A stretch of DNA of 64,000 nucleotides from Podarcis cretensis (Eukaryota): the NCBI GenBank assembly GCA_951804945.1, contig OX638163.1:18662001-18726000 (forward strand), written 5' to 3'. Below the pieces are notes generated by a model that saw only the letters and a program-made list of their open reading frames with translations, ran no database searches and had not been told where the DNA came from. Shown here piece after piece: positions 1 to 64,000 of this stretch. Position numbers and translations under genes: made by a program. How positions within the stretch are numbered: the stretch's first letter is position 1; every line of letters begins with the position of its first letter.

Positions 1-701
1 AAAATTTGGATATATGTATTTCTTTGTTACATCTGAAACAAGTAACTCTTTTGGATGGAGCCTTGACTCTCCTCTGAAGAGTGGGGCACATAGTTTGAGT
101 CATTGGGTTCATCAGTCCTGGTGAAGAGACTGCTCTCCTTTCAGCACATTCCTCTCTCAAATGACCAATGACATCAAGTAGAGTTGACTTTAGACTGTCA
201 CCCATGAAAGTGGCAAATGTTTCAAACTTTGGTCCAAATGACCTCCTAAAGTTGCATACTTATCCATTTTAAAATCTGCTAGCTCCAGCTTCTTAGTAAT
301 AGCTAGGAACTGTGTCACATGGCTGTTAGAGTCTCTCTTGGACTCAAGCTTTAATTTGAATACAGTAGTTCCTTCATCCAAGCTCAGGAAGAATGTTTGC
401 TTGTAAATCCAAAGGCTTTCTGTAAATTGTCAATCATCTGAGTGGTTGTGTCACAGTTGTTTGTGAAAACTAGCTGGGAGTCTGAAAGACTATCCAAAAT
501 AATAGACACTGCTACATGATCCTACTGTTCCTATCTGATTATTAATGCTGCATCATCTATAGGCTTTTCCTGTTGGATGCAAGAAATAACCCTTATCATT
601 CTCAGAGTGACTTTGTATCTTATCTTTCATTGGGTAAAGTTACCCTCTGTAAATCTACGCAGTTTAGGACTGTGAGTAGCAAAGGGATTTTGGATATCTA
701 T
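1..701 (-). mobile_element. Ty1/Copia LTR-retrotransposon gag relic (stops and two frameshifts), continuing off the left edge
   Basis: Manual minus-strand translation: 701-~365 IDIQNPFATHSPKLRRFTEGNFTQ*KIRYKVTLR...R*EQ*DHVAVSIILDSLSDSQLVFTNNCDTTTQMIDNLQKAF...MKELL; 381-190 FKLKLESKRDSNSHVTQFLAITKKLELADFKMD...LPLSW; 193-2 LKSTLLDVIGHLREE...RVTCFRCNKEIHISKF. This follows the Copia gag (UBN2-type) pattern and ends in a CX2CX4HX4[C] zinc knuckle at 1-40. Confidence 0.85.
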
Positions 702-1034
702 TGTAAAAAGAAAGAAAAAAGCCAGAAAGAATAAAAATGATGGCAGGATAAATGCAAAAAATGAGAGATTGTTCTCAAAAATCTCCCTCAGGAAAAAAAT
801 GAATGGCTACTTGGGAAGGGGTGGAAAAAAGGAGGAGGGGGGTCTGTCTCCTTGGAACACAAAATAAGAAAAGAACAATAGAACAAAAATGCTTTGCCTG
901 GAACATCATGGCTTGGGAGAGATCAGGGGAAAAATATTTCACTGCTTTAAAAAGCAGGCTTTAAAAACTCATTTAAAAAGCTGAAATGTCCACATAAATA
1001 TTCATCACTGGAATCTCAGTGAAAATATTCTTTC

Positions 1035-1048
1035 CTAGGCTCATAACC
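1035..1048 (-). other. Primer-binding site of the Copia element
   Basis: Minus strand GGTTATGAGCCTAG matches the copia-type PBS GGTTATGGGCCCAG at 12/14 positions, about 330 bp upstream of gag and 2 nt after a ...TTGCA end. Confidence 0.75.
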
Positions 1049-1050
1049 CA

Positions 1051-1339
1051 TGCAAAGAAAAGGTATATAAGGGAAGAATTCCTCAGTGCCAATACCCAAG
1101 TTTGAGGCAAGTACTACTTGGTGAGAGAACCCCAATAGAGATTTAAAATCACAAAATATGCAGCAAAGTAAAGCGTGGAAATATAGGCTTTCAAATATGC
1201 CCTTATGACTTCTAGTACTTCCCTCTTCCCTTAGCATAGAAAAAGACTACAAGTTTGGTAAGTTAAAACTTGTTTACTTACAAACACTCTGAAGATCAGG
1301 TTCATGTGCTTTTCCATACAGCATTCTGAAAGCATTGCA
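1051..1339 (-). mobile_element. Candidate 5' LTR of the Copia element
   Basis: Ends in CA just before the PBS and is bounded by a TGCAA...TTGCA inverted repeat; the outer boundary is uncertain. Confidence 0.4.
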
Positions 1340-1356
1340 CAGGCAGAAAAACGTGT

Positions 1357-2930
1357 CTTTTAAAATGTTTTTGGTTTTTAAACAAATACAAATACAATAA
1401 CCATTAAACACATATCCACCAGTACATCTAATTGTGTTCGTTCTAGCTATTAACTTTTGACATAAGCTTATGCATTCAGTGTTCAAACATATTACTTAAC
1501 CTCTCCACTTAGAATATTGAGTGGTTGGTATAACAAGGTCTTGATTTGGGTCATTAACATAGTTAAAGAAAGGGGTCCACCTTTCTTTGATTTGGAGTAT
1601 AGTTGCTTAATGAGGTGCAAGAACTTAGATCCAAATTTCAATTTGGTTAGCAGGTGTGTCAAATAAATCAATGAATCAATTCTATCAAAAGTCTTATAGG
1701 CATCAAGAGAGATTAATGCACCATCTATTTTCTTTCTATTGAACCCATGTATAATGTTTAGTGCCCTTCTGTTAGAACTTGTGATGCTTCTGGCTAGCAT
1801 GAACCCTGTTTGAACTGGAGATATGTACTGAGTTATAAAAGTGTTTAGACACTTGACCATTATTGCTGTGAACAACTTTGCATCTACATTAATGAGAGCT
1901 ATTGGCATATGACTTTGCTCTCATAGGTTCTTTCCCTGGTTTCAATATTATCACATTTGAAGAATGCCGCATTTGTGATGCTTCCCTCCATCTAGGATTG
2001 AATTGTAGAATTTAGTCAGCCATGGGGCAAGCTCATTGCAAAAGGCTTTATAAAATTCTCCCACAAAGCCATGCAGCCATCCATCCACTCGTGACTTTCC
2101 AGATTTTAAATTCTTAATTAACTCTAGAACCTCTTCCTGAGAGATGGATTGGTTTAGGTACTGTTTGTGCTCATCTGACACTGGCTGAAAATCTACTTCT
2201 ATTGAGGCAGGTTGTCAGATGAGTACAGAGAAGCATAATATCCTCTGAATTTGTTGCTGATCTCTACTTTGTCATTACATACTGTCCTTTCAAGGTTGCA
2301 AACCCCAGTAATTAGATTGGTATTTCTACATTATTATTTTTTTTACCATGTTTGCTAATAGTCGAGAAGCTTTGTTGCTAAAGTCATAATAACTGTGGCT
2401 AATGCCTTATGTATCTGTTCAGTTTCTAAGAGCTGCAGTTTTGCACGTGCAGTTTTTAAAGCTCTAAGAGATGTGGCCATTTATGACTTGTGGTATATCA
2501 CCTCAAGGGACGCGGGTGGCACTGTGGGTTAAACCACAGAGCCTAGGACTTGCCGATCAGAAGGTCTGCAGTTCGAATCCCCGCGACGGGGTGAGCTCCC
2601 GTTGCTCGGTCCCTGCTCCTGCCAACCTAGCAGTTCGAAAGCATGTCAAAGTGCAAGTAGATAAATAGGTACTTCCGGCGGGAAGGTAAACAGCACTTCC
2701 GTGCGCTGCTCTGGTTCGCCAGAAGTGGCTTAGTCATGTTGGGCACATGACCTGGAAGCTGCACGCCGGCTCCCTCGGCCAATAAAGCGAGATGAGCACC
2801 GCAACCCCAGAGTCAGCCATGACTGGACCTAATGGTCAGGGGTCCCCTTACCTTTATATCACCTCAAGCTTTTTAATTTCTGCCATGAGAGTTTTCTCTT
2901 CCTCCTTATCATGTCACCATTTTTTGGTTG
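1357..2930 (-). mobile_element. Decayed, internally deleted L1-clade LINE (ORF2/RT fragments and 3' tail)
   Basis: ORF 1492-1908 PIALINVDAKLFTAI...QTGF...LISLDAYKTFDRI (non-LTR RT motifs); ORF 1951-2181 ISQEEV...LKSGKS...GEFYKAF; interrupted by a Sauria SINE. Confidence 0.85.
2507..2854 (+). mobile_element. Full-length Sauria SINE inserted into the L1
   Basis: GGGACGCGGGTGGC head, GTTCGAATCC B-box, ACCTT tail; 13-bp TSD TATATCACCTCAA at 2494-2506 and 2855-2867. Confidence 0.93.
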
Positions 2931-4476
2931 TCCAGCCTAAAAGGGTGTTCCTGCATGCTTGAGCTGGGGAGGGGCACTGGGGGTTATCATCTGCTGCTTG
3001 GAGCTGGAGCCTGGCATGACAGCTTACTCTATGGCAGGGCAGCTCTATTTTTCATACCAAGTGGGCCACAAGTGTACTTCAACATAGATCCCACGGGGAT
3101 GGGGGCAGGGGCAGGGAATGAGCCCCAAATCTGACACACACAGCTGTTGTGCAGTCTTCCCAAAGCTGGCTGAGTGAGGTGTTGGGCTTTGGGAAGGAGG
3201 CATGAGGTTCTGCCCGGGTTCTAGAGCCCTCCCTCTTTCCTAAAGCTGGGAAAGTATTAACCAGACTCTGAGAAAGAGGAAGGAGGATTCTAGAACCCTG
3301 TCAAAGCCCAGCTTTGGGAAGGCAGTGTGAGAGCTGGGCTGTGTGTCAAATGTTGCCGAGGGCCACCAAAAAAGGCACTGAGGTTCACATGCAGTCCTCA
3401 AGCTGCGCATTGGACCACCCTCCATCGATGGTATTAATCCATTCATTCAGTAATTAGACTTAAGCTGTTGGTTATATGAGGCTGGTTATCCCACAGACTG
3501 CTTGCATCTGCAAAAGGTTTGGGGTGGACACAGACTGCTCTGTTTCCAATTGGTATACATCCTGCAACCTCCTGCAGAAATCCTGTAACATTTTATACCA
3601 TAAATTGTTTTGGTTTATTGTTTGTCCCACCTTTGCTGCACCATAATGCAAGAGATGCCCTCCACCGCTCCAGAATGAAAAAGGCAATGGAAATGGGGAA
3701 GCATTTTGAATCTACCTTATAGGGTTGTTGTGGAGATTAAATGAGGAATCGGGAGAACCATATATACCACCTTGGAGGAAAAGGTGTTCTATTAATTTAA
3801 TCAAGCAAACACTCATAAATTAATTAATTGTTCCTTTGTGATCCCCTGGGACCTGCTTTCCGCTTACCAGCCTAGAGGTGCAAAGCCTAGTGGAAATTCA
3901 AGGAGCCATTGTCTTCATCATCACCAACCATTAATATTAGATTTATTTATTTCCTAATATTTACTCCCCAAGGTGCAGTGTTGCCGAGATTTGGCTCCAG
4001 ACCATACAAATCCCATCCATTCCCTTCAGAACATTTCCCACTAGTTGCAATATTGCAAAGAGAAGGAAAAAAAATTGTAAATAGACTTTATAAATGGGCA
4101 AGCAATTTCCCTGAGTGCCAAAGCTCACTACCTTTCAGTATTTTAATGCTTCTTACTTTCCAGGTCTTTGCATTATTATCTGGATCAAAGACACACACAA
4201 CCGGTTATTGTTCTGCTACGAGTTTCAGGAGATTCTCTTCTCATCCCCCCAGTATCCCATGTGCATCACCATTAATAAAAGATTTAAATGGGATGACCCT
4301 TGTCTGCGTGGTAGCAAGGGGACCGCTAGTTCCAAGGATTTGCGCAAAGCTGGAAAGACCCAGACAAAACAAAGGAAGGAAGAGGTCTGGACCATTGTTT
4401 GTGGAAGGTGATAAGGGGAGTTTTATGTCTTCGTTTCTCTCTTTTCATTTTAGGTGTGTGTATACTACCTTTTTTT

Positions 4477-4853
4477 GGACGCAGGTGGCGCTGTGGGTTA
4501 AAGCCTCAGCGCCTAGGACTTGCCGATTGAAAGGTCGGCAGTTCGAATCCCTGCGGCGGGGTGCGCTCCCACTGCTCGGTCCCAGCGCCTGCCAACCTAG
4601 CAGTTCGAAAGCACCTCCGGGTGCAAGTAGATAAATAGGGACCGCTTACCAGCGGGAAGGTAAACGGCGTTTCCATGTGCGGCTCTGGCTCTGGCTCTGG
4701 CTCTGGCCAGAGCAGCGATGTCACGCTGGCCACGTGACCCGGAAGTGTCTCCGGACAGCGCTGGCCCCTGGCCTCTTAAGTGAGATGGGCGCACAACCCC
4801 AGAGTCTGTCAAGACTGGCCCGTACGGGCAGGGGTACCTTTACCTTTACCTTT
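4477..4853 (+). mobile_element. Full-length Sauria SINE, second subfamily, with internal (GGCTCT)n expansion
   Basis: Same head and B-box, (TACCTT)n tail; TSD TATACTACCTTTT at 4461-4473 and 4854-4866. Confidence 0.92.
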
Positions 4854-4939
4854 TATACTACCTTTTAGGCCAAATGCGCAAACTGGTTGATGGAAATAAT
4901 CAAAACAATAAGCATCAATATACAATTCTGGTGGTGGAC

Positions 4940-5078
4940 TCCCCTTCACTAGAGGTTTTAAATCAGAGGTTGGATGGTCACCTGTCATGGATGCTTTAGC
5001 TGAGGTTCCTGCATTGCAGGGAGTTGAGCCAGATGCACTCACAGCATCCCTTCCAACTCTACAATTCTGTGATTCTGT
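4940..5078 (+). mobile_element. CR1 3' end (ATTCTRTG-terminated subfamily)
   Basis: ...CCCTTCCAACTCTACAATTCTGTGATTCTG; similar ends near 8590, 9290, 9790, 14940, 16350, 22010, 27530 and 63850. Confidence 0.75.
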
Positions 5079-5289
5079 TAAAAATTCCCCAAGATCTGGA
5101 ACCCCATTCATTCATGATTCCAGATCCCAGTAAGCCTTCTTGAACATGAAGTCACCTTTGATAGATTTCTCTCCATTTATAGTTGTGTCATTAAGATAGG
5201 AGCACTTTGAATGTAATCAGCAGAGAACCCCTTTGAGTACAGGAGGGTTCAAGGTGCTTCAGTGATCAAATGTGCCAGACCTAGACACA

Positions 5290-5596
5290 GTGATGCTTCT
5301 GGATACCAGTTGCTGTGGACCAGTTGCTATTCGTGCTCAGGTTCTGCTTGTGGGTTTCCCTTGAGGGCATCTGGTTAGCTACCATGCGGAAAAGATGCTG
5401 GACTGGGTGGGCTCCCTTTGGCCTGATCCAGCAGACAGGCTCTTGTTTTGTTCTTATGGAAACTCCCAGTCCATAAGCAGTCTAAATCCCTATGTTCTTA
5501 GGTCTATTTGGCCACTATGAGAACAGGATGCTGTGTTAGATGAGCCCCTTTTGGCCTGATCCAGCAGTCTATTTTGACCTTCTTATCTTCTTATGT
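5290..5596 (+). mobile_element. CR1-derived 3' end with duplicated terminus (composite, copy 1)
   Basis: GGCCTGATCCAGCAG...TTCTTATG terminus present twice, separated by a GGAAACTCCCAGTCCATAAGCAGTCTA linker. Confidence 0.7.
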
Positions 5597-6574
5597 CAGG
5601 TGCTTTGTGGCTGGTCCACCAGGACCTCCACAGGATCTCCACTGCCTCCCTCTCACATTCCTCATCCAAGTGGTCCTGCATCCCTAATTGTTTTGATGGT
5701 GACTTACTCCGCCTTAGCAGGATATATCAAATATATATCTGAACATTGATCAGCTTTGGGCTGATAGAAGCCTGAGCACACGAGGTCTTGGTCTTTGACC
5801 CACAAATAGCTTATGAATCTCAATCCAATAGACTGATCTTCACACACAGAGGCTGTCTGAGGAAATGTGGGGGAGAGGAGGAGGGAGAAATCGATGGAGC
5901 ACCCTAATGATTCACAATTTATAGAGCGGCTGCCATTTTAATATTAGAATAAATGTTATATGGCAAAGGAATGGGAACAGAGGTGGTGGCAGAGAAAATA
6001 TTTCTTTAGAGGCTCCTTTTCTGCTGGGAAATTATGTGCAGGGGATTTTATTATCCATAATTTATTGGACTCATTTAGACGTATAATTTAAAATGCTGTA
6101 TGGGAAATATATGAACTGTTCAGGAGAGAAACTCCGCAGTGGATGGATGAGGTTTGGGGTCTGAAATGGCTGTCATGTTTGGAGTCAGGAAATTTTTGAC
6201 GTGGGCTTGGGGTGTGTGTGATGGGTTGGAGGGGGGGGGGGCTGCCTGCCTGCCTGCCTCCCTTCTGCCAATGTTTCTCCTCTGGGAGGCATCAGGATTG
6301 TGGTGGTGGCCACCGAGCTAGATGGGTCCCCTTTTGGCTGATTCAGCAGCCAGACTCTTCTGGCATTGTAACCTCCATTCAGAGACAGGATGAGGTTTCA
6401 GGCAGAATGAGACCTGCACATTGCATGTGTCTTGAATGATCTCAGAAGCAAAGCCTGCATTTCTCTCCCCACACATGCGATGTGCACTGGGGTAAAATAA
6501 AAAAACCCAACCCCCCCCTTCACACATCTGCTCATAGGGCCTGAATTGGTAGTGACTAACAGGAAACGGACTTT

Positions 6575-7500
6575 GGCATCCCCAAGGGTCATCTAGTCCA
6601 ACCCCCTACAATGCAGGAATCTCCACTAAAGCATCCATGACAGATGGTCATCCAACCTCTGCTTTAAAACTTCCACTAATTTCTGAGGGAGTCTGTTCTA
6701 CTATTGAACAGTTCTTGCCATCATAAATTTCATTCCGATGTTTAGTCAGAATCTCCTAGTAAATTGATGCCATTGGTCTTTTTGCTGCTGCATCACACTT
6801 AATCCTGAATAAACCTTGTGGCCTACAAAGACCCCTAGATTCTTCTCACATGTACTAGTGGCAAGCCAGGTATCTCTCATCTTATCTTTGTGCAGCTGGT
6901 TCTTCCTGCATAAGTGTAGAACCTGACATTTGTCCCTACTGAAATTCATTGTGGTAATTTTTGGCCCAGTTCTCCAATCTGCTAAGGTTATCTTGAATCC
7001 TAATTCTATCTTCTTGGCATTAGCTACCCCTCTCAGTTTGGTGCCATCTGCAAATTGGATGAGCACCCCCCTCAATTCCTTCATTCAAGTCATTTATAAA
7101 GATGTTGAACAACACCAGGCCCAGGGCAGAACCATGTGGCATCCCACTTGTGAAACTCCAGAGGACACAATCACTTACTCTCAAGGTTCCCGTACTTTCA
7201 CTTTGTCAATTAGTTTCTCTATGTTGGTGACAACCAGATTCAAGAGTTTCTTCCACCTTCTGGGAAATGAAATTATCAGTGAGGCAGTGGAGGAATTTGT
7301 TGGACTTACATTCTTATCAGAGTTTAAGTTCCAACAGATATCGGGGTAGCTGAAGTCTCCTATGACTACCATATCTCTTCTTTTTGAATGTTTGGTAATC
7401 TGCTTCAGGAAGGCATCATCCAAATGTTTAGTCTATCTTGAAGGTCTATAGCAGACACCCTTCGCTGTTGTTTCCCTCCCCTACAGTTTTTACCCAATAC
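6575..7500 (-). mobile_element. CR1 LINE relic, internally deleted
   Basis: ORF 7181-7423 VVIGDFSYPDICW (endonuclease region); ORF 6746-7084 [12 protein letters not shown]...MNFSRDKCQVLHL (RT); 3' end near 6575. Confidence 0.85.
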
Positions 7501-9006
7501 TCTCAAACTGCCTTCTATGCTCCAAGTCATGGATCTCTTCACATGTACGCATGGCTGAGAATCCATGTCCACAGTACGGACATGGAATCAATTCTATAGC
7601 TCCAGAGACACAGGATTCTGTCAGTCCTGTTTCTGTGTGCCACATTCATCCAGAAGTTTGTCTCCTGCACTGGGAGATATTTCTCCACCCTAAGGGCACC
7701 CCACCTGCATCTCTGTAGATCAGTGGTTCTCAACCCCAGATGTTGTTGGACTACAACTCCCATCATCCCTAGTTATAGGATATTAAGCTTACAAATGAAC
7801 CCTAATGTTCTTATGGGAGTGTGTGGTCTTCCTTAAGCCACTCAACTCTCTGGCTTGTTCCTACAACATTACCTGCCTTCCTCCAAGATGCTCAGGGCTC
7901 CTTACAACCACCCTGTAAGGTAGGTTAGACTGGGCAATACTGCCAGCCCCAAATCACGCAGCAAGAGATTCAGCTGAGCAGAGATTTGAACCTGTAGCTT
8001 TCTGATCCTAGGCAAACACACTAACCACCACACTGCTCCACATTTGCAGCTGGGGTAAATCACTTTGAGGGTTTGTAAAACAATGCAGCAGTGTAAAAAA
8101 ATTATGAAATAAATAAACAGCGCAATGCGGTGTAATGCAAATGCTGCAAGAACAAATGTGATCTGCTCACTTTCCTGTTTGTAATAAATAAATAAAATCA
8201 GGTTGGCCCAAAGTCTTCAGATAGCTGCTTGTTTCATTTACACAAGCCCATCGTTCCAGAGCTCAGTTAGCAAAACGTTCATCTCCCTTATAAGCTCAGG
8301 GTTTTCTATTGACAAAATTGTATGAAAAATGTCCATTTGACTTGCCAAAGCAAAGAGCAGCTGATGGATGACTCTGGTCTAAAATGATTGCTCTGCTGGT
8401 TCACAGAGAGGCTGTCACCAAACTGTGTTTGGGTGTATTTTAAGCCCACACCCCACTGCAAGTCCATGAAACAAAAACACATCCTCTGCGTTCCCTTAAC
8501 TGCTTCACGAGTCAAACAGGCAGACACACCAGCAATAGACACTTGTTACTTACTGGAATTAAACCCGGATTTATGGGGAATAGAGTCATAGAATCATAGA
8601 ATTCTCTAGTTGAAAGTGACCCCAAGGATCATCCAGTCAAATCCCCTCCAGTGCAGGAATCACAATTAAAGTTTTCCTTTCTAGCATGACCCTCCAGTTA
8701 TTTTGAACTACAACTCCCATCAGCTAACATGCTGCTGAGTGTGTTGGAAGTTTGGGTGCAACACACCTTGCTGAAGAGGGGTTGCATGGGGTTGAGAATG
8801 ACAGAACAAGAGACCTCCTGATTTCCAGGCTATCCTTATACTTTTGATCTCTTTGCTGACCTCCCTATCTCTCTGATGTTTTGACTAATCCATCTTAGGT
8901 TGCATCCTACTTATAATTTCATTCTCCCTCTTCTCTCAGACCTCTTGGATCTGTCCTCTGGGAGACAAAAGGAGCAAGGGTGTCTGCCTTTGCCTTATTT
9001 AGATTA

Positions 9007-9238
9007 GCCAATGTAGTATAGTGGTTAGAGCATTGGAGTAGAACCTGGGAGACCAGGGTTCAAATCCCCACTCATCCATGACATTAATTGGGTGACTTTG
9101 GGCCAGTTGCTGCCTCTAAGCCTAGCCTACCTCAAAGAGTTGTTGTGAGGATAAAATGGGTAGATAGAGAACCATGTACACCATCTTGAGCTCCCTTGGG
9201 GGGGGGGAAAGGTGGGCAGTAAATGCAATAAAAACTAA
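9007..9238 (+). mobile_element. Old tRNA-headed MIR/Squam3A-like SINE
   Basis: AGCCAATGTAGTATAGTGGTTAGAG...GGTTCAAATCCC, core GGGTGACTTTGGG, GTTGTTGTGAGGATAAAATG; related fragments near 3720, 7900, 22500, 32930, 36070, 45060, 53440 and 60750. Confidence 0.75.
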
Positions 9239-9398
9239 AAGTTAGGTTAGAATCCAAATCCTTCTCCATCAAAGTTATGTATCATAGAATTGTAGAGTTG
9301 GAAGGGACCCGAAGCACCAGCTAGTCAAATTTCCTGCAATGCAGGAATGTAGTCCCTATAACAATAGAATTTTGTTATTTTCTTGCTCTTGTCTACAA

Positions 9399-9401
<3 letters not shown>

Positions 9402-9442
<41 letters not shown>
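9402..9442. repeat. (CT)n(GT)n compound microsatellite
   Basis: Read directly from the sequence. Confidence 0.95.
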
Positions 9443-9443
<1 letters not shown>

Positions 9444-10619
9444 GTTGCAATAGGTAAAAATTTGCTCTCTTGCCAAATTCATGATCCACAACAAAGGACT
9501 TCCAACAGGGTGGCTACAGTTCAAGATGACCAAAGGATGCAGCCAGGAGGAGGTTAGGAAGCAGCATAGCCATAGTGCATTACAGCTTTGTGGTTCTTTG
9601 GTGTTGGGGAAAATCCCCTTCTCTTGAAAAGATGATGCTCATTTGGAAAAAGGGCAATCCTTCCACTGGACTAAAACCTCCCATCTCCTTAATTTGAAGT
9701 TTTCAAGCAGAGGTCAGATGGCCATCTATCAGGGGTTCGTTAGTTGTGAATCCTGCATCACAGGGGCTGGACTAGAAGACCCTTGGGGATCCCTTCCAAC
9801 TCTACAATTCTATGATTCTGTGATCATCCCAGACCACGACTGGCCAAGCTGGCCAGAGGTGATGGGAGCTGTGGTCCAGCAGCAACTGAGGGACTCCACA
9901 TTGGCTACCCTTGATTGACAGTGACTCGGCTGCCTGTGGAGGTGGGGGGGATGACAAATGGAAAATATGGTATGTGTGTGTGTGTCTCCATTTGCAGGGT
10001 CTCATTGGTTGCTGCCAGCTTCCAGCAACCCATTTTGTCAAGCCTGGTGGTGGCTACCGTCAGCCTTTTCATCAAGAACGGCTTAATTTATAGCAAGCAA
10101 AGACTAACAAATCAAATGCCTTTTGGATTTATGTCCCCTGGGATCTGATTGACCAAGCAACCTTTCCAGCACTTTAATAAAGTTTAAAAATATAAAATAT
10201 GTATGCATGCATGCATGCAAGGACCTCCTTCCCTGATCCAGAATTTATGCAAAGTGTTTGGTGCCCTTCTGGATGGATGGATGGATGGCAGGCAGGCAGA
10301 GAGCAACTCCTTCATCTTTTAATTATGTAAAAAGACACAGTTGGGACCTTTCAGGCTGCGGCATTTATGATTGCAATGATGAAAAGCATGAAAGAGGCAC
10401 TTCAGAAAGGGAAGCATCAAGAAGGCCCGTGCTTTTATGAGTGGGAGGGAGATCTGGTTTAGCCAGAGTCAAGAGGGGAGCAGCTGAACACAGAGAGAAG
10501 CCAAGGAGGATTAAGAACCCCAAGATTTCTGCCCTCTTTTGCAAATGTCAAAAATGTTTTCTCCTACATTGCCCAATTGCTGGAGCGGTTGTGATAAACT
10601 TGGTACATATTATTATTTA

Positions 10620-11010
10620 TGGTGGGATCGCCAGTTGGTGCAAGATTTTTTGGGACTTGATTTTGACAGAAATGATGAACATTGGTAAAGAAACTAATAT
10701 TTCCAATGATACCAGCATAGATATATTGTCAAAAGAATTCATCTTATGTAAGATATTGGCAGTTCAAATAGTCATTGAAATTCAATGGAAAACGGCCCAA
10801 AATCTTACACTCGGCACTTGGTGCAATTTCCCCTGCAATATAGTTATAACTGAGAAAATTATGCATAATTTGAGATTTCCATAAGGACTAGAACCTGCAA
10901 CATTTTTCATAGGATTTGGTATTCTTTTATGACATATACAGCAGAACCATCATTTTCAAGGCAACCCTCATCCTAAGCCTGGCAAATCTGACTTGATTTT
11001 CTCATAATAC
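10620..11010 (+). mobile_element. Old L1/Tx1-clade ORF2 C-terminal fragment
   Basis: WCKIFWDLILTEM...IVIEIQWKT...GTWCNF...ITEKIM resembles the L1 ORF2 C-terminus. Confidence 0.55.
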
Positions 11011-11033
11011 TGATTCTTCTGCACTGCAGGTGG

Positions 11034-11268
11034 TTTGGACTTGATATCCCGCCTTTCACGCCCCTTCAGGAGTCTCAAAGCGGCTAACATTCTCCTTTCC
11101 CTTCCTCCCCCACAACAAACACTCTGTGAGGTGAGTGGGGCTGAGAGACTTCAAAGAAGTGTGACTAGCCCAAGGTCACCCAGCAGCTACATGTGGAGGA
11201 GCGGGGAAGCGAACCCGGTTCACCAGATTACGAGTCCACCGCTCTTAACCACTATACCATACTGGCTC
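11034..11268 (-). mobile_element. Squam3-type SINE inserted into a CR1 3' end
   Basis: Near-identical reverse complement of 29843-30080; the flanks rejoin into the CR1 tail GCACTGCAGG...TTAGACTAGATGATCC. Confidence 0.88.
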
Positions 11269-11329
11269 CCTGGTTAGACTAGATGATCCTTTGGTTCCCT
11301 TCTGATTCTATGATTTTTTTTACTGGGAC

Positions 11330-12034
11330 TTTGTTTTTCCCACAATTTTTATTGTTTTCAATTTTACATTTAAAAATAAACATTTTACACACTTTAAAAT
11401 ATCCAGTGACTTCCCTTCTTCTCCTTCCATGGTTCATTTTACGTATCATACATTCCTGCATATTTTACTAAACCATTCAAATCAGTTTTCCACTTTTACA
11501 TCCATCAAAAATTATTTACTCTGTTGAATTTATCTTAGTGCTGCCAGAGTTTTCAGCTGTATACAGTTATTTCCCATATATTCAATAAATGTTTTCCATT
11601 CTTCATTAAATATATGTTCTTCTTGCTCTCTTATTCTATGTGTTAAATGTGTAAGTTCTGCATATTCTGTCAACTTAAGTTGCCATTCCTTTTTAGCTGG
11701 GACCTCACTCACTTTCCATTTTGGGGCTAACAAAACACAGGCCACAATTGTTGCATACATAAACAACCTTTTCTGACACCTAGGAATTTCTGTCTGGGTT
11801 ATTCCCATCAAAAAGAACTCTGGTTTTTTTGGGGAAAGTAGTTTTAAACATATTTCCACAATTCATTACAAATCATTTTCCAATATACTTTTACCTTTTT
11901 AAATGTCCACCACATGTGAAAAAAGGTTTCCTCTGCTTCTTTACACTTCCAACATATATCTGATTCCTTTTTAGAAATCTTAGTTAACCTACTCAGAGTT
12001 AGGTAGAATCTATGAATCATTTTCAAATAGTTTC
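11330..12034 (-). mobile_element. 5'-truncated L1
   Basis: CWKCKEAEETFFHMWW...KKPEFFLMG...LLAPKWK; TSD TTTACTGGGAC at 11319-11329 and 12035-12045. Confidence 0.88.
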
Positions 12035-12295
12035 TTTACTGGGACCTTGGTACTTGAACCCCTGTGTAACTGGACTTACGCTACATGCCTGTTTGACAGT
12101 TTTGTTTTTCATCTTTTAATTTACATCTGTTATTATAATTCTTCCCTCTGTTTTATATACACAATAGATTTTTTTTTAAAAAAAACTTTACAAAGAACAA
12201 GCCCCAAGATTTCTACATCTGGAAACTACACTGGAGATGTACTTCTTTCCCCTTGCTTTAGATACCCATGATTATTAGGGTCCACCCTGTTCCTT

Positions 12296-12545
12296 TTATC
12301 GCACCAACATTAAAAATAGTTTGAACCAAATTGCAATCATCAGAATAAGAGGAGCCCAAAAAATGCATGTCTCAGGTGTCCACAAAGTGTGTCTTGAGCA
12401 TTTGCTGGAAGCTGTATCATGAAGGTGCTCAGCACACATCAGCAGGGAGTTCCACAGCTTAGGGGCTGCCACCGAGAAGGCTCTCTCCTCCTGAGCAGCC
12501 ACCCCACAAGGCTCTGAGAATAAAGGAACTATCAAGAGGGACCTC
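12296..12545 (-). mobile_element. L2 3' fragment
   Basis: ERAFSVAAPKLWNSL, the L2 ORF2 C-terminal motif. Confidence 0.7.
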
Positions 12546-12562
12546 TCTACTGATATTTTCAT

Positions 12563-12765
12563 GGAGAAGATGGCTGTCAATGGCTATGAGCCACAATGGC
12601 TCTGTTCTACCACCACAGTTAAGAGGCTGAAATACTTCTAAATACCAGTTGCTTGAAGCCACAGGAAGGGGTAGAAGCTCTTGTGCACAAATCCTGCTTT
12701 CTGGCTTCCCACGGGCATCTGGTTAGCCACTGTGAGAACAGGATGCTGGACTAGAAGGGCCTAGA
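12563..12765 (+). mobile_element. CR1 3' UTR fragment
   Basis: Same family as 13690-14195 and 34443-34980. Confidence 0.7.
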
Positions 12766-12779
12766 TCTGTCAGGAATCA

Positions 12780-13293
12780 CAAACCCTCCAAGTGTCCCTA
12801 TTTTTCAGGGACAGTCCTGGATTTACAGAAGCAGTCCCAGTTTCTGATCTGATCCCAGAATGTCCTGCTTTCCCATAAAGGTAAAGGTAAAGGGACCCCT
12901 GACCATTAGGTCCAGTCATGGCCGACTCTGGGGTTGCGGTGCTCATCTTGCTTTATTGGTCGAGGGAGCCGGCGTACAGCTTCCGGGTCATGTGGCCAGC
13001 ATGACTAAGCTGCTTCTGGCGAAGCAGAGCAGCGCACGGAAATGCCGTTTACCTTCCCGCCAGAGCGGTACCTATTTATCTACTTGCACTTTGACGTGCT
13101 TTTGAACTGCTAGGTAGGCAGGAGCAGGGACCGAGCAATGGGAGCTTGCCCTGCCACAGGGATTTGAACCGCCGACCTTCTGATCGGCAAGTAGGCACCA
13201 TTGCCATTCTAAGAGGTGTTCATGGTGAGTTCTAGCATGGTGAGTTCTAGCACTGGATGTCCCTATTTTCACCAGAGAAATGTTGGAGGGTAT
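12780..13293. mobile_element. Non-autonomous DNA transposon (MITE) containing a Sauria SINE
   Basis: Termini ACCCTCCAA...TTGGAGGGT with internal TGTCCCTATTTT repeats. Confidence 0.6.
12877..13191 (-). mobile_element. Sauria SINE, slightly 5'-truncated
   Basis: Reverse complement of the 2507-2854 family, with (AAAGGT)n tail. Confidence 0.9.
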
Positions 13294-13298
13294 AGAAA

Positions 13299-13434
13299 AA
13301 GGTTTCCTCAAACTTGGCCCTCCAGTTGTTTTTGGCCTACAACTCCCATGATCCCTAGCTAGCAGGACCATTGGTCAGGGATGATGGGAACTGTAGTCTC
13401 AAAACATCTGGAGGGCACAGTTTGAGGAAGCCTG
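13299..13434. mobile_element. hAT-type MITE
   Basis: TIRs AGGTTTCCTCAAAC / GTTTGAGGAAGCCT; 8-bp TSD GTATAGAA at 13290-13297 and 13435-13442. Confidence 0.8.
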
Positions 13435-13659
13435 GTATAGAATCATAGAACAATAGAGAGGTAGTGTTGGAAGGAGGCTGTTTCTCAGATAATCGGGACA
13501 TGTGTCATTTAGGGCTTTAAATGACCTCAAATTATGCCTGGAAACAAACTGGCAAGCAATGCAGCTGTTTTAAAAGCTGTAATCTGGCCGCTGCATTTTG
13601 TCCCAATTGCCATCTGCAAATTGTCTGGCCTAACTTTGAATCAACTTTCCCATAGACTG

Positions 13660-14195
13660 AAAGCATGACAGAAGTTCACAAAATGATGAATGCCATGGAG
13701 AAAGTGGATTGAGAAAAGCTCCCCCCCCCCTCTAATAGCACTAAAACTCGTGGAAATCCAAAGGAAGCAGAATGCTGAGATATTCAGGACAGATAAAATA
13801 AAGTCCTTCTTTGTTAAACTATGGAATTCTTTTCCACAGGAGTCAGTGATGGGCACTAACTTAGACAGCTTTGAATGAGGATAAGATAAATTCATGGAGT
13901 AGAGGGCTATCAATGGCTACTAGCCAGGATGGCTATGTTCTGCCTCCATGGTTCAAGCTAGTCATGCTTCTGAAACTGCAGGAGGGGAGAAGGCTCCGCT
14001 GCTTGTGGTTCCCCATTAATGCATCTGTGGCCACTAGACGGGTCACTGACCTGATTCAGCAGGCTCTTCTTATATTCTTATGGAACCTCCCAGTCCAGAG
14101 GCAGTCTATCTAGAGTCTTAGGTTCTCAGGGGCATTTGACCTCATCCCCTTTGGCCTGATCCAGCAGTCTCTTCAAATGTTCTCATGTTTTTATG
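13660..14195 (+). mobile_element. CR1 ORF2 end and 3' UTR with duplicated terminus (composite, copy 2)
   Basis: FRTDKIKSFFVKLWNSFPQ...NLDSF; terminus, GGAACCTCCCAGTCCAGAGGCAGTCTAT linker, second terminus. Confidence 0.8.
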
Positions 14196-15008
14196 TTTGG
14201 GTCATCGGCATATCAATAGCAAGGCAGTGCAACTCTTGTTGGCTTGCTGCACCCTCCAGATTTAGGGTGACTGCAACCTACCTCAGTGCTGCTGACACCT
14301 TATAGGGCCAAATCCTGCCACCTCCTCAGATGCCTTGAGGGAATGCTGTCCTCATCCCTTCCCTCAACCTCGCGAGCTTCGGCTGAGTGTCCCAGGGAAG
14401 AAAAGCATCAAATGGACCCTATGAAGCATTGTGGGGACCCACAAAGACAGGAGGCAGCCTCCTCCTGACCTGCAAAGAGGTATTAAGGCTAACCTCGAAA
14501 TCCGCCCCCAAACGCAGCCCAGAACTCCCACCAAATTGCTTTTTGCTCTGATGCAATATGATAATTCCTCTGGCAGATTCTGATTTCGACAAGCAAATCT
14601 TGTAGTTCAAACATGGGATTAACACAGAGTATATATATATATATATAATATTAAATATTATTATTACTTACAGTTAGGATTATGGAGTAAAGCCTTGAAA
14701 GTAGCCCTGGGCAAGCTGGTGCCCTCCAGATGTTGAGGACTACAACTCCCATTGGTCTCAGCCAGGCCAACACATCTGGGCAGACCACCAGGTTGGGGAA
14801 AACAGAACTTGGGCAGGACAAGGAATGCAAGAGATGAAGGATGGAAATGACTTGCTCAGAGCAAACTGGCACTGCCGGCTTTCATTGCATCACACACAGA
14901 GAGAGATTATTGCAGGGGGTTAGACTAGATGATCCTTAGGATCCCTTCCAACTCTATATTTCTATGAGACTATGATGGGCAGGGTGGGGGACCTTGTGGA
15001 TAGTGCCA

Positions 15009-15022
15009 CCACTAGGGGGCAC
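15009..15022 (+). promoter_or_regulatory. CTCF-consensus motif
   Basis: CCACTAGGGGGCAC fully matches the CCASYAGRKGGCRS core. Confidence 0.55.
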
Positions 15023-15644
15023 TGCTTGGTTGATGCTGTTCTGGGACAGGGGCTTCTTGGTGGTAGCTCTCTGTCTTTGTGGAAATCCCTCCCTTGCAAG
15101 ATGGGCTTGTCTCCATCCTTACTAACTTTCAGAAGAAATTTGAAAACGGTCATAGAACCATAGAACTGTAGAGCTGGAAGGAAGGTGGGGTCGCTTCCAG
15201 TGGGGGGCTCCTTTGCTAAGTCTCTGCTGCCCCCTGTTGCCCAGAGGTAAGACCACCTGCCCTCCCTCAACCCGCTAATTTATGGCAATTGAAAGCTGAC
15301 AGCTTTCCCGGCTTCCTCACTAAGACTATGGGATGTTAGGCCAAGACTTATCGATCAGGCAATATATCACCCCTGAGTGCTCCCTCCCAAGCTGACCCGG
15401 GGGCCTCTTAAAACAGGGTTCACCAAATTGTCAATTAAGTGCAAATCAATCCTTGGCTATTTATCAATGTGTTATTCTGTCTGCGCCATCCCAGGGTGGA
15501 GAAATCGATTTGCTTCCTGTCACTGGGGACCTATTGAGGGGAGCTGGAAGACTGACATATGCAGGGTCTGGGAAACGACTCAGACTGAGGATAATTGCTG
15601 CAGTGGGGAAGCAGCTTGGCCAGAGGACAGTTTGAGGTGGATGA

Positions 15645-16075
15645 GGCCTTGGGAAAGTTGGAAAACATTCAGAAAAGGGAAACAAAAATGATCCAGTTAA
15701 GCTGGATGTTGGAAGATTCTGGGCAGATAAAAGAAAATCCTTTGTGCAGTGCAGAGTTAAACTATAGAACTCACTCCTTCAGGGGGCAGGGGTGGCCACT
15801 AACAGGTGGCTTCAGAGAGGATTCTACCAATTCATGGCGGACAGGAGTATCAATGGCAAGCAGCCATGATGGCTATTCTCTGCCTCCAGAGTTGGAGGCA
15901 GCAATGCTTCTGAATACCAGTTGCTGGAAACTACAGAAGGGAAGAGGACTTTTGTGCTCAAACCCTGCTTGTGGTTTTCCCACTGGAGCATGTGGTTGGC
16001 CACTGTGAGAAGAGGATGCTGAACTAGATAGACCATTGGCCTGGTCCAGCAGGCTCTTATTATGTCCTCATGTAG
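15645..16075 (+). mobile_element. CR1 3' fragment
   Basis: KLENIQKRETKMI followed by the CR1 3' UTR family sequence. Confidence 0.75.
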
Positions 16076-16984
16076 ATCAGCTTGTGTGAAGTTGATCCTC
16101 TTCCAGCAAGGAAGAGGATCATGCCAAGCACCACTGATCCCATAGAACTGAATGGAAGCCACCTAAGGGCACAGTGCCCTGGGGTCTTGGCCTGGAAAGG
16201 TATCATCTTGGCCCATGAACAGGACAAAGAAGGTGGTGGATCCTCCTTCATTGGATGTTTTAAAGCAGTCATTGGCTGGTCATCTGCAAGGGATTCTTGT
16301 GTTGTGATACTTGCACTGCAGGGGTTGGGATAGATGACCCTTTGGGGTCCCTTCCAACTTTACAGTTCTGTGATTCTATGAAAATGCATCTCTAGCCATC
16401 AGCCTTAATTGCAAGAGCTGTACTCATCTTCCTGTTTTGCCTTGGAAATCAGGTTAAGTGTAATCTGTCCTAGATTCTCCCGCAGATGGTTCGTTTCTTA
16501 AATACTTGAGGAGAGTTAAGTTGATCCTTAATTCCTTAATCTGGGAAGCAAGACAAACAGATTTGGAGGGGGGGAGGCTTTTCCTTGTTGCAAATCTGGC
16601 AGGAATCACCCAAGGCTTCTTTGCTTTTAATTCCTAAGGAGTTAATTGGAAGCAAGTAACAGGATGGGGGAGGAGGCCGTGATTTTCCTTCCACGTTGGG
16701 GATGGTGGTTCTGTCTATTATAGTGGGTAACTTGATTTATATTTTGTATTTGAAATTGTTTGTTTTTATGCTTTTGTCATGGCCTTTGGCTAGCACAATA
16801 AACTTACTGATGATGAAACCTTGGGCATGGGGAAACCTCAATATTCCCTAGCCATTGCCTCATCAGTTCCCCAAGAGCTTCCATCCATCTCCACTGGGCT
16901 CCTGGGGAGCTGTGCAATATGGATGTTCTCCTTGGTTGCTCTCCATGGTAGCCATGATATTCAGGACAGATCATTTCTGCAGTC

Positions 16985-18057
16985 GATTAGGGTTTAGGCC
17001 CAGTTTTGGCACAGAAATTGCTTTGATCACCCTGTGTAATGACCTCTATCAGGAGAGATAGGGAAAATGTGTCCCTGTTAATTCACCATGACCTCACAGC
17101 AGCTTTTGATACCATCAACCTTGGGATCCTTCTGGAGCAGGTGTTAAGGGTGGATGGCACCGCTTTACGGTGGTTCCGGTCCTACTTGGATGGTTGTTTC
17201 CAGTGGGTGATCCTTGGGGAGTGTTCTTCAGCCCAGTGTAGCCTTCAATGTGGGATTCCTCAGGGTTAAATTTTATTCCCTATGCTGTTTAACATCTACA
17301 TGAAACCTCTCACTAGGATCATCTGGAGATTTGGAGTATGTTGTCAGCAATGCACACACCTCCTTTATCTGATGACCCACAACTCTACTTCTCTTTTGAG
17401 AAGTGTAGCAGTGGATTTGCTGGACCATTGTCTTGCCTTGGTAATGGACTGGATGAGAGCCAACAAACTGAAGCTTAATCCAGATAAGGCTGAGGCACTG
17501 TTTGCGGGTAGTTCACTAAACCGGATGGATGGGAGGTTGCCTGCTCTTGATGGGGTTATACTGCCTCTGAAGGAGGGCCATAGCTTATGAGTACTTCTGG
17601 ATCCATTGCTATCACTTGAGGCTTAGGTGGCCTCAGTAGCATGGAGTGCCTTCTGTCAACTTCAGCTGGTTGCCCAGCTGTGCCCCTATCTGGACAGGGA
17701 TAGCCCAAAGAGCCTTAAACAGCTCAGGACCACAATATCTCAAGGACCACCTCTCTCCACCCAGAGATCTCCACAAGAGATCTGTAGGGCGGCAACAAGA
17801 GAACGGGCCTTTTCTGCAATGGCTCCCTTTTTGTGAAATGTTCTCCCAAGGGAGGTTTGCCTGGCACCTTCATTATACACCCTTAGGCACCAGGCAAAAA
17901 CATTCCTTTTTAACCAGGCCTTTGGCTGATTGACATCCAATGCCCATTTAAATGTGTTGTGGGGGATATTTGTTCTTTTAATTGTTTTTATTATTATATT
18001 GTGTTGTGTTGTGAACCAAATGAAGGGCAGTATACAATTAAAATAAATAAATAAATA
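16985..18057 (+). mobile_element. Decayed L2 LINE (RT fragments to TAAA tail)
   Basis: GFRPSFGTEIAL, DLTAAFDTIN, GIPQG, MLFNIYMKPL, WMRANKLKLNPDK; (TAAA)n tail near 18040-18057. Confidence 0.88.
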
Positions 18058-18139
18058 CAGGAATCACAGCTACCTTTCTTCGCTTAGAGAGGAGGAAAGG
18101 GGACCTCAAAACTGGGAAGTGTCATTTTGCTATTTTTAA

Positions 18140-18222
18140 GCAATGCAGGAATCTTTCACCCAACATATAGCTTGAACCCATGACCTTAAGATTAAGAGTC
18201 TCATGCTCTACTGACTGAGCTA
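18140..18222 (-). pseudogene. tRNA-Lys(CTT)-derived SINE head or tRNA pseudogene joined to the start of a CR1-type tail
   Basis: Minus strand TAGCTCAGTCAGTAGAGCATGAGACTCTTAATCTTAAGGTCATGGGTTCAAGC...GTTGGG resembles vertebrate tRNA-Lys-CTT; the 5' acceptor strand is absent and CpGs are decayed; followed by AAGATTCCTGCATTGC. Confidence 0.8.
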
Positions 18223-18639
18223 TTGAGGATGACAGATCTGCTGGAAGAAGAAGAAGGCTTTGGAAAATAAACATGGATTCACCAAATCTGGAGCATATTT
18301 CAAGCGAACATTTCCATACATGGGCTGCTTCTTGTTTGCTCATACTGGAAAGTGATCCATAACTTACTTTCCATCAGGCAGCCTCCCTGGCCCATCACAG
18401 AGCTTCTCCGTGGGGGTGGGACTCTTCCGTGGGATGAATCATTCCCACCATGAATTGCAGCAGCAGAAGATGCTATTGTGGAAGGGTCTGTATGATGATC
18501 ACCTCACCGCTACTCCCAGCCCTGGCTTGGCCTTTTTAATATCGCAGAGAGGAAAAGTATACCTTGCCTCAGAAAGAAGGCTGGAAAAGGAAAGGGGATG
18601 GAGTGACTCTCCTCAGAGGAAAGGTTGCAGCATTTGGGT

Positions 18640-19310
18640 CTTCTTTAGTTTAAAGAAAGGTAAGAAACGGCGTGATGGAAGTTCATAAAATGATGCACGG
18701 CATGGAGAAATTGGATGGAGGAAACACTCTTGTAACACTAGCACTAAAAGAGGATTCTACCAATTCATGGAGGAGAGGACTATTAATGCCTACTAGCCAC
18801 AATGGCTATGCTCAGCCTCCACAGTTGGAGGCAGCAATGCTTCTGAACACCAAGTACTAGAAAGCACAGGAGGGGAGAGTGTTGCTCTTGTGCTCAAATC
18901 CTGCCTGCTGGATCAGGCCAGTGCCTTAGCTGCGCAGCATCTTGTTCTCACACTGGTTGAACAGTTGCCCATGGGAAATAAGGAAGCAGGATTTGAGCAC
19001 AAGAGCCCTCTCCCTTCCTGCAGTTTCCAGCAAGTGCTATTCAGAAGCACTGAATGGCTAGTAGACATTCATAGCCCTCTACTCTATGAATGTGCCTAAT
19101 ACTCTCTTAAAGCCTCTCAAGTTGGTGGCGATCACTGCCTCCTGTTGCAGTGAGTTCCCCAGGTTAACTACATACTGTGTGAAGAAGTACTTTCCTTAAT
19201 CTTCCAACTTTCAACTTTATTGGATGCCCAAGAGTTCTAATGTTATGAGAGAGGGAGAAAAACTTTTCTCTGTCCGCTTTCTCCAAGCCATGCATAATTT
19301 TGTAAGCTTC
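18640..19310. mobile_element. Two CR1 3' fragments joined tail-to-tail (+ to about 18905, then -)
   Basis: CTCTTGTGCTCAAATCCTGC on + is mirrored by GCAGGATTTGAGCACAAGAG near 18985. Confidence 0.75.
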
Positions 19311-20029
19311 TTTCACTCAACAGCAGGGGGCTTTTGAACCTTTCTGTGGATGCCCCCTCCCCGCTGCCATCCCCCTCCTGAAATGGCCTGGAGACTTGCA
19401 ATGCCTTCCTCTGAATCAGTCAAGAACTCCTTGACTGAAACTTCACTCCAAACATGCAAGCAAGAGACTGGAGCTCTCCTTAGCAAGGGCTTGATAGTGT
19501 TAGACAGATAATTATTGATCTGGCCAGAGTTTATCCCGGCTGCCTAATTTCAATAAATGGTTGTGCTGGGGAATTAGCAAGGGATCTTGGTTGCCCTATT
19601 TCTTGGGGATCTGTCACAAACGTGATTTATACATGCTACAAAAAATTCATACTTACTGGTTGGCTGGGCAACTTTAGTTGGCAGAAGGTGCTTAGAAATG
19701 TTTTAGCATGTAAATATTTCTTTCTGGCTCTTAACATGCTGAGCAATGCCTTGAATAATGCCAAAGGCTTCTCTGCAAAACACGATCACTGAATTTCAAT
19801 GTTGTCCCAGCTTTGTTTACACACACACGCACACACACGCTAAAGGAAGAGAAATTGCCAGGAAAGAAAATGAAGCATTTCCAGGTTCTCTTCCAGATGG
19901 GAAGTCTTCTACTGCGGTGACCAATGCCCCACTGAGAGAGGCCCAGAGGAAGCCACACCATGACTTTTGGCTATTTGAGTTGGGCTCTTCCTTCCAGCAG
20001 TTTGACTTGCCAGTAGTTATCAAGGAAAC

Positions 20030-20360
20030 AGAACAACAGAGTTGGAAGGGACTCCAAGGGTCATCTAGTTTGACCTCCTGCATTGCAGGAATCACAACTA
20101 AACCATCCCTGACAGGTGGTCATCCAACCTCTGCTTAAAAACCTCCAAGGAAGGAGAGTCCAGCTCCTTCTGAGGGCACCTATTCCATTGTCAAGCAATG
20201 GCTTCTCTTCTCCAGACTACACATGCCCAACTCCCTCAACAGTTCCTCACAAGGCTTGGTTGCCAGACCCTCCATCTTCTTGGTAACCCTCCTCTGCACA
20301 CCTTCCAACCTGTCAGTAGCCCTCTTAAAGTGTGGTGACCAAAAATGGGCACAAAACAGG
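20030..20360 (-). mobile_element. CR1 3' fragment
   Basis: FWSPHFKRATDRLEGVQRRVTKKMEGL...LRELGMCSLEKR. Confidence 0.8.
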
Positions 20361-22834
20361 ACATAGATTAGGAAGTCATAATAGGTGCCAATGTGTACTT
20401 TCCCTTCCCAGAGTGACGCTGGGCATCTCTCCAGAACATGGCTAGCACCCATCTTGGGACTTAATAATTCAGTATCACACAAGAGCGTTCATGGGAGAAA
20501 GAAATGCTCCATCAGCTCACAATAACAATGCAATAAGCATCAGGACACCCTTCTTGGTTAACACCTACAGGTGGATCTAGGCCATCCAAATGCCTGAAGA
20601 AGTCTCCAAGGAAGGTGGTCTGTATACAAAGTATGTCCAAATGTAGTAAAGGGCTTTGGACCTTACATAATAGATCCAGGCTCAAGGGGTAAGCCTCCCA
20701 TCATCTTTAGTTGCCCAAAAGCACTCGGTACCTTTCTGCAGATTTGTGTCTCTGCCTGGAGCAAGTCTGTTAAGTAGCCTCTGACAGCCCAAGACTCACC
20801 CTTGAGGGTGACCAAACCCACAGGTGAAACAGGATTCCGGGCTGGAGTGAAGACAAATGCACTTTGGGCTCACGCCTCTAGTACACTCCTTGTGGCATCC
20901 TGTGAATAAGTGGTGGTAGTGAGGCTAATGTTTGCAGGATCCTTCCTTGGAAAAGAGGTCAGCCTTTATTAGCACGATTCACTTGGGGCTATAAGAAACC
21001 TTTGCAGAGTCAGGACCACCCAGAGTGAACATTTTGAAGCTGCTTTTGGTTAACAAGACTCTCCTCTGTGATTTAATGGAAGGAGGGCAGCCCTGTTATT
21101 ACCATGCCCTATTTAAAGCTGTTAGCAACGTTTCTTTCTTTTTAATTCTTCTAAAACAGAAAAACACACAAAACCTGTAAAAGGAGTTAAAACCTGAAGA
21201 AAATCAGGGGGAGATGCAGGAACCCCATTGCTGGAAATCACGAGCAAATTATTTCCCAGATGAGAGGCCTTTTTGGCGCGGCGGAGATATTGCCCATTTT
21301 TCACAGCAGACAAAAACATTTTCCAGCGGATCAATTTAACGTCGCCAAGTCGGCTCTTTTCAACCCACAATCCATCATATTTCCCCTTCTGCAATCTGCC
21401 AGTGTCCAAGTGTTTTAAGTTTCGAATGAATTATTTGATCACGCAGAAGCAAGGGGTGCCTTTTCTCCCCACCGAAATTAGGACATTGCCAGCCTGCCCC
21501 ATTCGGGTCACAGGCCATTGGGGGGCTGCGTGGAAGAGTCCCCCACCCACCTAGGGCTTCTGTATTGGCAGCCCCGTTAGCTGGCTCATCTGTCAAAGAG
21601 ATCCGGCCATCAATCACGGGGCCGCCTGATCAATATGCAGCTTATGCATTCATCGCTCCTTCTGGGAGACTATTAGGATGAAGTTGTCAGTGGAGCAGGA
21701 GCAAAGGGGGGGGAGGGGAATGTGTGTCTGTGTCCACATGTATGTGTGTGAGAGAGTGGTCAGCAGCAGGAAGCATAAACCCAGTGGGAAGCCCAAAGTG
21801 AGCTGCTTTTTGAGCAAAAGAATTTTTTTGACAGATTTATTCGGAGGTTCCAGAATGCACTGCTGGAGGTGAATCATCCTTCAACAAGGCAGAACTGGGG
21901 GTTTTTTGGGGGGAAAGGGGGGGAGACCCCACCCTTGATTGGCCTGTCAAGGTGATTTGTGAGCTGCACCAGCTCAGGTAATGGGTGAATCCTAGAATAA
22001 TATAGTTGGAAGGGATCCCAAGGGTCACCTATTCCAACCTGCTGCAGTGCAAAAATCATAGCTAAAGATTACAAACCCACCAGTGCAAGGGCACCAGGGG
22101 GTGGGGTGGGGGTGGTATCCAAGGCAGATCAGAGCAAGGGGGCTTGCAAATGAAGGAATCCACCAGTGGAAGAGCGGGGGGCTAGGCTCAGATTCTTACT
22201 AGCACCTGACTCCTTCTTTTTAAACACCTTTTATGCTTTGATTTACCAGTGTTAATGAGGAATGGAGCAGGTGCATCCATCAGGATCAGGAGTAGCAGAG
22301 GCTGGCAGCTGCAAGACCTGTGGCTACATTTCTAGGGGAACTCAGAGCCTGGCGGGCTTGCTTCTCTCTGCCTCTTTTCAGTTCTGGGGGGCTGTCCTGA
22401 CCACCAGACCAGGTGATGCTCACAGTACCTTTCAGCTCACCTCACCTTTATGTCTAAAAGAGATGCAGCACTTGGTTTGTTTGTATTGTTTGTTTTTATA
22501 TCCCACCTTTTCTCCAGGGAGCTCAAGGTGGCATATATGCCTCTCTTACGCTCTTGTTTTCTCTTCACAACTGCCCTGTGAGGTAGGCTAGGCTGAGAGA
22601 CTGTGACTAGACCAAGGTTTCAGCCAGTGAGCTTCATGGATGACTGGGGATTCGAACCCTGGTGTCCCCAATTATTGGGACAGCATACTATGATGGTGAT
22701 GGTGATGACTGGGGCAGCTAGGAGAATACAATACATAACATCTAAACACAAAGCAAGTGTATTTGTTTTCTTTATCATATGCAAATGTATACAGATACAG
22801 TCAATTAATTGACTTAAGCTTAATCAATTGAGGC

Positions 22835-23092
22835 AGTGATGCCACCAACTCGGATAGTATTAAAAAAGAACTAGACAAATTCACAGAGAGGCTGTGCTCT
22901 GCCTCCCCAGCTGGAGGCAGCAGAGCTTCTGAATCCCTGTTGCTGGAAACCACATGAGAGGAGAGGGCTCTTGTGCTTGAACCCTACTTGTGGGTTTCCC
23001 TTTAGGGCATCCAGTTGGCCACTGAGAGGTCAAGACAACGGACTAGATGGGCTTCTGGCCTGATCCAGCAGGCTCTGCTTACATTCTTATGT
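22835..23092 (+). mobile_element. CR1 3' UTR fragment
   Basis: Family terminus GGCCTGATCCAGCAGGCTC...TTCTTATG. Confidence 0.72.
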
Positions 23093-25169
23093 ATGTGTGT
23101 GTGCTGGTGGGGGTGTTGTTGAGCCTTGATTCCTGACACTAATCACTTTGACCTCCATGGCTGGCCGCTTAATCCAAGGCTGCTGACCCTGTGACCCCAG
23201 GGGCCTTCAATAATGATGCAATAAAAGGTATTGGGTGGGGAATGAGCTTTGCCTTTGCACAGGGAGCCCTGGCATACAATACGCCCTTAACTAATTTGGG
23301 AGAAACCTGGGAACACATAGACTTATTGCATTAACTTTAATCTCCTCTGTTTACAAGACACAAGTTCCTTCAGAGACCTCATAAAAACATCCCTTCACCT
23401 CTGACCTCGCAGGGAAGCCAGCGTCCACATGCAGGCCGAGAGCAAAAAACACCTGCACACCCCTCACTGTTCATGCGGTGGACACCATTTTGTCCTTTTC
23501 CTCAGGCAGGCAGCAAAACGTAATGGGCCAGACCTCAACATGGGCTGCCATTTTGAGCATGCTGGCAAACTCTGTAGAAACTTCTCCATCCACCTGGGAT
23601 TCTGTCGTTTTTTTCCTTTTAAATTTTTTTTTATTTAAGTGAACTGTGGTACCCACCAGACTTTGAGGGAGAGGTGTCCCCCCCCCCCAGTCCCTCTCTT
23701 TTCTCCTGCCCTCCTCTTCTGGGCACTCCAGCTCATGTTACCTCCTCCACCAGGCCATCTGCTCCGCAGGGCCAGGACTTGTGCATAATTCACTAGTGTT
23801 GAGCAGTGAAGTCCTCGTGAGCCATTGTAAGCCAGCTATTCATGAGGAAGTTGCCTCCGAGGCCCAGATCTGGTGACGGGAAATCAGACACCCTCCATGG
23901 CTGACTCCTGATCTCTTGTCCTTTTGCCCTCCTGCGCACATTATGCAAGGGAGAGGCTGAAAGGGAAGGAGGTCGATTGGGCAATGGAGAGGGGGAGGGA
24001 GAGGTGGCGTGTCTTCTCCATGCAGGAATCAAACACCTGTGCTAAAATCCAGACATGGAGAAGTACTGGTTTTCGTGACAACTGAGTTAGTGTCGCTGCA
24101 ACTGCGTGGCCATGATGGGTGCAGTTCAGCCTTAGGACAAACTGTGTCATCTCTTTCCAAAACTTTTTGATAGGAATATCCTTCTGAGGGGCCGGCCCTA
24201 ATGTTAGATGGGGTGAGGAAGCAGCCTCAGGCAGCAGAGGCTGGCGTGCAGGGAGGATGTTGAAGTGTCAGAGGCTGAAGGTGGTATTCCAGCATTGTGG
24301 AGGATGCAGGCCCCTTGCCAGCCTAGAAGGAAGACACTGAACCCAACCCAGCCATACTCTGTGGGTTAAGTCCAGCATTGCCCTAAGGAACATGTCTGGT
24401 TAGTGCAAGCATGCATTGGTGGGTCCTGGGATCATCAGAAGACACCCACACCCACCCACCCACAGACTTTGTCTTGTAGGCATTTGTCTCTTTATGTCAC
24501 TAAAATGCACTCTTGGGTAGCTGTTGGGTGTGTGTTTGTCTGATGCCTCCCAGAGGCTGACACAGCCATGTGGCCCCAGGTAACTTGAGGATCTGCCTCC
24601 TTTCTCAGTTTCCGCCAGCATTCATTTTTAAAAGATATCCCAGCATGAATATTTAACAGGCAGTATTAACAAAAGATCTGTAGCTAACATTTGGCAGGCA
24701 TCATTTTGGACACAATGGGCAGGGGCAAAAGCTGGGCTTCTGGGGGCGGGAAACAAGGCTGAAATGGAAAAGTCACTACTATAAGGCTGCCAGCCCATTA
24801 AATAATATTAGCTAATTAATCTCTGAATGGAATAAAACCAACTTATTACCAAAACCTCGGCAAGGGTGTGTTTTTGTGGTATAGGTACCTTATAATTCAA
24901 TAAAACAGAACGTTTTCACATCCTTTTTTTCATCCCAGGTAAAAGCAACACTCAAGAGCCCAAATAAGCAGTCAATGATCAATTATCAAAAACTTTATTG
25001 TTGCCTTTTTTATGGGGAGGCTTGTGGTGTATGTAAGTGTGTGTGTGTGTGTGTGCAGGTGGTGCTTGGAAGCTGGTCCCCAGCTCTGCATCCTCTCCAA
25101 AGACACTAAATAAGTAAGATGGGGGAGGCCTTGGAATTTGCACCTTCTTCTTGGTTGAGGGACCAGGTT

Positions 25170-25505
25170 CCTATGTTCTCCCTCCATTGTCAGAGGCAGT
25201 GATGTTTCTCAATGCCAGTTGCTGGGAACTGCAGGAGGGGATGGTGCTCTTGTGCTCAGGTCCTGCTTGGGGGCTTCCAGTAATTGGCATCTGGTTGGCC
25301 ATCATGAGTACAGAATGCTGCACTTGGTGGGCCATTGACCTGATCCAGTAGGTTCTTCTTATGTTCTTATGGAACCTCCATGTCCAGAGGCAGTCTATAC
25401 TGATTCCTAGGTTTATAGGGGCATTTGGCCATGGTAAGAAGAGGATGCCAGGCAGGATGGGCCCTTTTTGGCCTGATCCTGCAGGTTCTTCTCATGCTCT
25501 CATGT
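25170..25505 (+). mobile_element. CR1-derived 3' end with duplicated terminus (composite, copy 3)
   Basis: Terminus, GGAACCTCCATGTCCAGAGGCAGTCTAT linker, second terminus. Confidence 0.72.
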
Positions 25506-26214
25506 TTCAGCACTTAAAATGTCCCAGCAAAAACATTAGAGCTGACCGAACTTAACCCACCCCTGTCCTTTTGCCCCTGTAGTAGAAATGAAAGGACTGA
25601 GTGTGAACAGTTCAGATGTTGGCACATTTCCAAGACTGATGCAGTCTAGAAGCAGGTGATCACTTTGCATATTTTCTATCATGACCTTTAAAATAATTAA
25701 CTTGCAATCATTACAGCGGAAAAAGGGTAAAAAAACCAAAGCAAAGCAGCATTTCCTGCTTTGTCCAACCTTGACCCCAGGAACTCGTTACCAAAACAGT
25801 GGCTGGCAGGATTACCCAGTGGAATCGGATTCCCTGACTGAATTGAAACCAGTAGCTCCTTTCCTGCCAAAACTATGTGTGCTAACAAACCCTTAATTGC
25901 TCTGCAATCCTACATACAATAGATGGGATTTGGAGGACGGGAAAATTGAAAATTGGAAGGGGGTTAATTTTCAGAACACCTGCAGGACAAGAAGGCAAAT
26001 TTCCCATTGCTGAAATCTGCTCAAGCTCTCAAATCCAACATCTGCATATTCCATGTTGATTGTGCAGCCATCTCCCATCTGTGCAATTAGGACAGGCAGC
26101 CATGACATGGTCAGAAGGCAGGAACAGGCACATCAAAGATCCACTTCTCTGCGGTTTCCACCACCCACCCCTGTTCCAGCTAATATCACCTTGCATAGCC
26201 CAGGTTCATAAAGA

Positions 26215-26620
26215 GGCCACTGCTGGATCAAGCCAAAGGGAGCCCACCATGCCCAGCAGTGCCCAACCAGGTGCCCACAAAGGGAAACTCATGAGCAAGC
26301 AGAACATGAGTGGAGCAGCTTTATTTCTCATTTATGATCCACAGCAACTGATATTCAGAGGTAGACTGCTTCTGATCCTTCAGGCAGTACATAGCCATCG
26401 TGGCTAGTTGCCACAGATAGCCTTCTCTCCATGAATTTGTCCAGTCCTCTTTTAAAGCTGTCTAGGTTGGTGACCAGCACTGCCTTTTGTGGGAGGGAGT
26501 TCCACAGTTTAACAATGAATTGGGTGAAGAAGTCCTTCATTATTATTATTATTTTCTGTCCAGCATTTCTGTCTGACATTCAGCTTCATTGGACAACCTG
26601 GTTGTGTATTAGTGTTATGA
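26215..26620 (-). mobile_element. CR1 ORF2 end and 3' UTR
   Basis: FFTQFIVKLWNSLPQKAVLVTNLDSFKRGLDKFME. Confidence 0.8.
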
Positions 26621-29600
26621 AAGAGGGGGGGGGGGGAAGCTACCTCTCCTCACACCACACCCTATCTTCTTCCCTTCCATCATTATTTTGTCCCTTCCCA
26701 GACTACCAGGGAAGAGCAGCCCAATTCCTTGTGGAGCAAAAGGCCTTATAATGGAGCCTCCCAATTGGCTATAATTGCGTAGCCTGAATTTGCTGGATGT
26801 GACTGACTCTCTCCAGCAATAGTAAGAGTCTGGAAGCCCACCCCACCCACTCCCTCACCCCCGTGGATGGTGCCCAGCCTTTGGAGACCTTTTGTAAGGA
26901 AGGGGTCTTGGGGAAGGCTGTTCTGAGGAGCATCCCATCATCATCACCACCACCACCTGTGCCCATTAATCCGAGATAGCTAGCCAGATTAATGCACACA
27001 GTAGTTACAAAATCTCATTCCACTGCCTCTTCTGGGTGAGAAGGATTAATGGCAGGGCTGTCATATCTACATATTTACATAATTACAAAGAGGTGGAGAG
27101 AGAGGAGCAGCTCCCAAGGGCTCATTCACAGGCCCTTCTTCTGACCCTGTGACATGGGGAAAGTGTCAAATCACTTTTGTTGGCACGCGGGGGGGGGGGG
27201 GGGTTTGCCTTCAATGATTCTCTATCTGGTTTGCTGCAGGAAGATTCCCCCAAATACCTCCTTTTACTACTGGAAGATCTGTGGGCTGACATCAAGTAGC
27301 CACGGGCAGGGGTAGGTGAGACATCCAGAGCTTTGCCTAAGACAGATTTCATGAATGCAACAATAGAGAGCACTCTGGTTGACAATAAGAGCTGTTCAGT
27401 GGTGGAACAGACTCCCTTGGGAGGTTGCAGATGCTCCTTTAGTGTAGGTTTTTGAACAGAGGTTATGAATGCTTTAGTTGAGATTCCTGCCTTGCAGGGG
27501 GTTGGACTAGATGTCACTTGGGTTCACTGCCAACTCTACAGTTCTATGATTCTATGACTCATTTCTACCCTTTCATAGTTTGTTTAACAAATCTGAAGCT
27601 AACCACAAGAAAACCATGACTATGTTCCTTAAAATGCGGAATTACTATCAGTAGCTGTGCTTTTAAGATTTATGTCCAGTCAAAACAATTGTCAGCTGAA
27701 GGTCCCTTTGTTGCTGCAACACACATGAGCTAACTTTGCCCCAGTGTGAATTCAGGCAGAGATTCACAAGGAGGCTTTTAACAGATGATCTGTGTTGTGC
27801 AAGGTGGATCGATTATTGGCAGCTTTCACTCATTTGGGTGTCGAAATCTAGATTTACCTTTGTTTGGTCACTGGGATTGTGTGCTGTTTGTTGCATGTGT
27901 GAGAGGGCCTCTGCATAAATATGGTGGCGTGATCTGAATCTGAGCCCCTCCAAAAGTAGTGCTAAGACCAAGTCTCAAAGGTTTCCCTCTTAAGGTGCCG
28001 CAACATTCATTTGGCCCTACTTTCTGGGGAGCCCAGATTGTGAGCCAAGGTTATTCATCTCCCTCCCTCTCCGCCTTTATTTGGCTGGTAAGATTGACAC
28101 CCCCTCCTTTGACATAACCACAACCACATCCTCTTTTCATTCCTAGGCATGGCCATAAGGCCCCTCAAGCTGGCACCATGATGACCCCTGATGGTACCTT
28201 TGAAAAGTTCCAGCAAAGATTCCCTCCAAACTCCATAATGCAGAGAAAACTGTTTGCTCTTCCTGCTCAGTTCCACTTCACATTGGCTTGCCCATTTAAT
28301 GGTCCTTAATATAGATGAGGTTTCCTTAGTTCCTGACCCCACCCCAATCTTAGTGTAAAGCAGGTTGTGGCTTCTCCTCCTACTTGCCCATGAAGCACAC
28401 GGCCCAGTGCGTCATCCACTCCCCTGCCCTCTACAGGGCTGTGGCAAATTCAGTGCTTCCCTCCACCCCACATAAAACCCACATTCTCCCCATGCCCTTG
28501 TGACCCTTCTCCTGCTTTCTGTTCCAGAGCCAAAGGATTCCCATTTCACTGGGCTTTGTGTGGTGCCTCCTCTTGCTCCCATATAATTCCCTTGAAGAAT
28601 CTGTGGTGTTCTTAGTAGATTCCATAATCACAAAAGGTAATTAAAACTGCCAGAGTCTAATTAAACCACTTAATTAAACACCCCTTTGGCAGCAGCTTGT
28701 GACTGCAGAGCCAAATAATCACAACTGCTTGGGTCTCTCCTGCAGAGCCTCCTCCCTCAATTCTTGGGGCAGGAATAGGCCGTAAATCAGAATAAAAGGA
28801 ATCAATACTCACTCTTTGGGAAAAGATAATCAAGGCCAAGCAATCTGATCACTAAGCATTGCAAGGACCAGCCTTAAACCAGAGTTGGGCAGCCTGCAGC
28901 GTGGCTCCATTCCTACCTATACCAGCCCTAGGGGAAGCTGGCATGACTGTGGGATCATGCCTATGGATCATGTGCAGAGTACCTACAACAGGCCTCTGGT
29001 GCTGAGGCAGATGCAGGCATGCAGGATGGCCGACCAGCATTATTCTGGTGTGAGATGAATGAGGGTGTGGGGCTTGTCAATAAACTCATAAAGACCCACA
29101 GCCCCATAATGGCCATTCAGAAGGGAAAGGCCATCTAGGAAGCAAACAATTGTGACCCTTATTGATAATTGCATTGGCTCCCAAAGCTATTGGCACCTCA
29201 AATCAGCTGGGCAAGGCAGGGCCCACTGGGAGCAATGACTGAAGGAGCCAGCAGGATCCTTCCAGAGGGAGGATGGAAGCTTGCCCGCTCCTCACACAGG
29301 GCCATTTTGCCAAATGAAAATTGACATTTTGGACTGAACTTTGTGACCTCCCATCATTACGCTAATGGCCTCCTCTGAAGCAGAATCTCTGAGGTTGGGC
29401 TTGGGAGTCTATATGGATTCCTTGGGTGGGGAAACAGGCAGCATTGGGCAACAGAGGCTGTCTACACACACAGCTGAATCCAGGCAGGAGGAGGTTGGAG
29501 AGAGAAAGGTGCTTCCTCTCATTCTCACATAGGGTGGCCATTGTTGAAAAATAAAGGGCAGAGATCTGCATAAAATTTGTACGGATGCAAAACACCACCA

Positions 29601-29842
29601 CCACTACTGACCTGTGTTTTGGGGTGGATGAATGAGGGGACTCAAACATCCTCTTGTTTTTTAAAAAAATCACCTTGTGCAAATATCACTACACACACAC
29701 ATATATATTGAGATGCATATAGCTAAATGCACCCCTGCATATACATCACACACATTGTGACACAGTGTTTTGGTTGCAATGTGTAGATGTGTTGTGCGAG
29801 CACTCCCCACGTTCCTCCCAGGACTGGAAAGAGGTTAGTTTA

Positions 29843-30095
29843 GAGAGCCAGTGTGGTGTAGTGGTTAAGAGCGGTAGTCTCGTAATCTGGGGAACCGGGT
29901 TCGCGTCTCCGCTCCTCCACATGCAGCTGCTGGGTGACCTTGGGCCAGTCACACTTCTTTGAAGTCTCTCAGCCCCACTTACCTCACAGAGTGTTTGTTG
30001 TGGGGGAGGAAGGGAAAGGAGATTGTTAGCCGCTTTGAGACTCCTTAAAGGGAGTGAAAGGCGGGATATCAAATCCAAACTCTTCTTCTTCTTCT
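29843..30095 (+). mobile_element. Full-length young Squam3-type SINE with (CTT)n tail
   Basis: GAGAGCCAGTGTGGTGTAGTGG A-box, GGGTTCGCGTC B-box, CORE-like body, (CTT)n tail; CpGs retained. Confidence 0.9.
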
Positions 30096-33000
30096 TTAAC
30101 TTCCAGTTTGCTAGTAAAACTGAATTACTGTGTTGCAAAATGATGCATGTCTAAAAAGTGTGTCACCAACATGGAAAGTTTGGAAAGCTCTAGTCTATAG
30201 TGTAGACCAGTGATTCCCAACAAGGGGCCCGGGGACCCCTGGGGGTCCACAGAACATACCCAGGGGGTCCATGACCCCTTTCCTTGCATCCCCCCAACTA
30301 ATTTTTTGTCATTTTTGCATTGTAATATCACAGATTTTATTGTCTGATTTAGTGCTGTGTGATTTTTCAATATATTTTGCCAAAATCCGTTTTGAAATCA
30401 CACTGAGTTGATGATTTTGACCTGGCAATATGCAGCAATACATGGCTCCTGACGCAAAGGATAGCAGGGCAGCCAATTTCAAGGCACCATATCTCACGAT
30501 GATCTCAGCCAATAACAACACTGATCTACCTTCCCCTCATGCTGAGGGGAAACAGGGCAGCTGATTGCCCTCACTGCAAGGCACCATAGCACTACCTTCC
30601 CCTGGCACTGAGGCGGAGCATCTTTTCTCAGTCAGCAGGAAAGCAACAGCAGCCACAGTGGACATGCATCTTTGCTGGCTGCCATCACTGATAGCGGGTT
30701 GATGCACCCAACCCCCACTTCCATTATATTTGCCTGATGTTCTGTGATGATTTGGGTGGTAATTCTGCCAGGAGGCCCTCACAAAAGCAAAAGTATAAAA
30801 TGTCAAACATGCTTTTGTTTAGCTTTCTTTGCTGATTACTCTGTAAGGACCAAGTTACAAATGTAATAAATGGGTCAAAGTCTACTGGCTGCTATTGCTT
30901 TGGTATTCTTGGTTGTATTGCCTCTGTCTTTTCTCTGACCATCTAGCAATCTCTTTAACAGGCTCCTGCGCCTTCTGTGGTGTGTGGGGATCCCTCAAAG
31001 CTCCCTGCCTCATATATATTTTTTCAAAAATCTGGCAACCATGAAGGGGCGACAGCTTCCCTGTTTTGCGAAGTCCACTGGGGTCTGACAATTTAACCGG
31101 CACCAGTCCAATTTGCCGAATCGGGTTCAGACCCAAAGGGAAGTTCTGGGCTCTATCTCTGTCCTGTGTCTGCCCAGTCACACCAGTACTGACTGGGGCT
31201 CCTCAGATTGGGAATCCAAAGCAAGGGGGCAGGCTCTGTTTCCATCCTCTTTACTATCTCCAGTATAGCCACACCTGTTGCCTGCAATCGATTGTTATGA
31301 AGTGACAGGGGTTCTTCAGGAAGCAAGGGGACCATTCTTTTCCCTGCACTATCATCGGATTGGCTGCACTGACATTGCTAAGGGAGCAAGCATTCATAGA
31401 AGGTGGCCCTTGTTTCCTTAGCTTGTTAGAGGCAGAAGGATTGCCAGGGAAACACTCTTCAGTGAGGACAGTGGGAAGAGAGGGACCGGGACACAAACCA
31501 CCCCAGAAGGCTATAGGTGCAAATAGGAGGGATGGAATCCAGATGGTATCAGGTGGGAGAGCTGTCATGACAAAGGCCATGGTCCCAAAATGTGCCCACG
31601 TTCTACCACAACTCACTGGGGAGAGATGAAACTTGCTGAAAGTATAAAGAGCTTCTAAGAACGGTGCAACCTGTCTGGGATTTGACATTTCCCAAGGAAG
31701 TTCCCGCCTCCATGCCAGCAGGTCAGGAACATGATGGAGGGTTAAAGATGGGTCAAACACCATTGCCTGAGCCATCACAGTTCACCCTGTGTACAATATT
31801 GTGACTTTTGGTTGTTCCACATCCTTTCTGCGGTTCCTTTGTGGAAACCGCTTACACTGGGGTTCTGTTACAGGACGAGCTAAGTGGAGATTTCCTCATT
31901 CTGCTTTGCCCCTTTTCAGCACAATTTTTGGTGCTCGTGTAAGTGGGAGTGCATGTGTTGAAGGGAACCCAAGCAGGGCTGAGCTGACACACTCCACATG
32001 GCAGCCCCAGCCTACCTTCCCCAAAATTAATGTGCACATGTTGGGGCAGGGATGGAGAGGGCAAAACAAGATGAAGAACAGAAGCAGAAATATTTTGTTA
32101 CTGCGGTGAAGGAAAGCAAGAAACACACAGCAATGGACACACAGGCAGAGATGGTACTTTCCTGCAACATCCTCCTTGTCCCCATAAAGCTGGGTGACTG
32201 TTAAGAGTGAGTTGGGTTGCCTGTGGGGAGAGGAAGAGAAGAAGAGGGATGGGTGGAGTGTTGAGGGTAGAAGGAGAGAGAAACACACATGACACTCCTC
32301 ACTTTCAGGGTGATTTGTAAATCCCTCCTTATAGAGCACACACACAGCAAGGCACACATCATCAAGCTACTTTGCTATTTTCTTGCATTTCTCAAGCCCT
32401 CTTTGTAACAATAAGGAACTGTTAGTTACTGGAACTGGGGAGGATTTTTGTTTGGGGGGGGGGGAGAGATTTTAAGAAAATAAACAGTCATGGAAAAAGT
32501 GTTTCCCCACTTTTTGCCACTGTTTTATTTTGGGAAGATATTGGCTGTAAGTTAAGGAAAGGACAGCGCCCGCCCGCCCCCCGCTTCCCTGAATGCCCCT
32601 CAAGTCATCCCAGGGTGCCATGGCCTACTGGCTGAAAACCAATGCTTAGGGCACTTGCCATAGCGCCTCTAGTGGCTGGCCCATTTGACAGCTAGCACAC
32701 TGACTTAAAGGCCACTTTTTTGTTTGTGAACTCACGTGTGGGTTTCTGTGTTTGTGGATGGGTATTAATGCACTAATGTACATGCACTTATTTCATGCAC
32801 ATATTTCTTATATCACTCTGATGGAGGCAATGTGTTTTGAGCATTTCTGCAGGTTATTAATAAGCAAACCTTTAAAGACCATTCCATCTTATTCCAACCC
32901 TATGACTCTATTACTTTATGATCTCACCTTTTTCTCTGAGAAGCACAAGGTGGCATACATGGTTCTATCTCTCTCCTCATTTAATTCCTATGACAACCTT

Positions 33001-33679
33001 GTGAAGCAGGTTAGGCTGAGAAGCAGTGAGCTTCGTGGCAGAGTGTGTATGTGGGGATTCGAACCTTGGTTTCTTCCAGGTCTTTGTCCAATGCTCTAAC
33101 CATTACTAGCTACCTATATCCCCAAAATACATTTGGATCTTCTAGGTTGAATGTTGTTGTTGTTTTTAAATGTCTCACTTAGAAGGTTAATATTTGCCAT
33201 TCTTTCCTGCCACTCTCTGGACATATATGTGGTCCCCCAAGCCCATACAGATGTTTCTGAAGCCTGTAATCCTGACAAAGGACTTAACTTAGTGTTAAGG
33301 AAAAATGGGTTACATAAAGACGCCTGATCTTCTTAAGAAAGCGAGGGTGGCCCCCCCACCCTGCCCTGCGGGCATATTGTACGCCAAACAAGACTAAAAG
33401 AGGGGCACGGAGGCACCAAGGCCACTTGGCAGATGTCTCTCCTTGGAAATCCAGTTTTATTTTTCCTGATTTCTTAATGTCTGGTGGAGAAACACCTGCA
33501 ATATGGACAGGGACTGATTCTCAGAATCACAGCCTTCCTTTTATTTGGAGAGGTCCTTTCCCTTTAAAATGGGAGCCCACATCAGGACTGAGCTCAGATA
33601 TGTGCCTCTGTCTGTAAAGCCTGAAAAACACACTTCTTGGAGGCTTCCTGTACTAGTGAAGAAAAGGACCCTTCAAGCG

Positions 33680-33860
33680 CTTGGCACAACCCCTTTTCTT
33701 CTCCCATCGTTAAGTGTAGCTGCACGTACACTTTGGAACCCCCTGCCAAAGCAGGTGCCTTTGCTGTACTCTTTTTGTCATCTGCTAAAAACATTCCTGA
33801 TTAGATAAGCCTGTCCAGATACTTGGAAAGCTGATGCGAGTTTTAACCTGTTTTCTAGTG
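33680..33860 (+). mobile_element. L2 3' fragment
   Basis: SVAARTLWNPLP...FCHLLKTFLIR. Confidence 0.55.
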
Positions 33861-34442
33861 TTATAACTCCTTTAACTGAGCTGGCCTGCGTAAATTACCC
33901 CAAAGAGTCCCACAGTCCCCTGGGGAAGGTGAGGGGTTTGGTTGCTGAAGCAGTCACTCTTGTAGTTTTAATGAAAAGCTTTGATTAAAAACATTGGGAG
34001 CATTATTATAGCTGGTAATTGGTCTTACTTTCTGAAGAAATTATATGAAAAGAGAATTATTATTTCTCATTTTGAGCTGGGCAACTGCTGGGGTAAGGGT
34101 GTGTGTGTGTTATGGCACTGGTGCCTCCCTTGCCTCATCGTGGCATCTTCACAGTCCTTAGTGCTCTCAGGAGCAAAGCAGAAAGCACAAGAATAGTTGT
34201 GCAAAGACTACAAAGGTGTCTCACAAATCCATCACCATGTCTGAAGCTTTTGTGGACTCCATCTCATCAGGCAAATGTGGAAAGAGAGAGGAATAAACAA
34301 TAGCAATTTCCTCAGGGTCCCTGGCCACACCGGTGCCACCTAACAGAGAGGAAGGACACTGTGTACCAAGGCCACACAGGGAAGGCTCCAATCACCACAT
34401 GGCACAATCACCAGGAAGAAGTCTTCCGCCAACCAAGTCACA

Positions 34443-34980
34443 CATAAGAACATAATAAGAGCCCCGCAGGATCAGGCAAATAGCTCATTTAGCCAAATAT
34501 CCACTTCTCACAGTGGCTACTCATATGCCCTAAGCTGGAAACCCACCAGCAGGACCTGAGCACAAGTGCACCCCTCAATGGCTTCCAGCAACTGATATTC
34601 AGAAACAATACAGAATCCAACTGCGGAGGCAGATCATAGCCATGGTCATTAGTAGCCATTGACAGCTCTTTTTCCTCCATGAATTTGTCTAATCCTCTTT
34701 TAAAGCCATCCAGGTTCATGGTCATCACTTCCTCTGGTGGGAGTGAGTTCCACAGTTTAACTATGTGCTGCGTGAATGACTTCGCCCCCTCTGTCCTAAA
34801 TTTTCCAACATTAAGCTTCATTGGATGTCCATAGATTTTCAGTGTTATGAGAGGAGAAAAACTTCTCTGTCCTTATCATTCATACACTTCTATCTTGTCC
34901 CCACTTAAGCATATTTTTTTCTAAATTAAAAAGACCCATTAGGGTATTGCTCCCTAGCTTCTTGATCATTTTTGTTTCCT
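34443..34980 (-). mobile_element. CR1 ORF2 end and complete 3' UTR
   Basis: MKLNVGKFRT...FTQHIVKLWNSLP...LDGFKRGLDKFMEEK; terminus CATAAGAACATAA on +. Confidence 0.85.
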
Positions 34981-35742
34981 CTTTCTCTGCACTTTGAGGT
35001 GTTCATCGCTTGAGTAATTACAAGTTGGTAAGAATGACCTCACACCATTTAAAAACAATACGAGGGTAGATCCCCACCTTTGAGGAGCAAATTTAATTAT
35101 TTCCCTTTTACCAACCCTATTGGAAGGAGCTATCTTCTTGCTAAGGGCTCCTCCTAATGGCCAAACATCAGAAGCACGCACAACAAAGAATTCCTCCGAA
35201 AGAGCTCCAGGGAAGGTTTTATGGGGTTGGAACAATGAATGTACCTTACTGTAAACAGGGGAAGATATACTACGAAACTAATGAAGCTCAAGCTTCTGGG
35301 CCCTAATCCTGGAAGGGCCCCAGAAGTGACCTTAGTCCACATTGCTTAAAAAAAGTAAGTCTAGTAGACCCAATTTGAGTCACATGCCTAAAAAACAATA
35401 AGACGTAAGAATTTTTTATTTACATTGGTGACTTTGACATGTGACATAATCCAGTAAATTACAGCATTATTTTTTTTAATGGACATATAGTACTTTTTTT
35501 AAAGTGATCTGTTGTGGAACAACCCCACTGAAGAAGATAACAGTGGTTACCCAGACCTTGTTACTGGTTGCAAAGGGCCCCAGAAATGTAGGTCTGCCAC
35601 TGACTTTAAAAGCTGTTTTGAAAATAGTTCTGCTTTGTTCCATAAGGGAGCATAGGCAAATAAAACCCGAGGTCCCAAGTCATATGCTACTCAGGAATAA
35701 AGGGCTCCTCAACAGTAAGGGCTCTCAGAATACCAGCAGCTG

Positions 35743-35822
35743 TGAGCAGGTGTGGGTGTGGAAGGTTATTAGTCCTTATTTTGAGCAGGTGTGGGTGTGG
35801 AAGGTTATATTAGTCCTTATTT
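35743..35822. repeat. Two-copy tandem duplication (39 and 41 bp)
   Basis: TGAGCAGGTGTGGGTGTGGAAGGTTA(TA)TTAGTCCTTATTT twice. Confidence 0.9.
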
Positions 35823-37428
35823 TCAGCACCCCAGTTGCTAGAACACCATTAGTTTCTAGCTCCCTGTAGGTGGAAGAGGGCCTTTTGTTAGACCTTGCTC
35901 AGAACAGATCCTCTCTGTGTCTGGACTGCTGTCTTCTGCTGCTGCTCCAGGATCATATTTCGGACTGAGATTGCTTGTGCCTGATTCTGTTTTGCCTCTG
36001 ACTTTACAGGTTAGACAGTTGTTTTGTAATTTGGTTTGGTACCTCGCCACACATTGTACTAACTGAAGTAGGACTGACCATCTCCTGGCCTAACCTACTT
36101 CACAGGGCTGTTGTGAGAATAAAGGGAGTGGGAAACCACATAAACATCATTGAGACTGATGGTTGTCCCTGGGGATTCTTCCTCTCTAACCTCCCCCTCC
36201 CCACACATCCAAGTGGTAAATAGGTGTGCATGAGATGTTTGCCTTTTCCTAAGGCCCATGGCAGTGAGGGAAGGGTTAAATGCTCCCTTCTCAAGTACTA
36301 TCCCAATTAAATTTAGAGCTCCTGTTTTGAAGATGTAGAGTTGGCATAACTGGTGACAAAATCCTGAGTTATCAGAGGTTCACTCTCTCCTCTCCCACCT
36401 CACCCTAGCTTGGGCTCAGGTGTCCAGAAGCCCCTTTCCTGCTATTCTGTGGTTGCTTTGCTAAGCAATGCTGCTCTTATGAATATTCCAGCTGGGTGGA
36501 TTTTGTTGCTGCTAAGCTGCCACCTTTTGGAAAGGTTTGCTCATTATGCTGTCCAGCATTTCTCACTGCAAGTTGTTCCCACCTGCTCTTTCCCTTCTGC
36601 CTCTTAGTGTTGAACCCTCTTGTAATTCATCACTCCTGGTGATCCAGTTTATTCTTACTGTTGATTAAATTAGTAAATGCAATCACAATCTGAAGTGATT
36701 TAATTGAGAGGATTTATTTGAACATGACAGTTTAATGCATGTTTGATAAACTATTATAAGGTTTAATTTTGATTTTGCATAATTTAACTTTTAAATCTGC
36801 ACAGGAGGGTCCCCCATCAACTATTAATGACCAAAATAAACTCTTTTAAGATGCATATATTTATAATTTATTTTGAAGACCAGGTTTTTGCCTCCTTGGT
36901 GTTGTTCTAGTGACAAAGTGACAAATATATTGAAATTAATATTTGGAGCTCTTCAGCGGTGCTATAAATCTTTAGGAATGCATACGATTTATTAAAAGTT
37001 TGGAAAAGAAGTACAAGTTAGCATTTATATGGCAACAAGTGACAAACAAATGTGTGTGTTTGTCTTCCCAGGTGACCATCAAACACCCTGTCCCTTGCCA
37101 GCGACCCCTGGGGGCACGGCAGCTCCCTTGTCACAGGTAGCAAAAAGCACAGCACTTCTGCTTATATAAATTCAGCATTAACTTCAGTAAGGGTAATTCC
37201 ATATATAATCTACAATTACTATTTTTTGCAGTGTGGTGGATACTGCTTGAAGAGGTTCCTTGAACATACGAAAGCAATTTCAGGTAACTATTTGGGCTAA
37301 TTACAGCCTTCATTTCATTTTTTACACACATGAATGCAGGCCAAAACCTCCCTGGTGATGACTTCATGCCATGAGAATGCAGCAGTTGGTGTGTGTGTTA
37401 TCCATTCATGGCAGGGAAAGAAAATTTC

Positions 37429-38037
37429 TTTTTTTTTTCTGCATAATTTTTATTGTTTTTTAAATCATAACAAGAAAGTAAAACAATTTACGCCTTGTTA
37501 TCACAGATTTCTTTCTATAAGACTTCCTTCAGCTTCCCCTGAAATCATCCATACGCTAATTTAACAAATTCACACAAATCCTAGCTTATATTGACATTAT
37601 TTTCTCTTTCCTTCTTTTTCTCTTTAGACAATATTCCAACCTTTTCACAGAGCTTTTTTAAACCCAACTAGCGTTATCTGACCTTCACTTATATTTTCCA
37701 GATATTCCACAAATTTCCCCCAGTCCTCAATGAACCTTTGGTCTTTTAAATATCTAATTTTCCCCGTCAATCTGTCCATCTCCGCGTATTCTAGTAGTTT
37801 TGCTCTCCATTCCTCAAGCGTCGGTATGTTCTGTTGTTTCCAATTTTGGGCCAATAGGACCCTTGCGGCCGTTGTTGCATATTGAAAGAATTTACTATCA
37901 TTGTTCTTTATATCACTTCCTGCTAGGGCTAGCAGAAAAGCCTCCGGCTTTTTCCCAAAGTTATATCTTAATATACTTTTCATTTCATTATATACACTTT
38001 CCCAAAAGCCTTTGACCTTTCTGCAGTCCCACCACAT
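37429..38037 (-). mobile_element. Young 5'-truncated L1
   Basis: Open ORF2 C-terminus MWWDCRKVKGFW...KKPEAFLL...ATTAARVLLAQNWK; A-rich tail; 15-bp TSD GGGAAAGAAAATTTC at 37414-37428 and 38038-38052. Confidence 0.92.
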
Positions 38038-38157
38038 GGGAAAGAAAATTTCATTAATACAGATGATTGGCTCCAGAAGTGGGTGTTTGCCCACCATGAC
38101 AATTTATTACTAGATGGCCATGGGCCAGGCCTGGTCTCAATTATTTCATTATGTACA

Positions 38158-38233
38158 TATGTACGGCATATGTACATATGTATTAAACTCAATAATATGT
38201 ACGGCATATGTACATATGTATTAAACTCAATAA
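38158..38233. repeat. Perfect 38-bp tandem duplication
   Basis: TATGTACGGCATATGTACATATGTATTAAACTCAATAA twice; contains the palindrome CATATGTACATATG. Confidence 0.92.
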
Positions 38234-38469
38234 TAAACTAACTTCTCTAGCAGGGGTGGGGAATATCAGGCCTGGGGCCAAACAATCTAACCCTTGGCAC
38301 GAATGACATGCCTATGCCAGAGCACCCCCTATCTCCTAAGTGCCCTGCTCTGCACCTTCCTCAAGTGCTTTTGCCAGGCTTAGGGTGGTTCCCAGGAAAT
38401 TTGCAGGACAAGCAAAATATCCCGGGCAGTGTGGGAAGCCACATATTACCAGCAACTGAATTTATGTGG

Positions 38470-38950
38470 TTACAGGTAGGTAGCCATGTTGGTCTGCCGT
38501 AGTCGAAACAAAATAAAAAAATTCCTTCCAGTAGCACCTTAGAGACCAACTAAGTTTATTATTGGTATGAGCTTTCATGTGCATACCAATAACAAACTTT
38601 GTGTTTGAAGAAGTGTGCATGCACACGAAAACTCATACCAATAACAAACTTAAAGGTAAAGGTAAAGGGACCTCTGACCTTTAGGTCTAGTCATGGCCGA
38701 CTCTGGGGCTGCAGCGCTCATCTCTTTATTGGCCGAGGGAGCCGGCGTACAGCTTCCAGGACATGTGGCCAGCATGACTAAGCTGTTTCTGGTGAACCGT
38801 AGCAGCACACAGAAACACAGTTTACCTTCTCGCCAGAGCGGTACCTATTTATCTGCTTGCACTTTGACGTGCTTTTGAACTGCTAGGTTGGCAGGAAATA
38901 ACTAACTTAGTTGGTCTCTAATGTGCTACTGGAAGGATTTTTTTTATTTT
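38470..38950. mobile_element. Penelope-like pseudo-LTR inverted repeat, interrupted by a Sauria SINE
   Basis: Left arm TCCTTCCAGTAGCACCTTAGAGACCAACTAAGTT...TTGGTATGAGCTTTC; right arm GAAAACTCATACCAA...AACTTAGTTGGTCTCTAATGTGCTACTGGAAGGA. Confidence 0.7.
38652..38896 (-). mobile_element. 5'-truncated Sauria SINE
   Basis: (AAAGGT)n tail; TSD AATAAC(A/T)AACTT at 38640-38651 and 38897-38908. Confidence 0.9.
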
Positions 38951-39619
38951 GAATTTATGTGGGAGATGGAAATAAAAATCCAGTGCCACAGATAACAGCA
39001 TAACAAAATAATGGTTGATTTCCCAATCCTATGGAAAAGGGCTTCTTTTACTACAGTTAAACAATCGACAGGGCAGTGAATTTCCCTAATATGGGAGTTG
39101 TTATCGATGGGATTAGTTGCAAAAATTGAGGAAAAAGTGAAAAAAGGAGAGCTTACAAGGGTGAGCATCTGCGCCACTCCAGATGTTGTTTACCCCAGTG
39201 GCTCCCATCAGCATAACCGCTGGAAGGCTAGAGACCCCATCCTGCCTTTAATTTTTCCAACTTTTCCTTTCCAGGCAGGAGAAAGTAAATCAATTGTATG
39301 TTCACACTATGCACCGAAAGCGCTGAGAGACCACTTTAAAGAGCCCTGGCTCCCCCCTCCCCGCCCCCAGAATCCTGGGATCTGTGAGCTGCAGTTTGCA
39401 GAGTGGTTTGGCAATCAATCCCTTTTCGCAAGGAACTCCGGGAATTGTAACTGTAGAGCCTCGTATGCATCTCCAGTACCTTACACAAACTACATTTCCC
39501 AGTATTCTTTTCTTATGGGGGGGGAGGTGCAGAACCACGACTGGCTTAAAGCAATATGAAGCCACTTTAATGCACGTCATTGAATGTAGCCCAAGGCCAC
39601 AGCAAGGCCTTGGACTTTC

Positions 39620-40270
39620 CTCTCCGTTGCTAGGTAACCGCTTCCCGGTTCTCACTTCCGCCTTGGAGGCCGCGGCGGATTGGCGCCCTGCGATGACGCC
39701 ATCGGCCCGCGCGGCTCTTTCCTCGCCGCTGCTCCAAAGGAAGGAAGGCAGAAAAGCTGAGGGTACGAGAGAGACAGATCAGTCGTGGTGCCGCCGCCGT
39801 CCGTCCGTCCCTTCCTCCCGTCCCTCCCTAGCCATGAATAGTCTCCGCCGCCTCCGCTGGTCCCCGGTGAGTCCACGGAATGCCCCGCGGGTGAGTGTGA
39901 GGCGGGAGAGCCCCGATAATGCCTGGAAGGGTTGGGAGTGGTAAAGGGCTTCTGGAAGTCCCGACGGCGATGGTGTTTCAGCTGCATGTGGACCCGCTGC
40001 CCTCCTCCCCGTAGTGAGAATCCCCACAACAGCCCTGCGGAGTAGGCTGGGCGGATTCGTTGGGGCTTGCCCGGCTTCTGCCTGCCGCGCGCCATTCTCC
40101 CCCCCCCCCCTCACCCCCACGCAGCCAAACAAACGGGTGAATGGATGACCGGCCCTTTGGGCAGCCTGCAAGAATTGAGGCCGCCTGCCTTTTTCACGGC
40201 AAAAGGAATGCCCCTTCCTGGCGACTGCTGATGACTGAGCTGCTCTGTGGGTCAGCTGCCCAGCGCACCG
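39620..40270 (+). promoter_or_regulatory. TMEM250: CpG-island promoter of TMEM250
   Basis: High CpG density; X-box GTTGCTAGGTAAC 39626-39638, ETS CACTTCCG 39653-39660, inverted CCAAT (GATTGG) 39678-39683, CRE-like TGACGCCA 39694-39701; nearest island upstream of the CDS. Confidence 0.8.
39710..39866 (+). other. TMEM250: TMEM250 exon 1 (5' leader containing a uATG); start approximate
   Basis: Donor CCG|GTGAGT at 39866/39867 and alternative donor CGG|GTGAGT at 39890/39891. Confidence 0.7.
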
Positions 40271-40399
40271 TCCATGGGGTCACCAGAGCACCAGGCATGC
40301 TCCTGCTGTTGCTGAGTTTCCCTCCTTTGCCTGTTCGCTCCTGTGAATGTCGGGCTTAAGGAAGGCCCTGCAGAGGGTGGCAGGAAGCATCTCTGGTTT

Positions 40400-40545
40400 G
40401 GTTAGTGGTAGAGCGTGGTCTGCAGGTAGCATCTCCTCCAGGTAGGGCTGGAATCTTGCCTGAAGCCCTGGAGAACTGCTGCCAGTCCATGCGGGTGGGC
40501 AAGATGGGTCAATGGTCTGACCCTGTATTGGTCACCTTCCTATGT
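40400..40545 (+). mobile_element. Decayed tRNA-headed squamate SINE (Squam2-like)
   Basis: AGTGGTAGAGC head remnant, CCAGGTAGGGCTGG...CCCTGGAGAACTGCTGCCAGTC...AATGGTCTGAC. Confidence 0.5.
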
Positions 40546-40625
40546 GTGATAGCTGACAGAGAAGCACAAGGCATCTTTTATGTTATACTGTACTGGTAAA
40601 TTCAGATGGAAGACCTTTGTAGAAA

Positions 40626-40725
40626 TTTGTTGTAGTCGTTTAGTCGTGTCCCACTCTTCGTGACCCCATGGACCAGAGCACGCCAGGCACTCCTGTCTTC
40701 CACTGCCTCCCGCAGTTTGGTCAAA
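40626..40725 (-). mobile_element. Bov-B (RTE) LINE 3' end, 100 bp
   Basis: LTKLREAVEDRSAWRALVHGVTKS, CAA-type tail; 10-bp TSD TTTGTAGAAA at 40616-40625 and 40726-40735. Confidence 0.9.
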
Positions 40726-42569
40726 TTTGTAGAAACAGATGGTGCTTTTTCCCCCTGGGGATACGCAAAGGTATGCAGTACCAGCACCTTTTTTCCTAGA
40801 AGAAAACCATTGGTTAAAAGTGTGGCATTTACTGTAAAAACTTCATGGTGAGTACCAGCACTTTTTTCTCTAGGTGAAAAGTGCTGCTTATCAATAAACC
40901 CACATCTGAGTGAAAGAAATTGCTACATCATAGCAGAAAAGTTGCCTAGTGAGAAATAAGATGCAGACAAGATTCACTCATTTATGCATTAATTGTTTAT
41001 ATTCAGACATGCCACTTGAGTAGAGGTCATCTTTGCTTCCTGGGATTTACTTGTGCGGAATAAATCACAGCTTGCATGAGTGGGAAATCTGAGCTGGATT
41101 CTTGATCTGAAGCTGTAGTGCGCAAGTGGCAAAAGAGGGTTAGTGACCTTCATGAGAGGTCATCGAGCATGATGATAATAAGCTCCCCAAATCCACATCT
41201 TGTTCATCTCCACATATAAGGTATACACAGAGATTTTAAATTGATGACTGTGTTCCATATTGTAAGTGGCAGGTAGGGGCTATGCTGTGGAGGCAAAGTA
41301 GTTTAAGAAATTGTTGTGCTCAGCTGTGGTATCTGGAAGACAGGATACCCTATGCTTTAAGAACAAAGATGCTATGTCAGTGATTTTTAATAAACTAAGA
41401 AGGTTCCCCTGGCTCAGCAGAGGAATAATTCCTTTTCCCTTTCTTGGGTCAAGAGTCAAATGCAGATAGTTTACAGTGTCCTTGGAGGCAAGGATACTTT
41501 TGTAGGAGAGAAGTGCAGTCAGAATCTACCACTGACTGGGCTCTTATCTTGTATTTGTATTTGTTGCGTCAGAGTGTTTAGGAACATTGTGTATTTGTCT
41601 GGGCGAATTTGTCTCATAGTTAACGTTTTTCAGTTACTTTCCTTTCACTGTTGTCAGATTGGAGCTGTGCATGGCAAGTAGGCAGTGGTCTGGACTCATT
41701 GCTGCAGTGTGGATAGTGAGTATTAAACGTGTCTTCTGTGATGAATCCTCTGTGCTCTCATCAGCTATCTGGAGATCTAGTGGGTGGGATTTGCTGCAGG
41801 GGTGTTAGGCAGGATTGATTGATCACAAAATCAAGCCCTCAAACATCCCCTGGTGTAGCAGTGAAGCCATGGGCTTAAAAAAACCCCTCTCATAAAAAGC
41901 CTCATAGCTTGAAGTACTACTGTGTGTTTAAAACATGACAGATGCAGGGGAAATGTTACAGGTAGCCTCTCTGAAAGGGTCCTTCCAGATGCAAATGAAT
42001 GTACATTTTACATACGTGATGGTGTATTGTATGTGGGCTTTTCCCTGTACCTCTGACAACATGTCATATGTAAAATGGCCTTTTAGAATTCTCCTATTAC
42101 AGAAGTTACCATCCGGGTTCTTGACCAGCCTCTCTGTCCACCTTCCCTTTTTTTGTCACCCGGATAGAGCTCTTTCTGGTCATACACTCCCTGGCTTTCC
42201 ATCATCCAAACCAACCTACTTCCTTACCAAAGCTAAACTGTTTTTTGGCATTTTATTGATGACATTCTAGTCTAGTTGCTGATTTTTTTTTTTTGACTTT
42301 GCAGCAACTCAGCCAATGGTTTGGGATTCACCATCTGTCAGTTTTTAACCTACTTATGTGGTGTGAGAATTTTGCGTAAGCTGTTCATCTGCGATTCTCT
42401 TCCTAATGTATTAAGATCTCCATAGACTTCCCACCAATAGTTGTTCTCTTGCCCTTGTTCCATTAGAAATTTTCCAGGCTTGGCGATTGGCCAGGAAAAT
42501 CTTAGAGTGAGTTGATCAGTTAAAATCTGGAAATGTTTTGGAGCATTCATGGGCCAGGCCAGGTTGACT

Positions 42570-42875
42570 TTATAAGAGCAGCCTGCACAATCAGACCAAA
42601 GGTGGTCCATCTAATCCAGCATCATACTCTCATGGCCAACCAGATGCCCCAAAGAGAAACCTGCAAGCAGAACTTGAGTGCAACAGCGCTCTCCCCACTT
42701 GCAATTCCCAGCAACTGGTACTCAGAGGCATACTGCCTCTGACAGGAGAGGGAGAACATTGCCATTGTGACCAGTAGCCATTGATAGCCTTGTCCTCCTT
42801 CATGACTTTGTCTTGTCTTTATAATTCATCCAGGTTGGCCTCCTGTGGGAGCAAGCTATAGTTTGCACTGTGTGA
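42570..42875 (-). mobile_element. CR1 3' UTR fragment in TMEM250 intron 1
   Basis: Family sequence in antisense orientation. Confidence 0.72.
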
Positions 42876-43017
42876 CAGGTGGCTCTGGGTGACTCTGCTT
42901 TTGGCCGCTGTCTGGGAAGCAGCCTTTTGGCCAGCATGGGTGCAGATGGGTCCTGGTTTGGAGCCAGTCTTCCAGCCCTCTCCATGGTCCTCCTTGCCCT
43001 CTCAGGTTTTTTCTCAA

Positions 43018-43046
43018 CCTGACTCTCCTTCTGTTCCTTCCTGCAG
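43018..43046 (+). other. TMEM250: Probable main splice acceptor of TMEM250 exon 2
   Basis: Branch-like CCTGAC, pyrimidine tract TCTCCTTCTGTTCCTTCCTG, CAG|G at 43046/43047. Confidence 0.7.
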
Positions 43047-43187
43047 GCAGCCTCCATCCCGGCAAGTGCTTGTGCTCCTGGGTCGCCGGTCTTCCCCTCC
43101 ATCTCCACCTTCACCTTCATGGATGCTGCCTGGGTCCTCCCAAGCAATCCCTGCTCTCTGGCTCTGTAGAAGGTGGGGTGGTGCCTG

Positions 43188-43607
43188 ATGCCTGTCATCC
43201 CCATCCCGCGGCGGGTCCGCTCTTTCCATGGCCCCCACACAACATGCCTGCACTCTGCATGTGGGCCGGTCAGGACCACCCACTTGGTGCGCACCAAGTA
43301 CAACAACTTTGACATCTACCTGAAGTCCCGGTGGATGTATGGCTTCATCCGTTTCTTGCTGTACTTCAGCTGCAGCCTGTTTACCTCCATCCTGTGGGTG
43401 GTGCTGTCAGTCTTGTTTTGCCTCCAGTACCTCAGCATCCGGGTCTTTCTCCGTTTCCAGTATAAACTCACCATCTTCCTGCTGTTGCTGGGAAGGAGGC
43501 GTGTGGACTTTAGCCTCTTCAACGAACTGCTCATCTATGGCATCCATGTCACCATGCTGCTGGTGGGGGGGCTGGGCTGGTGCTTCATGGTCTTTGTGGA
43601 TATGTGA
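43188..43607 (+). CDS. TMEM250: Transmembrane protein 250 (C9orf69), 139 aa, CDS in a single exon
   Basis: MPVIPIPRRVRSFHGPHTTCLHSACGPVR...RTKYNNFDIYLKSRWMYGFIRFLLYFSCSLFT...GRRRVDF...GIHVTMLLVGGLGWCFMVFVDM matches vertebrate TMEM250 end to end; the ORF-track start at 43173 is a GTG. Confidence 0.97.
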   Translation: MPVIPIPRRVRSFHGPHTTCLHSACGPVRTTHLVRTKYNNFDIYLKSRWMYGFIRFLLYFSCSLFTSILWVVLSVLFCLQYLSIRVFLRFQYKLTIFLLLLGRRRVDFSLFNELLIYGIHVTMLLVGGLGWCFMVFVDM

Positions 43608-43616
43608 ATAAATAAA
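43607..43616 (+). terminator. Tandem AATAAA hexamers overlapping the TMEM250 stop codon
   Basis: TG-AATAAATAAA; AATAAA at 43607-43612 and 43611-43616. Confidence 0.35.
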
Positions 43617-43874
43617 AAACCAGTGCATGTCGGTCAAGGAGGCATGTTGGACTCTAACTTGGGTTAGGTCTTGTATGTGTGAATGCGTCCTCTTCTCCCT
43701 CACTTTGTCCTGCTGCTGAGGTTTATAAATTAATGGGTACTCGCTTAGAAGTAAGGATTGGAAGTTGACTTGGAAATTCATTTCTAATTCTTCATTGCCC
43801 TTGGTTGGTAATATGTGGAAAACAAATCGTATTTTTATCTGCTTCATTTTTTACCATAAGCACCTGCCATATGT

Positions 43875-44110
43875 GGCCAATGGCCCATCTAGTCCAGTGT
43901 CCTGTCCTCACAGTGACCAGCCAGATGCCTCATTGGGAAGCCCACAAGCAGGATTCAAGCACAAGAGCCCTCTCCCCTCCTGTGGTTTCCAGAAAATGGT
44001 ATTTGGAAGCGTTGCTGCCCCCAACTGTGGAGGCAGAGTATAGCCATCATGTTTAGTAGCCTTGTCCTTCATGAATTTGTCTAATCTCTTTTAGATCCAC
44101 CCAAAAGCCA
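43875..44110 (-). mobile_element. CR1 3' UTR fragment just downstream of the TMEM250 CDS
   Basis: Family sequence in antisense orientation. Confidence 0.72.
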
Positions 44111-47100
44111 TCTTTTTTGGAATCTAATGGTATTTAAGTGGGCCCTGCAACAAATTGTTGCAGTCCATTCCCACCTCTTAACAGAGACCAGCCAAGATAA
44201 CCTGCAGGGTACTCCGTTCCATCCTCCTCTTGTTTTCTTTTCCAACTAGCACTAAAAATTAGGTGGCCACTAAGCATGCTGAATCCTCATTCTTAAAAAG
44301 TATGTGAGGTACTTCTGCGAACTTTTGGGGGCTCTTTCCTCCTGTTGCTCAGTGGCTGTTCTTCAGTCTTTCCTGAGTTTGCTCTTGGAGGCAGGGATGT
44401 GTTGTGTGCTTGCTGCCCCCAATGCCATTCTCAGGGCAGCCCCTCAGGATCTCAACGGCCTGTTGCCATTCCACTGCAGAGTTCTTTTGCTCAGACTATT
44501 GAAAAAACATATCCTTCATACGGACAGTTGTGCACTTCCATCCCTGTATCTTGGCTGAGGGATGTAAAATACAGAACTCTGAGGAACTGTTTGTTTCAGC
44601 ACTATCATTTATCTATTTTATTTCAGAATTTATAAACTCCACTGGTGTACAAAAAAATAGAATATAAAACATAATACAAATCTCAAAACAATGAAAAATG
44701 TGAAGCCAACAACAATTAAAAGGCACAAAAATATAAGTGACCAATTTGGGAATGCTTGGTGGGAAAAACATTTTTTACAAACATTGGAAACTGAACAGTG
44801 TTGGGTCCTGCTTTCCTTCCAGAGGAAGAGAATTCCACAAAGCTAAGAGCATGTGGATTGATGCATTCTTGCCTCTCGTTCTGAGATTTCCTCTCACATT
44901 AGCCACCCCTAGTTCCTTTCAGGGTTACAATGATTTCCAGATTAAAGCTGAAGATGGACAGGCCTAGTGTAGCCAAGGTAGGTGAATGGTGGAGATACCA
45001 ACAAGGGTCTCCCAGATTCAGCTCTTGTCTCTGCCATGGGTTGCCAAGCAGCCTTAGGCTAGCCTCGGCCCCCTACAACACTGGTGTAGTACTTGCCTAC
45101 CTCACAGGGTTCTTGGTATAAAGTATGGGAAGCACTCTGAAGTGTGTGTTTTTGCCAGTGTTGAGCTGTGTGTTCCTCCATTCTGCAGCAGGAACCAGTT
45201 TTGCATTTGCAGAGTGATCCATTGACTCAGAGTCCTGGAGAAGACTAGAAGAAACTTCTGCAGCTCTGGAGAGGGAGAGGGAGGAGGAAGAGAGAGCTTT
45301 TCCTTGGTATTCCATTTAAGCAGCAAAAAGGTGGAGGAAAGGTGGTGGAAGAGCCTCTAGGAACATGGACTTCTCTTGGAGGAGAGAGTTGTGGAAGGAA
45401 TCTGCCTTGTGAGTTGTTTTTTGGGGCTTCATCTCCTGTTCAGCTTCCTGCTGCCCATGCTTTGGACTTTGGTCATATTTTGGGCTAGCCTTTGCTTCCA
45501 GTCATAGTTTCAAATGGACAGGCTTTCCCCAGTGGTGGGTCTGCCAGTGTTGCTGTCTGAAAGTCATTTATGTGCAGCAGGATGCCAGGCAGGGATGGCA
45601 GATTCCAAATGCTGGTTTGCCAGCTCCCTGGGGCATCTGGGTGGGCCAAGAACATGGAACCCATTTTATTTTGGAAAGGGAAAGTGAGAGAGACATGTTC
45701 CACCTCCTGGGATGTGATTTGTCACTGGGTTTCAGTTCCGGAATCCTGGGCCTTTGCCATCTCTTTCAGCATCTGCCTTTGGTGGCTGTCACTGCCTCCT
45801 GTGGGAGTGAGTTCCAGAGTTTAACTATATGTGCCATGTGAAGAAGTCCTTCCTTTTGTCTGTTTTGAAGTGTTTTGCTTCTGTCTTTTGCTTGGTCAAA
45901 GAGTTCCTGTAGTTCTTGGACAGGGTGTGAGTGGGAAGGAGAATAAAGATCTCCTTCATTTCTTCGTGTGCCAACCCTGTGACTTTGCTTTCTCTCTCTC
46001 TTTCTCTCGCACCAAAGCAAAAGATTCTGCACAGAAAATGACTTACGGACAAAATTATTGCCCCAAATCATATTGCTTTGAATTAATTTCTTTGTTTTCT
46101 TCCGTGTCTGGGGTCTACCTTGATATATAGTTACATGGCAGTTTTAATCCAGGCTACAAATAAGGATTATTTTCTTTTTTAGAAGGAGGAAGCTGTTGTT
46201 TGTATCAGTAGATCTTGCAGGCCCAGGACCATTGTAACCAGGGAGAGGAAGCTTTTCTGTGGTGTGGGATGCCTGATATAGGACATATAGCTGCTGGGGG
46301 TCTTGAGGTCATGGTTGAGGGGCCAAGAGGAGTGGAGAGTAAACTTTTGCACTTTGGATGCTGGTTTCCCTCCAGCTCAGTTTTCTGGAATCTCTTTTAT
46401 TGAGAGGTTATTTCTGTTGTTGTGAATCAGAACACATTGTAATAAGGATACCCAGCTCATTAAAGTGTCCAACATAGAGACTGGACTCCAGCCATCTCCT
46501 GAGGCCTTTCCTTGGCCCCAGTCCCTGTCCTGTGACACATCCGTGCCCTTCACCCCCACCCTGCTGCTTTGCTCTTTCTATGCTGTAGCTGCAGCACCAT
46601 AATTCAAGTTATGCAAATGCCATACTGTGCTGTGACTTCCAAGAAGAAACAAATTAAGACCAGGTGGGGTCAGAAAGAAACTGAGCACTGATTTTCTGTT
46701 CCTAGAAATGTGTTCCCTGAAATCTTGAGAGAGGCCAGATAAAAGGGGCCACATGGATGAATGTTTGGTTTTGGGTTTTTGTGTGTCCGCACAAATTCCT
46801 AACCAATTGGTTTACTTTAAACAAGAAAGACCCTGTTAATAGCTGGAAGGGCAATCTGGATTACGCTCTAGGAGACATTATCCTACCCATCTCCCTGCCT
46901 GTTTCCTGCTGAGCTGGAGAAGAGGCAGGACTCTCAAAGCCCCTGGATTCCAACTCCCATCCTCATCATCTCTGACCATTGGCAGCCCAGCAGACTCCTG
47001 GGAGTTGGAGTCCAGCAACACCTGCAGGGTTACAGATGTTCCCCAGCTCTCCTTTACCCCCACTTTCGCTCCCTTGTTCAACTTAGGCCACCTCCTCAAG

Positions 47101-47689
47101 AATTTGCCTTATTAATGGCTTAGCCATATTCTTTCCAACCTGTGACTAGTTCTCCCTCAACTTCTGCAGTAGCCAGATTAGCTACACAGATGCAAAGGCT
47201 CTGTGTGTGCATATGCGTGGCTTGCCGTCCCAAATGTCTCAGCTGATATACATATATATATTTAGAGTATATTTTTAGGCTACCCAACCCCAAAACATTC
47301 TCTGGGCAGCTGGCAGTAAATATTAAACACATCAAATATACAAAATGAGTCTTGAAGCATTAAGAATAAACTCAGCGCTAGAGAGCAAAATCTGTGCTAT
47401 AAACTCATCCTTCTTAGAAGGGTGTGGCCAGAGGATGCCCACATTGTTATAGGCTAAGGAAAATGCCAGTGGGGGTCTCTGGGAACCATTTGGGGTCGGT
47501 TCTTCTTACTCACAGCATTGGTTGGCTGCTGAACTTGGATCTGAGAAGGAGGTATTCTCCCCCCCTCCCCCCATGCCAAGCAGGAGTTGCCCAAAGGAGG
47601 CATACAAGGCACCATCCAGCCACCTTAGGGACTCCACTTCAGATTTGTGTAGGGTTTACTCCATCCTGGCTAATAAAAGCAAGCCGGGA

Positions 47690-48978
47690 AGGGCTGGGCA
47701 ATGCGGACCATTTGGATCCCTTCCAGTCAGGATTCAGGCCTCATCATGGGACTGAAACTGCCTTGGTTGCACTGGCTGATGATCTCCAGCGGGCTAGGGA
47801 CAAAGGTGAAAGCTGTTTCCTAGTTGTGCTGATACCATTGATACCATTGACCATAACATCTAGGGGAGCTGGGGGCACTGTTATACAGTGGTTCCGCTTC
47901 TTCCTGCTGGACCATGTCCAGAAAGTGGTGGTGGAGGATGAATGTTCAGGCCCCTGGGCTCTCACTTGTGGGGTGCTCAGGGTTCCGTCCTTTCCCCCAT
48001 GCTTTTCAACATCTATATGAAGCCGCTGGGGAGATCATCGGGGTTTGGGCTGGGTGTTAATCAGAATGCTGTTGATACCCAGCTCTACATCTCCTTCAAA
48101 TCAGAACCAGTGAAGGTCCTGTGTGAGTGTCTGGAGGTGGTTGGAGGCTAACAGATTGAGGTTGAATCCTGACAAGACAGGAGGACTGTTTTGGGGGGAC
48201 AGGAGGTGGGCAGGTGTGGAGGACTCCCTGGTCCTGAATGGGGCAACTGTGCCCCTGAAGGAGCAGATGCGCAGCCTGGGAGTCATTTTGGACTCAGTTG
48301 TCTATGGAGGTGCAGGTCAATTCTGTGTCCAGGGCAGCTGTCTACCAGCTCCATCTGGTACGCAGGCTGAGACCCTACCTGCCCACAGACTGTCTCACCA
48401 GAGTGGTACATGCTCTAGTTATCTCCTGCTTGGACTACTGCAATGTGCTCTATGTGGGGCTACCCTTGAAAGTGACTCGGAAACTGCAATTAATCCAGAA
48501 AGCAGCAGCTAGACTGGTGACTTGGAGTGGCAGCCGAGACCATATAACACCGGTCCTGAGAGATCTGCATTGGCTCTCAGTACGTTTCCGAGCACAATTC
48601 AAAGTGTTGGTGCTGACCTTTAAAGCCCTAAACGGCCTCGGTCCAGTATACCTGAAGGAGCATCTCCACCCCCATCGTCGAACCCGGACACTGAGGTCCA
48701 GCGCCAAGGGCCTTCTGACGGTTCCCTCACTGCAAGAAGTGAAGTTACAGGGAACCAGGTGGAGGGCCTTCTTGGTAGTGGTGCCCGCCCTGTGGAATGC
48801 CCTCCCATCAGATGTCAAAGAGATAAACAACTGTATGACATTTAGAAGACATGTGAAGGCAGCCCTGTTTAGGGAAGTTTTTAATGACTGATGTTTTAAT
48901 GTATTTTTAACCTTCTGTTGGAAGCCGCCTAGAGCGGCTGCGGAAGAAATAAATAAATTATTATTATTATTATTATTA
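47690..48978 (+). mobile_element. Relatively young 5'-truncated L2 LINE
   Basis: LDPFQSGFRPHHGTETALV, QGSVLSPMLFNIYMKPL, NRLRLNPDKT, HALVISCLDYCN...LQLIQKAAARL...LHWL...PALWNALP; (TTA)n tail. Confidence 0.93.
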
Positions 48979-51079
48979 ACCTTTTCCCAAAGATGTTCCA
49001 CAATGCAGCGCGTATAAGGTGGCATATAAATAATAAATTATGATAATTTTTCATTGCACAGAGTTGATAGGTCTGTGGGAAGAGACTCTTCTGGGCTTTG
49101 TCCCAGAGGCCAGCGGGGAAAAAGATGATTTGCTTTATTCATTGCATCTATTTATATCCTGCCTTCCAAGGCGGCTTCTAAGTTTCCTGGTGCTGCATTT
49201 TGGGTCCTTTTCCAGTTTGGGTTGATGTTTTGATGACCTTGAGGCTCTCCTGTTCTGCTGGCAGCACATGATCTGTGGGGGCAAGGAGGGGGCTGGCACC
49301 AGCTCAGAATGTTTGTACAGCATTTGCTGCAGTGAGGCTGGAGATGCAGCAGTAGGAGCAGACTCTGTTGGCAGTGGAGGCGGCTGTTGTTCAGCTCTCC
49401 TGGAGCAGCGCCAGGCTCTGTGCTGGGTGGCTGGGGCTGCTCTTTGCCCAGTTTAGAGTGCCTCTTTGTTCCTGGCTCCCTTATTGCTGTTGTTTGGCCT
49501 CAGGACCTGTGGGTCATGCCCAGCCAAACATTTTGCCTGCCCTCTCCTGGGCATTGGAGCCCTCCCTCTCCCTCTACCCAGGGAGAGAATGGCTTTAAGC
49601 AGCTGGGTGGGGTTAGGTGGTATGCTTACTAGGGAAGACTGATATGCCCTGACAGTAAAAGTCCAGGCTGAGAGACTGTACTCCCTTCACTCTGACTGTA
49701 TTGGCTTAATCCACAACCCAGTGTCCTCTGATAATTTTAGACTACAACTCCCATCAGCCCTAACCCACCTCAAAGTAGACCTATCTTACATGGATTTTGC
49801 CATTAGTTGTAGTTTTGGGTTTGTGGTCGGGAACCTCCATGTTGTGGCATAGTCTACCTTTGAGTACCAGACCTTGGATGAAGGCTACACCGGAAGGACC
49901 ACTGCTGCTTTTGCTCCAAGGCCAGATAATAGACAGACAGCATCAATTATTTGAAAGATTTTGAGATGTTCTCTTCTAATGGCAGGAGCTGTTTGATAGT
50001 GAAAAAAGTGACATTGGAAGGTGGTGGACTGTTCTTAGTCGAAAGTTTCTTTAGCAGAGGTTACATGGCCACCCATCAGGGATGCCAAGGGGGTGGGTGG
50101 GGTGGACTAGATTTGCTTTGGGGGGGCATTCCAACATCATCCTTGGAAACACACTTCTTTCAGCAGGATGAAAGACCATTATCAAACTTTGGGGCAAGAG
50201 CTGGAAAACCCAGATGGCTTGTTGGGGTTGGGCATCATACTTTGGGTGCAAGTTAATGAGGTGGGGGGAGGGGAAGGAATTGCTCATTCAGTATTAGTAC
50301 CAATATCTATACCTGAGCCAATAAGGAATGCAAAAGCTTTGGCTCCCCCTGCCCCAAATTAGATTTCCGCCTTTTCCTTTTCTTCCTTCCTTAATTTTGT
50401 TTGTTCTTTTTGTGACATAGACTACCTGCCTACCTCTGCTTCCCCCCTTTTGTTTGTAATAATAGCATCAGACTTGAAATATGGATGCCTTCTGAAATAT
50501 TTCCTGTCATGCCATCAATCAGATATATATTTACAGTCATTCATTAAACTAGAGTGTACATTTCATCCCTTCCTCCTTGGAATATTAATGCTGCTTCTGG
50601 CTGAAATGCTGTGTGAATATTCAGGTGGGGTTGAGGAATCAATCCCTGCACCAGCAATGATGTCACTCTGAGCTACAATCAAGCATTCTGTTAAAAAAAC
50701 CAAAACCCAATTGGCATTGCAAAGTCCAATGTATATTGATTGCTATAGGGGAAATCTACAAGGAGGAGGGGAGAGAGAGATTTTGGCTTCGCTTTTTGTA
50801 GTTGAGGGCTGATGCTCTGGTTAACATTCTGGGGTTTTAAAGTAATATGATAACCTTGTAATAAGGCCATATGCTGTGTGTGTAGATGGTCTGTGACTAT
50901 CTTCCTAAGACCATGCAGAGCTGAGAGCTGTCTTCAGAGGATTGTCTTTCTACTGAGGAGAGAGCATAGCACAGCAGTCTTTGGCTGCAGTTGGCTTCAA
51001 TGGCCAAGGCCTACGGTACTTTGCCCCTCCCTACCCAGTAATGGGGCCTCTTCTCCTTCCCCATTTTTTGAATGCTATA

Positions 51080-51294
51080 CAGTGGTACCTCGGGTTACAT
51101 ACGCTTCAGGTTACAGACTCTGCTAACCCAGAAATAGTACCTCAGGTTAAGAACTTTGCTTCAGGATGAGAACAGAAATCGCGCGGCAGCAGCAGGAGGC
51201 CCCATTAGGTAAAGTAGTACCACAGGTTAAGAACAGTTTCAGGTTAAGAACAGACCTCCAGAATGAATTAAGTACGTAACCAGAGGTACCACTG
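51080..51294. mobile_element. Tc1/mariner-pogo-type MITE
   Basis: TIRs CAGTGGTACCTC / GAGGTACCACTG flanked by TA. Confidence 0.9.
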
Positions 51295-52600
51295 TATTTG
51301 CACTCCATGTATGACTCCTGCTGTTGATTGGGAGCCCACCTCAAGTGTTGTTTTCTTCATTTTCTGGCACCCATTGCATCAAATGTTTTGGGATGTGTTA
51401 GGGTGCTTGATTACAAATTGGAGGCTTGTTAAGTATAAAGAAATTGAGAGTCTGAAGAAGCTCCAGGTCAAGGCAGCAGACAATCTTATCATTGGAGGAC
51501 CAAATAGGAATCCAAATGCATCTGGAGATCTGCCCTGGATCCACCAGGACCCAAACGTTTCTGTGTTTATAATTAAAATGTCCCCCTGCATGTGGAAAGT
51601 ACATTTAGGTACCATGTCAATGTGAATCTAGGGCATGCTCTCTCTACATGTAAATACAAAATCTTTTAAAAATATAATTTTACAGTGTATTATTGTGACT
51701 CCACACTGTTTCTCTAAACGCTGGGTGTTAATGAAATTCCTCATCCTTTAGCAATTTTTGAAGCATCACATTATTTTTTAAAAAATCCTCTAGCATGGCA
51801 AGTAGCTTGAAATGCAGAAATGTCTGCACTGTGGAAATTGAGGGAAGAGGCGCTTGGAGGCATCCTCTCCTGAGGAAGACCTTTCAGAGGGGCTGATCTG
51901 TACAATTCTTGAAGCAAAACCAGCACTAGATTCAAGCCCCACATTTCATTGTCATTAGAACTGAAGCTGCTTGTCCATAGTTAGTAGCACCAGGCTGAGC
52001 TAGTGGGCCACACAGTTCATTGTCTTTCTATTTACATTCCAGTCATTTTTATTCTTCATCTTCTGTTTGATTTAATTAATAAAATAAACCAAAGATAAGG
52101 AGCATAAATAAATCCTGTAATGGAAGGCTGAAAGCAGCATAAGTTGTACATGATGCTTGAACTTACTGTTCTAAAACATTACAAAAAATGTCTATTTCCC
52201 CAAGAACCTGTTAGGCTGGTTTGCATGTATCCTTTTTTTGATATGTTAGCTTAGTCATATGAACCAGGTTTTCTCAGTCCATTCAGACATAGTAGGAGAT
52301 AAGTATGACCCTCCCAATTTTTAGCTATTATGTTCTTAGCATTAGTTAAAAGGTTAAACACTATTTATTCATCACTTTCTGAAATAACATATTTTAGATA
52401 ACCAATCAGAAATATTTTAGGTTCTAAGGGTTTATGATATCGAAATATATCACATATATTATTAGCCTGATCAGATTTCTAGAGTATTTCTATTTGAGAA
52501 TAATTCCAAAAATGTATATATAGTCTGCTTTATTTAATCCACATCACCAACATTTATCTGATCGTAAGTAATTATTTCTGAATTTTTATCAAGTCATGTA

Positions 52601-52975
52601 CCGTATTTTTCCGTGTATAAGACGCCCCCATGTATAAGACGCCCAGTTTTTGGGGACTCCAGATTAAAAAAACACCTCTCAGCACTACCTGTGTATAAAA
52701 TGAGCCCCAATTTTAAACCTTTTTTTGGTATAAAAACTTAGTCTTATACAGTGGTACCTCTGGTTATGAACTTAATTCGTTCCGGAGGTCCGTTCTTAAC
52801 CTGAAACCATTCTTAACCTGAGGTACCATTTTAGCTAATGGGGCCTCCCGCTGCCGCCGCACGATTTCTCATCCTAGGGCAAAGTTCTTGACCAAAGGTT
52901 CTATTTCCAAGTTAGCAGAGTCTGTAACCCGAAGTGTTTGTAACCCGAGATATCACTGTACACAGAAAAATACAG
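52601..52975. mobile_element. Tc1/mariner-type MITE with a nested MITE
   Basis: TA-CCGTATTTTTCCGTGTATAAGAC...GTCTTA[TA]CACAGAAAAATACAG-TA. Confidence 0.8.
52749..52958. mobile_element. MITE of the 51080 family, opposite orientation, inserted at a TA
   Basis: TA-CAGTGGTACCTC...GAGATATCACTG-TA. Confidence 0.88.
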
Positions 52976-53769
52976 TAAATTACCATGTGCATGTCTACTT
53001 TTCTCATTTCTGGCCCTATGCCCAAGTGACCACCCCTGGAGGCTGCCTGGATGGGGCAGGGGACTACCCAGAGGCAGAAAAGGGACAAAACAATTGGGGG
53101 GGGGGCTTACAATTGCTGCCTCTTCCTCCTCTGATTTAGAAGCAAAAGATGGGTGATGGAGGTCATAGGATCCACCCCCCTCCACAAGGCCTTCCTGGTG
53201 CAAATCTTGCTATCTTTTTGATGCCAAGTAAGCACTTTCCTTTGACGGAGTGGTGATGGTAGTTATTTATTTATTGCTTTTCTATTCCACCTTTTCTCCA
53301 AAGAAGTTTTTCAGCTTTTATTATTTTTATTTTACTGTCTGGTTTTATATTGTTGTAAATCCATATATTTCCATGACACATCAGTATGTTAACATTTTAA
53401 TTAATAAATAAAGGTGCTCAAGGGTGCCTATACACTTTTCCCCAATCCTCCATTTTATCCTCACAACAACCCTGTGAGGTAAGCTAGGCGGTGAGTGTGG
53501 ATTAAATAACTCACCTTATTAATTTCTAGAGGGTAATAAGGTTTTAAGATGATGGAGATAAAGCAACTGCTAAGTTTGGTTTTAAAAGTTGTACCCTGCA
53601 TGGAAATGTGGCTCTTAATTAATCTGGGATCTGGCTTTACTCTGAGTAGTACTAGCAATGGGTGCACATGCTGCTGCTTCTTCTTAGGTTGGTAACTCCT
53701 TGAGGTCTTTCTAGCCAGGATATCCCCCTCATCCCTCTCTGTTCAGGCAGTTTTGAAACCCCTTTCTCT

Positions 53770-54640
53770 TCTATGGCCGGGCGGGGAGGCTCCCTCCCCC
53801 CTCGTGAGCCCCCCCCCCTACCCCCAGTAACTAACACTGGGTGGGTGTGGGTGTGTGCCGCCTCCCACCCGCCCCCGTCAGTGTTGTGGGGCTGAGCGGG
53901 TAGAGGGCTAGGCGCCCCCCCGCCCGCCGCGCCTGCCTCCCCCCTCCTCCTCCACGATCACTTCCTGCCTCCAGCCGGGAGGAGCTGCCGCCGGGGAAGA
54001 AGGAAGGAAAGGAGGAGGAGGGGGAGGAGGGCCCCGCCGCTGGCCCCACAGGTAAGCCGTCCGCCTCCAGTCTTACCTCTCCCCAGGAGGGGGGGGAGGG
54101 GGTCTCTCTCTCTCTCTCTCCCCCCCCGCTTCAACCCCGCTTGCTCTCGCGCACCGAGTGGGGAGAGGGCGTCAGCTGCCAACCTCCCCGGCACTGCCCT
54201 GCGCCCCCTCTTATGTCACCCGAGTCTTCCCCACGCCCTAGAAGAGGACAGGACAGGATAGTAGAGATTCCCCAGCGACACAGCTGATTTCCTCTTCGCA
54301 TTCCCCCACATGAAGGGAAATCTGCAAGGGGGGACCCAAACTCGAGCACGGCTTATCCTTTTCCCAAAGTGGTCCAGGACGACTGTGTCTGCTGGGAGCC
54401 AGGCTGCTGCTCGCGTGGGGGACTCTGGAGGTTGGTGGCTTTCGTGCCCCATTACGGAGAGGGCGTAGCCTGGGGTGCGGGGTGGGGACACCTGAGTGCT
54501 GGTTGTCCAGGTGCTGCTTCTCCCGCCCTCTCCCCTGGCCGCGGGGGCTGCTGGGAGTTGGAGCGCAGCAGCACCAGCTTTCCCACCTCCCCGACAGTCG
54601 CCTTCTATCTCGCCCCTGCTTTGGCGCCCCTCCACACCTG
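53770..54640 (+). promoter_or_regulatory. CpG-island promoter, probably of NACC2 (synteny inference)
   Basis: CpG-rich, GC boxes (GGGCGGGG, CCCGCCCCC), ETS CACTTCCTG near 53960; about 10 kb downstream of TMEM250 on the same strand; no BTB-domain coding sequence in the window. Confidence 0.65.
53950..54051 (+). other. Non-coding first exon, probably NACC2; start approximate
   Basis: Purine-rich leader ending at donor CAG|GTAAGC 54051/54052. Confidence 0.55.
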
Positions 54641-55226
54641 CTCTTTGAAGAGAGGCACCGCAAATTCCCTTCTCTTTTTGTAGGGGGATGGGGGGCAATT
54701 TAGGACTCATTTCCCTGACACCTTCACCTGCCTGCTCTGCCAGCTGAGCACCTCCTTGCCAGTTCAGTGTCAAAGTCTGGGAAGGGAGAGCAGCACCCAC
54801 TGTCTCAGGACCCCTGAAAGGACAAGCGGCCCCAGACAGCCCACAACTGGTAAGTGTTTCTTCTTGGAGACCATCCCTCAATCCTTTTCTTTGCTGGAAG
54901 AAGGGGGACGCAGGCAGAAGGAGCAGCCCTCCATACCTGTTGCATCCCTTTCTGGGGTGAGGAAAGTGGTCCTCATTGGTTCAGGAGTTCTGTTCTGCTT
55001 CTCTTCACCTGTGCATGTCCCCCTCCCCCCTGTAAGAATTCTTTGGAGGGTTATGTCTGGTAGATTCTTCTTTGAATACAATTAGCTCAGTGTGTTAATC
55101 AAATTAACAGAGCAGGATAATGGGTGCAAGAGATGGTCAGCAAGCAAAAAATGGCTTATTGGCTGTCACTTTGCAGGGCAGGATGGTGTAAGTTTCCAAA
55201 GGCTAGAAAGAGCCAGAGGGCTAGTG

Positions 55227-55230
<4 letters not shown>

Positions 55231-55262
<32 letters not shown>
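55231..55262. repeat. (AC)n microsatellite
   Basis: Read directly from the sequence. Confidence 0.95.
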
Positions 55263-55264
<2 letters not shown>

Positions 55265-58200
55265 CCTCCTCCTTCACTGAGGTGAGCTGCTTGGATATTT
55301 CTTACCTCAGCATTTTGATGGACCTTGCACTTTAAATGCTTTTAGAGAAGGAGGAGGATTTTGGCAGGTGTTGCCAGGACACACCTGGCAAATGCACCCT
55401 CAAGGGCAAGACATTTGAGGACTTTGCAGAGGGGTCTGTGCATGTTCTTAGTTCCAAAGATGTACAGATAGAAAGATTCTCAGTGTAAGGAACTGGTGTG
55501 TTGTTGGAGGTGGACTAGAGAGGAGATGGGGCAACTGGTAGACAGACACTGGTGCTTTTCAAGAAAAGTAACCTTGGTGTTCTGGAAGAATTTGCCTATG
55601 TTGCACAGTTTTAAAAGATTGGTTTCTTTATTGGAAATAATTTGACAATTGGAGTATAAATATGTTGTTCTTTCATTTCTTAGTCTTTCTCTCCAAATCT
55701 CTTTACACCCTTGGATGGAAGTGGCTTCCTCAAAATTTGCCAATGGGCGGCCTGACTGACCAGCAGGTGTGATTCTGCTCCCCTATGGTCAATGTAGATG
55801 CCTCATGGGAAAAGGACTTCTCAGAATTTCTTAAGGCTATTTTGTTTTAATGAATACCTGATTTTAATTTAGGAGCAGTGGTGCATCATCTGAGAAGATG
55901 GTGTGGCACATGTGGAAGTTTGTTTAGGAAGGGCAGGAGGAGAGCTATTAGAATTTGATAGTGTTGTGTATTGTCCCAGTTGATCAAGAATGCACTTCCT
56001 GACCTCAGCAGATGTGTGTGTGTTTGTGCGTTTTCTTGGATTCCAAGTCAGATAAGTGCCTTTCCCAGCGCTGGTGTGTTCCTGAACATGCTGTGGTTAA
56101 AAATGCATTTGGTGCCCCAGGACTCCTCCAAATGGTTCAGCTTCTGTGAAGAGGAGGGGGGGGGCACTGTACTCCAGTACGTGAGTCTCTGTGCTGCGGC
56201 AGCAAAGTACAGAAGCACTTAAAAATGACGTGGATCCATTACATGCTGCTCCGTTAATTGGGAAACTGACTTGTGTGTTTCCTCCTCTTTGGGAGGCATT
56301 TTGCAGGACTGTGCGGATTGATGCCCTGGCTGCATGCCCAGGGTTGGTCTTGTGACATGAGGAATTGATGAGCTGGTACACGCTCTTACCTTTTGCTAAC
56401 TGAAATATTAAAGAGCAGTTGAAGTTGAATTTGGTAAACAGAGTGGAATTTATGGCTGTTCTCTTCCTGTCAAAGCTGCTCCTATGAATTAGTATTCTGC
56501 TGCCTGAGCGAAATATTTTCCTGTCATGCAGTTTCTGGGCCTGACTCTTGTGATTTTCACACATTCACAGTTTGTGTTTATAGGATGATTTTACCAATTT
56601 CCCAAAGTCCTTAACAAACATACCTGGCCTCAACCTGTACAGAGGAGACATTCCTGAGCCCTGAATTGTTGGTTTCAGGAACATTGTGGAGTTTTCTGGC
56701 ACAAGTTTATAGTTTTTATGGACTTACGGTAGGTCTCCATTAGGGTCATGAAGTGTTATGCAAAGCTTCAAATAAAGGTACACTTCAATTTTTACTTTAA
56801 AGGCTTTTAAAGCAGAAATTGTGCCAAATTGTAGTAATGTTTGTAAAGTGTAGAGTGAGGAGAGTTTTCCCAAGCATGACACCTCTCACTTTTATTACTT
56901 TCAACATAGTCATATAGAAATATTTACTGTTAGCTCTGAAGGAAAGAGAGGGTAGTGATTCCTTCACTAGGGGCTGTTTGGATGTGATGTTTTCCTGGGC
57001 TTTTGGCTTTAGATTTGTGTCCAAGCTTGCCATCCAAATATGTTTCTTCATTCTGTGGCTTTTGCTTCTAAATGTTTAGGCTCCAGCTGTTGTGTGGTCT
57101 CTGGGGAAAATGAAGTTGTACTGCTGGATAAGCATTTAATAGTTATTGTATTTGTATTTGTTTAGAAACCAATAAAATTGTTTTTTTCCAAAAATAAAAA
57201 GTTGGAGGGGTAGCTTTGGGGTATTGCTCGCAGTTTCAGATGTGAGGAAAATGATATCTGTGCAACAGGGCAAGGGTGGTGCTGGTGGTACTACTGGAAG
57301 AGATCCCACTCTGGTGCATTTGTTCACTCCTTTGTTCCCTAACCCAGAGTCATCTGAAGCCAGATAAAGTTAAAGAGCAAAGACCTGCACCATTTTTTGC
57401 AGGTGCTCAGCCTTCACAATGGATGGGTGTAGCTTCAGAAGCCCTGCTGTGTGCCCTGATTCTCCTATCATAACCTTAAATAGCAGTCCTCTCCAGGTGG
57501 ATCTTGGAGGCCTTAACGGGGCCCAGTGGCAGACGTGATCCTATGAAGTATGCTTGGCCCCACTTATCTAGTGGTAGAAATGTGGAGGTGCTAGAAGGAG
57601 CATCATTTATGTTCTGGTGCTCCACCCAGTCAAAAGCTAGTGGCTCTGGTCTGCTCCAGTTGTGACTTTGGGGCAGTCATCAAGGGCAGCCTTAAGCAGC
57701 ACTTGGTGCTGACAGACACCACAAAATATGGGGAATAAAAGGAGGCAGCGATGGGAGGCAGTGAAGGAAATGAAGGGCTGTGCTCTTTCCTTCAACCAGT
57801 GGCTTGTACCTCTTGTTATTACTTCTTCCCTTGCCTTGTTTAAGTTCTATGCAACAGCAGATGGCTGCAGATAGAATTGTACATTTTTGCTAATTCCTCT
57901 CTTAAACTCTGCTGGTGCCTCTGAGACCAGCTGAGAGCATCTTGTGCAAATTGCTGGCTTAACATTTTCCTTGTTGTGAGTTGACTCTTCTTTCTGTGGG
58001 GCTCGATCTTGACAGCCCAGTTTATCTCCTGTTTTAGGGGGGCTTGGCTAACAAGACTTGAATGAAGCAATTTCAAATATGAAAATTAAAACGTGATTAG
58101 TAATCGAGAGAGTGATTGTTCAGCCAGCTAACAAGAGAGCACAAACCTCCCAGGGTCCTTTCCTTCTCCATCTGACCTGCCATTACATCCTAGTGACAAG

Positions 58201-58459
58201 GCTTTTGATAATCTCTGTGCCAATTTTTTTGTAGCAAATCCAAGGCTTTTCTTTCCAATGAGATCATTTGCAAAATATGTTTCTCCCTTGCTGCAGGCAT
58301 ATTTCACTGTGTCACTTGCCAGTGCTCATTTGCTGGGAACTGTGATTCATTAGCCAAGGCTGTCTTCTTCATCATCTTCATCTTCATCTTCATTTTGTTT
58401 AATTTTTCAAAGGGAAGTCACAAAAATATATACCTTGGGAAGATTCTTCATAGTGATTA

Positions 58460-58622
58460 CTGTATGCGAATCTAATGCACAATGCACCTCCATTTTCAAA
58501 ACCTTGAAAGCAAAAAAGTATTTGTGGTGAATGTAAATGCACCATCAAACCTAAGGTGCACCCTAATTTTCAATACTTAGTTTGGTCAAAAAAAGGTGTG
58601 CATTACATTTGAGTAAATACGG
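58460..58622. mobile_element. Decayed Tc1/mariner-type MITE
   Basis: TA-CTGTAT...TAATGCAC and GTGCATTA...ATACGG-TA inverted termini. Confidence 0.55.
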
Positions 58623-61600
58623 TAAATCATGTGTAATGTTTTGTTCAATGACCCAGCTTGCTTGTCAGGGGGAAAACTGCCTCCACTCTTGGAACTGTTG
58701 TTCTCTGATGTTTGTTGGGACCTGTGATTTGGCCCAAAGTTGGGGCCAGGCCTTCCTAGGCAAGACCACAAACAAGTGACCTTTCACCTCTTGGGCACAT
58801 GGCTCACTGCCTGCAAAGCGGGATGGAAGTAAGAGCTGCCCATATAAAACATGATCCTGAGGCTTAGTACAGCTGTGATCCAGGTTGCTGCAGGGCTAGG
58901 AGCAGCTGCCTTTGGCATTCAGGGGGAGCCTGAAAGCTCCATCTCCAAACAGTGAAGCAATTACTTTTGTGTTTCTTATCTCCCTGGTCTCAAAACCCAT
59001 AAGTCCTGGAAACTCACAGATCCTTATCAAGACCCCCCCACCCCTTTTTCAATGCACACATTTACTTCAGCCATTTAAGTTTGCCATGGAAGAGAAATTT
59101 CTGAAGGAGGGAGAAATCCGAGCAGTGCCTTTTCTAGGTCAGCCTGCCTTTTATTTATTCATGCATATTTTCTGCTTCATCCAAAGGGTTTGAAGCTTTT
59201 CAATAAAATGCATAAATAATACTCCTCCAGTATTATTAGTCTTGCTATTATTTATTTAATAATAATTGTTATTATTAATTTGCTTTTGGGTCACAGAATG
59301 AAATCTTCTGAAAATTTCATCCTGTCCCACCTGTCAAGAGCCCCATGAATTGAGAGGAGAGGCAGGCTCCTCCTCCTCCTCTCCTTCTTCCTCTTCCTTC
59401 TCTACCTCATGAAGAGAGTCATCGAGGAGGGCAGAGCAGTGTTCAAAGTTCACCAGGTGCCACGTGACCAAGTGAAGATGCCAGGCGCCAGGATGGCTTA
59501 CACCTCCACCATCTGGAGGTGCATGCCTGGGGATCCTTCGATCTTGCCTGTTTTCACACATTAACAACTAATCCTGTAGAATTCTATCAGTGATATTTTA
59601 TCTGCACAATCAGAATGAATTTCAGGAACAAAAAGCCGTATTGAAAAATAGAAGTTTCAAGCCGTCTGGCCCCAACATGGCAACTAGACATTCTGTTTTG
59701 GTGTCTATAACCCTGGTTGAAGGAGGTGTTTGGCGCCTAGTTTATATATCTGAGTTTCTAACACTGGTGCAGAGGCCAGATCTCCAGGGATTTCAGGGAC
59801 AGTTTGCTCCAGTGAATGTCTAAATGGACTTTTTCAGGGTAAGGGATGGGAGCTGCAACCTGCAGAATGGTAGCTTTGCAGTGGCTGTGTTTAGCACTCT
59901 GCACATACTCACAGGCATAGTCTACTTGCTCTGGGCACAGAGATACCGGGGTCCCCTCTTTATGCTTTCTTAAGAAAGAAGCTGGATTACTTCTTGCTTG
60001 GTGCCTGTGAAAAGGACTGAAAAAGAACACACAAACCCTTTTGTGTTGGCGGGGATAGGAGAGAGTGGTGTGGTTTCTGGGACTCACAGACTCGCCAGTG
60101 AAATCACACAAGGCTCTTTGGGCCTGGTTTTGTGTTCTCAAAACCTGCTGCACCAAAATAACATGAAACTCTTCCAGGGATCATAGCGGGGAATCTGCTT
60201 TGTGAGCTTTGCAAAGATTCAGCCACTGTTTTGCTTCATGGTCTGCCTGGTTGCCACCCAGGTTCATGACATTCTTTAACTGTAGCCCTGCACCTGGCTA
60301 CCAAAGAAAAAAGAAAAAAAGCAAGGGGGAAAAAGCTGGGGATTGGAAGATATTTCAGCGCCTCTCCTAAATCTTGCACCTTGTTTTAGAATTAGCATGT
60401 GGGACAAATGGAGCATTTCTTTCCTTTTGGGTCTGTAAATTGCTCTTTTGCTTAATATAAGTACACGGCATACAGCTTAATGTCTGAAGTAATAATAAAG
60501 CAAAGAAGCCTCTTTGCAGAGCAGCAATGCCCTTGCTTGCTTTTGCATTTTTTATCCTCCTGCCCACCTGTTCACCAGCAGTGCCCCCAAAATGATGCCT
60601 TCCCAAATATCCCTAGGCGGACAGAGGAGTCTTCTGCCTGGCAGCTGCTTCTACCCCTTGTTATCAGTGAATTCCTCTGCCTACCTGCCATGTTTGCATG
60701 TCTACAAGGGGTGCAGCGTTTCTCCCCATAATTTCCTTCCTAGCAAGCTTGTGGGGTAGGCCAGCCTGAGAGGCAATGACTGGCCTTGAAATCACCCAGT
60801 GATCTCCATAGTAGAATGGGAATTGATCCTGGGGCCCTACCCCACCCCCACTTGACCATAGTCCTCCACTTACAGCGTACTTGATCTTCTGAAGTGTTTG
60901 GTGCCTTTTCCAGAATCTTCATATCTGGAAGCATTTTGATGCCCAGTTTTAATGCATCTTTGCAAGAGAGCAGAGTTAAGGTTGCAACCCTAAATTTGAA
61001 TTTCCTGATGCTTGCAGAAACGTTTTCTGTTTTTAATGCACCATAGATTACTAGGCTTGTTTCAGTTCTCATTATGGACTTAAATTCTGTTAAACGTTGG
61101 AGGGGTTCTTTTGTTCTCAGCAGTTTTCCTCTTGTTGTTTTTTTGAAGACTGTAAAATCATTAGTGTGAAGGAAGATTAAAAAGATGCATAACAATTAAA
61201 ATGTTAATGCTGCCTGCATTTCTGACTTCTGAAGCTGCTCAAGCATCCTGGACCATCTTCTCTTCCTCCCCGTCTCATCTTAACTGCACAATTTTTATTC
61301 TGCACTGACCCCCTGCTGAGTCAGTTATCCTGAAATGGGAACACAGACACACACATTTGGGGAGTGGGGGACTTCAAGGCAACGAGCCCTGGGTCCTGTT
61401 GGTCCCCAAGGGACACCTGCCTGCCACCTCCTACTCAGTCCTGCTCTTACAGGTGGCAGTATTGGCTCTCAGGACGCATTGGTGCTGCCATAGGCTGCCT
61501 TGCCCACCAGCTGTGGCAGGGACCTGCTCCCTTCCTCTCTGCCTTACACTTTGCCCCAATCTCATTAGCAGCTCTCCCATCTGCAGGGCCAGTGGGAAGA

Positions 61601-62150
61601 CACACCAAGTGCCTCTGTCTAAGCACCAGGTCCAACAACTCCCAGAGTTAGCAATTGGGATCTGCAAGGGGGGGGGGGTGTAAGCTGCCAGCAGGGAAGG
61701 AGATTCCCCCCTCCCACCACTGCTGGTTTGTCGTTGGAAGTTGCATTTTTGCCTGAAATGTACTGTCTTCCAGAGCTGATTGACATCTTGGACTCTTGGG
61801 ATTGCCTTTGAATAACTTGCTTGGATGTTTGAGTTCCTTTATTTTTATGTACAGTATTTAAATTGTTATCCCACTTAACCCCAAAAATGTGTCTCCAGCT
61901 GCCTGCCACGTGCAGGGAGACATTCCCAAAACTGTTTTATGGATGTGGAATGACAACATCTGAAACAGCAATCCAAGATGCCAGTGAATTTGGCCGCAGC
62001 CTTTGCTGCTCCTGATTTTATAAATTCCCTCTTTCTCAAATAGTGAAGGAAACAAACTGATCCATCTGTTCTTTGCATTGGTGAAGATCTCATGACAACT
62101 GTGCAGCCATTTAGTGGTTATTGCTCAAACCTCTCTTGAAGCAGATATTA

Positions 62151-62458
62151 CAGTCATACCTTGGGTTGAAGTAGCTTCGGGTTAAGCATTTTCGGGTAGC
62201 GCTCCATGGTTTCGCCGCTCGCGCATGCACAGGCGCTCAAAATGACATCACGTGCGGAAGCGACAAATCACGACATGCGCAGACGCGGGTTGTGTTCACT
62301 TCAGGAATATGAACAGGGCTCCGGAACAGATCCCGTTCACAACCAGAGGTACCACTTTAAAAAGTAAAGGTAAAGGGACCCCTGACCATTAGGTCCAGTC
62401 GTGACCGACTCTGGGGTTGTGGCGCTCATCTTGCTTTCTTGGCCGAGGGAGCCCACTG
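62151..62458. mobile_element. Tc1/mariner-type MITE with a truncated Sauria SINE (62357-62452, minus) in its right TIR
   Basis: TA-CAGTCATACC...GAGGTACCACT[SINE tail]CCACTG-TA; CCACT is duplicated. Confidence 0.75.
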
Positions 62459-64000
62459 TACTACCTCACAAAGTCCCATACACAATTTGGGGGAGGTGCT
62501 CCTAGACATAGGGGAGTCAAAAATCTCTGATGGAATCAGCCAGCCTCTTTTGTCCGAGATGCCAGCAGATCTCACATCATAAGAAACTGGTGGTCCTTAT
62601 GATGCAACAAGACTTTTTGCTGTTTTCTGCAACAGAATGGCACAATGACCCTTCAGGAACAATTTTCATATAAATCACAAGATGTATAACAAGGATAAAA
62701 AAAAACCCCAACAGCAGCACACACACCCTGCCACAAACTCCCTGAAAACAACCCCACAGTCCAGCTTTAGCAGCTGGAGTCAGTTGGGACCCCACCCTCC
62801 CAGGCCAGGTAGAAAAGCATCCTGAAGAGATGTGCAGGATAGCAAAAGCTTTTAGGAAACAATTGAAAAGTTGCATATATAAAAACAGTCTAAACTTTCA
62901 TTGCTTATGTGTGTGTATACGTATATATGCCCTCAGTTTAAAACAGTGGCACATGCATCCAGTCAGCATAACAGCTTCCCCAGTGTAGGAGGCCCAAGGC
63001 CGAAGCTGACGCTTCTTTTGCTTCAAGCTTTGTTTTCCCAGAACCTACAATAGCACAGTTCAGATAATGCCAAGGCTGGCTGACGGCCATTTCAGACAAA
63101 ACAGGGGCAGTGGAGTATGTGTGTCAGATGTAAGGGGCTCAAGGGGCCTCCTAGGAGTGGTGTCCAAAATAGGACTCTTTTGTGAGAGATGGAAAACTGT
63201 CATAAATGGCAGATTTGTCTCCCCATTACTTCCCCTGATATTTCTGAGCTTGAATGAAAGCCTGGGCCATCACCAACTCAATCACCTTCCTCCTCCCACA
63301 CTACTTGTTTTTATTAATGCATTAATTAGTGCTCCCCCTTCTCCCTCCCCTCCCCCCCCTGTGCCCATAGAATGGAATCTGCTAAACAAATGGCTCTGAA
63401 GACATCCTCTTCCTTATAAGATGTTTGTGTGGCATCATGAATTAGAGGAGCAAGAGGTTTTAATTCAAACACAGTCGCAAGAAGGGATATTTTTCTCCGC
63501 TCAGTTTTCTCCTTACATAAATGTTTTCTTTTATAGTGCAAATTACTATGGAGAATGTTTTGACTAAACTTTCCAGGCTTTTCCTGGCACTCTGGAGAAA
63601 TGACAACTGATTGTTCAGGCTTTGTCAGGGTTCTTGACAAGCCTTTTGCTTCTCCCTCCTGCTCCCAGGGCTGTAGTCTCTCTGCCCCCCCACCTGCTCC
63701 CTCCAGGTATAATTCTCTACTTGGGCTGTGGGGCTTCCTGAAGGGGCTGCAATCTGCCTCCCCCTCAGTGGCCCAATTCATTCTTGCCTCTTTCCAGATA
63801 CCTAACATTGCAAGGGGTTGAAATAGATGGCCTTTCTGAACCCTTTGAACTCTCGGTCTGTGACTCCATGGGAGAGGCAGCTCTGCAGAGTTAGTTTACT
63901 GCCCTTGCAATAAATGCATCTTTGATCCCCAAACTAGGGAAGAGTTAATCCTTTTCACATCTACAGTGATACAATTTAATTTTTTTTTCTTCTTCTCTCA

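Follow-up and report, generated by a model that had tools for sequence, protein, structure and literature searches.

The TMEM250 gene in the stretch of lizard DNA analysed here (the window, 64,000 nt of Podarcis cretensis) probably has an ordinary multi-uORF leader, with one acceptor (first exon base 43047), two donors, an optional 58-nt cassette exon and three to five upstream AUGs (uAUGs), which would together damp initiation at a main AUG in weak context. The preliminary description of the window had proposed something different, a choice among splice acceptors that switches the gene between a micropeptide, a stop-start overlap and an N-terminal extension.

The transcribed leader

The main ORF (43188-43607, plus strand) is a single exon encoding 139 aa. 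It matches Pfam PF17685 full-length (positions 1-139 of 139, E 1.7e-86; 288 bits against a curated cut-off of 25), placing it in the TMEM250 family, and is 97% identical to a skink orthologue. Its ATG (43188) has a C at -3 and a C at +4, the weak context described earlier. A Pfam scan for neighbor genes, covering 76 of 109 long frames, gave a single match, to a reverse-transcriptase, and did not establish synteny.

RNA evidence comes from four runs under one organism label, from two studies, with splice joints reported only from 3 reads up, apparently per run. The reads deviate from the window at several sites, and their source may be a close relative. Exon 1 (39732-39890, plus strand; 5′ end approximate), as defined by depth and joints, ends at 39866 or at 39890. 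Depth in run X20 is 13 reads at 39732, 27 at 39738, and 39 at 39764, with no reads in 39500-39650. The ATG at 39834, correctly noted as having a good context (G at -3, A at +4), therefore lies within the transcript: reads begin further 5′ and cover exon 1 upstream of it (39732-39764), rather than starting downstream.

Both proposed GTGAGT donors are used, and both are phase 0, with GT beginning at 39867 and 39891. Donor 1 (39867-39872, plus strand) is joined to 43047 by 7 reads and to 41658 by another 7, both joints coming from reads of an allele with a 9-nt deletion at 39843; donor 2 (39891-39896, plus strand) is joined to 43047 by 12 reads and to 41658 by 8. The exon beginning at 41658 is a 58-nt cassette (41658-41715, plus strand) whose sequence has one match in the genome; 15 reads, spread over all four runs, join its end to 43047. 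Junction reads into 43047 thus number 34 (12 + 7 + 15, four of four runs), 15 of them including the cassette. The preliminary description missed this exon, as well as the ATGs at 39880, 41671, 43119, and 43123. It had itself named an intervening exon that changes phase as evidence against its reading, and at least part of the message (15 of 34 spliced reads) contains one.

The acceptor seen in RNA, and the sole one, consists of a branch-point-like CTGAC (A at 43022), a pyrimidine tract (18 of 20), and CAG (43019-43046, plus strand), in the same context as at L002, a second tetrapod TMEM250 locus. It opens a last-exon leader portion of 141 nt (43047-43187, plus strand) that is A-poor (11%). In the listed reads the acceptor is constant; what varies is the donor and the cassette.

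Upstream AUGs and their likely effect

Five uAUGs lie inside this transcribed leader (reads over 39732-39890, the cassette, and 43047 onward), three to five in each of the four isoforms, and every uORF stop lies ahead of the main start or overlaps it once the RNA is spliced, at -178, -21, or -2. All are on the plus strand. The first (39834-39836) opens a uORF of 51 or 59 codons when exon 1 is spliced directly to the last exon, and of 18 or 26 codons when the cassette, with its TAG at 41679-41681, is included. The 51-codon form, proposed earlier, does exist: donor 39867 joined to acceptor 43047, ending at TAG 43167-43169, accounts for 7 of the 34 junction reads and is the rarest of the three routes. 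A second uAUG (39880-39882, G at -3) is confined to donor-2 isoforms; it opens 50 codons in the +1 frame, up to TGA 43186, when the cassette is skipped and 63 codons, up to TAG 43167, when it is included. The cassette contributes a third (41671; 55 codons, also ending at TAG 43167). Two are constitutive: a 16-codon uORF in the TMEM250 frame (43119-43169), ending at TAG 43167-43169, and a 21-codon uORF in the +1 frame (43123-43188), whose TGA (43186-43188) overlaps the main ATG (43188-43190) as TGATG.

The junctions, AUGs, frames, and stops in this account are observed; the behavior of ribosomes on them is what the standard scanning model predicts. In this model, many would initiate at AUG 39834 and, after 51-59 codons, terminate 18 nt short of the main AUG, a position from which reinitiation should be poor. 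Those initiating in the +1 frame, at 39880 or 43123, would terminate at a stop that overlaps the main AUG. Most TMEM250 would then come from ribosomes that scan leakily past the three AUGs with T at -3 or that reinitiate after short uORFs. Inclusion of the cassette might shift output modestly, since it cuts the first uORF to end 175 nt upstream yet adds AUG 41671. Nonsense decay generally follows a rule of 50-55 nt between stop and junction; the cassette stop, 34 nt before its junction, falls short of this and would not be expected to trigger decay. Repression of TMEM250 translation by these uORFs is likely. The earlier suggestion of a uORF-controlled transcript is retained as the likely reading, but its bicistronic part found no support.

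Acceptor choice

Regulated acceptor choice in some tissue or condition, yielding a uORF, a stop-start, or an N-terminal extension, works in every frame on paper. Acceptor-like YAGs have first exon bases at 43006, 43047, 43051, and 43170, and an AAG at 43173, so that two pairs of candidates occur (43047/43051 and 43170/43173). From donor 39867, splicing to 43006 or 43051 would give a stop at TGA 43186-43188, and splicing to 43170 or 43173 a 156- or 155-aa protein in frame with TMEM250. One cobra gene model looks as though the +4 acceptor were used, and three snake models continue from an exon-1 Met into TMEM250 with no stop, though these are models only. The RNA argues the other way: all 34 listed junction reads, a shallow sample with a 3-read threshold, are at 43047, and none of the four runs lists a joint at 43006, 43051, 43170, or 43173, where rare use could fall below the threshold. 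Minor use of alternative acceptors, at roughly 10-20%, may be compatible with such low counts. The acceptor-like TAG-AAG tandem (43167-43172, plus strand) shows no depth step at 43170, depth per exonic base being no lower before this point than after it. For an acceptor at 43170, moreover, AG 43143 intervenes after the nearest branch-like motifs (43113 and 43119), and at L002, the one locus compared, there is no AG at either the +4 or the TAG position.

Such candidates are also common by chance. Among 3000 dinucleotide shuffles of 43047-43187, 94% had two or more acceptor-like AGs, 71% had one yielding an in-frame extension, and 81% gave two or more kinds of outcome; an extension together with a uORF and an overlap or stop-start appeared in 16%, and the exact three named outcomes in 3.5%, retention of the last base inflating the stop-start figure. 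We therefore rejected the three-way acceptor switch, with junction reads at 43047 alone and candidate acceptors frequent in shuffled leaders, and consider it very improbable in any tissue. The proposed N-terminal extension, although its frame holds on paper, found no support; the proposed TGATG overlap is there in the sequence. The latter needs no acceptor choice: because donor and cassette vary and uAUGs 39880 and 43123 exist, it can be reached in all isoforms.

Conservation of the upstream frames

A second possibility is that the message is bicistronic, one uORF encoding a functional micropeptide. Frame 0 is open over 40 codons and aligns, in the same frame, to two skink models (scores 75 and 59, shuffle p 0.003). 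It is preserved by the 9-nt deletion that the RNA reads carry, and it is shared, along with its stop, by the longest uORFs of three of the four isoforms and by the uORF of the cassette AUG. However, stops are scarce in every frame of the A-poor stretch, and the N-terminus differs between isoforms. Leader mismatches to L002 fall at 17/41, 14/42, and 19/41 by codon position, with no codon periodicity, and the L002 stop comes four codons past the matching AUG; in the coding sequence the figures are 8, 1, and 51 of 139. Intron mismatches are 37-42%, and the leader diverges like the intron.

Neither frame, start, nor stop is kept elsewhere: the skink models have no stop and continue into TMEM250, snake models change frame within the leader stretch, and L002 stops at -54. 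Phase is not kept among lineages because the acceptor-to-ATG distance varies: it is 141 nt here and 133 nt in L002, and gene models put it at 135 in two skinks and at ~136-139 in snakes. Pfam assigned no family to leader frames 0 and +1, and a word search, insensitive for 40 aa, found no homolog. HMMER against 1.84 billion proteins gave a single match, rejected as a homolog because it is a tandem-repeat ORF of 470 aa whose score is spread over 7 repeats. A search for further TMEM250 ortholog DNA found none among 78 genome-contig or 45 viral-contig stretches. Coding conservation of the upstream frames, on which the proposed micropeptide depended, is thus absent in comparisons with L002 and with fish, snake, and mammal models; a functional peptide seems to us scarcely credible, and the uORF peptides are likely by-products.

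Some features do recur. Two of three comparable snake gene models begin with an exon-1 start like 39834 (shuffle p 0.004 and 0.001), L002 has an in-frame stop at the matching place, and TGATG is common to the window and L002; this is more retention than pure drift needs and counts against a plain leader. A third possibility is that selection maintains a +1-frame uORF whose stop falls at the TMEM250 start codon or immediately past it, with its AUG and peptide turning over. A +1-frame uORF reaching the start codon is present in three of three vertebrate DNA loci: the window (AUG -65, stop -2), L002 (AUG -50, stop -2), and the fish-like locus L004 (AUGs -80 and -77, stop +7), with shuffle probabilities of 0.21, 0.25, and 0.21. 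Mammalian gene models also begin at an upstream Met, 19-23 codons ahead of the main one. This is a weak lead, and an unlikely explanation. The window is homologous to L002 and is itself the ascertainment case; jointly, the other two loci have a probability of ~0.05, picked after looking; the upstream Met of bat and carnivore models is in frame 0, not +1; and TGATG is impossible in 36 of 51 extended orthologs. On the separate matter of a conserved peptide, silent-type changes in the +1 frame are not in excess in the models (fish 6 vs 8, snake 4 vs 7, mammal 7 vs 6), and a +1-frame peptide suggested by eye in fish was not borne out by these counts. We are similarly doubtful of the wider proposal, a vertebrate-wide, sequence-independent brake with repeated loss and regain of its AUG, to which squamates add an exon-1 AUG that leads to a uORF in this lizard and to an N-terminally extended TMEM250 in snakes.

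The annotated N-terminal extensions of orthologs were considered as a single conserved extension and rejected, since their frames differ. In five Logan proteins (P0002/P0091-94) the extension is likely TGA read as Trp; L002 has TGA at matching places.

Related systems and significance

The nearest parallel to the lizard's multi-uORF leader is in the human gene. A search of the main texts of the literature found no mention of TMEM250 together with a uORF (supplements lay outside that search), and a supplement to PMC10032668 (file 2, row 6908) catalogs c9riboseqorf108, a spliced 53-aa TMEM250 uORF from Ribo-seq, as young in primates, with PhyloCSF of -63 (primates) and -224 (mammals) and 0 MS studies. 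As entered there, it shares with the lizard uORF its gene, AUG start, similar length, passage from exon 1 into the last exon, and end before the CDS, but by eye the peptides are unlike, and the segments differ (exon 1 supplies 118 nt and the last exon 44 nt in human; the lizard figures are 33 or 57 nt and 120 nt). The two can be regarded as analogous architecture.

More generally, uORFs are reported in over half of human mRNAs (PMC9648851), and a review covers alternative splicing of 5′ UTRs that alters which uORFs they contain (PMC13631847). As in the class described in that review, lizard donors and cassette alter uORF number and length and leave the protein unchanged; unlike it, the lizard leader has two uORFs that are present in every isoform, so that no splice choice can lift the brake. 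The stop-start overlap recalls viral termination-reinitiation, as described for norovirus VP2 (PMC2793014; reviewed in PMC10275272), although what precedes the overlap in the lizard is a uORF of 21 or 50 codons that has no protein role.

The finding matters little as it stands, multi-uORF alternatively spliced leaders being common and the human uORF already cataloged. What it adds is a correct map of the leader, with its two donors, single cassette, single acceptor, and five uAUGs, for a membrane protein that is highly conserved and little studied and was recently tied to stem-cell growth through rare variants in one report (PMC13261958). If a positional brake did hold across vertebrates, TMEM250 would offer a clean example of a uORF selected for its position and not for its peptide, and 5′ UTR variants of the gene would become candidates for dosage effects.

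TURBS-type termination-reinitiation uses a UGGGA core motif upstream of the overlap; there is none in 43047-43187, and one at -28 in L002. In conserved-peptide uORFs and bicistronic vertebrate mRNAs, such as ASNSD1/ASDURF, MIEF1, and MKKS, peptide and frame are kept across vertebrates. The lizard gene resembles these in having a 50-60-codon uORF ahead of the main ORF and a spliced leader, but keeps neither peptide nor frame.

Upstream of the leader, the CpG observed/expected ratio is 0.97-1.03 across 39600-39900. The promoter-proximal part of this CpG island (39626-39703, plus strand) carries short motifs that we take to be X-box-like (39626-39639), a reverse CCAAT (39679), a CRE half-site (39694), and YY1-like (39698). 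An ATG at 39693, inside the CRE-like motif, shares the frame of ATG 39834; it is probably upstream of most 5′ ends, and hence was excluded from the uAUG count.

Splicing of the TMEM250 leader

The window carries a full-length TMEM250 ORF (43188-43607; Pfam PF17685), whose protein is 97% identical to that of a skink, in a region with a single match across the genome. The exon-1 ATG at 39834 and the two phase-0 donors after it (donor 1, GT at 39867; donor 2, GT at 39891), from which the preliminary description started, were reproduced from the sequence. Four of five raw-read RNA runs were aligned to 39500-44000, using 6-13% of each; these reads show several differences from the window, and their source may be a close relative. 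Exonic reads are single-stranded in the three bulk runs, as expected for plus-strand RNA in a stranded library, and depth begins in the 39651-39801 bin, so the upstream ATG is indeed transcribed.

All listed junctions into the last exon are at 43047 (acceptors are named by first exon base): 12 reads from donor 2 (1, 2, 2, and 7 by run); 7 from donor 1 (0, 2, 4, and 1; the listed joint is at 39848, in an allele with a 9-nt deletion at 39843, and is interpreted as donor 1); and 15 (4, 2, 2, and 7) from the end, 41715, of a 58-nt cassette exon (41658-41715), itself entered by 8 reads from donor 2 and 7 from donor 1. Exon 1 has two near-identical 9-nt units in the window (39843-39860), one of them missing in 14 of 36 reads (run X20), 4 of 13, 3 of 9, and 1 of 2, making the uORF three codons shorter. 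Intron 1 includes a SINE-like high-copy repeat (40633-40725), with more than 1000 RNA reads per run, on both strands and continuing into unrelated sequence; lesser repeats lie at 42640-42830 and 43880-44000.

Acceptor choice had been proposed to switch the transcript among three outcomes, all of whose frames were reproduced: a 51-codon uORF ending at TAG 43167 (via 43047), a stop-start overlap at TGA 43186 (via 43006 or 43051), and N-terminally extended forms of 155-156 aa (via 43170 or 43173). Among the listed joints, only the first outcome has its junction (the 7 donor-1 reads). No joint into 43006, 43051, 43170, or 43173 is listed in the four runs (listing from 3 reads, apparently per run); depths of 3.5, 2.9, 7.2, and 9.4 in 42973-43123 (77 of 151 nt exonic) and 6.0, 2.4, 10.3, and 14.0 in 43124-43274 give no step up at 43170; and none of the four supported leaders yields an extension. 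Multiple splice options on paper are expected, since the stretch is pyrimidine-rich and shuffles commonly yield them: among 3000 dinucleotide shuffles of 43047-43187, 94% had at least two acceptor-like AGs and 81% at least two kinds of outcome, with the exact triple in only 3.5%. An acceptor switch is very improbable.

Upstream AUGs and a possible translational brake

The supported leaders contain 3, 4, 4, and 5 upstream AUGs. Two are constitutive, each with T at -3: 43119 (16 codons, to TAG 43167) and 43123 (21 codons, +1 frame, stopping at TGATG). Donor 2 adds 39880 (G at -3), which in the direct isoform opens a 50-codon +1 uORF also stopping at TGATG; this overlap is therefore reached with no change of acceptor. 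The cassette adds 41671 (T at -3), rejoining the TMEM250 frame (frame 0), and its inclusion limits the 39834 uORF (G at -3) to 18 or 26 codons. At the main AUG, both -3 and +4 are C. An out-of-frame ATG within the coding sequence (43244-43312), in a stronger context (A at -3) than that of the main AUG, opens 22 codons; in one RNA run it is removed by 43244 A>T in 9 of 9 reads.

The uORFs are real, in an alternatively spliced leader; an acceptor switch, an extension, and a micropeptide are unsupported. Translation by scanning and reinitiation is well established. By this model the first AUG would capture many ribosomes, and long uORFs ending 18 nt before the main AUG, or on it, would reinitiate poorly; TMEM250 would then be made via leaky scanning and by reinitiation after short uORFs, with leader splicing able to tune the brake, and unable to lift it. 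Taken with the observed junctions, AUGs, frames, and stops, this makes a uORF-based brake tuned by splicing the probable role of the leader.

A human TMEM250 uORF, c9riboseqorf108 (53 aa, two exons), is described as young, PhyloCSF negative, and without MS support in its entry in the PMC10032668 supplement; no main text in the literature searched has TMEM250 together with a uORF.

Conservation

A metagenome scan yielded three vertebrate-like loci, two with leader DNA. One, the tetrapod locus L002, encodes a protein identical to the sequence common to many tetrapods, including chicken. TGATG and the context of the acceptor are retained, as are an ATG (position -66) and an in-frame stop (position -18); its leader is 133 nt, its frame-0 uORF ends after 4 codons, and in this one locus AG is absent at either alternative acceptor position. 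Mismatches between window and L002 by codon position are 17/41, 14/42, and 19/41 in the leader, and 8, 1, and 51 of 139 in the coding sequence; in the intron they are 37-42%. Against this one outgroup the leader diverges like intron, unlike the coding sequence, and coding signal is absent. With the early stop, this speaks against the suggested micropeptide, which we regard as highly unlikely.

For other species, frame 0 was read from gene models with extra N-termini. Two skink models match frame 0 of the window (shuffle p 0.003), with Gln in place of its TAG. Snake models match the +1 frame in part and frame 0 in part, implying a frameshifting indel; they run open from an exon-1 Met, resembling 39834 in 2 of 3 models tested. 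In three of these (P0101, P0103, P0107) the frame runs on from this Met into TMEM250 without interruption, adding 54-74 residues; this may be a real lineage-specific feature or a modelling artefact. An apparent 24-54 aa extension in P0002 and P0091-P0094 has Trp at places where L002 (3382-3447) has TGA; these are likely gene-caller artefacts of a TGA=Trp code.

A positional brake under selection is a doubtful alternative. Several points count against an ordinary leader: TGATG, the AUG in exon 1, and a stop close to -20 each recur in some other lineage; the 9-nt deletion preserves frame; and a +1 uORF reaches the start in 3 of 3 loci with leader DNA, the window included (shuffle 0.21, 0.25, 0.21). 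The residue preceding the main Met is Pro in 31, Leu in 15, Ser in 4, and Phe in 1 of 51 extended orthologues (from 149 proteins, a redundant set biased to open frames), making TGATG impossible in 36. The fish, snake, and mammal models have no silent-type excess indicating a hidden +1-frame peptide.

Other features

An AATAAA from 43607 (window 43605-43616) overlaps the TMEM250 stop codon, and RNA depth is about 0.5 past 43728; the 3′ UTR may thus be very short, although read mismatches could lower depth too. A G+C 0.61 island (54001-55000), its long open frames on both strands lacking a Pfam match, could mark a further promoter or else a GC-rich exon. A reverse-transcriptase fragment (1495-1920, minus strand; Pfam RVT_1, E 2e-08) is likely a LINE remnant.
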